Part shown: in pieces, positions 1-25,920 of the stretch
How positions within the stretch are numbered: the first letter of the stretch is position 1
Layout of the letters: each line of letters starts with the position of its first letter
From: a virus
UHGV virus genome: UHGV-0142838
Direction: 5' to 3' (one strand)
Length of the DNA stretch: 25,920 bases
Position numbers and translations under genes: made by a program
Notes under the pieces: model-generated
The model's input: only the letters and a program-made list of their open reading frames with translations
Database searches by the model: none
Told to the model about the DNA's origin: nothing

Positions 1-548
1 TTTCACGATTACACGCACCCCACCTGAGAACAGCCATGGGTAAGGGTTTCATGGTTTATGATTTTAGTTTGGTACACAATTTGGTACACATCGCAATTTT
101 CACATCACCGGGCAGTCATAAAACTCACCATAACGCTCTTCGTTGATGATGTACGTGATCACCAAAAATATCGCATCCGGACTAGTTCCATCTTCATGCG
201 TAGGTATCTGTTCATGCCTACCTGTCTGCAAATCCTAAAGATGAGATTTTAGAGTTTTGGGATATCTTTTTATCCTCAGTTCTCTATCCATTCTGCAAAC
301 CAGTAACGAACCATCACCGTGTGATAGTGAGGCATCCGCTACGTTAAGCGCAGAGAAATGATGCAGTGGTGGGCGGATTGGATTGATGAAAAGGTGGTGT
401 GACCCGCCTTAACAACTATCGAATATCACAAAACCTTGCAATCCAGTGCAAAGCTTTGTGTGCAAGAATATTTTCTCACCAACATCATGACAACATTATT
501 CTCTTAGTTAATTACATCGAAAAATCATACATAACCATATTAATTAAC

Positions 549-572
549 AATCTGCGCCTTTTCGACGCAGAT
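549..572 (-). terminator. Putative rho-independent terminator downstream of the tailspike gene
   Basis: Seen in sequence: inverted repeat AATCTGCG ... CGCAGATT (8-bp arms, 8-nt loop) 24-47 nt past the tailspike stop (596-598), flanked by AT/T-rich sequence on both sides. No folding energy computed. Confidence 0.4.
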
Positions 573-595
573 TTCATATTGTTTTATGTTGAATA

Positions 596-2974
596 TCATA
601 TTTTATTTAAGTTATTCTTTTTTAATGTCATCTCTAGTTCTTCGATACGTCTTTCTATATTATCAATTCTCTCCCAGCATTGCTGAATTGATTTAACAAT
701 AGGTGGGATAAACTCATCGTAACCGAGTGAGTAAACATCATCCCCACCATTTTTCAAGTGATGCTGTAGCCCACCGAACTCAACACCTAATTTTTCACAC
801 AGTTTCAATACGTCCTGTGCAATAAACCAGTGATGGTATCGTTGACGTTTTTTACTGCCGTCAGGAGTTTTCTGCACTACTTCAAGATATTTTTCTTCGA
901 CATTCTCAATAGCTGATATAGTAATTCCATCAACATCTCGTTCTACTTTTTTTGGTACAATTCTTGTCTTTTCAATAACATCAATATAATCATCACGCAT
1001 ATCCCAGCGACCATCGACAGGACGAAGCCCAAGGATAAATTCAATCCCCAGCAAAGTATCTCGGATATCTGTTTTATCACGCGCATCAGATCTGTTTTGC
1101 ACAGTTCCATATACATATGTCGTTGTGGAAGAATTGCCAAGCTGCACCTGATTACTTCCTGACACCCTTGCATCATTGCCAACAGTTGTTGTGTTGGTAA
1201 GTGATGATGTGCTTTCCCCTGATTGAGTTAATCTACCTGAATTATGTCCAATAGCCGTGTTTAATGCGCCGGTTGTATTTGTGACAAGAGAGCCAGACCC
1301 AATTGCAACGTTACTGCTTCCCGATGTTGTTCCTTTTAATGCCTGCTGTCCAACCGCAACATTATTATCACCCGTTGCTGCTATAAGTGCCATGTGACCA
1401 ATAGAAACGGTAAATGAACCTAGCGTTTGAGTTTCACCGCATGCACCATAACCAATTACAACAACATTATCTGTAATTGTTGACTCGGTTGCCGCTCCAG
1501 CACCAATAACAACGCTTTCATTCCCGGCAAGATTCTTGCGCATTGCGAACATTCCAATGCCAACATTATCATGCCCAGTCCCTGTACCTGCTGCCTCCGC
1601 AGCACCAAGACAGTTTCCCGCTCTGTAGCCAACCATGGTGTTATTTGAACCAATAGAGAAGTCTCCGGCAAAAGAGCCTACGTATACACTATTAGACTGA
1701 GAGTAATCTCCAGGATTTCCATTCGCCCGATATCCTACTGCAACTGTATAAATAGTATCTGGAGCCTCAGCCATGGCCTCAAAGCCAACTCCAACGTTAT
1801 ATCTACCGCCCTTAACTTTTTCTCCTGCACCAAGTCCGAAGAATGAGTTATAGCTCCCGGTTGTTAGCCACTCGCCAGCAACAGAACCTACAGCAGTGTT
1901 TCCTGTTCCAGTACATCGATACAAAGTCAGGAAGCCAACTCCGGTATTATTATTTCCTGAAATATTACTCATCAATGATTTTGACCCAATGGCAGTATTG
2001 TTAACACCATCGGTCAGATCCTGTAACGCTCGCGGGCCAAATGCTGTATTATCGTAACCCTTTGGCGCTGTTGTTGGATCTGGTAACTCCGGGGTTAGTT
2101 TTTCACCACCACCACCATTGGCACAAAGATTGTAAGATCGAATAAATTCAGCCACTGGCCCAAGTTTTAAATAACCATTGGCAATATTAATTCTGACACT
2201 TACATTAACTGAGCTACCAGGAGCTTCTATTGTCCTGTCATCAACCCAAGTAAAACTCTGTGGTACCCCGTCATAAGTTAATGTCACATCTCCTTTATCA
2301 TTATAATTATAGAACAATGTATAACGCTCATTTATAGATTCAGAACCTGATGAGCCTCCTCTCCTCCACCACTCTGCATTATCAAAAATAAGTAATCCTG
2401 GACCATAATATTTTCCCTTCTGACCCAAGATCATAGGAGTCGATAATCGCCACCTTCCCTCTGGAACATATACATCGATCCCAGTTCTTTCTGCGTCTTT
2501 AAACGATTCATCACATAATAAAACACCACCTTCAACAGCACCAAATCCACGAACATCACCATTATCTCTCCATCGAGCAATTTGCAACTCAGGATACTTC
2601 TTAGCGCCATCAATGTCTTCTAATTGGTCCCGCAGCTGATCAGGATCATACTTCAGTACATTAGGAAAATAGAACTGCTGAGCACCGTAAGCATCATATA
2701 CAGCCATAGAATGGCCTTGCACAGTTACGAACTTGGCAATCTGTCCGTTATATACAGGGTAACCAGCAGCGTTAAGGATGATTGGTTGTGAAACAGGAAT
2801 GTGAGAACCATCTTCACTCTCTACATAAACCTGAATCTGGTTTTCAGGATTTACCGGGTCAGTGTCAATTTTACCGATATAAATTTTGCCATTAGCTACG
2901 GCTTTAAAAGAGCGAGCCATAGTGAAGAGTTGCGATGGCATCCCAATTACAACATTTGTGGTTATATTAGGCAT
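596..2974 (-). CDS. Tailspike / tail fibre: P22-type N-terminal head-binding domain, glycine-rich repeat central region, C-terminal intramolecular chaperone (peptidase S74-like)
   Basis: ORF track 596..3067. Residues [17 protein letters not shown]...[26 protein letters not shown]...[15 protein letters not shown]...NVLKYDPDQ closely match the P22 gp9 N-terminal domain as I recall it. Central region has repeated N-T-A-I/V-G / G-x-x-A motifs. C-terminus has S-D-A-R-D-K, the S-D-x-x-x-K spacing of the endosialidase/T5 pb1 chaperone family. Start chosen at ATG 2974 (AGGA 8 nt upstream, aligns with P22 MTDITANVV); the longer 3067 start has no SD. Confidence 0.85.
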
Positions 2975-3319
2975 ATTAGTCATCCTGTTTGAAAACTTAG
3001 AAATTGAATAAAAAGGAATGACTGCAGACAAAGATGCAAGTGTTTTGAAAAATAATCTTCTATTCATTTTAAATCATGCAACACAAACAAAACGATTATT
3101 TTACAGCGTGCATGAATCTTGATCAACAGGCATATATTTTAATTGCTGAATACGTCACTTAAAAATGACAAGTACTACTTTTATTCCTATCATCCATGAT
3201 TTTAATTTTCAAATATTATTAAATAACAATTCCTATTTATAATATCTGTCATTTAATTTGCTCCAGATACAAGTAATCGCTGCAGCGTGGCAGCAGTGAA
3301 ACATTATCAATCATACAAC

Positions 3320-3336
3320 AAGACCACCGTGGTCTT
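3320..3336. promoter_or_regulatory. 17-bp perfect palindrome AAGACCAC-C-GTGGTCTT; candidate Mnt operator
   Basis: Seen in sequence: 8-bp arms around a central C, 63 bp upstream of the mnt start. Resembles the 17-bp symmetric P22 mnt operator (core CCACGGTGG) as I recall it. A -35-like TTATTG (3335-3340) and -10-like TAATAA (3358-3363) with 17-bp spacing overlap the right arm; these promoter calls are inference. Confidence 0.5.
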
Positions 3337-3398
3337 ATTGAGGATGCAACCAGCAGATAATAAGATGCCGATCCACTCACAAAAGCGAGGCATCAAGA

Positions 3399-3650
3399 AT
3401 GGGAAGAGATGACCCGCAATTTAATCTGCGGCTACCTTACGAATTAAAGGAAAAACTAAAACAGAGAGCCAAATCCAATGGCCGCTCTCTTAATTCAGAA
3501 TTAGTTCAGATAGTGACTGATGCTGTATCAAAGCCATCCAAAATTTCAGGCTATCGAGACGATGCGGAACGCATCGCTGATGAGCAGTCCGAACTTGTTA
3601 AGAAGATGGTGTTTGATACGCTGAAGGATTTATACAAAAAACCCACCTGA
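3399..3650 (+). CDS. mnt: Mnt-type ribbon-helix-helix repressor (Arc/MetJ superfamily)
   Basis: 83-aa product MGRDDPQFNLRLPYELKEKLKQRAKSNGRSLNSELVQIV...AERIADEQSELVKKMVFDTLKDLYKK matches P22 Mnt in length and along most of its sequence (from memory). Opposite strand to the late genes, as in P22. Confidence 0.9.
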   Translation: MGRDDPQFNLRLPYELKEKLKQRAKSNGRSLNSELVQIVTDAVSKPSKISGYRDDAERIADEQSELVKKMVFDTLKDLYKKPT

Positions 3651-3659
3651 TGGTGGGTT
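3640..3659. terminator. Hairpin terminator between convergent mnt and lipoprotein gene
   Basis: Seen in sequence: AACCCACC-TGAT-GGTGGGTT, perfect 8-bp stem with 4-nt loop. The mnt stop codon TGA is the loop. On the minus strand it is followed by TTTTGTATA, so it is convincing for the 3667-4086 gene; the plus-strand U-tract is weak. Confidence 0.6.
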
Positions 3660-3666
3660 CCATTCA

Positions 3667-4086
3667 TTAGTCTTGCTTTGTGGACGGTATAAGGGATGCA
3701 TTTGCCTCTTTAGGCTTCAAGGTATACATCCCACCATTAAATGGATCTACAGCAAGCCAACCAATTAACCCACCAAACACAAGGTTTCCACCAATATACC
3801 AACCATTAGCATTGGCTTTGATTGGAAGGGTAACTGGTTCGTACCCATCCTTCTCCATAGTGATCTGGTAGCTCTTTTTGCCAAAATAGCTACCATCTGA
3901 CTTGGCGAGTGTTACACCTTGTGGAGTCTTACCTTGCGCAACAATCACACCCGATTCATCTTTTACCTTAAAGGTCGCGCCAGAAGGATTGCTGTTCACC
4001 TGCACAAGTTGCGTTTCATCACCAACAATAGTTGCGCACCCAGATAACATGATAACGCCAGCAACAACGCCGATAATCCTCTTCAT
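3667..4086 (-). CDS. Lipoprotein with PEGA-like domain and glycine-rich hydrophobic C-terminal segment; function unknown (moron)
   Basis: 139-aa ORF. N-terminus MKRIIGVVAGVIMLSGC is a signal peptide with lipobox L-S-G-C. VNSNPSGATFKVKDESG...GKTP fits the PEGA pattern. C-terminal WYIGGNLVFGGLIGWLAVDPFNGG is glycine-zipper-like. Sits where P22 has sieA/hkcC; AT-rich relative to the structural genes. Confidence 0.7.
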   Translation of the reverse strand: MKRIIGVVAGVIMLSGCATIVGDETQLVQVNSNPSGATFKVKDESGVIVAQGKTPQGVTLAKSDGSYFGKKSYQITMEKDGYEPVTLPIKANANGWYIGGNLVFGGLIGWLAVDPFNGGMYTLKPKEANASLIPSTKQD

Positions 4087-4220
4087 ATTACTTTCCGTTT
4101 TGTTAGAATCAGAAAGATCTTAATAATAAAAAGTATTTCCGTGAAGATATTGTCGATTGAGTTAATAACTCATTTACACCCAACAGTGCCATGATGGCAA
4201 AGATAAGGAGAGTTAATCAT

Positions 4221-4706
4221 ATGAAAAAATCACTGTTAATTATCCCGCTTCTGCTGGCAGGGTGTGCAAAGGTTAGCGACTATCAGGCAAGTTGCGAACA
4301 ACGCTATCCAAAGCTTAGCGATATGGCTAATTGCCTTGATGCCAGTGTGAAGAACGACTCACGCATGGCATCTTCACCAATACCTAAGCTGTATGTCCTT
4401 GCTGCAAAGATGCTCGGGCAAGGTGTTGATGAAGGTAAGATAAGTGACGCACAGGCAAGACTTGAGCTTCAGAATCTTTATGTTCAACTACAAAGCCAAG
4501 AACAAGCCCAACAAATAGCGCAAAGCCAAGCATTCCAGCAGGCTTTATTGAATTATCAGGCTGTAAACACAATGCAAGCGATCGAGCAAAAAGCGAGACA
4601 GCCTGTTATAACTCAACCCTATCCAACACGAGTTGACACTTACACAAACTGCAATTCAGGGTTTGGGAATACAGTCACATGCAACAGTAGCAGTAACATC
4701 AGATAA
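4221..4706 (+). CDS. Lipoprotein with cysteine-containing N-terminal part and Q-rich predicted helical region; function unknown (moron)
   Basis: ORF track 4191..4706; start placed at ATG 4221 (AAGGAG at 4205-4210). MKKSLLIIPLLLAGC is a signal peptide with lipobox L-A-G-C. Q/A-rich stretch LELQNLYVQLQSQEQAQQIAQSQAFQQALLNYQAV. Divergent from the 3667-4086 gene; I recognise no family. Confidence 0.65.
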   Translation: MKKSLLIIPLLLAGCAKVSDYQASCEQRYPKLSDMANCLDASVKNDSRMASSPIPKLYVLAAKMLGQGVDEGKISDAQARLELQNLYVQLQSQEQAQQIAQSQAFQQALLNYQAVNTMQAIEQKARQPVITQPYPTRVDTYTNCNSGFGNTVTCNSSSNIR

Positions 4707-4796
4707 CAATCAGCAAAGGTATCGCCTATGCAGAGGGATACGATAAACCTCGCGTTCTACATATTTGGTTTTTGCACTTTCCTGGTGTTTGAAAAG

Positions 4797-6794
4797 CTAT
4801 TCTGACAACGCATCAGACTTAGCCCCCTGCGTCAGAGTGTTAATTGCTTTTTGTGCCTGCTGCATTGCTTTCTCAAAGGCTGTTGATCCGCGTGGGGTGT
4901 TTGCCATTCGGAGCATTGCATTTCTGAATGGCTTGCTCTCATAGGCGCGAGTAAGAAGTCCGTAGCTTACTGCTGCGCCAGTTGTCACCGGGTTCATTGC
5001 CGTCCCATACCCAATAATGAACGGGATAGTTTGCTGCCCTGTGGGTGTTGTTACTGCCGCTTTTGCAGCCTGCTGCGTGGATTGCAGGTAGTTTTTTAAT
5101 CCTTTCAGATAAGCAGCGTCCTGCCCCTTAAATGTGATGCCAGTCTGGTTTTGCAGGATGTTAAGCTGCCGAAGGAACTGGTCAGGGGATCCGCCAGATT
5201 TCTCCATCGCCTTTCCAATGATGCCATTGCGCATTTGCGCCCTGCCAACACGACCAACTGAGTTATATAGCGTCTTAATTTCCGATTTGTTCTTGCTGAA
5301 TAGCATGTTGTTGACAACTTCCGGCGTCAGGTCGCCTTTCATGAGAACATTCTTCAGCCTGGTATTCTTTAGTTTCGCCGCTTCGTCAGCGTAGACGGCA
5401 TTGGCCTGCTGATATTTACGGAGAGTATCGTTGCCAAGATTCTGACCAATGGCACCATTGATATCGTCAGTCATTGCCTTGTAAACGCGCTGAATAGCAG
5501 CATCGGAACGGTTTGGTAACACTGGTCGCTCACCCTTCACGTCCATTCTGAACTGGCTGCGCAGGTCGCTTAATTGCTTCAAATCCAGATTTACCGGACC
5601 ATCAGGGCCAGCATTGCGAACAAGCTCATCACGATATGACTGAAGTTTTGAAATTGTCTCGTTATCAGCTACCTTACCAAGCTTCTGCAGATTAGATATC
5701 TCAGTATCAATCTGCTGAATTGCTCGCGCAGGCTGGATATTGACTCCCGCCATTGCATTCTGAACCTGCTCAAGACGGTTCCCTGCGGCACGACGAATTC
5801 CTGATGTTTTCGCTTTAAGGCTGTCAATAACAACCGCTGGATCATACTCACCGAATTTATCGGCAAATCTCTGCACCAACTGGCTTCTCGCTTCCTGTTG
5901 CGTTGCTCTCATTCCGCTTGTGCCAGCCAGAGGGATATTTTCTGCTGTAGTCTGCGCCATTTTTCCGACGCGGGAAGTGGGTTGTAACAGGTCTGTGGTG
6001 TGCAGAGGAACTCCTTCACGCTCTGCAAATCTGATAGCCTGCTGCGCTTCTGGCGCAATAGCACCACTAACGCCACGATAAGCAGCACCTAATCCACGTC
6101 CAGCAGCGTTAATAGCGCCGCCTGCCAGAACGCCAACACCTAAATCGGTGGCGAGGGCTTCCGCATCATCTTTCGCACTATTTGCAGCAAGTGACCCGAC
6201 TGCGTTTTCAGCGAGAAGGCGAGTTGCACCCTGAGCGATTCTACCAGCTAGTGTTGGTGCCTGTGCCGCCGCTCTCTCAACGCCAGCAGGAGTGAGGTAA
6301 GGCAATGCTTCAGCAAATACCCTTCCCTCTGTCGTTTGTGGAGTCAGCGCGCCTTGCTGAAGGCCAAAGTCCTGCTCTAATCCCTGCGTTGTTACTCGTG
6401 GCGCTGGTTGATATGTACCATCGCCAATGCCGAGTTTACCGCCAGCCCAAGCCGCCGCGCTTGTTACAGCATCGGCAACTGATGCGGGTATGTTTGCCAC
6501 GTTCACGCCAGCCTGCGCCAGTCCGCGACCAGTCTCTTTTACTGCTTCGCCAAGATCAGACATAAATCCACTTTGCTGTGGTTGTTGCTGTGCTACTGGT
6601 TGCTGTGTCTCCACTTGCTGCGCAGATGGCAATGGATAGGCAGCATAGAAAGCTTGCTTGGCCTGCTCTGCATTTTCTCCGGCTTGCGGGGCAACGACTT
6701 CATTGAAGTATTGCTCCTGAGCCTGCGCTTTTTGTTCTGGTGCTAACGCCTGATACTGTGGAGAGGCGATAACATCTTTCCATGCTTTAGCCAT
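4797..6794 (-). CDS. Ejection (DNA-injection) protein, P22 gp16 / Sf6 gp13 position
   Basis: 665-aa ORF, last of three genes after the gp14-like gene, as in the P22 order 14-7-20-16. Start overlaps the upstream stop. Assigned mainly by synteny and size. Confidence 0.7.
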   Translation of the reverse strand: MAKAWKDVIASPQYQALAPEQKAQAQEQYFNEVVAPQAGENAEQAKQAFYAAYPLPSAQQVETQQPVAQQQPQQSGFMSDLGEAVKETGRGLAQAGVNVANIPASVADAVTSAAAWAGGKLGIGDGTYQPAPRVTTQGLEQDFGLQQGALTPQTTEGRVFAEALPYLTPAGVERAAAQAPTLAGRIAQGATRLLAENAVGSLAANSAKDDAEALATDLGVGVLAGGAINAAGRGLGAAYRGVSGAIAPEAQQAIRFAEREGVPLHTTDLLQPTSRVGKMAQTTAENIPLAGTSGMRATQQEARSQLVQRFADKFGEYDPAVVIDSLKAKTSGIRRAAGNRLEQVQNAMAGVNIQPARAIQQIDTEISNLQKLGKVADNETISKLQSYRDELVRNAGPDGPVNLDLKQLSDLRSQFRMDVKGERPVLPNRSDAAIQRVYKAMTDDINGAIGQNLGNDTLRKYQQANAVYADEAAKLKNTRLKNVLMKGDLTPEVVNNMLFSKNKSEIKTLYNSVGRVGRAQMRNGIIGKAMEKSGGSPDQFLRQLNILQNQTGITFKGQDAAYLKGLKNYLQSTQQAAKAAVTTPTGQQTIPFIIGYGTAMNPVTTGAAVSYGLLTRAYESKPFRNAMLRMANTPRGSTAFEKAMQQAQKAINTLTQGAKSDALSE

Positions 6795-8089
6795 TAATCA
6801 CCCCATAGTGAAGAAAAGTTACTGCCAGTAGTAGATTGTTGCCCTGGCATATTCTGTACTGGCTCCTGATAATCAAACTGTTTTTTAACAGTGCTCAACT
6901 TGCTTTCAAGCTGATTTCTAATCTTTCCGATAGAGTCACGAAAAGCCTTTTCACTCATTTTGGGGCTTAGGGCACCAACCGCATCGGATAATTTTTTACC
7001 CTCAGCATCTGAAAGAGCGCCCATTCCCTTCAGGGACTGCACCATAGGAAGGAATGTTTGAGCTTTAAAGGTGTCGAGCCTTGCTTCAAAGTTAGCCGCA
7101 TCAGAGCCAGGAACTGTCGGAAACGCTGAGCGAATTCCTACTGCTTTTGAAAGGCCGGGGCTTTGCTCTATCTCGTTGAGAGAATCAAGCGCGGTGCTGA
7201 ACGTATCAACTGCACCCTGAGCGGCGGCCTGCCTGTCAGCGCGGGCTATGTCAGCCTTTTGCCGAACATCTGCCTGTTTCTGTTTTAGCTCTTCAAGCTT
7301 TAACTGATTGCTTTCTCTGGCTATCTGTCTGTCCAGAGCCTTTTCTTGTAATTCTGCTCTTTGTATTTCGCGGGAAAGAGCAGCATTCTGTGCGCTGATG
7401 TTCTGTCCACGTATCTGGATGTCCTGACCACGCGCTGTTAGTGCTTCTCCAGCCTGATTGCTGCGGATTGTCTCTGCCAGTCTGCCTCGGTCAATCTCAC
7501 GACCAGCCATCTTGTCCTGAACATTGAAGTAGTCAATCGGACCGAGAGCAGCCATCCCAAGGTGATCAACAAACTCACCAAATCCTGAAGGGTTTTGCTG
7601 ATACATCTGAGCAACGCTGTTAGGGTCAACACCGACGCGAGTCAGTTCCTTGGCGTTGTTTTGCAGCCATGATTGCATTGCTTCTGGAGACGATGACGCA
7701 AGGCGTGCGCCAGCCGCTAAGGTGCCGATAGAATTACGCTGCTCTTCATCAATGAATCCCATGCCTTTACGAACGGATTCAATCTGGTCTGGATATTGAG
7801 TAGCCAACTGACGCAAAGCACCGCGATCACCAGACGCATAAGCATTAGCGTATGCCTGCTGAAATTCTTTCTGCCGCTGAGCCTGCTTTTCCTGCTGAAA
7901 CACCCCTGCAATACCTGAAAGGCCTTGCAAAGCAGTCAGCCCAACATTGTTAGCGCCTGAACGCTCAATATCATTGTTCTGCCTGATAAGCTGAAGCGTA
8001 TTGCCGATGTCATTTACGCTCGGAGCGTTTGAGTTGACGCCGCCGATACCAGCCAACAATCCGCCGTTTGTTCCTTGCCAAGTAGCCAT
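6794..8089 (-). CDS. Ejection protein, P22 gp20 / Sf6 gp12 position
   Basis: 431-aa ORF; synteny within the P22-like ejection cluster; coiled-coil-like central region. Confidence 0.7.
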   Translation of the reverse strand: MATWQGTNGGLLAGIGGVNSNAPSVNDIGNTLQLIRQNNDIERSGANNVGLTALQGLSGIAGVFQQEKQAQRQKEFQQAYANAYASGDRGALRQLATQYPDQIESVRKGMGFIDEEQRNSIGTLAAGARLASSSPEAMQSWLQNNAKELTRVGVDPNSVAQMYQQNPSGFGEFVDHLGMAALGPIDYFNVQDKMAGREIDRGRLAETIRSNQAGEALTARGQDIQIRGQNISAQNAALSREIQRAELQEKALDRQIARESNQLKLEELKQKQADVRQKADIARADRQAAAQGAVDTFSTALDSLNEIEQSPGLSKAVGIRSAFPTVPGSDAANFEARLDTFKAQTFLPMVQSLKGMGALSDAEGKKLSDAVGALSPKMSEKAFRDSIGKIRNQLESKLSTVKKQFDYQEPVQNMPGQQSTTGSNFSSLWGD

Positions 8090-8098
8090 GATTACCCC

Positions 8099-8791
8099 TT
8101 AAAACAACGAGCCAAGCAATCCGATACCAGCACCAATGCCAGCGCCCCAAGGCGTTGATGTTCCCAAAAGGCTGGCAAGACCTGCACCGGCAATCGCACC
8201 AGACGTGCCGCCGCTAATTGCAGTCTGAAGACTTGATGGTTTATTGGCATTAGCAGCGGCAAGTGCTGCGCTTTGCTGTGCAATGCTGCTCATGTTGTTG
8301 GCGTACGTCTGCCCGGCGTTTGCCTGACCTTGCAGCGCACCAAGCCCAACGTTTGCCAGATTGTTGTAATTGCTCATCTGATTTGATAACCAAGACTGAC
8401 CGAGTGTCGGCGCGATCGTAGCCAGTTGATTGCTTGTGGCTGTCGAACCAAGGCCACCAGTCGCCTCCGCAGCAGCAAGACTCTGGTAACGAGCCTGACC
8501 TGCAAGGTCTTTATACTGCTGAGAGTTGTAATACTGATTAAGTGCCTGCCCCTGACCTTCTAAACTGGAAAGATTCTGAAGCTGGTTAACATACTGCTCC
8601 GCAAGCGGCGTGAACGGAGCAAGGTTTTTCATGATCGTCTGCCACTGCTGATTTTGCAGGTCTGCGGCATACTTCTGAGCTTCTGCTGCATACTTTGCGC
8701 TTTTATCAGAGCTGCCACCTTTCCCGCCTTTTTCAGGGCAATAAGGTTCCTCGCCACGCAGTTTTCTGCCTAGCTTAAATGCATATAACAT
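8099..8791 (-). CDS. Ejection protein, P22 gp7-like
   Basis: 230-aa ORF beginning MLYAFKLGRKLRGEEPYCPEKGGKGGSS, which matches the P22 gp7 N-terminus as I recall it (229 aa); Gly/Ala/Gln-rich remainder. Confidence 0.8.
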   Translation of the reverse strand: MLYAFKLGRKLRGEEPYCPEKGGKGGSSDKSAKYAAEAQKYAADLQNQQWQTIMKNLAPFTPLAEQYVNQLQNLSSLEGQGQALNQYYNSQQYKDLAGQARYQSLAAAEATGGLGSTATSNQLATIAPTLGQSWLSNQMSNYNNLANVGLGALQGQANAGQTYANNMSSIAQQSAALAAANANKPSSLQTAISGGTSGAIAGAGLASLLGTSTPWGAGIGAGIGLLGSLF

Positions 8792-8793
8792 GG

Positions 8794-9249
8794 CTATCTC
8801 CTGTGATTCAGGAAGTCGATTAGTTCTTCGCGTGTGGCGCTGTAAAACGTCACGTCATCCACGCCTTTGAAGTATTTCTTGATGGTTCCTACACGCTTAA
8901 GGCCAATCATTGCGCAGTACATCTGCCCGTGGCGGAATTTGCGTGCAGCGAACGATGTGACGCACTGAACGGTGGTGTTAGTCAGAATGTATCGCCAGAA
9001 CGCCAGCCCGATTTCCTTGCTGAATCCGCGAATCTCTGGCAGGTACATGGCGTGGCAATCGAATGTAAGCGGCTGAATCTCCTGATAGTAAACAATGCCG
9101 CCGAACTGCCCGTGCACGTTCACCTCAAAGTAACGGCAATCAGGTTTGTAGTCGTATCCATCACCGTTGTTGCTCCCGGCAATAATGTCAGGGTGATTTC
9201 CTACTGCTTCGATCAGGTCGATGTTTCGCGTTGGTTTGAATGTAATCAT
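8794..9249 (-). CDS. P22 gp14-like protein
   Basis: 151-aa ORF between the tail needle and ejection genes; assigned by synteny. Confidence 0.65.
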   Translation of the reverse strand: MITFKPTRNIDLIEAVGNHPDIIAGSNNGDGYDYKPDCRYFEVNVHGQFGGIVYYQEIQPLTFDCHAMYLPEIRGFSKEIGLAFWRYILTNTTVQCVTSFAARKFRHGQMYCAMIGLKRVGTIKKYFKGVDDVTFYSATREELIDFLNHRR

Positions 9250-9950
9250 CAGTCAATCAGCCCATGTAATCTAAGTGCCGTTTCAAGCGCCAGAATACGC
9301 TGCCGCGCCTGCTGCAAACCTGTAGCGAGTGCTGCGACTTCGGATTGCGTGTACGTAGTGCCGACAGTGTATGACTGGTTAGCGTTGAATGCGCCGAGGA
9401 GTGCCGTTCCGGTTGCCGCTGTCCATCCTGTCTGACGAGCACCGATAACCTTGGTGCCGCCGACTGAATAGGATGTTGTTACGTTGAGGGGGGATGCCAG
9501 CGATTGTGTTGCTGTTGCTGTTTTCGATACGTAATCGTCCTGCAATGCAGAAATATTTCCTTCAGCCTCCGTCACTCTACCATCAAGAGCACTGACATCA
9601 GCCTGCAAGGTGACTATTTCACCTTCAGCCGTGGTTAGTCTGACATCCAGCGCTGCAATTGCCGCAGTATTCGCAGCAATACGGATTTCATGGTCATCTA
9701 CTTCAATGCGGAGCTGACGAATTCTTTCTTCGTGATCGACCAGAATCACATCCTGCTCATCGTTCCTGAATTGTGCGTCATAAGCGCCCTGTCCGGCCTC
9801 GTTGGCCTTGTTAGCCACGTTACCAACATCAGTGCCCTGTGCGATAACGTAAAGCAGATACGACTGCGAGAAGATATTGCGTGGAAGGATTGATGTATCG
9901 AGCCGCGTAGCCTGGATGATTACCGGCACATTGAGATTCGAATCCGCCAT
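9249..9950 (-). CDS. Tail needle protein, P22 gp26-like
   Basis: 233-aa [46 protein letters not shown]... with C-terminal [12 protein letters not shown]; same length as P22 gp26 and closely similar from memory. Confidence 0.9.
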
Positions 9951-11368
9951 TACTCAATCCTTATCTGGCAGCCAGACAGAGTGACAGGTGACTTCGTGAT
10001 AACGCGCAATTTGAAGCCGACATTTTTCCTGATGCGCCCGACTCGCTTCCACAAAACGCGTTTGTCGTAAACGAACGGTTCATTCTGCTCAATCATCTGC
10101 TCACGCCCGTAATTGATGCCGTCAGTGGTTGCAGAGAGGAACAGGCGGTCTGCGTACTGCGCAACGCCAGTTGAAGATTCAACCTCAAGGTCGAACACCC
10201 GGGCGTTATCCGCTTTGAACAACGGAGTAAACAGCAGGTGTTCCTGCTGCTTGTCGTACTGGCTGCTGATATCGAACTGCAATTTCCCGGTCACGGATTC
10301 CAGCTTATCGCCGCACGTTATCTGATTGCCTTCGTAAATGAAGTCGATAGCGCGGTACACATCGTCATACAAGCCAGTTTTCAACACACACCATTGCGGA
10401 CCATTGGCGCTTGAAGATGCGTCGTACACGAGAACATGGCGCGGAAGGTGGATAATCAGCAACTCATGAGCATCAAATCGCAGCGATTCCATCACACCAT
10501 CAGCCAGCTCATCAGCAGTGTAGGAGCGGAGTATTTTCTCAATGCTCGCGCTGGCGATTGGTGATACCTGACCGGAACCGATGATGTACACAGACGGCGC
10601 ACCTGTTGCCGGATTGCTGATGAACGCATAAGAATCAGCGAATGGCGTTTTGCAGTAAGTCCCGGCAATGCCTTTCTGCACCATCAGCGATGGCTGTGCG
10701 ACATACAGAGCAGCACCAACAGTGGTTGCACCAGTCAGGGAGAAATATTCAATAGTCGATGAACCAAAGCAGACGATGAAGTCTCGCCATGTCCCGATAC
10801 CGATGATTCCGTCCGGCTGCGATTCTGCGCGATATTGTGCGCTGTAGCGGTCAGGATGCGATTCGTCTTCAAGGTCAGTGATAAACCATGAATCAGTTCC
10901 GTCTTTTGACCACGCATAACGCCCACGTAAGCGCGTAATGTCGCGAACCGAACCTAACTCATACTGCGTGAATCCGCTGTCTGCAGGCCAGTTTGAGACG
11001 GTTTTAACCGTGCCATCATAGCGATACTCAACCAGTTGACCATTAACGCCTACAGCCTGAGATGTTCGACCATGCGCCATTGATACGCGACCACTTCCGG
11101 CGACGTCACCGACTTCGCTTTCGCCTTTGTAGAGCTTGCCGCCACACACACGATAGACAGCATTCTGCGCCATGTTGTACTCGACGCCGCGCGATACACC
11201 GTTCACATCAGAGCGTTTGGCAATGCCCGGGAATGAGCGAAGATATCCGCTGCTGTTCAGGATTTCTTTGGGGGTTGCCAACATATTCACTGGCAGATAG
11301 TCGATATAGTCGGCGTTTCGAAAGTCTTTGCCGACACCTTTCATAAGCGGAAGTTGCTGAATCGGCAT
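9950..11368 (-). CDS. Tail hub protein, P22 gp10-like
   Basis: 472-aa ORF, same length as P22 gp10, between the gp4-like and gp26-like genes. Confidence 0.8.
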
Positions 11369-11377
11369 TTATTCACC

Positions 11378-11839
11378 TCACGTACTCGGATCATCTTTCT
11401 CGATGTAAAACCGATTCCACGTAAACGCGCTTTTGTTACCACTACCGCGAGGCATGTCATTTCTCCGCTCAAGTGGTGGTATTTTGGTTAAAGCGATACA
11501 GATTGTCTGATATGCACTGTCAGCAGCGGTAAGGAGAGCGTCTGACGGCTGAATGACGTTATCCATGCACACTTGCACAGCGAGTTTCAAAGCGACGCCA
11601 TCATTTGCCCATGCAGGGATACCTGAATCATCGTCAGGTAACGGCATGATGCCGTTTTCTGTATCAGCAAACTGATACCCAAGCTCGATACCTTTTGCCT
11701 GCCATGCTGCCATCATGTCTTCGAGGTCATTAATGGCATCTTCAATTGCCTGAGGGTCAGCATCTGTCAACGTGGCATTGGAATACAGCCCGGCTTTTCG
11801 TAAAGCCTTAAGAACGAGATCACCCTTCGTTTTCGCCAT
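11378..11839 (-). CDS. Head-to-tail adaptor, P22 gp4-like
   Basis: 153-aa ORF immediately downstream of the coat region and upstream of the gp10-like gene; synteny with P22/Sf6. Confidence 0.75.
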   Translation of the reverse strand: MAKTKGDLVLKALRKAGLYSNATLTDADPQAIEDAINDLEDMMAAWQAKGIELGYQFADTENGIMPLPDDDSGIPAWANDGVALKLAVQVCMDNVIQPSDALLTAADSAYQTICIALTKIPPLERRNDMPRGSGNKSAFTWNRFYIEKDDPST

Positions 11840-12008
11840 CTTCTTCCGCCTTAGCCACTTTTTGCTTCGTTGCGGTTTCTTCAGGAGTTTTTACCCAGCC
11901 TTTTTTCAGGTGAGATTTAACTTCTTCGTCATCAACAATGATGTAATCGACAGCAAACTGACCACAGGTGATCATGTTGCCCGGCTTATAGAGCATTGTT
12001 CGTGCCAT
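11820..12008 (-). CDS. Small hypothetical protein between coat and gp4-like genes
   Basis: ORF track 11820..12044 uses a GTG start. First ATG at 12008 with GGGAGAA 4 nt upstream gives 62 aa (MARTMLYKPGNMITCGQFAVDYIIVDDEEV...). Overlaps the gp4-like start by 20 nt. Function unknown. Confidence 0.45.
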   Translation of the reverse strand: MARTMLYKPGNMITCGQFAVDYIIVDDEEVKSHLKKGWVKTPEETATKQKVAKAEEDGENEG

Positions 12009-12028
12009 TGTCTTCTCCCAATAAAAAT

Positions 12029-12042
12029 GGGGCCGAAGCCCC
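12029..12042 (-). terminator. Putative intrinsic terminator/attenuator just after the coat gene
   Basis: Seen in sequence: minus-strand GGGGC-UUCG-GCCCC (5-bp GC stem, UUCG tetraloop) 7 nt past the coat stop, followed by AUUUUUAU. Confidence 0.5.
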
Positions 12043-12049
12043 ACCTAAA

Positions 12050-13303
12050 TTACTGCCCGGCAATAACGATGCCCGTATATTCAGGAACCAGTACAGAGCA
12101 ACCGTACAGAGTGGTGAAACGCGCAGTGGTTACGCCTTTGATGTGGTCGAAGGCGTAAGACATGATCAGCGTAGCGCCCTGCTCGGTGGTTGCCGTCATT
12201 ACCTGTGGACCCTGACCAGTCGGGAACGCCAGTTTGCCGTACATCAGCTCAACAGAACCATCAGCCCAGAACAGGTTAGCAGGTGCTGCGTTCTTGTTGA
12301 GAATGGTGATTGCTGCTGATTCTGCCGGTTTGGCATCGACGTTTGCATATGGACGACTCGCAACATCGGCATTTTCAACAGGGAGAATCTTTGGAGAGAT
12401 TGTTACGGTAGTTCCGCTAACAGCCAGAACACGGAATACCTGCGGTTGCCCGGTGGTATCTTTTGTGATCTGGTGTACGGAATTCACACCGGCAATGGTG
12501 AACGCATCACCAACCTGCAAGCCAGATGCAGATACCGTAATAGTCCCCTGTCGGTTATCAACTGGCATACCATTTGAATCTTTCGCTTCAACCTTGTGTT
12601 CAGGTTGGCCTGATACTGTCAAGGATTCAGCGCTTCCTTTCGGTAATCGACCAGAAATATCGGTCTTGTAGCTATCAAAGGAAGCAACCGGAGGGATCTG
12701 CGCTTTTTCGTATGCTGTCAGGGTTGCGCCCTGAGCGTAGGCACGGTGACCAAGCTCGCCAGCAAGGTCTTTGTAGTTGAAGGGGTTCCAGAAAGAGCGA
12801 CGGTTGATACCCTGAGGTACACCAATCGCCGTCATGGTGGCATCAATACCTGCCGCACAGTTCCACAAATCACGGCCCTGTGTACCTGTGGTTGAGTCAG
12901 ACATTGTGATCACGTTAGTAGCACGCTGCGTAACCATGGAAATCAGGTCAGAGTCAATCTGTGCAGCAAGGCGCATACCTGCGGCGCGACCAGCTTCAGT
13001 TTTATGTTCAGGGTCACGCATTTCACGCGCATCCAGAGTGTACAGAATGTTTTTCGGCTCCTTGAACACAGAAGGAACAAGGCGCTGAACCAGTGCTGTT
13101 GGCGTTTTGCCGCTGAGGTCTAGGCCCTCCTCAATGTTCATGTGGTAATGCTGCGGACGATACAGAACATCACCTGCTCGCTGCATTGCTGTATCACCGG
13201 GACGGAATTTTTTAGCGTTACGGGAAACTACGCAGGCGGCCTCAAAGCCTTCAACGTAGTTTTCGAACATGATTTCAAGGTCTTTTGCTAATTGGTTAGC
13301 CAT
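12050..13303 (-). CDS. Major capsid (coat) protein, P22/Sf6-like
   Basis: 417-aa ORF between scaffold and gp4-like genes; size and position fit the P22-like coat protein. Sequence differs from P22 gp5, so assignment rests on synteny. Confidence 0.8.
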   Translation of the reverse strand: MANQLAKDLEIMFENYVEGFEAACVVSRNAKKFRPGDTAMQRAGDVLYRPQHYHMNIEEGLDLSGKTPTALVQRLVPSVFKEPKNILYTLDAREMRDPEHKTEAGRAAGMRLAAQIDSDLISMVTQRATNVITMSDSTTGTQGRDLWNCAAGIDATMTAIGVPQGINRRSFWNPFNYKDLAGELGHRAYAQGATLTAYEKAQIPPVASFDSYKTDISGRLPKGSAESLTVSGQPEHKVEAKDSNGMPVDNRQGTITVSASGLQVGDAFTIAGVNSVHQITKDTTGQPQVFRVLAVSGTTVTISPKILPVENADVASRPYANVDAKPAESAAITILNKNAAPANLFWADGSVELMYGKLAFPTGQGPQVMTATTEQGATLIMSYAFDHIKGVTTARFTTLYGCSVLVPEYTGIVIAGQ

Positions 13304-13321
13304 GCTTAATGCTCCGATAGG

Positions 13322-14215
13322 TTATTTTTTTGCCTTTTTAGCGGCGAAATACGGCGTCCAGTCACCACTTTCCAGCGCCTTGGCTTTCAGTTTGTCGAGG
13401 TTGTTGATTACTGCGCCGTTGCTCCCCTTAACTGTCGGGGTTGTGGCTGCCGTGGTTTTTGCTTTTGGCATGATTCTGGCCTTCGATTCGATACGTTCCA
13501 GCAGACGACCAATTGCTACGGGGTTGGTAGCTTCTGCCAGTTGCTTGCGCAGTTCAGCGTTGCGACCGAGCGCCAGAACAACGATTTCCGGCTTCTCTGA
13601 CTCAAACAGGATCGCGTTTTGTGTCTCGATGGGGATTTCCTCGAGTACGGCCTGTTCTGCTTCCTGATAGCCAGGAACCTTGAGAGCCTTAACACGTTGC
13701 TGATATTTGGATAATCGCTCTTGATAGGCAGCCTGAAGCTCCTGCTCCTTCTGCTTGCGAGTCATTTCCTGTTGCTGGTACTTTCCGTTATCCTCTGCCC
13801 ACTTAGCCATGCGTTGCTGGTAGATTTCTTCATCGAAACCGATGTCCTCATCGTCCAGTTTTGGCATTCGCGGTGGTTGAGTGATTACCGGCTGCTGCTC
13901 GACGGGTTTCTGAGACTGACGCATCAGCTCTTTCAGCTCGCGGTCTTTCTCTTTAATCGTCTTGCGCAGGTGTTTTACCAGTCCATGCTCTGCGCTATCT
14001 TCGCTGGTTGGCGAATCCAGCTTTTCGTCACCAAAGTAGAATTCCTGTTCTGATTCGTCGTCATCAGTTTCAGTAGCTTCCTCTGCATCATTGCCGGAGG
14101 ACTCACTGCCATCTTCTGTTTCGACTTCTTCAGCCAGTTCGACATCATCAGGAATCTGCTCTGACGCGTCGGTTTCGATTTCAACTTCTGGTGTGTTTTC
14201 TGCCATCTGGTCCAT
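13322..14215 (-). CDS. Scaffolding protein
   Basis: 297-aa ORF, very acidic N-terminus, charged coiled-coil-like body and basic C-terminal tail; between portal and coat as in P22 gp8 (303 aa). AGGGG 6 nt upstream of ATG 14215. Confidence 0.8.
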   Translation of the reverse strand: MDQMAENTPEVEIETDASEQIPDDVELAEEVETEDGSESSGNDAEEATETDDDESEQEFYFGDEKLDSPTSEDSAEHGLVKHLRKTIKEKDRELKELMRQSQKPVEQQPVITQPPRMPKLDDEDIGFDEEIYQQRMAKWAEDNGKYQQQEMTRKQKEQELQAAYQERLSKYQQRVKALKVPGYQEAEQAVLEEIPIETQNAILFESEKPEIVVLALGRNAELRKQLAEATNPVAIGRLLERIESKARIMPKAKTTAATTPTVKGSNGAVINNLDKLKAKALESGDWTPYFAAKKAKK

Positions 14216-14305
14216 TTGTTACCCCTGTTTACTCGATGTTCAGCCCATCGGAAGGCAATAGGGTGCCAGGCCTCATAAAGACAGCCATTGCACGTTATGG
14301 GTTAA

Positions 14306-16504
14306 TTACTGCTGTGGTTGTTGCTGAGTTGATTTTTGCAGGATGCTGCTGATGTCCATGCGCTGCGCATGTCCCTGTGCCTGACTTTTCAGGACAAGCT
14401 CTGCATCAGCACGGGCATTGTCTCCTTGCTGTTGCTGGAACTGTCCGAGCAGTTTCAGAGCCTCGCGGATATCAGATTTCTGCTGGCTATCGGCAGATGC
14501 GAGGATTTTCACAACGTTTGCCGCTGCAACCTGAGCATCAGTCTGTGCCTGGAATGCTTTAACCTGAATGGCTGCCTGTTCGTTCTGCGCTTTCTGCAAT
14601 TCAGCCTGACCAGCAAGAAGCTGACCTTGCGCTGCAACCATAGCCGGATCTGGCTGACTGGCCTGTTGTTGTTTCGCCTGTTCAACCATCTGCTGTTCTT
14701 CAGGCGTTCTCGGCTTGATAACGCCAGACAGAAGCAACTGATTGCGGTTGTATTCTTTCAGGTCGTCCATCCCTTCGCCGTCCATATTGTCGAGAATCAT
14801 CGACGATACAAGGTCATGCTTCGGCGTTCCTGGCGGGATAAGTGCCAGCATGGAAAGTAACGACTTAACCGTTGCATCACGGCGAGTAGCGAACGACTGA
14901 CCGACATCGACAGTCACTTCATAGTTACCCTGCGAAAGGTCGTTAAGCGCGATAACCTTCCCTGTCTGACGGTCAACCACTTCACCAGTCATCAGCGCCA
15001 CGTCATCGCTGCCATCCTCATTAACGATGCGCATCGGCGTATCACTGCCATAGACCTCACGCGCCATAGAAAGCCACACAACGCCAGCGCGGCGCATGGA
15101 TTTAGCCATGTTGTCCATGTAGATATAGGACTGCGTGTCCATCCGGTTAAAAATGCTATCAACGGTATCGGTGGCGACGTTGCTCGGCATGTTCTCAAGC
15201 TGCGACGCACCTGTAATTTGCTGAATAGCCGTCCCGGTGTACTGCAATAGCCCGGCAAGAGCTGGAGGCATTTGTGTCGGAGGCGTATAACTGCTGACCT
15301 GAGCCTGCGCAGTAATATCTCCGTTTTTGTTTTTCAGACTGACCATCGGCAGGAACGCCGGGCGCTTTTTGTTGCGCTCCGCCCAATGATTGGCGAGAGG
15401 ACCAGGAATCATGTCAACATCAACTACAGGAATGCCATCACCGCCAGCCTGAGTAGCGTTATCTGCGATCATAGAAACCATCAGGTTCTCAAGACGCTGT
15501 GCATCCATCGCTTTTGCTGCGTGGCCTTCTATTCGCTCCTGATTATCAACAAATGAGCGACGCCCATATACCGGGATGAGAGGAATATGTTCGCCCGGAA
15601 TACGCTTCGGTTCTTCCAGCCATTCAGCGCCAGACAGAAGACCGCAATAAACGCGGCGCTTCTTCACCGTTCGCTCGCCAATCAGTTCGAATGCACCATC
15701 GGTCAGCTCGTCGACAATATCTTTGATTTGCTCTTCATCATAGATTGCCGTTTCTCCGCTGACAGGGTTACGCCATGCTGTGAGCTTCACCTTCTCTATG
15801 CGGACTTCGTAGTAACGTCCAACATAGATGGCATCGGGAGTTGACCAGTCATATTGAGTGCCAGTGTCATCACGAGAAAGGCTTGCCGCGATGGAATCAG
15901 GGTATTCAGCCTCGAACGCTTTAGGCGTCATGGAGAACATTTCCATAGCCCACATAGCATCAGAGCGGTCATATTGCTTGCTGTCCTGATCGAAGAAGAC
16001 GCATGTCGCTGGGTCATAAACAGGAAGAAGGCTGATGCGGCGCTGCTCGTTACTCGGATCCATTTCATCTTCGTAATCGGCACACATGCGGAAACAACCG
16101 AATCCGCCCGTTACAGCATCATCAAATGCGTTATCACACGCTTCACCACCGGATGTTTCCTGATAGTCAGCGCGGAATTTGCCGTTCATCTTTTCGGCTA
16201 ACGCTTCCGATGCCTTATCGTCCTTCGGCCTGAATTTAACGCTGATGCGATTCTGTCGATACTCGCCAATGATGCGATCACATTCACGGGCAATCTTATT
16301 CAGTTCAAAGCGCGGGTAATGCTCAAACCTGCCTTCATCAAATGAGTAACCAGCGTTTGTGCTGCCTTCCCACTGTGCTCCGGATACCCGGACGAAACGT
16401 TGAGCCTCAATAATCTGCTCACGCATATCCTGCGTTGCTGACCAGGCATTATCAAAGTTGCACAGCACCTTGCGATGCCAGTCAGTCATCTTTTTTTCTG
16501 CCAT
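14306..16504 (-). CDS. Portal protein, P22 gp1-like
   Basis: 732-aa ORF; Q/A-rich C-terminal helical region resembling the P22 portal barrel; downstream of the terminase large subunit. Confidence 0.9.
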   Translation of the reverse strand: MAEKKMTDWHRKVLCNFDNAWSATQDMREQIIEAQRFVRVSGAQWEGSTNAGYSFDEGRFEHYPRFELNKIARECDRIIGEYRQNRISVKFRPKDDKASEALAEKMNGKFRADYQETSGGEACDNAFDDAVTGGFGCFRMCADYEDEMDPSNEQRRISLLPVYDPATCVFFDQDSKQYDRSDAMWAMEMFSMTPKAFEAEYPDSIAASLSRDDTGTQYDWSTPDAIYVGRYYEVRIEKVKLTAWRNPVSGETAIYDEEQIKDIVDELTDGAFELIGERTVKKRRVYCGLLSGAEWLEEPKRIPGEHIPLIPVYGRRSFVDNQERIEGHAAKAMDAQRLENLMVSMIADNATQAGGDGIPVVDVDMIPGPLANHWAERNKKRPAFLPMVSLKNKNGDITAQAQVSSYTPPTQMPPALAGLLQYTGTAIQQITGASQLENMPSNVATDTVDSIFNRMDTQSYIYMDNMAKSMRRAGVVWLSMAREVYGSDTPMRIVNEDGSDDVALMTGEVVDRQTGKVIALNDLSQGNYEVTVDVGQSFATRRDATVKSLLSMLALIPPGTPKHDLVSSMILDNMDGEGMDDLKEYNRNQLLLSGVIKPRTPEEQQMVEQAKQQQASQPDPAMVAAQGQLLAGQAELQKAQNEQAAIQVKAFQAQTDAQVAAANVVKILASADSQQKSDIREALKLLGQFQQQQGDNARADAELVLKSQAQGHAQRMDISSILQKSTQQQPQQ

Positions 16505-16505
16505 A

Positions 16506-17921
16506 TCAACCTACACCACAAGGAATTGAGTAACTGGAATAGTCGGGTTGCGCAGCCGACTCCGGGCAATGCATACACATCATCAGCGCATCAGCCAGGT
16601 TAGGAGATGGAATACCGAGCTTCTGCTTCATTTCGACCTTAGTCATTAGCTCCAGCTTCCCGTTGTTATTGAATTTGCGCTGAATCTGCGTCAGTTCTGC
16701 AAACAGCTTCTCCAGCATCTTCTCGCCTATCGCTTCTTTGTCGAAACTCAGCATGTCGTCGGGGTCTGCATACTCACCGTGAACAACCGCCCGATATGTC
16801 AGATACAGCCTGTCAGCCAGCGCGTAATAGAATTGCGCTCGCTTATTGCGGAACACATCGCCAATAGTGCGAACGTTGTCGCCCTGTACGACTTCATCAG
16901 CCCATGCCCCGGCCTGATACGGCGCATCTTCATCGAATGGCGATTCGCTACCCTTGAACATCGTGGCGGTGATTTTCTTGCCGGAGAACGCTTCCGCTGT
17001 CTGTCTGCGTAGCCCAGCACCAACACCATCACCATCCCACAGGTAATGGTCAGCGCCGTCTTCAATCGCCAGCGAAGTAGCCCAGTCAGCACCCTCGTTG
17101 ATGTCCATCAGCAGACCTTCGGCAATACGCTTAACTACCGAACCGTGGCGCGATGCATAACCTTTGGCATCCGGCCCTGTATCTGATGGGTCATGCGCAG
17201 AGACAACAGCGCCTTTCGCTTTCCATCCGAGTTTCTTGTGCGCATCGGTTGCGGCTTCAAGCCATTCACGTTTGATGATTGCCATATCACTTGCGCTCAC
17301 TGGCTCACCAAGCCAGATGTGACGATACAGTGTCGGATTTCTGCGTTTGCACTCTTCCATCTCCAGACGGAGGACTTCAGGAAAGTGCGGGTTGTCGGTG
17401 TAGTTCACCGTCAGCAGACAAATATCATCGGGAGGGTTTACTACGAATCGCTGATAGGTATCGTCGAGGATGTTTTTCGGGTTGAAGCTCACCCATATTT
17501 CGGAAAACGGCTTGCGGATGGTTGGTATCAGGATATCCCATGATTCCTTCGTTACCGCTTCCGCTTCCTCCACCCAGCAGATATCAATACCTTCGAGCGA
17601 TTTAATCTTCGTCGGGTTGTTTTTGATGCCGTAGAACATGAATTCAGCGTTCGTTCCGAGATGACGAATCATTGAACGCTGAATTTCAAACTCAGCCGAA
17701 TACCCTTCCCGCTCTATGGTGTCTTCAAGCAGTCGGATTACCGAATCGCTGATACTGTTTTGCAGTTCACGAGCGCAAAGAATACGCACAGGCTGCCGAC
17801 GTGCCGCCTCAACAAGCAGCCTCGCAATTGCCCATGATTTACCGCTACCTCGACCGCCTTTGGCGACTTTGTAGCGATGCGCCTCAATGAACGGTTCAAA
17901 GATAGGATTAATCGAGGTCAT
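16506..17921 (-). CDS. Terminase large subunit
   Basis: 471-aa ORF with Walker A-like KVAKGGRGSGKSW near the N-terminus and nuclease-like acidic motifs later; ATGA overlap with the small subunit gene. Confidence 0.9.
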   Translation of the reverse strand: MTSINPIFEPFIEAHRYKVAKGGRGSGKSWAIARLLVEAARRQPVRILCARELQNSISDSVIRLLEDTIEREGYSAEFEIQRSMIRHLGTNAEFMFYGIKNNPTKIKSLEGIDICWVEEAEAVTKESWDILIPTIRKPFSEIWVSFNPKNILDDTYQRFVVNPPDDICLLTVNYTDNPHFPEVLRLEMEECKRRNPTLYRHIWLGEPVSASDMAIIKREWLEAATDAHKKLGWKAKGAVVSAHDPSDTGPDAKGYASRHGSVVKRIAEGLLMDINEGADWATSLAIEDGADHYLWDGDGVGAGLRRQTAEAFSGKKITATMFKGSESPFDEDAPYQAGAWADEVVQGDNVRTIGDVFRNKRAQFYYALADRLYLTYRAVVHGEYADPDDMLSFDKEAIGEKMLEKLFAELTQIQRKFNNNGKLELMTKVEMKQKLGIPSPNLADALMMCMHCPESAAQPDYSSYSIPCGVG

Positions 17922-18358
17922 TTTCCGAATAGAGTGCTCATCGGTGATGTTTCAATCTGGATTGCGCCGCCGTCTTTGCCTGTTAGCTCGTGATCAACCT
18001 TGTCGCGCCATTTATCCTTCTGTCTGTTCTTAAGCCAGAAGATGGCAGCTGTTGTATCAGGCGGGTAATACTTCTCAAGCGGAGTTTCGACAATTCTGTT
18101 TTCAATAACACGAATATCGATATCTGGAGCCACGAAGCCCATAGCGCGTTGATAAAGACGATCACTAACTTCTGCATCAGCGACGGACTTACCCTTTTTT
18201 ATGGACTCCGAAAACTTAGGATAATCAAGCTTCCACTTGTTAATAGTTGACTCACTGACTTCAAAGAAATCAGCAAGTTCTGCGTCTGTATAGCCCAGCA
18301 AGCACAGTTTGCGTGCCTGTTCGGCATACGCCTCTTGATACTTTGTTGGGCGCGCCAT
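17918..18358 (-). CDS. Terminase small subunit, Sf6 gp1-like
   Basis: 146-aa ORF; C-terminus TGKDGGAIQIETSPMSTLFGK matches the Sf6 small terminase as I recall it; immediately upstream of the large subunit. Confidence 0.85.
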   Translation of the reverse strand: MARPTKYQEAYAEQARKLCLLGYTDAELADFFEVSESTINKWKLDYPKFSESIKKGKSVADAEVSDRLYQRAMGFVAPDIDIRVIENRIVETPLEKYYPPDTTAAIFWLKNRQKDKWRDKVDHELTGKDGGAIQIETSPMSTLFGK

Positions 18359-18360
18359 GT

Positions 18361-18603
18361 TTATGCTCCGGTAGTGAACAGGTCTAACGCTTCCTTCGAT
18401 TTACGCACCGCTTCGATAGTTCGGGTCGTGATATCTGAATTAGCGCCGCCTGACTGGAAGTGAATTTTGAATAGCTCAAGCTTCAGCTCGTCAGTGCCAA
18501 TGAACTGAAATGCTTCTTCTGCGGCTGCGTTCTGGTTCATGACCAGTTTGTAAATCTCTAACTGGAATTTCTGTTCTTCAGTCATGGGAATAATCTCTGC
18601 CAT
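18361..18603 (-). CDS. Hypothetical protein (80 aa) upstream of the terminase small subunit
   Basis: 80-aa ORF ending 2 nt before the small terminase start; I recall an 80-codon ORF at this position in P22, but I am not certain. Confidence 0.6.
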   Translation of the reverse strand: MAEIIPMTEEQKFQLEIYKLVMNQNAAAEEAFQFIGTDELKLELFKIHFQSGGANSDITTRTIEAVRKSKEALDLFTTGA

Positions 18604-18709
18604 TGTTGGCTCCGTTTATCCGTTAAAAGGGATATCAGTTAAGTTATCCCGTGTAGGGTATAAGCCATTATCAAAGCCACTCTGTAGGGAATGGCTTTTG
18701 TGATGGCAA

Positions 18710-18732
18710 TAAAAAAGGCCGCCTGAGCGACC
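18710..18732 (-). terminator. Putative intrinsic terminator after the 61-aa ORF
   Basis: Seen in sequence: minus-strand 6-bp stem (one G-U pair) with 4-nt loop followed by UUUUUUAUU, about 10 nt past the stop at 18743. Confidence 0.35.
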
Positions 18733-18742
18733 TGTTAGTTGT

Positions 18743-18928
18743 TCACAACTTCCATTGAAGGTCCAGCATGTCGAAAAATGATCCGCATTTAGGGGGATTT
18801 TCCATTCTTGCCCTCTCTTCAGCCGCTTTGTAATAAGCCATTGGCCTTTTCACACCATCAGCACCAGTGATGTATTCAACGCCTTCCTTCGGATCTTTGT
18901 TTACTGAAACCATCGCAACCTCTTCCAC
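18743..18928 (-). CDS. Hypothetical small protein (61 aa)
   Basis: ORF MEEVAMVSVNKDPKEGVEYITGADGVKRPMAYYKAAEERARMENPPKCGSFFDMLDLQWKL; own intergenic spacers on both sides; no family recognised. Could be non-coding. Confidence 0.4.
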   Translation of the reverse strand: MEEVAMVSVNKDPKEGVEYITGADGVKRPMAYYKAAEERARMENPPKCGSFFDMLDLQWKL

Positions 18929-19074
18929 TTGTTCATCATCGATTCAGCGGATGTCTTTCCATCAGTCCGCCACCACAAAGAATCTTTTTTGCCATAAGGC
19001 TGGAGGTTCATCTTTCAGTGGCTGCCAGTGTTATTTCCCCACTTACTGGCTTGGGTTGCTTCGTGGTACTGCTG

Positions 19075-19611
19075 TTAATTAGTGAGTCCGGGGATTACGG
19101 TTTGCCCGTGCTGTTCAAGGCGTTCAATTCTCGCCAGTAGCTGAGGCTTCTTAATTTTTCCCCAGCGATTGAGCAGGCGGCCAGACATACTGGCGACATC
19201 CTTCTCTTTCATATACTCCAGCATTATGGCGTTGCGTTCTGCTTCATAACTTTCGCTGTACTTACGGAGTTCTGCAGACATCCAGTTAAAGGCATTTATA
19301 TAGGCCTCTTTAACAGCGTCGGCTTTTGCGCCATTAAATCCCATGACCAGCATAACGAAGCCACTAAAGTCCATGCGGTAGTAAATCTGTTTCTTGTCAA
19401 AAATCCCTAAGTCATTGATTTTTTCGGCAACGCAAAAATGCGCTCTCCGGAAATCTTCAGAGCAATGACAATTTTTCAGCGCCCTCAATACGTCCGCATG
19501 ACGCTTACCAAATGCCTTTGCGATCTGGAAGGTGTCAGTTACCGGTTGACCTTCTGCTGCGGTAACTAACTGGCGAAAGTCAAAGTCATGATTCACAATT
19601 AATTCATTCAT
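19075..19611 (-). CDS. rha: Phage regulatory protein Rha-like
   Basis: ORF track 19075..19680 uses a GTG start; first ATG at 19611 gives MNELIVNHDFDFRQLVTAAEGQPVTDTFQIAKAFGKRHADVLRALKN, typical of the Rha N-terminal domain. Sits between lysis genes and terminase as in P22. Start uncertain. Confidence 0.7.
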   Translation of the reverse strand: MNELIVNHDFDFRQLVTAAEGQPVTDTFQIAKAFGKRHADVLRALKNCHCSEDFRRAHFCVAEKINDLGIFDKKQIYYRMDFSGFVMLVMGFNGAKADAVKEAYINAFNWMSAELRKYSESYEAERNAIMLEYMKEKDVASMSGRLLNRWGKIKKPQLLARIERLEQHGQTVIPGLTN

Positions 19612-19763
19612 GGCGTTACCTGCTACTTCGAAATGAACCTTTGCCGCACAGGAAACCAGCCCACCGAGGCTCGCCAGCACTAACTGGTATCCTCAAAGGC
19701 CCATTCCAAAGGGTCAGGTTCGGTGGTTATTGTGCGCTGCGGTGCGCGGTGAAATACCTATAC

Positions 19764-19791
19764 AAAAACGCCCCGCATCTGCGAGGCATTT
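19764..19791. terminator. Putative bidirectional intrinsic terminator between Rz and rha
   Basis: Seen in sequence: ACAAAAAC-GCCCCGC-ATCT-GCGAGGC-ATTTT; 7-bp stem with one mismatch, A-tract on one side and T-tract on the other. Confidence 0.4.
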
Positions 19792-19829
19792 TCCTGAAAG
19801 TCACTTGTTAAATTTCAGTGAAATTAAAA

Positions 19830-20267
19830 TTATTTTAAGCACTGCGTCCTAATGTAATCCTGCAAGTAGTTAACCTGCGCGGTTATCCTGTCGATTCCAC
19901 TTCGGAGACGGTAATAATTGAGTTCAGCATCTGCTGTAAGTCCTGGGCTTTCTCCATCGCCCATGCTGCTGGCTCCGGTCGTTGACTTTGCACAGGTGGC
20001 GGCGACTTGCAGGCGCTTACGACCAGCAGAAACATCAGCACGGAGACTTTCGATAGTCGCGTTAGCATCAGCAAGCTCCTTTGTGTATCTGGCGTCGAGT
20101 TCTGCTACATCACGTTGACGCTTCTGCATGTCAGCGATGATGGATGCGGCTTTGTCGCGCTGCTCTTTGTAGGCGATGGCGTTATCACGGTAATGATTAA
20201 CAGCCCATAACAGGCAAACGATGATGCAGATAACCAGAGCGGAAATAATCGCGGTGACTCTGCTCAT
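19830..20267 (-). CDS. Rz: Rz i-spanin
   Basis: 145-aa ORF; N-terminal about 35 residues [30 protein letters not shown] match lambda Rz from memory, C-terminal part diverges; overlaps the R stop. Confidence 0.9.
19883..20068 (-). CDS. Rz1: Rz1 o-spanin lipoprotein, embedded in Rz in the +1 frame
   Basis: ORF track 19883..20074 (TTG start); ATG at 20068 gives [33 protein letters not shown]..., a signal peptide with lipobox and proline-rich mature part, entirely within Rz as in lambda. Confidence 0.8.
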
Positions 20268-20740
20268 ACCTCAATCTCTCTGACCGTTCCGCCCGCTTCT
20301 TTGAATTTTGCAATCAGGTTGTCAGCCTTATGCTCGAACTGACCATAACCAGCGCCAGGCAGTGAAGCCCAGATATTGCTGCAACGGTCGATTGCCTGAC
20401 GGATATCACCGCGATCAATCATCGGCAAAGCGCCACGCTCTTTAATCTGTTGCAGTGCCACAGCGTCCTGGCTTTTCGGAGAGAAGTCTTTCAGGCCAAG
20501 CTGCTTACGATAGGCATCCCACCAACGGGAAAGAAGCTGGTAACGTCCGGCTGCTGTTGATTTGAGTTTTGGGTTTAGCGTAACAAGTTTGCGAGGGTGA
20601 TCGGAGTAATCAGTGAATAGCTCTCCGCCAACAATGACGTCATAACCATGATTTCTGGTTTTCTGCCGTCCGTTATCAGTTCCCTCTGACCACGCCAGCA
20701 TATCGAGAAACGCCTTACGTTGATTATTGATTTCCACCAT
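20264..20740 (-). CDS. R: Endolysin R (lambda-type lytic transglycosylase)
   Basis: 158-aa product [53 protein letters not shown]... is essentially lambda R as I recall it. Confidence 0.95.
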
Positions 20741-21047
20741 CTTCTACTCCGGCTTTTTTAGCAGCGAAGCGTTTGATAAGCGAACCAATCGAGTCAGTAC
20801 CGATGTAGCCGATGAACACGCTCGTTATATAAGCGAGATTGCTACTTAGTCCGGCGAAGTCGAGAAGGTCACGAATGAACCAGGCGATAATGGCGCACAT
20901 CGTTGCGTCGATTACTGTTTTTGTAAACGCACCGCCATTATATCTGCCGCGAAGGTACGCCATTGCAAACGCAAGGATTGCCCCGATGCCTTGTTCCTTT
21001 GCCGCGAGAATGGCGGCTAACAGGTCATGTTTTTCTGGCATCTTCAT
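20724..21047 (-). CDS. S: Holin S (S107/S105)
   Basis: 107-aa product [39 protein letters not shown]... with the dual-start motif M-K-M; essentially lambda S from memory; overlaps the R start as in lambda. Confidence 0.95.
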
Positions 21048-21441
21048 GTCTTACCCCCAATAAGGGGATTTGCTCTATTTAATTAGGAATAAGGTCGATT
21101 ACTGATAGAACAAATCCAGGCTACTGTGTTTAGTAATCAGATTTGTTCGTGACCGATATGCACGGGCAAAACGGCAGGAGGTTGTTAGCGCAGCCTCTTG
21201 CCATCCGCTTTCACGAAGGTCATGTGTAGAAGGCCGCAGCGTAACTATTACTAATGAATTCAGAACAGACAGTGGCTACGGCTCAGTTTGGGTTGTGCTG
21301 TTGCTGGGCGGCGATGACGCCTGTACGCATTTGGTGATCCGGTTCTGCTTCCGGTATTCGCTTAATTCAGCACAACGGAAAGAGCACTGGCTAACCAGGC
21401 TCGCCGACTCTTCACGATTATCGACTCAATGCTCTTACCTG

Positions 21442-21500
21442 TTGTGCAGATATAAAAAATCCCGAAACCGTTATGCAGGCTCTAACTATTACCTGCGAAC
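21442..21500 (-). terminator. tR' terminator (end of the lambda 6S transcript)
   Basis: Minus-strand CCCGAAAC ... GTTTCGGG inverted repeat followed by AUUUUUUAU, about 190 nt downstream of the PR' start region; spacing and sequence agree with lambda tR' from memory. Confidence 0.7.
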
Positions 21501-21645
21501 TGTTTCGGGATTGCATTTTGCAGACCTCTCTGCCTGCGATGGTTGGAGTTCCAGACGATACGTCGAAGTGACCAACTAGGCGGAATCGGTAGTAAGCGCC
21601 GCCTCTTTTCATCTCACTACCACAACGAGCGAATTAACCCATCGT

Positions 21646-21682
21646 TGAGTCAAATTTACCCAATTTTATTCAATAAGTCAAT
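21646..21682 (-). promoter_or_regulatory. Late promoter PR' with overlapping qut site
   Basis: Minus strand reads TTGACT (21681-21676) - 17 bp - TAAATT (21658-21653), matching the lambda PR' region sequence as I remember it, about 40 bp downstream of the Q stop. Confidence 0.7.
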
Positions 21683-21723
21683 ATCATGCCGTTAATATGT
21701 TGCCATCCGTGGCAATCATGCTG

Positions 21724-22347
21724 CTAACGTGTGACCGCATTCAAAATGTTGTCTGCGATTGACTCTTCTTTGTGGCATTGCACCACCAGAGCGTCATACA
21801 GCGGCTTAACAGTGCGTGACCAGGTGGGTTGGGTAAGGTTTGGGATTAGCATCGTCACAGCGCGATATGCTGCGCTTGCTGGCATCCTTGAATAGCCGAC
21901 GCCTTTGCATCTTCCGCACTCTTTCTCGACAACTCTCCCCCACAGCTCTGTTTTGGCAATATCAACCGCACGGCCTGTACCGTGGCAATCTCTGCATCTT
22001 GCCCCCGGCGTCGCGGCACTACGGCAATAATCCGCATAAGCGAATGTTGCGAGCACTTGCAGTACCTTTGCCTTAGTATTTCCTTCAAGCTTTGCCACAC
22101 CACGGTATTTCCCCGATACCTTGTGTGCAAATTGCATCAGATAGTTGATAGCCTTTTGTTTGTCGTTCTGGCTGAGTTCGTGCTTACCGCAGAATGCAGC
22201 CATACCGAATCCGGCTTGTGATTGCGCCATCCCCATAGCAGCCATCACATCAGTACCGGAAAGAGAGTCAGAAGCCGTGGCCCGTGGTGAGTCGCTCATC
22301 ATCGGGCTTTTTGGCGAATGAAATTTAGCTACGCTTTCGAGTCTCAT
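21724..22347 (-). CDS. Q: Late gene antiterminator Q
   Basis: 207-aa product [31 protein letters not shown]... with cysteine cluster CRDCHGTGR...CGRCKG; same length as lambda Q and near-identical from memory. Confidence 0.95.
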
Positions 22348-23009
22348 GCGCCTTCTCCCTGTACCTGAATCAATGTGAGGTTTCCGCAGAACACTGCGCC
22401 GGTATCGATATACATCTGGTTGGCAAACTTGAGTGGTTTCACTGCTGGCGTATGACCAAAGATGAACGTGTCCGCGCCTTTGATTTCTTTCACGATCCCG
22501 TCTTGTGAGTTGCTGATTCGTTCGCGGTTCCAGATTACCTGCTGATGATCAACTGGCTTTCCAAACTCGTATTCGTCACAAGGATAATCGGCGTGGCAGA
22601 TGACATATTTTTTATCTTTGCTCACCAGTTCGATGATTAACGGAAGTTCATCTGCTTTATGGGCAAGAGCTTTAGCCAGAATTTCTTTGTCGTAATCGAG
22701 ATTAAAGAACCAGCCACCGCCATTAAGCAGCCAGTGATTAACGTTTCCACGCTCTGATAAGCCATCAATCATCATTTGCTCATGGTTTCCACGTACAGCT
22801 CTGAACCAGGGGAATGTGATTAATTCCAGACATTCGACGTTCTCTGTACCGCGATCGACCAAATCGCCAACCGAGATAAGCAGGTCTTTTTTGGTGTCGA
22901 ATCCTATCGTCTTCAGTTTTTTCATCAGGTTCGTGTAGCATCCGTGCAGATCGCCAACTACCCAAATATTTCGGTATTTGCTGCCATCAATTTTTTCGTA
23001 ATAGCGCAT
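22344..23009 (-). CDS. ninI: Ser/Thr protein phosphatase (lambda PPase, NinI)
   Basis: ORF track 22344..23084; start at ATG 23009 (GGAG upstream) gives 221 aa beginning [24 protein letters not shown] with GDLVDRG and GNHE metallophosphatase motifs, as in lambda PPase. Confidence 0.9.
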
Positions 23010-23193
23010 CTCTTTCACTCCATCCGCGATGAACCATGAGAACGTCGTTGACGATGGCGTGCATTTTCCCGTCTTTATCATCAACGTATTTTCTGACCGT
23101 ACCGCGACTACATTTCAGTCTGCGTGCTACTTCTGTCTGGTTTCCGTATGCTTCAACGAGCATGTCTGGAATGGTTTTTACTGAGAACGTCAT
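22987..23193 (-). CDS. ninH: NinH
   Basis: 68-aa product [37 protein letters not shown]... matches lambda NinH from memory; overlaps the phosphatase gene by 23 nt, as in lambda. Confidence 0.85.
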
Positions 23194-23801
23194 GCGGCCT
23201 CACTTCTGCTATTTCGCAGGTCTTTGAGTTTCTGCTGATACTCCGCCTTGATCGCCTTGCACTCTTCGATAGTCCAGCGATGGCGGTTATGGTTTGATTC
23301 GATTTCGTCTACTGCTTCCTGCCCGATGCGGCTAATCAGTTCGACGCGATACGGAACGAGATTTCCGCTTTTGTGCTGGTTGCACACCACGCATTGCTTG
23401 TGAATATTGCGCTCATCAAATCGGAGTTGAGGTGCCGCAGCAGTTGTCCGGTAATGTCCGGCATCCCACTGAGCAGACGTGAGCGTTCCGCACGAGATAC
23501 ATGGTAAGTCGCGGTCTCTTTCTCTGATGAAGGCGTTTACGGCTTGTTGGGCTTGTTTAATCCAGTAACTGCGGGGCTTTAAGGCGAGTTTTCGAATCTT
23601 AAGTTTATCTTTCTGTTTCTGATCCTCTCGTCGTCGTTTCTTCTCTGCTGCTTTTTCCGCTTTTTCGCGTTCTTTACTTCGTCGTTCGAGTGCTATCTTG
23701 GTTCCACACTCTGGAGAGCACCACCACTGATTAGCGAATGCAGGGTGAAACCATTCCCGACATTCATCGTTTTTACATCGTCTTCGCGCTGGTTTAGCCA
23801 T
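23190..23801 (-). CDS. ninG: NinG (Rap) recombination endonuclease
   Basis: 203-aa product [33 protein letters not shown]... matches lambda NinG from memory. Confidence 0.9.
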
Positions 23802-23970
23802 CGTCTTCTTCCTCGTACATTGAGCTATTCGGATCGCTCATCAGTTCTGCACAGCAGTGCTCACACACGTGAACTTCCAGCACATGCAGCTTCTGACCGC
23901 AGTTAGCGCACGTTAAAGCCCGCTCGACGCTTTCTTTCTGGTATTGAAGGGATTGGGATGGGCTAAGCAT
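23794..23970 (-). CDS. ninF: NinF
   Basis: Not in the ORF track (under 60 aa). My translation of the minus strand gives [58 protein letters not shown] (58 aa); stop overlaps the ninG start. Confidence 0.75.
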
Positions 23971-24335
23971 TATTGGATTCTCTGCATCATGAGAAAGACA
24001 ATCATGGCGGCGCGGAGGGGATTTTCATGTATAGCTCGCTTAGATTTACAGTAGGCCACACCGCGTGCACCCCACTCGTCTTCATCGAGATTGATAATGC
24101 TAATCCTGTATTTTTCAATAATCGGCCATGCGTCTGCTGGGTTTGCGCATGGGTTAAAGGATCCGCGCTCAACTTCTACTTCAACTGCGTCTCCGTTTAC
24201 AATGTCTCCCTCAAATGAGACAAACACCATATCGCCATTCTCACCTTCTTTGTAATCCGGTGATCCGTTATGAATGGCTTCGAATACCGCCACGTTAATT
24301 TCAAAATCACTTAACTGTGAATAATCCATTGTCAT
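23970..24335 (-). CDS. ninX: NinX-like protein
   Basis: ORF track 23970..24371; start placed at ATG 24335, which forms an ATGA overlap with the ninE stop (alternative ATG 24329). Product [24 protein letters not shown]...; sits between ninE and ninF where P22 has ninX. Confidence 0.65.
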
Positions 24336-24508
24336 TTCCTCGCACGATGTCTTAGCCACCGGATATCCCACAGGTGAGCCGTGTAGTTGAAGGTTTTTAC
24401 GTCAGATTCTTTTGGGATTGGCTTGCGTTTATTTCTGGAGCGTTTCGTTGGAAGGTATTTGCAGTTTTCGCAGATGATGTCGGTGATACTTCGTCGCTGT
24501 CGTCTCAT
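24332..24508 (-). CDS. ninE: NinE
   Basis: Not in the ORF track. My translation gives [58 protein letters not shown] (58 aa), lambda NinE-like; start forms an ATGA overlap with the ninC stop. Confidence 0.75.
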
Positions 24509-25350
24509 GCCGCATCCTCAAAATTAAATCCAAGCTGACATGAAAATGCTTCACATGATTCAGAACACGAACCTGAATCATACTGTCGCATTGATGTCAT
24601 TCTTGAGGCTAACTCATCTCTTGATATATCACTAAACAAGGCAATCAGTGATTTAAGTGTATTATTCCCTCGATACATAACCGGTTCCTTTCCTGTTTTT
24701 ATTTCTGTATCAAGGATGTTGATAAATGCATCTGCAAGTTCTGGCTCATCCATGGCTGCCAGCGCCACCTTTTGCATACTTTTTTTTATGCAGAAAACAC
24801 AATTACCAAGATGCTCCTGTATGCCAAGATCAAACTTCTGCCCACTCCACCAATCAAGCACATCCTGTTTTTCAAAATCGCTTATATCAGCCAGGTACCG
24901 AAAACCATTAGCCCTTTTAAGCCTGTTTGGTTCATCTGTGCGAATGCCAAGCCATGTGATGTAATTTCCTTTCCCAAACTTTTCCTGACAATATTTGGTG
25001 AATGGAACAGACTTCATTCTGTCGGTACAGAACGCACCGCCGATATATGGATGTCCGTATTTATTCAACATCCTTTTCCACGGTATAAGATCTGGACCAA
25101 TATCATTGACACCTATCTCTTCATAACTACTGGCCTTCCCCATTTCTTGATTAGGTATTACACGAAGGCAATGTAAGTCTATTTTCCAGTTACTGACGAT
25201 ATTTCGGATGAACTCATATGTTTTAGGGTGCTCTGCCCCTGTATCCATGAAAACGTAATGCACGTCTTCACCTGCCTGTCGCTTTTGCTCCATTAGCCAG
25301 AGCAAATATGCTGACGTCCTGCCACCGGAGAAACTAACGACATTTATCAT
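24505..25350 (-). CDS. ninC: NinC (PAPS-reductase-like nin protein)
   Basis: ORF track 24505..25410; start placed at ATG 25350 (ATGA overlap with the ninB stop), giving [24 protein letters not shown]..., where SGGRTS is the PP-loop-like motif of this family. Confidence 0.9.
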
Positions 25351-25787
25351 GCAGCCCTGTCTCCCCATCGCGCTTTCCATTCGAGAGCCAGTCGCGCTTC
25401 GTCCGACCACTTAACGCCACGCTCTGTACCGAATGCCTGTATAAGCTCTAATAGCTCCGCAAATTCGCTTACACGCATCCTGCTGGTTGACTGGCCTATT
25501 ACCACAAAGCCATTCCCGGCAAGGTTAGGAACAACATCCTGCTGCTTTAATGCTGCGGTAAACACACACTTCCAGCTTTCTGCATCCAGCCAGCGACCAT
25601 GCCATTCAACCTGACGCGAGACGTCACCAAGGCAAGCCCAAAGCTTTCGATTCTGGTCTAAGCTGCGGTTGCGCTCCTGAATGATTACTACGATTGGTTT
25701 GGTTGGGTCTGGAAGGATTTGCTGTACTGCGTGAATAGCGTTTTGCTGATGTGATGGAGATCGAATTTCAAAGGTTAGTTTTTTCAT
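25347..25787 (-). CDS. ninB: NinB (Orf recombination mediator)
   Basis: ORF track 25347..25805; start at ATG 25787 (GGAGAGGGAAG upstream) gives 146 aa MKKLTFEIRSPSHQQNAIHAVQQILPDPTKPIVV..., lambda NinB-like in length and sequence. Confidence 0.9.
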   Translation of the reverse strand: MKKLTFEIRSPSHQQNAIHAVQQILPDPTKPIVVIIQERNRSLDQNRKLWACLGDVSRQVEWHGRWLDAESWKCVFTAALKQQDVVPNLAGNGFVVIGQSTSRMRVSEFAELLELIQAFGTERGVKWSDEARLALEWKARWGDRAA

Positions 25788-25860
25788 GACTTCCCTCTCC
25801 CCCAAATAAAAAGGCCTGCGATTACCAGCAGGCCAGTTATTAGCTCAGTGATGTAGATGG

Positions 25861-25920
25861 TCATACTGAGGTGTACTGGCAATAGCGGACACTACCATTT
25901 GTTCTTTTTTTAAGCAGCCA
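25861..25920 (-). CDS. ren: 3' end of an upstream gene, probably ren (truncated by the window edge)
   Basis: Open minus-strand frame ending at TGA 25863-25861, 73 nt before the ninB start; this matches the lambda ren-ninB spacing. Only 19 codons visible, so identity is inferred from position. Confidence 0.4.
   Translation of the reverse strand, partial: WLLKKRTNGSVRYCQYTSV

What the first reader, a model, noticed from the sequence alone, without database searches (positions are those of the whole stretch)
596..2974. Chimeric tailspike: P22-type head-binding domain fused to a glycine-rich repeat body and an S74-type chaperone
The first roughly 115 residues align closely with the P22 tailspike particle-binding domain, but the rest is unlike the P22 endorhamnosidase. 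It consists of repeated N-T-A-I/V-G and G-x-x-A motifs, then a C-terminal module with S-D-A-R-D-K, the Ser...Lys spacing of intramolecular chaperone/peptidase domains in endosialidases and T5 L-shaped fibres. The gene is markedly AT-rich relative to neighbouring virion genes, suggesting a recently acquired receptor-binding module of unknown specificity. The chaperone would be cleaved off on maturation.
Basis: partly seen in the sequence, partly recalled or inferred. Interest (0 to 1): 0.55.

Follow-up and report, generated by a model that had tools for sequence, protein, structure and literature searches.

The report
P22-type tailspike with self-cleaving chaperone
This is the receptor-binding tailspike gene of a P22-like E. 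coli phage: a standard virion-attachment domain joined to an uncharacterised repeat shaft and a self-cleaving folding domain, which is an ordinary kind of modular swap whose target on the cell is still unknown.

Summary
A 792-aa gene lies on the minus strand at 596-2974. It has a P22 head-binding domain (aa 1-113, Pfam E=3e-63), about 17 copies of a 17-residue Gly/Asn repeat (aa ~306-608), and an invariant S629-D-A-R-D-K634 that opens a 164-aa C-terminal domain. GC is 41.9% against 49.6% for the virion genes.

The S74/intramolecular-chaperone reading holds, but only at family level:
- This sequence alone scores just under Pfam's cut-off (19.6 vs 22 bits).
- 38 of 50 homologues hit Peptidase_S74.
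- The AF2 model matches the solved MyRF, GA-1 and T5 chaperone domains.

It resembles only the N-terminal cap of pectate-lyase-type beta-helices. No known depolymerase catalytic domain was found.

The architecture is not new. The sibling phages CUS-3 and vB_EcoP-720R6 carry a head-binding-endosialidase-S74 spike in the same slot. The shaft+chaperone module also occurs behind T7-type and TSP1/Gp66-type (Tail_spike_N) adaptors.

An orphan start of the previous spike gene (3240-3264) and a 26%-GC spacer show that the whole gene arrived as a cassette. The same gene, 98-99.6% identical, sits in 18 complete E. coli genomes, including ST131 clade B strain SaT040.

Verdict: a new, uncharacterised member of a known kind. 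Receptor and enzymatic activity are unknown.

The parts
596..2974 (-). Tailspike gene, 792 aa (85.3 kDa precursor), stop codon at 596-598
   Evidence: ORF list; AGGA RBS 8 nt upstream of ATG 2974; PGAP uses this start in ZH063, WP_021527227.1 'phage tailspike protein'; PHROG 4636 'tail spike protein' 778 bits
2636..2974 (-). aa 1-113: P22-type head-binding (virion attachment) domain
   Evidence: Pfam PF09008 1-113/113, E=3.1e-63; PDB Sf6 gp14 and P22 gp9 N-terminal domains
2522..2635 (-). aa 114-151: linker/neck still shared with the CUS-3 endosialidase spike (87% aa identity over aa 1-151); similarity stops at the DVRGFGA motif
   Evidence: BLASTP vs CUS-3 SiaK1; blastn 2522-2956 85.5% to 720R6
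2075..2572 (-). aa 135-300: conserved domain; about 90 residues resemble the N-terminal cap and first rungs of pectate-lyase-like beta-helices, with no full catalytic helix
1139..2074 (-). aa 301-612: shaft of about 17 copies of a 17-residue repeat (G-x-N-N-T-A-I/V-G-x-x-A-L-x-x-x-T-x), modelled as a beta-solenoid
1310..1489 (-). aa 496-555: least conserved part of the shaft, and the site where homologues insert extra repeats; candidate specificity region (inference)
   Evidence: Conservation profile on 50 homologues
1091..1189 (-). aa 596-628: most conserved stretch of the family (76-83% mean identity), immediately before the cleavage site; probable stalk segment templated by the chaperone (inference)
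   Evidence: role inferred from endoNF/MyRF literature (PMC8326128)
1073..1090 (-). aa 629-634 S-D-A-R-D-K: predicted Ser629/Lys634 catalytic dyad; scissile bond predicted between R628 and S629
   Evidence: Invariant in family; Pfam S74 profile position 1 aligns to S629; same Ser-x4-Lys spacing as endoNF S911/K916 and MyRF S587/K592 (PMC8326128)
599..1090 (-). aa 629-792: intramolecular chaperone/autocleavage (Peptidase_S74-type) domain, 164 aa, 19.2 kDa, ending in a ~40-residue helix (aa 752-791, nt 602-721)
2975..3239 (-). 265-bp spacer, 26% GC, that came in with the spike cassette; contains the spurious in-frame ATG at 3067
3240..3264 (-). Scar: orphan RBS (GGAG 3264-3261) plus the first 13 nt (ATGACAGATATTA, ATG at 3252) of the previous P22-type tailspike gene
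   Evidence: Side-by-side comparison with 720R6 and CUS-3; blastn break points

Best explanation
This is the single receptor-binding tailspike of a P22-like (Lederbergvirus-type, Sf6/CUS-3-like) temperate E. coli phage.

Shown:
- It has four parts. (1) A P22-type head-binding domain. (2) A conserved ~165-aa domain related only to the N-terminal cap of pectate-lyase-type beta-helices. (3) A shaft of ~17 turns of a 17-residue Gly/Asn-rich repeat. (4) A C-terminal intramolecular-chaperone (S74/ICA) domain carrying an invariant Ser629...Lys634 pair.
- Parts 2-4 form a mobile module. The same module is found behind other virion adaptors (T7 gp17 N-terminus, TSP1/Gp66 N-terminus).
- The whole gene entered this phage backbone as an AT-rich cassette that displaced an earlier spike.

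Inferred:
- Three chains are brought into register by the C-terminal domains, whose long terminal helices form a trimeric coiled coil.
- This templates folding of the conserved stalk segment just upstream (aa 596-628) and of the shaft.
- Once the trimer is correct, Ser629/Lys634 cut the R628-S629 bond. The 19-kDa chaperone leaves, and a 66-kDa mature spike remains.
- Six mature trimers dock on the tail through the head-binding domain and bind a surface polysaccharide of the host.

My leaning, about 55:45, is that the shaft acts as an adhesin-like fibre rather than as a classical depolymerase. The reasons are that no catalytic domain was found and that the repeat is a generic fibre repeat. The receptor is unknown. 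The O25b O-antigen or the capsule of ST131 clade B lysogens is a lead only.
For: - Gene and start.
- Head-binding domain.
- Phage context (terminase, portal, coat, gp4/10/26/14/7/20/16 order; 96.5% identity to vB_EcoP-720R6).
- S74 sequence evidence: the Pfam profile starts at S629; 38/50 homologues hit PF13884, best 5.6e-11; R-S-D-x-R-D-K is invariant.
- Ser-Lys dyad mechanism and trimer-dependent cleavage: PMC8326128.
- Module mobility: Pfam adaptors in homologues; a T7-like contig with the module in the gp17 slot; an SU10-like contig; 504 IMG/VR contigs.
- Cassette acquisition.
- Precedent in the same slot: CUS-3 endosialidase spike.
Against: - The S74 Pfam score of this sequence alone is below the gathering cut-off (19.6-20.1 vs 22 bits).
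- BLASTP and hhalign to the CUS-3 chaperone find only a 22-residue motif.
- Structure evidence rests on monomer AF2 models. The shaft has only moderate confidence (pLDDT 50-89 by 10-residue block), and no trimer could be modelled.
- Every characterised P22-like tailspike that I know of is an enzyme, which argues against a purely adhesive spike.
- Family-invariant E368/W369 and near-invariant D438, R451 and Y450 on the shaft could be a catalytic or binding groove.
- Cleavage, trimerisation and receptor are untested.
Confidence: 0.78

Rival explanations
1. Same architecture, but the mature spike is an enzymatically active depolymerase (glycosidase or lyase) of an undescribed family. The active site would lie on the repeat shaft or in the aa 135-300 domain. 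The spike would digest O-antigen or capsule, as other P22-like spikes do.
For: All characterised P22-like spikes I know of are enzymes (established knowledge; P22, Sf6, HK620 and the CUS-3 record). The aa 135-300 domain carries the N-terminal signature of pectate-lyase-fold enzymes. Invariant or near-invariant acidic/aromatic residues E368, W369, E403, D438, Y450 and R451 sit at equivalent repeat positions (A-G-E/D-W/F) on several rungs.
Confidence: 0.4
2. The C-terminal domain is S74-like in fold but is not cleaved. It stays on the spike as a distal knob.
For: The Pfam score is sub-threshold for this sequence. A variable ~40-residue insertion (aa 663-705) lies within the domain relative to the CUS-3 chaperone.
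Against: The Ser and Lys of the dyad and their neighbours are invariant across homologues down to 37-40% identity. That is hard to explain without catalysis. In the endosialidase and MyRF chaperone domains the Ser-Lys dyad is required for self-cleavage (PMC8326128).
Confidence: 0.1
3. The gene is a relative of ElmA, the prophage-encoded K5 (heparosan) lyase of E. coli, which also carries an ICA domain.
For: ElmA is listed as a prophage K5 lyase with an ICA domain (PMC8326128; PMC3594737). By my recollection, which is unverified, ElmA is ~820 aa, close to the 823-aa long ORF here. The gene occurs in ExPEC ST131 strains.
Against: No member of the 90% cluster, and none of the top 120 homologues that carry a source name, is called ElmA or a lyase. 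There is no similarity to the solved K5 lyase KflA or to any lyase in the PDB. Close homologues occur in genera without K5 capsule. The primary ElmA papers were not available, so the sequence could not be compared.
Confidence: 0.05
4. The gene is a decaying prophage remnant with no function.
For: It lies at a prophage end next to host genes in ZH063. An orphan start of an older spike gene sits upstream.
Against: The 792-codon reading frame is intact. The gene is 98-99.6% identical in 18 complete genomes and belongs to a 201-member 90% cluster. The window carries a complete virion gene set. Functional residues are conserved.
Confidence: 0.03

Closest known systems
Endosialidase tailspike SiaK1 of P22-like prophage CUS-3 (and the identical-length spike of Escherichia phage vB_EcoP-720R6)
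   Same: Same genomic slot in a sibling backbone (window 3240-7000 is 96.7% identical to 720R6). Same three-part logic: P22-type head-binding domain, then a foreign receptor-binding body, then a C-terminal S74 chaperone. aa 1-151 are 87% identical.
   Different: The body is unrelated: an endosialidase (sialidase fold, known from the literature, not shown here) versus an N-cap domain plus 17-residue repeat shaft. The chaperone domains share only short motifs (S-D-x3-K, R-x-H-H-x-x-I-A-Q) and no significant BLASTP alignment. CUS-3 has proven K1 specificity, whereas the specificity here is unknown.
Phage T5 L-shaped tail fibre pb1 C-terminal region with its intramolecular chaperone (PDB 4UW8)
   Different: Different virion adaptor and phage type. 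No detectable sequence similarity by phmmer or profile search. The T5 fibre lacks the 17-residue Gly/Asn repeat shaft.
P22 gp9 / Sf6 gp14 tailspikes
   Same: The N-terminal head-binding domain is homologous along its full length. Same gene position after the ejection-protein genes and the mnt/arc region.
   Different: There is no endorhamnosidase beta-helix. Those spikes have no C-terminal autocleaving chaperone (established knowledge).
YadA-like heads of trimeric autotransporter adhesins (e.g. UspA1 3PR7, CbpF 9U93) and left-handed beta-helix proteins
   Different: The repeat length is 17, versus 14-16 for autotransporter heads (my recollection). No Pfam Hep_Hag or YadA_head hit. RMSDs of 10-17 A show only generic solenoid likeness. 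There is no membrane anchor.

Membership tests
Pfam Head_binding (PF09008), P22-type tailspike particle-binding domain | Full-length match to the family profile above the gathering score | tested here: met
   211.5 bits vs cut-off 24, profile 1-113/113; aligned to solved P22 and Sf6 N-terminal domains
Peptidase_S74 / intramolecular chaperone autocleavage (ICA) domain | Profile match above Pfam gathering score | tested here: inconclusive
   This sequence scores 19.6-20.1 bits against a cut-off of 22. The orthologous region of 38/50 homologues matches at E<=0.01, best 5.6e-11
Peptidase_S74 / intramolecular chaperone autocleavage (ICA) domain | Catalytic Ser...Lys dyad with Ser-x4-Lys spacing at the start of the domain | tested here: met
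   S629 and K634; R628/S629/D630/R632/D633/K634 invariant. Same spacing as endoNF S911/K916 and MyRF S587/K592 (PMC8326128)
Peptidase_S74 / intramolecular chaperone autocleavage (ICA) domain | Fold similar to solved ICA domains, C-terminal position, long terminal helix for a trimeric coiled coil | tested here: met
Peptidase_S74 / intramolecular chaperone autocleavage (ICA) domain | Autoproteolytic release after trimerisation | not testable with these tools
   Needs expression and SDS-PAGE or mass spectrometry
P22-type endorhamnosidase tailspike body | Sequence or fold match to the P22/Sf6 catalytic beta-helix | tested here: not met
   PDB sequence matches stop at aa ~117-128. No significant Foldseek match
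Pectate-lyase-fold depolymerases (Pfam PF12708 Pect-lyase_RHGA_epim; right-handed beta-helix tailspikes) | Complete right-handed beta-helix catalytic domain | tested here: not met
Trimeric autotransporter YadA-like head repeats | Hep_Hag/YadA_head profile match; 14-16-residue left-handed beta-roll | tested here: not met

The most novel reading that the evidence does not exclude
The mature spike is a non-enzymatic, adhesin-like fibre. It would be built from a 17-residue Gly/Asn beta-solenoid repeat that has no Pfam model yet occurs in tens of thousands of protein clusters, from phage fibres to multi-thousand-residue cell-surface proteins. Its folding would depend on an S74 chaperone. This would make it the first P22-like phage that attaches through a binding-only spike, and a tractable model for an uncharacterised fibre fold.
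Probability: 0.3. Interest if true: 0.55.

Novelty: new member of a known kind. Interest (0 to 1): 0.3.

Why it matters
The practical value is modest. The spike is carried by prophages of E. coli ST131 clade B strains and by gut-virome contigs, so its receptor specificity could be useful for typing or for targeting that lineage.

The shaft repeat is very widespread and is not modelled by any Pfam family. A structure of this easily expressed protein would therefore annotate thousands of 'tail fiber domain-containing' and giant repeat proteins.

The scar of the displaced spike gene is a clean, base-resolution example of how receptor-binding cassettes are swapped between P22-like phages.

None of this overturns current understanding. 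Adaptor-body-chaperone spikes and modular exchange are well established.

Tried and rejected
- Full-length AF2 job (792 aa, 75-sequence alignment) failed. It was replaced by aa 116-792 and aa 125-300.
- Whole-model Foldseek against the PDB gave only meaningless global hits (TM<0.15). Only the local hits to ICA domains were usable.
- BLASTP and hhalign of the family against the CUS-3 chaperone found just a 22-residue motif. A global pairwise alignment was uninformative.
- NCBIfam: no hit.
- ElmA/K5-lyase lead: the primary papers (PMC178642, PMC94548, PMC2911314) and Casjens & Grose 2016 (PMC4969182) are not held. Reviews gave no sequence information. No source name in the cluster supports the lead. 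It is kept as a low-probability rival.
- Promoter scan: no more sites than in shuffles. Terminator-like sites: 4 against 1.9 +/- 1.6 expected, not clearly above chance.
- tRNA scan: none, so no att-site tRNA in the window.
- Looked for the same backbone+spike combination in complete E. coli genomes: none covers >=80% of window 1-7000.
- No cultured phage in the INPHARED set carries the full protein. The best body matches are Bacillus SPO1-like phages at ~37% identity.

Full report
**What is there**

The window is a complete 25,920-bp public virome contig. Its record calls this gene an 823-aa 'tail protein' (DAM11195.1). The contig carries the late region of a P22-like phage on the minus strand: lysis genes, terminase, portal, scaffold, coat, head-completion, needle and ejection-protein genes in P22 order. 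It is 96.5% identical over 65% of its length to Escherichia phage vB_EcoP-720R6, and similar to CUS-3, Sf6 and HK620.

The finding's coordinates, 596-2974, delimit a 792-codon gene on the minus strand. The ORF stays open up to an ATG at 3067, but three things favour the 2974 start:
- It has an AGGA Shine-Dalgarno 8 nt upstream.
- It aligns residue for residue with the N-termini of the solved P22 and Sf6 spikes.
- PGAP chose it in E. coli ZH063.

The 31-residue extension lies in a 26%-GC spacer and is probably an annotation artefact.

**Check of the observation**

- **Head-binding domain.** aa 1-113 match Pfam Head_binding end to end (E=3.1e-63). They also match Sf6 gp14 (E=7.9e-65) and P22 gp9 (E~1e-47) structures. 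Nothing in the PDB matches by sequence beyond aa ~128.
- **Repeats.** aa ~306-608 contain about 17 copies of a 17-residue unit anchored on N-x-T/S-A/V-x-G. Lag 17 is the strongest autocorrelation for Gly, Asn and hydrophobic residues, with z = 3.5-5.3 against the maximum over all lags in shuffles.
- **Ser-Lys motif.** S-D-A-R-D-K is at aa 629-634.
- **Base composition.** The gene has 41.9% GC (GC3 29.8%) against 49.6% for the virion genes.

**The C-terminal domain**

For this sequence alone, Pfam Peptidase_S74 is just sub-threshold (19.6 bits, cut-off 22). The match nevertheless begins exactly at S629. The wider evidence supports the assignment:
- Among 50 homologues, 38 hit the family (best E=5.6e-11).
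- R628-S-D-x-R-D-K634 is invariant down to 37-40% identity.
- An AF2 model of aa 116-792 (mean pLDDT 78.9) gives a C-terminal domain ending in a 40-residue helix.
- Foldseek matches that domain locally to the MyRF ICA domain (prob 0.99, TMt 0.55-0.59) and to the GA-1 chaperone 3gud.

The Ser-x4-Lys spacing equals that of endoNF S911/K916 and MyRF S587/K592. In those proteins the dyad cuts only once the trimer is formed (PMC8326128).

I therefore accept the S74/ICA assignment at family level. The predicted cleavage is between R628 and S629, giving a 66.1-kDa mature spike and a 19.2-kDa chaperone. Cleavage itself is inferred, not shown.

**The body**

An exhaustive phmmer search with aa 160-628 finds 28,097 cluster representatives (E<=1e-3; 365 at <=1e-30). 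Many are 1,000-5,000-aa proteins with 10-26 matched stretches. Some of those end in S74, others in Lcl_C or Fib_succ_major domains. The shaft is thus a generic fibre repeat, not a recognisable enzyme.

Within the close family, conservation varies along the protein:
- The stretch just before the cleavage site (aa 596-655) is the most conserved.
- aa 496-555 is the most variable and is where extra repeats are inserted.
- E368/W369 are invariant and D438/Y450/R451 nearly so. I cannot tell whether these mark a groove or a subunit interface.

**Origin and mobility**

The body+chaperone module occurs behind several adaptors: P22 head-binding, T7 gp17 N-terminal and TSP1/Gp66 N-terminal. It sits in the gp17 slot of a T7-like contig and next to a second spike in an SU10-like 72-kb contig. 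Relatives are encoded on 504 IMG/VR contigs.

In this window the exchange can be read at base resolution:
- Window 1-3659 is 99.3% identical to the end of a prophage in E. coli ZH063.
- Window 3240-7000 is 96.7% identical to 720R6.
- The spike's own head-binding part is only 85.5% identical to that of 720R6.
- At 3264-3240 there is an orphan RBS plus the first 13 nt (ATGACAGATATTA, 'MTDI') of the former P22-type spike gene, in the same register as in 720R6 and CUS-3.
- This is followed by a 265-bp 26%-GC spacer and then the present gene.

So the whole gene, adaptor included, arrived as a cassette. The mnt/arc region (3240-3659) is shared by both parents and is the likely crossover zone. The older fusion point between adaptor and body lies near aa 151, at the DVRGFGA motif, where the 87% identity to the CUS-3 spike stops.

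**Distribution**

The same gene (98-99.6% nt identity) is in 18 of 5,426 complete E. coli genomes, annotated 'phage tailspike protein'. These include SaT040, the ST131 clade B reference (PMC13645330), and the O25:H4 strain CU568-3. The 90% cluster has 201 members; those read are named E. coli.

No cultured phage in the phage collection has the full protein. No complete E. coli genome has this backbone+spike combination. PHROG 4636 ('tail spike protein') already contains the family.

**Comparison with what is known**

The closest system is the CUS-3/720R6 endosialidase spike. It occupies the same slot, has an 87%-identical adaptor and has the same adaptor-body-S74 logic, but with an unrelated body and a divergent chaperone. 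T5 pb1 is the closest non-enzymatic analogue.

The gene is therefore a new, uncharacterised member of a known kind of modular receptor-binding protein. The ElmA (K5 lyase) lead could not be tested against the sequence and has no support from database names.

**Verdict**

- The transferred cassette is the whole gene.
- There is an extra N-cap domain.
- The S74 assignment holds at family level only.

What remains unknown is the receptor and whether the mature spike is an enzyme. I lean slightly towards a binding fibre. Interest is low to moderate.

Noticed in passing
window 3240-3264 (minus strand): Orphan ribosome-binding site (GGAG 3264-3261) and the first 13 nt (ATG at 3252, 'MTDI') of an earlier P22-type tailspike gene, in register with 720R6 and CUS-3. 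It now opens a 16-codon ORF. This is a recombination scar left by cassette replacement.
   Followed up: yes
window 2975-3067 (minus strand): The public record of this contig starts the spike at ATG 3067 (823 aa). The 31-residue extension reads [16 protein letters not shown]..., which resembles a twin-arginine signal motif (RRxFFK + hydrophobic stretch). It lies in 26%-GC spacer DNA without a Shine-Dalgarno, so it is probably an over-extended annotation. A translated leader was not excluded.
   Followed up: partly
window 3667-4086 (-) and 4191-4706 (+): Two lipoprotein-like ORFs (signal peptide ending in a Cys lipobox) lie between the gp16 ejection-protein gene and mnt. The first has a weak PEGA-domain hit (E=0.0028); the second has no Pfam hit. 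They look like moron genes also present in 720R6.
   Followed up: partly
window 3399-3650 (+): Mnt/Arc-type repressor gene (Pfam Arc E=2.8e-22, Repressor_Mnt E=2.2e-18). It lies in the 3240-3659 segment shared by both apparent parents (ZH063-type prophage and 720R6-type phage), which is the likely crossover zone.
   Followed up: partly
window 342-438: A 97-bp island about 90% identical to the region just past the tailspike module in CUS-3 and 720R6. In CUS-3 it overlaps the 3' end of int. This is possibly the attachment-site region and the right-hand boundary of the swapped cassette. No tRNA gene is present in the window.
   Followed up: partly
window 1139-2074 (aa 301-612) and proteins P0151-P0284: The 17-residue Gly/Asn repeat has no Pfam model, although 28,097 cluster representatives match it. 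These include 1-5 kaa proteins with up to 26 matched stretches that end in Peptidase_S74, Lcl_C or Fib_succ_major domains. It is a large, undescribed fibre-repeat class.
   Followed up: partly
L005 8001-10823; L006 8001-10490: The same shaft+chaperone module sits in the gp17 tail-fibre slot of a T7-like contig. It also sits beside a second, pectate-lyase-type spike in a 72-kb SU10-like contig. This shows cross-family exchange of the module.
   Followed up: partly

Follow-up and report, generated by a model that had tools for sequence, protein, structure and literature searches.

In the immI region of P22 and epsilon34, mnt lies between the gene 16 homologue and the tailspike gene, and a complete immI comprises mnt, arc, sar and ant. 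By alignment, and in agreement with the annotation of epsilon34, the Mnt operator of P22 covers the start of Pant (TTGACA-17-TATATT), which carries the arc operator in its spacer. P22 Mnt is not known to repress Pmnt and instead frees it from competition with Pant, and P22 gene 9 is expressed mainly through antiterminated read-through from the late operon.

A reduced arrangement, in which mnt is found without arc or ant, has been published for phage L, ST64T and ST104 (PMC2629481, PMC8022706). Villafane et al. (2008) described the 'ant morons' of ST64T, ST104 and Para1 as mnt alone together with one gene without an assigned function (PMC2629481). In annotated genomes, mnt adjoins the tailspike gene in ST160, Gally, vB_EcoP-720R6 (720R6), JEP4 and phage L, and the match table places SE1 with them. 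In ST64T, ST104, L, SE1, ST160, Gally and 720R6, mnt is divergent from the adjoining tailspike gene, arc and ant are missing and one or two unrelated small genes are present.

The stretch of DNA analysed here (UHGV-0142838, 25,920 nt; the window) covers the late region of a P22-like phage or prophage of Escherichia coli (a Lederbergvirus of the CUS-3/720R6 type), and 720R6 is 96.5% identical to it over 65% of the window length. The genes for two ejection proteins (6794–8089 and 4797–6794, the latter the gene 16 homologue) and the tailspike gene are on the minus strand. Between the gene 16 homologue and the tailspike gene are mnt (3399–3650, plus strand) and two lipoprotein-like ORFs, with neither arc nor ant. 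The locus, which in this Lederbergvirus takes the mnt-only form of the P22-family immI ('ant moron'), has a layout that is already known. Our additions are modest and concern selection on the orphan cassette, a decayed Pant, the pairing of Gln6 in Mnt with AGACCAC in the operator, and a relic tailspike start accompanied by an AT-rich, promoter-like leader.

The two lipoprotein-like ORFs (3667–4086, minus strand; 4191–4706, plus strand) lie between mnt and the gene 16 homologue, where they make up the remainder of the 'ant moron' and occupy the position of sieA in P22. One member of the pair belongs to phrog_6823, is a homologue of epsilon34 gp15 and has a weak PEGA match, and the other belongs to phrog_6067 and contains the lipobox LLAGC. 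A role for the pair in exclusion or conversion is possible. A predicted bidirectional hairpin terminator (3640–3659, both strands; −15.6 kcal/mol, z = −3.0, U-run on the minus strand) overlaps the mnt stop codon and would serve both mnt on the plus strand and the convergent lipoprotein gene on the minus strand. A terminator also overlaps the 3′ end of mnt in the P22 and epsilon34 immI, and counterparts of the 3640–3659 terminator are annotated in epsilon34 and phage L.

The mnt gene encodes an 83 aa protein, in which an N-terminal ribbon-helix-helix domain is followed by a C-terminal tetramerisation helix, and is preceded by a Shine-Dalgarno sequence, GAGG, at 3387–3390. The protein matches the Pfam families Arc (PF03869, 2.8e-22) and Repressor_Mnt (PF11423, 2.2e-18, residues 53–80), as well as the structures of the N-terminal domain (PDB 1MNT, 2.8e-34 over residues 3–77) and the tetramerisation domain of Mnt (PDB 1QEY, 3.1e-12, 28/31 residues identical). 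It shares 76% identity with P22 Mnt, in which residue 6 is His instead of Gln. With both Mnt domains present in a single 83 aa ORF, the full-length Mnt homologue reported in the original prediction is confirmed. The same protein is found in Gally and 720R6 and is the commonest allele among orphan copies (39/68), whereas the Mnt of the L/ST64T type has a different C-terminal part and shares 70% identity with it. PHROGs (phrog_795) and the RefSeq records NC_014900, NC_011802 and NC_011976 label Mnt as a 'partition protein ATPase', which is a propagated mis-annotation of an 83 aa ribbon-helix-helix repressor.

P22 Arc belongs to the same fold family (Pfam Arc, 44% identity to the window Mnt over the ribbon-helix-helix domain), and shares the Gln/Asn/Arg beta-strand pattern seen in the window protein (PQFNLR). 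Arc differs in being 53 aa long and in having no tetramerisation helix, and its operator sits between the Pant hexamers. In P22 the arc gene is on the ant side, and it has no counterpart in the window. When P22 Arc was used as a tblastn query, the sole match was the ribbon-helix-helix domain of mnt itself, and P22 Ant returned nothing in the 25.9 kb window. No Rfam match, sar included, was found in 2500–4300, and two intergenic ORFs (34 and 43 codons) had no Pfam match. The ORF lists agree, so arc and ant are missing, as had been claimed, and sar is absent too. However, the accompanying statement that only fragments under 30 codons were present was inexact, as the spacer between mnt and the tailspike gene contains ORFs of 34, 41 and 43 codons. 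The sole Rha-family ORF (19075–19680) was considered and set aside, as it occupies the usual P22 rha position and has no operator nearby.

Both arc and ant were absent from all 64 IMG/VR loci with an Mnt at least 92% identical to that of the window, whereas all 16 loci with a 77–80% identical Mnt, which is of the His6 type, contained ant plus arc or an arc-like gene. Of 5426 complete E. coli genomes, 112 had the leader, operator and mnt in one uninterrupted run. A scan of genome contigs with Mnt yielded no confirmed locus.

The predicted Mnt operator, AAGACCAC-C-GTGGTCTT, is a 17 bp perfect palindrome at 3320–3336 that ends 62 nt before the mnt ATG. It occupies the homologous place and register to the 17 bp palindromic operator of P22 and is identical to it at 13 of 17 positions, differing at positions 2, 4, 14 and 16 (AGGTCC to AAGACC). 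This bears out the original description of a P22-like perfect palindrome about 60 bp upstream of mnt. The window contains two perfect 8-N-8 palindromes, the operator among them, where 0.3 would be expected; the other, AACGGCATGATGCCGTT, is at 11640–11656 within a virion-gene ORF. Across 40 haplotypes, the half-sites GACCAC and GTGGTC are nearly invariant, with changes seen only as singletons or doubletons, and the centre base is free, taking all four bases. The operator pattern has a single match in the window at up to three mismatches (0.02 expected), and the complete genomes of Gally and ST160 yielded no second operator when up to two mismatches were allowed. Thus, the only target of Mnt in cis would be its own promoter region.

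Promoters around the operator were scored with a crude position weight matrix (PWM), which a weak promoter could escape; the background median is 5.1, with 90th and 99th percentiles of 8.4 and 11.3. On the plus strand, the predicted Pmnt (3338–3366; TTGAGG-17-TAAGAT) is in the same register and has the same 17 nt spacing as P22 Pmnt (TTGAGA-17-TATCAT). It scores 11.3, at the 99th percentile of the background, compared with 13.9 for P22 Pmnt, and its position is consistent with the Pmnt/Pant feature annotated in epsilon34. In both the window and P22, a single base lies between the operator and the −35 hexamer of Pmnt. As the operator is itself conserved and precedes the −35 of a conserved mnt promoter in this way, the earlier idea that Mnt may autoregulate fits these data. 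With Pant gone, the behaviour of P22 Mnt at Pmnt gives no prediction for Mnt bound at about −45.

On the minus strand, little remains of Pant. Hand alignment to P22 and to an ES18-like locus that retains arc and ant (L142, see below) identified a degenerate remnant at 3344–3372, TCGGCA-16-TTGCAT, with TCGGCA at the −35 position where arc-ant modules have TTGACA, and with TTGCAT in place of the −10. The same remnant is found in the other E. coli orphans, and Salmonella orphans have TTGTAT instead of TTGCAT; none has the arc operator. Scored by hand with the same matrix, the hexamers at the Pant position in the window reach about 1. Around the operator, no minus-strand site exceeds 6.7 in the window or 5.2 in Gally and ST160, and a consensus scan detected no promoter on that strand there. 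The corresponding scores are 16.3 for P22 Pant and 12.1–12.8 for the three independent arc-ant modules L089, L142 and N7, which keep a perfect TTGACA. The strong Pant, with its start under the Mnt operator, that belongs to a complete immI is therefore missing from the window, as judged from sequence.

These scores bear on the proposal made in the original prediction, in which a promoter equivalent to Pant lies over the operator and reads into the tailspike gene, and Mnt is retained in order to keep tailspike expression off in the lysogen. The operator does lie between mnt and the tailspike gene in the P22 orientation, a conserved operator needs some function in cis, and weak −10-like hexamers (TATTAT/TATGAT) are present on the minus strand. 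In loci with a short spacer, the gap between the operator and the tailspike Shine-Dalgarno sequence is only about 45–60 bp. However, minus-strand scores of 5.2–6.7 are close to the background median, and the TTGACA and −10 positions of Pant have been mutated in both orphan lineages. In the window, moreover, about 350 bp lie between the operator and the true tailspike start, and they include a relic start, a short ORF upstream of the gene and a 268 bp leader. This comparison supports neither the promoter nor the silencing, and we regard control of the tailspike by Mnt from such a promoter as very unlikely.

The tailspike gene (596–2974, minus strand) encodes 792 aa, with a P22-type head-binding domain and a different receptor-binding part. 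The ORF is open to 3067 (823 codons), and the Head_binding domain begins at residue 31 of this longer frame. At 2974, MPNITTNVV aligns with the MTDITANVV of P22, AGGA is found 8 nt upstream of the ATG, and the tailspike annotated by PGAP in the near-identical prophage of E. coli ZH063 is 792 aa. The distance between mnt and the tailspike gene, previously put at about 330 bp from a start at 3067, is therefore 424 bp (2975–3398). We do not claim the 28-codon in-frame extension (2984–3067, minus strand) as coding sequence: it has no Shine-Dalgarno sequence, shows five synonymous against five non-synonymous changes and is probably non-coding. It resembles a twin-arginine signal motif, is open in 11/11 loci with the leader and is treated as coding in the annotation of JEP4.

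The 424 bp spacer is composite. Next to mnt is the segment with the operator, the mnt promoter and the Shine-Dalgarno sequence (3320–3398), and beyond it are a relic P22-type tailspike start and a leader of 26% GC. The relic (3202–3300, minus strand) was identified by alignment to P22, 720R6, JEP4 and a locus with the full ant-arc-mnt set (L086). It consists of a hairpin (3296–3280), a Shine-Dalgarno sequence, GGAG (3264–3261), and ATG ACA GAT AT (3252–3242). It opens a 16-codon ORF that ends at 3202, and the true start is 278 bp further on. What is the tailspike start in the mnt-only phages ST64T, ST104, L, SE1, ST160, Gally and 720R6, where its ATG is 135–146 bp from mnt, is only a 4-codon relic in the window, and JEP4 and some 20 E. 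coli genomes share this condition. From these alignments, the relic appears to be a scar left when the tailspike cassette was replaced. The hairpin of the tailspike leader has 7 bp, is 95.7% paired over 20 haplotypes and shows CG-to-UA compensatory changes; the relic copy in the window (3280–3296) has a U-U mismatch, and the hairpin is deleted in seven loci.

The AT-rich leader (2975–3242, minus strand; 268 bp) has a GC content of 26%, compared with an average of 48% for the window, and travels with the N-terminus of the tailspike. It was found below the same mnt (L053), below another mnt type (JEP4) and below the full ant-arc-mnt set (L086). JEP4 was its sole carrier among 50,697 phage records, and about 20 E. 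coli genomes also have it. The only strong minus-strand promoter candidate is in this leader, TTGATC-17-TAAAAT at 3126–3098, with a PWM score of 13.5. In 11 loci the two hexamers are invariant and the spacer is variable, and the element is 200 bp from the operator with no half-site near it. It is a candidate for a tailspike promoter that would act independently of Mnt. A plus-strand ORF of 24–28 aa in the AT-rich leader has no Shine-Dalgarno sequence, and we do not claim it as a protein.

Among the IMG/VR loci that lack arc and ant, the distance from the tailspike start to mnt falls into two classes, a short class of 136–147 bp and a long class of about 415 bp. The corresponding part of P22 (L005) contains a direct repeat, GC[AG]TGGCTACGGTGAATTTT, at 1948–1967 and 2058–2077, and its two copies enclose about 110 bp of the interval from t_ant to gene 9. 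In L086 and epsilon34-like loci, a single copy of GC[AG]TGGCTACGGTGAATTTT is joined directly to t_ant, and this comparison suggests repeat-mediated deletion or insertion in a hot spot between t_ant and gene 9. The window has no t_ant.

The position of the operator also allows a role during lytic growth, in which operator-bound Mnt, convergent transcription from Pmnt, or both, tune late read-through into the tailspike gene as a roadblock or by interference. Villafane et al. speculated that Mnt and Arc affect read-through of the late transcript into gene 9 (PMC2629481). The operator and Pmnt are in the path of late transcription, just past the terminator, and the tailspike leader contains a conserved hairpin. 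However, loci of the long class, to which the window belongs, have the promoter-like tailspike leader and yet mostly retain an intact mnt, and Sf6 and HK620 are without mnt (PMC2629481). We consider such tuning an improbable reason for the persistence of mnt.

The phage L authors raised the possibility that mnt is a remnant (PMC8022706), and here mnt and the operator would be left over from a deleted immI, functionless and slowly decaying. The loss of Pant is in keeping with this, as are two of the 68 orphan copies, in the long-class loci L065 and L070 (mnt at 4001–4249), which carry a nonsense codon (R53*) and a change at Pro13. In L065 an operator half-site is also mutated (GTGATC). These two are instances of cassette decay. 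Consistent with a remnant too, and counting against an Mnt that is made in the lysogen, mnt transcripts were not detected in lysogens of Kapi1, which has mnt-arc-ant (PMC12922286).

Against this, mnt is intact and full-length in the other 66 orphan copies. The E. coli lineage (window and Gally) and Salmonella ST160, both orphans, have diverged to a dS of about 0.5, and dN/dS between them is 0.09 (Sd 21, Nd 9). None of the 16 non-centre bases of the operator differs between the window and ST160, and only the centre has changed, compared with a pS of 0.37 (P = 6e-4). The stretch from the operator to the ATG differs at 9 of 62 bases (P = 7e-5 against the same pS). Conservation of the operator did not significantly exceed that of the promoter beside it (P = 0.08), but both have changed far less than synonymous sites. 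The cassette has also persisted beside many different tailspikes and moron genes. The substitution pattern indicates that the orphan cassette is maintained and is not decaying, and a neutral remnant is accordingly an unlikely explanation.

The four operator changes, at positions 2, 4, 14 and 16, and Gln6 in place of His6 make it likely that the binding specificity of the window Mnt differs from that of P22 Mnt. Phage L lysogens are classically reported to confer no immI immunity against P22, which fits a differing specificity. The AGACCAC operator and the Gln6 N-terminus are shared by the mnt-only phages ST64T, ST104, L, SE1, ST160, Gally and 720R6, and P22-type His6 proteins pair with GGTCCAC. 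When IMG/VR was searched for exact AGACCACNGTGGTCT, a search that is conditioned on the operator, at least 120 loci were returned, many of them probably by chance. Among the matches listed, an Mnt homologue adjoins the site in 47, all of which, close copies included, appear to be of the Gln6 type. Twelve divergent operator-adjacent homologues among those matches were read (38–76% identity, different C-termini), and all 12 had Gln6 (DPQF). Specificity must depend on more than residue 6, as Gln6 is combined with another operator in phage N7.

Possible targets in trans with the operator of the window do exist. The ES18-like siphovirus loci L089, L142 and L153 have the exact AGACCACCGTGGTCT operator between divergent promoters, together with a Gln6 Mnt-like protein. 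Unlike the window, they have kept a Pant-like promoter with TTGACA, arc and an ant whose product is 53–66% identical to P22 Ant, and their Mnt is only 57–59% identical to that of the window, with another C-terminus. These modules are possible targets in trans for the Mnt of the window. Modules of the same specificity are rare, with six IMG/VR contigs, all metagenomic, and none detected in the 5426 E. coli genomes at megablast sensitivity. SPN3UB and N7 were rejected as further examples when their operators turned out to be different.

The identity and architecture of the locus are near certain; the functional part of our interpretation is much less so. The reading that we favour, and hold to be somewhat probable, is that Mnt is expressed by the prophage and autoregulates at a single operator, that arc, ant and Pant have been lost, that the tailspike is outside Mnt control, and that mnt has been retained through repression in trans. 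Mnt would be made from Pmnt in the lysogen, would bind the palindrome as a tetramer and would regulate its own promoter region, either positively or negatively, as its sole target in cis. As expected from P22, the tailspike gene would be transcribed by antiterminated read-through of the late operon, perhaps with a contribution from the promoter-like element in its leader. In trans, Mnt may silence Pant-type promoters with AGACCAC operators on incoming or co-resident phages, which would shield the prophage repressor from a foreign antirepressor. Antirepressor crosstalk between prophages was reportedly found by Lemire et al. in 2011 and would be a precedent for trans action. Action in trans seems to us the most plausible explanation for the retention of mnt.

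A related but doubtful alternative is that the cassette has become a selected, stand-alone 'anti-antirepressor' immunity gene of a distinct class (Gln6, AGACCAC) that has no antirepressor of its own, or has acquired some other regulatory role. The conservation of its own operator counts against an Mnt whose job is only in trans, because such an Mnt would not need it.

Whichever reading is correct, the puzzle is that a repressor and its operator are under strong purifying selection although the only known target has gone. Many prophages of E. coli and Salmonella keep the orphan cassette, among them the prophages of clinical ST131-type strains. Should Mnt block foreign antirepressors, it would represent a small, common and overlooked layer of conflict between prophages. 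If it merely autoregulates, the cassette would be an example of regulatory modules outliving their targets. Under either outcome, current understanding would be little changed.

What the first reader, a model, noticed from the sequence alone, without database searches (positions are those of the whole stretch)
3667..4706. Divergent pair of uncharacterised lipoprotein genes at the sieA/immI-equivalent locus
Between the last ejection-protein gene and the tailspike gene, where P22 carries sieA, hkcC and immI, this prophage has two back-to-back lipoprotein genes of opposite orientation that I cannot place in any family. One has a PEGA-like fold signature plus a glycine-zipper hydrophobic tail; the other has paired cysteines and a Q-rich helical segment. 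Both are AT-rich relative to the flanking virion genes, and the minus-strand gene has its own strong terminator. Envelope-located prophage morons at this locus are classic superinfection-exclusion or injection-blocking factors (SieA in P22; Cor and Llp in other lambdoid phages), so this pair is a candidate undescribed two-component envelope defence or exclusion module.
Basis: partly seen in the sequence, partly recalled or inferred. Interest (0 to 1): 0.7.

Follow-up and report, generated by a model that had tools for sequence, protein, structure and literature searches.

The report
Two independent prophage lipoprotein morons
Two real, prophage-expressed outer-membrane lipoprotein genes of unknown function sit in the known variable "ant moron" of a P22-like E. 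coli prophage, but they are separate cassettes that usually occur apart, not a two-part defence system.

Summary
Gene A (3667-4086, minus strand, 139 aa) and gene B (4221-4706, plus strand, 161 aa) are divergent lipoprotein genes between the gp16-position ejection gene and mnt/tailspike of a P22-like prophage. Both have invariant lipobox cysteines, Ala at +2, and dN/dS of about 0.04-0.05. Published RNA-seq of the about 96% identical Gally prophage of E. coli LF82 shows both transcribed while neighbouring virion genes are silent.

The "two-component module" reading fails. Among 5426 complete E. coli genomes, A is in 124 and B in 186, but only about 25 carry both. The identical A protein occurs with and without B.

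B is restricted to P22-like phages. It always lies in the sieA slot and orientation, usually downstream of mnt. It shows no homology to SieA and has no membrane-spanning segments.

A has a PEGA/transthyretin-like beta-sandwich and a conserved glycine-rich hydrophobic motif. Its family sits in several moron slots of siphovirus and podovirus prophages, including both HK97 moron slots, and also in non-phage chromosomal sites.

Neither protein matches any characterised family, solved structure or PADLOC model. Best guess: independent envelope lysogenic-conversion genes. B is a plausible SieA-like entry blocker. A is either an exclusion factor or a Bor/Lom-like fitness factor. Interest is moderate.

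The parts
3667..4086 (-). Gene A: a 139-aa lipoprotein precursor (lipobox LSGC, Cys17, Ala at +2). It has a PEGA/transthyretin-like beta-sandwich (residues about 25-93), a conserved Gly-rich hydrophobic motif (96-115) and a C-terminal beta-hairpin (121-131). It belongs to phrog_6823 and corresponds to epsilon34 gp15 and GALLYPH_14.
4221..4706 (+). Gene B: a 161-aa lipoprotein precursor (lipobox LAGC, Cys15, Ala at +2). It has an N-terminal helical bundle carrying C25 and C38, a Q-rich helix or linker, and a C-terminal hairpin carrying C144 and C154. It belongs to phrog_6067 and corresponds to GALLYPH_13 and vse13_014. The mechanical ORF starts at 4191, but the start supported by the Shine-Dalgarno sequence is 4221.
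4087..4220 (.). Divergent A-B intergenic region, 134 nt and 31% GC. It must carry the promoters of both genes in this arrangement. Only weak sigma-70-like consensus matches were found, no more than expected by chance.
   Evidence: independent transcription inferred from the LF82 RNA-seq
3636..3661 (-). Intrinsic terminator of gene A: a 10-bp stem, 4-nt loop and U-run. It is bidirectional and overlaps the last codons of mnt. The equivalent site is annotated as a Rho-independent terminator in epsilon34.
3399..3650 (+). mnt: an 83-aa Arc/Mnt-family maintenance repressor, convergent with A. There is no arc or ant gene between it and the tailspike gene.
4797..6794 (-). Last ejection-protein gene, in the P22 gene 16 position (665 aa, no Pfam hit). 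It is convergent with B, and 90 nt separate the two stop codons.
596..3067 (-). Tailspike gene. The P22 Head_binding domain covers aa 32-144 of the listed ORF. This gene is the other border of the ant moron.

Best explanation
**What it is.** These are two unrelated, independently mobile lysogenic-conversion ('moron') cassettes that happen to be side by side in the hyper-variable gene 16-gene 9 interval of a P22-like (Lederbergvirus) E. coli prophage.

**Shown at sequence level.** Each gene encodes a precursor with a classical lipobox and Ala at +2.

**Shown for the about 96% identical Gally prophage.** Both genes are transcribed from the repressed prophage.

**Gene B (inferred function).** B occupies the slot and orientation that sieA has in P22 and HS1. 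It is confined to P22-like phages and is usually co-directional with and just downstream of mnt. I infer that it is a non-homologous replacement for SieA: a periplasm-facing lipoprotein that interferes with entry of superinfecting P22-like phages, for example with assembly of the gp7/gp20/gp16 ejection conduit. Probability about 0.4.

**Gene A (inferred function).** A belongs to a wider enterobacterial envelope-lipoprotein family that temperate phages have captured repeatedly. It has a beta-sandwich plus a conserved Gly-rich, probably membrane- or partner-contacting loop. It most likely modifies an outer-membrane component. That role is either exclusion of incoming phage (about 0.3) or a Bor/Lom-like benefit to the host envelope (about 0.45).

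**The two proteins do not need each other.**
For: **Lipoprotein features and family conservation**
- Lipoboxes, invariant cysteines and +2 Ala are present in both families.

**Selection**
- dN/dS is 0.038 for A and 0.050 for B.

**Expression from the lysogen (PMC9928086, Tables S1 and S4)**
- GALLYPH_14 (A) reads log2(fpkm+5) of about 9.8-10.5 in DMEM and 9.4-11.0 in macrophages.
- GALLYPH_13 (B) reads 7.9-8.2 in DMEM and 8.5-10.3 in macrophages.
- The adjacent injection gene GALLYPH_12 reads 3.6-4.2.
- Even in stationary-phase LB the two genes are 3.3x and 4.5x the local background.

**Independence of the two genes**
- Co-occurrence is low.
- The identical A protein occurs with and without B.

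**B in the sieA slot**
- In P22 and HS1, sieA lies convergent with gene 16.
- B lies convergent with the gene-16-position gene in E. coli, Salmonella, Serratia, Morganella and Proteus phages, across several different gp16 types.
- In 77 IMG/VR loci the gene upstream of B is most often mnt on the same strand (29 loci) or other same-strand genes (27 loci).
- No type A or type B SieA is encoded in the window or in any fetched A or B locus.
- Every other occupant of this slot that I examined also looks membrane-bound or exported.

**A in moron slots of other phages**
- Homologues lie between the tail chaperone G/T gene and the tape-measure gene, and between tail genes I and J, of lambdoid prophages.
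- The HK97 record marks both of these slots as 'moron product'.
- Others lie next to the Q/antirepressor genes or the N/immunity genes.
Against: - There is no functional data for either family.
- Neither protein is homologous to SieA, HK97 gp15, Cor or any PADLOC model.
- Fold searches gave only generic beta-sandwich and helical-bundle matches.
- A has non-phage chromosomal relatives in Kosakonia and in a metagenomic 1.3-Mb contig. Remote relatives of B are chromosomal in environmental bacteria. The families are therefore not intrinsically anti-phage.
- Very strong purifying selection fits a conserved host target better than an arms race with rapidly diverging ejection proteins.
- The up-regulation in LF82 also covers mnt, the tailspike gene and GALLYPH_17. 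It may reflect regional derepression rather than dedicated control.
- Lipidation and outer-membrane location are predicted, not shown.
- The B structure model is of low confidence (pLDDT 65).
Confidence: 0.6

Rival explanations
1. One reading: A and B together form one two-component envelope defence or exclusion module. They would work as a complex expressed from a shared divergent promoter.
For: - The two genes are head-to-head with a 134-nt AT-rich spacer.
- Both are predicted to be outer-membrane lipoproteins.
- Both rise together in LF82 in DMEM and in macrophages.
- The arrangement recurs in about 25 E. coli genomes and in the phages Gally and vB_EcoP-720R6.
Against: - About 80% of A-carrying and about 87% of B-carrying E. 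coli genomes lack the other gene.
- The IMG/VR viral contigs show the same pattern.
- A pairs with at least four different neighbours on its start side.
- The identical A protein occurs with and without B.
- A also lives in siphovirus tail operons and in chromosomal sites, where B never occurs.
Confidence: 0.05
2. Host-fitness or virulence conversion in the manner of Bor/Iss or Lom/Ail. Under this model one or both lipoproteins strengthen or alter the outer membrane (serum, antimicrobial-peptide, bile or intramacrophage survival) and have nothing to do with phage entry.
For: - In the adherent-invasive strain LF82, A is up 14-fold and B 6-fold in macrophages compared with stationary-phase LB.
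- The A family has chromosomal members, one of them next to pmrD.
- Strong purifying selection fits a conserved host target.
- B is carried by prophages of EHEC O26, O104:H4 and ST131 strains, and A by O111 strains.
Against: - Expression is equally high in plain DMEM, so it is not macrophage-specific.
- B is strictly tied to P22-like phages and to the sieA slot in five genera. That is hard to explain by a general host benefit.
- The published LF82 work tested a deletion of mnt only; I found no knockout of these two genes in the papers searched.
Confidence: 0.3
3. A function in the phage's own lytic cycle. Examples are masking receptors on lysed-cell debris to protect progeny (a Llp-like second role) or acting as a lysis or spanin-like accessory.
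For: - There are weak matches to Rz-like spanin and Cor PHROG families, but they cover only the signal-peptide region.
- Both genes are embedded in or next to the late operon.
Against: - In the P22-like prophages both genes are set apart from the late operon: B lies on the strand opposite the late operon, and A has its own terminator.
- Both are transcribed when the late genes are silent.
- They are dispensable, since most P22-like phages lack them.
- The window has its own lysis genes elsewhere (by position and size in the ORF list; not scanned).
Confidence: 0.05

Closest known systems
P22 SieA (types A, B and C; Leavitt et al. 2024, mBio, PMC10883804)
   Same: B sits in the same genomic slot as sieA: immediately after gene 16 and convergent with it, on the mnt strand. 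B is expressed from the prophage and is restricted to P22-like phages of Enterobacterales. It is an alternative occupant of the slot, because no type A or B sieA is present where A or B is.
   Different: SieA is an integral inner-membrane protein with three or four membrane-spanning helices and the motif FxRYPxEAxxFNK. B is a lipoprotein with no membrane-spanning segment, no such motif and no detectable homology (hhalign probability 0.2%). No exclusion activity has been shown for B.
HK97 gp15 and the HK97 moron slots (gp15 and gp22)
   Same: Homologues of A in lambdoid prophages lie in exactly the two slots that the HK97 record marks as 'moron product': between G/T and the tape-measure gene, and between I and J. 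PMC10883804 cites gp15 as a prophage protein that blocks DNA injection.
   Different: gp15 is a 62-aa protein with an N-terminal hydrophobic segment and is not a lipoprotein. It shows no sequence similarity to A. The resemblance is positional only.
Cor (phi80/N15/HK022) and T5 Llp: outer-membrane lipoproteins that inactivate the receptor FhuA
   Same: They are small, prophage- or phage-encoded lipoproteins, predicted or known to reside in the outer membrane, and encoded beside tail genes.
   Different: Matches to phrog_1119 and NF047972 cover only the signal peptide and fall far below the cutoff (11.9 bits against 31). P22-like phages adsorb to O-antigen and not to FhuA (established knowledge). 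No target is known for A or B.
Lambda Bor/Iss and Lom/Ail: phage-borne copies of bacterial envelope protein families
   Same: These are morons expressed from the lysogen, and their families have both phage-borne and chromosomal members, as the A family does.
   Different: There is no sequence relationship: no Bor or other envelope-lipoprotein Pfam family matches at E <= 1. No serum-resistance or adhesion data exist for A or B.
PEGA / transthyretin-like (CarboxypepD_reg-like) beta-sandwich domains
   Different: The Pfam PEGA score is below the gathering threshold, and only 8 of 59 family members match at E < 0.01. The fold is generic and says little about function. The conserved Gly-rich C-terminal motif has no described family.

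Membership tests
Bacterial lipoproteins (Lgt/LspA/Lnt pathway) | N-terminal signal peptide ending in a lipobox [LVI][ASTVI][GAS]C, with the Cys conserved | tested here: met
   A has LSGC with Cys17 and B has LAGC with Cys15. The Cys is invariant in 59 and 58 homologues.
Bacterial lipoproteins (Lgt/LspA/Lnt pathway) | Actual diacylglyceryl modification and signal peptidase II cleavage; outer-membrane sorting | not testable with these tools
   Only the sorting rule could be applied. Ala at +2 (not Asp) predicts Lol export to the outer membrane.
Moron (independently expressed insert in a phage operon) | Present at a given position in some, but absent from other, closely related phages | tested here: met
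   A and B are each absent from most P22-like phages, and other genes occupy the slot in those phages.
Moron (independently expressed insert in a phage operon) | Transcribed from the repressed prophage, with its own transcription signals | tested here: met
   The LF82/Gally RNA-seq tables show A and B far above the flanking virion genes. A's terminator was confirmed. Promoters were not mapped.
Obligate two-gene module | The two genes co-occur and are co-inherited across genomes | tested here: not met
   In E. coli: A 124 genomes, B 186, union 285, both about 25. In IMG/VR: 16 of 80 and 15 of 77.
SieA superinfection-exclusion proteins | Gene lies between gene 16 and gene 9 of a P22-like prophage | tested here: met
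   B has the same slot and orientation as sieA in P22 and HS1.
SieA superinfection-exclusion proteins | Integral inner-membrane protein with three or more membrane-spanning helices | tested here: not met
   Apart from the signal peptides, no 19-residue window reaches Kyte-Doolittle 1.6 in A or B, whereas SieA has several.
SieA superinfection-exclusion proteins | Conserved motif FxRYPxEAxxFNK and detectable sequence similarity | tested here: not met
   The motif is present in P22 and HS1 SieA and absent from A and B. hhalign probability is 0.2%, and hmmsearch gives no hit at E <= 10.
SieA superinfection-exclusion proteins | Blocks DNA injection by P22-like phages | not testable with these tools
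   This needs plating, lysogenisation and K+ efflux assays.
Cor exclusion lipoprotein (NF047972 / phrog_1119) | Model score above the curated cutoff over the mature protein | tested here: not met
   A scores 11.9 bits against a cutoff of 31. The matches cover only residues 1-29, which is the signal peptide.
PEGA domain (PF08308) | Pfam score at or above the gathering threshold | tested here: not met
   A scores 18.0 bits against 20.8, and 8 of 59 family members match at E < 0.01.
PEGA domain (PF08308) | Transthyretin-like beta-sandwich fold | tested here: met
Glycine-zipper lipoproteins (SlyB/Pcp PF05433, Gly-zipper_Omp, Gly-zipper_YMGG) | Match to the family models | tested here: not met
   None of these families matched A at E <= 1. 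The Gly-rich segment is modelled with pLDDT below 50.
Known anti-phage defence systems (PADLOC-DB v2) | Match to any model | tested here: not met
   No hit at E <= 1 for A, B or Mnt.

The most novel reading that the evidence does not exclude
B would be the founding member of a new lipoprotein class of superinfection-exclusion proteins. In P22-like phages lacking sieA (two thirds of sequenced ones, per PMC10883804), it would block the ejection-protein conduit from the outer-membrane or periplasmic side. A would be a broad-host exclusion lipoprotein that both siphovirus and podovirus prophages deploy in the same slots as HK97 gp15. Stacked together in this prophage, they would give two layers of entry defence.
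Probability: 0.2. Interest if true: 0.6.

Novelty: new member of a known kind. Interest (0 to 1): 0.38.

Why it matters
- **A handle on P22-like DNA delivery.** Two thirds of sequenced P22-like phages lack sieA (PMC10883804). What fills that slot in them is uncharacterised. B is a common filler, present in 186 of 5426 complete E. coli genomes, including O104:H4, O26 EHEC and ST131 strains. If it blocks entry, it would give a second, mechanistically different handle on how the gp7/gp20/gp16 conduit crosses the periplasm.
- **A widespread uncharacterised family.** The A family has more than 700 protein clusters across Enterobacterales and Pasteurellaceae. It is among the more widespread uncharacterised prophage lipoproteins.
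- **A correction to the literature.** Both genes are among the most highly transcribed Gally prophage genes in the Crohn's-associated strain LF82 in DMEM and in macrophages. The published moron screen nonetheless concluded that Gally has no morons, because both genes fell just under its 5-fold cutoff in LB.
- **A correction for experiments.** They are not a pair, which changes how they should be tested: singly first.

Tried and rejected
- **Known families.** Pfam, NCBIfam, PHROGs and PADLOC scans gave only unknown-function PHROGs, a sub-threshold PEGA match and signal-peptide-only matches to Cor and Rz.
- **Solved structures by sequence.** Nothing was significant.
- **Fold searches.**
  - A against BFVD gave one unnamed relative.
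  - The afdb50 library was not available.
- **SieA and HK97 gp15 homology.** Rejected.
- **A and B as paralogues.** Rejected: only the signal peptide and lipobox align.
- **Two-component module.** Rejected by the gene distribution.
- **The A family as exclusively phage-borne.** Rejected after two chromosomal contexts were found.
- **Remote relatives of B.**
  - The profile search against the 50%-identity representative library found 265 clusters of small lipoproteins with the same Cys pattern, with no annotation and mostly from metagenomes.
  - The genome scan gave only two loci. The one I examined (Desulfatitalea) is non-phage.
  - None were found in IMG/VR.
  - The first genome scan, with too diverse an alignment, failed.
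- **Promoter scan of the A-B spacer.** No more matches than expected by chance.
- **Literature.** Searches by accession or locus tag and for PEGA lipoproteins in phages found no functional study.
Full report
**1. What is in the sequence**

The window is a P22-like (Lederbergvirus) prophage of E. coli, with its virion genes on the minus strand.
- The tailspike gene is at 596-3067. Its product carries the Head_binding domain.
- gp20 (Inj_translocase), gp7 and the DUF2824 protein lie further along.
- The 665-aa gene in the gene 16 position is at 4797-6794. Relatives annotate it as a P22-gp16-family ejection protein.

Four features lie between the tailspike gene and the gene-16-position gene:
- mnt, at 3399-3650 on the plus strand (Arc plus Repressor_Mnt domains).
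- A bidirectional terminator.
- Gene A, at 3667-4086 on the minus strand.
- Gene B, on the plus strand.

B's mechanical ORF starts at 4191. The ATG at 4221 has an AAGGAG Shine-Dalgarno sequence 7 nt upstream, and PGAP uses that start.

There is no arc or ant gene.

**2. The genes are real and encode lipoproteins**

A begins MKRIIGVVAGVIMLSGC-ATIV and B begins MKKSLLIIPLLLAGC-AKVS. Both have canonical lipoboxes followed by Ala at +2.
- A has 726 homologous protein clusters and B has 94.
- The lipobox Cys and the +2 Ala are invariant or nearly so in both families.
- Across 50 alleles of A and 54 alleles of B from viral contigs, the median dN/dS is 0.038 and 0.050.
- A's terminator is a 10-bp hairpin plus U-run at 3636-3661, with a folding energy of -15.6 kcal/mol. 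The same site is annotated as a terminator in epsilon34.
- A is 44.8% GC and B is 44.2%. The gp16-position gene is 51.4%, the virion block 50.6% and the tailspike gene 41.3%.

**3. Anatomy of the proteins**

*Protein A.*
- The AlphaFold model (pLDDT 77.5) has a confident beta-sandwich over residues 25-93.
- A low-confidence Gly-rich hydrophobic segment follows (96-115, WYIGGNLVFGGLIGWLAVDP).
- A confident beta-hairpin (121-131) then packs back on the sandwich.
- The Gly-rich motif and its flanks hold most of the family's invariant residues.
- The segment is not hydrophobic enough for a classical membrane-spanning helix.
- Pfam PEGA is below threshold.

*Protein B.*
- The model has pLDDT 64.9.
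- It shows a helical bundle over residues 18-100 (pLDDT about 80-87) with invariant C25 and C38.
- A Q-rich helix or linker follows, then a C-terminal hairpin with invariant C144 and C154.
- A profile search found 265 clusters of small lipoproteins that share the N-terminal domain and the C-terminal CxxGxxxxC-like motif. None has a Pfam family.
- Neither protein matches PADLOC, NCBIfam or any solved structure by sequence.

**4. Expression**

The locus is about 96% identical to phage Gally, the most active prophage of the adherent-invasive E. coli strain LF82. Misson et al. 2023 (PMC9928086) re-analysed RNA-seq from LB, DMEM and macrophages. The values below are log2(fpkm+5) from their Tables S1 and S4.

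| Gene | DMEM | Macrophages | Stationary LB |
|---|---|---|---|
| GALLYPH_14 (A) | 9.8-10.5 | 9.4-11.0 | 4.8-6.2 |
| GALLYPH_13 (B) | 7.9-8.2 | 8.5-10.3 | 6.0-6.3 |
| GALLYPH_12 (adjacent injection gene) | 3.6-3.7 | 4.0-4.2 | 3.6-3.9 |

- Macrophages at 6 h against LB gives a log2 fold change of 3.84 for A (q = 1.4e-31) and 2.55 for B (q = 4.7e-27).
- In LB the two genes were at 3.3x and 4.5x the local background, just under the authors' 5x cutoff. That is why the paper states that Gally has no morons.
- Both genes are therefore expressed from the lysogen. Because DMEM alone gives high levels, the induction is not macrophage-specific.
- mnt, the tailspike gene and GALLYPH_17 rise too, so a regional effect is possible.

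**5. Not a pair**

*Complete E. coli genomes (5426).*
- A is in 124 genomes.
- B is in 186.
- Either gene is in 285.
- The contiguous A+B block is in 24. By arithmetic (124 + 186 - 285) about 25 genomes carry both.

*IMG/VR viral contigs.*
- Of 80 A loci, 16 carry B. On its start side A is otherwise next to a 122-aa gene (21 loci), an hkcB-like gene (13), a 104-aa gene (4) or others.
- Of 77 informative B loci, 15 carry A.
- These contig counts are not independent events, but the pattern is consistent.

*Named phages and strains.*
- Epsilon34 has A without B (its gp15, next to the hkcB-like gp14).
- VSe13, the Proteus phage Brookers, the Serratia and Morganella prophages and the O104:H4 strain C227-11 have B without A.
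- The identical A protein, WP_000821222.1, is found with B in LF82 and without it in an O111:H8 strain.

**6. Genomic logic of B**

- B was found only in P22-like elements. It is always convergent with the gene in the gene 16 position and 59-100 nt from it.
- This holds across several different gp16 types and five genera.
- This is the slot and orientation of sieA in P22 and of the type B sieA in prophage HS1.
- In 77 loci, the commonest upstream neighbour of B is mnt on the same strand, about 95 nt away (29 loci).
- The next commonest are an ORF59a homologue on the same strand (18 loci), A on the opposite strand (15) and a 104-aa exported protein on the same strand within 60 nt (9).
- B is therefore normally part of the leftward, prophage-expressed mnt transcription unit. 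The A insertion seen in this window is a minority variant.
- No type A or type B SieA is encoded in the window or in any fetched A or B locus.
- B lacks SieA's membrane-spanning helices, its motif and any similarity to it.
- Every other occupant of this slot that I examined looks envelope-targeted:
  - SieA has several membrane-spanning helices.
  - The hkcB-like protein has an N-terminal membrane anchor plus a coiled coil.
  - The 104-aa protein has a cleavable signal peptide.
  - The 122-aa protein has a signal-like N-terminus.
- Leavitt et al. 2024 (PMC10883804) showed that SieA blocks injection and that escape mutations map to the C-termini of gp16 and gp20. They also found that only 22 of 66 P22-like phages carry sieA.

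**7. Genomic logic of A**

In P22-like prophages A sits tail-to-tail with mnt, sharing the terminator. Homologues at 55-80% identity are found in several other places:
- Between the tail chaperone G/T gene and the tape-measure gene of HK97-like and lambda-like prophages of E. coli and Proteus.
- Between tail genes I and J.
- Next to the Q and antirepressor genes in Actinobacillus.
- After the N gene in an Arsenophonus prophage.

The HK97 record marks the G/T-H slot (gp15) and the I-J slot (gp22) as 'moron product'. PMC10883804 cites gp15 as an injection blocker.

Two family members are in ordinary chromosomal neighbourhoods:
- One in Kosakonia, beside pmrD, frmR and a transporter gene.
- One in a 1.3-Mb metagenomic contig.

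Villafane et al. 2008 (PMC2629481) also noted that epsilon34 gene 15 matches many bacterial genes. A therefore follows the Lom/Bor pattern: a bacterial envelope-protein family repeatedly captured as a phage moron.

**8. Interpretation**

*Shown.*
- Two real lipoprotein genes, expressed from the lysogen and under purifying selection.
- They move independently.
- They lie in a locus already described as a rapidly changing moron.

*Inferred.*
- Outer-membrane, periplasm-facing location, from the +2 sorting rule.
- B as a functional replacement for SieA, from its slot, orientation, phage-type restriction and mnt linkage. I put this at about 0.4.
- A as a modifier of the outer membrane whose benefit may be exclusion (about 0.3) or host fitness (about 0.45).
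- The strong purifying selection and the chromosomal relatives argue for conserved host targets rather than direct recognition of fast-evolving phage proteins.

**9. Novelty and verdict**

- The genes are already in databases as hypothetical proteins (phrog_6823 and phrog_6067; epsilon34 gp15 was noted in 2008). The locus type is known.
- No functional study was found.
- This is best filed as new, uncharacterised members of a known kind, prophage envelope morons, and not as a new two-component system.
- Interest is moderate. The hypothesis that B replaces SieA, the breadth of the A family and the missed moron call in LF82 are all worth a simple experiment.

Noticed in passing
window 3068-3650: mnt is intact, but no arc or ant gene lies between it and the tailspike gene. 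The 331-nt spacer is 33.5% GC. This is an 'orphan' Mnt, as in phage Gally. What it represses here is unclear.
   Followed up: partly
window 596-3067 (minus strand): The listed tailspike ORF has about 30 extra N-terminal residues: the Head_binding domain starts at aa 32, so the true start is probably an internal Met. By eye, the C-terminal ~120 residues resemble an S74-type self-cleaving chaperone domain. The gene is longer than Gally's (823 against 799 codons).
   Followed up: partly
L002:4654-4977, L019:4161-4475, L020:5059-5427, L021:2274-2768, L188:30463-31101: Every alternative occupant of the slot next to gene 16 looks envelope-targeted. SieA has several membrane-spanning helices. The hkcB-like protein has an N-terminal membrane anchor plus a coiled coil, the same architecture as HK97 gp15. 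The 104-aa protein has a cleavable signal peptide, and the 122-aa protein has a signal-like N-terminus. This suggests that the slot specialises in envelope functions.
   Followed up: partly
LF82 Gally prophage (L001/L004), published Tables S1 and S4 of PMC9928086: The paper concludes that Gally carries no morons. In its own tables GALLYPH_13 and GALLYPH_14 are at 4.5x and 3.3x the local background in LB (the cutoff was 5x). In DMEM and macrophages their fpkm values are roughly 15-fold (GALLYPH_13) to 150-fold (GALLYPH_14) those of the neighbouring virion gene.
   Followed up: yes
L005, L007, L008 (about 10260-11420): The lambdoid E. coli prophages that carry an A homologue between the tail chaperone and tape-measure genes also carry a porin gene (Porin_1/Porin_4) between tail genes M and L. 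This is a second envelope moron in the same tail operon.
   Followed up: no
L189:3685-5411: A chromosomal, non-phage A homologue in Kosakonia lies about 1 kb from pmrD. Together with the induction seen in macrophages, this is a possible lead towards PhoP/PmrA-linked envelope remodelling.
   Followed up: no
L191 (about 7543-9044): The Arsenophonus prophage that carries an A homologue after its N gene also encodes a Ser/Thr protein kinase and PP2C phosphatase pair just downstream of a second N-like gene.
   Followed up: no
L188:40288-49001: In E. coli HS, the P22-like prophage HS1 is followed by an HsdM-like methyltransferase gene and a BREX-1 system (brxA, brxB, brxC). A defence island therefore abuts the prophage.
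   Followed up: no
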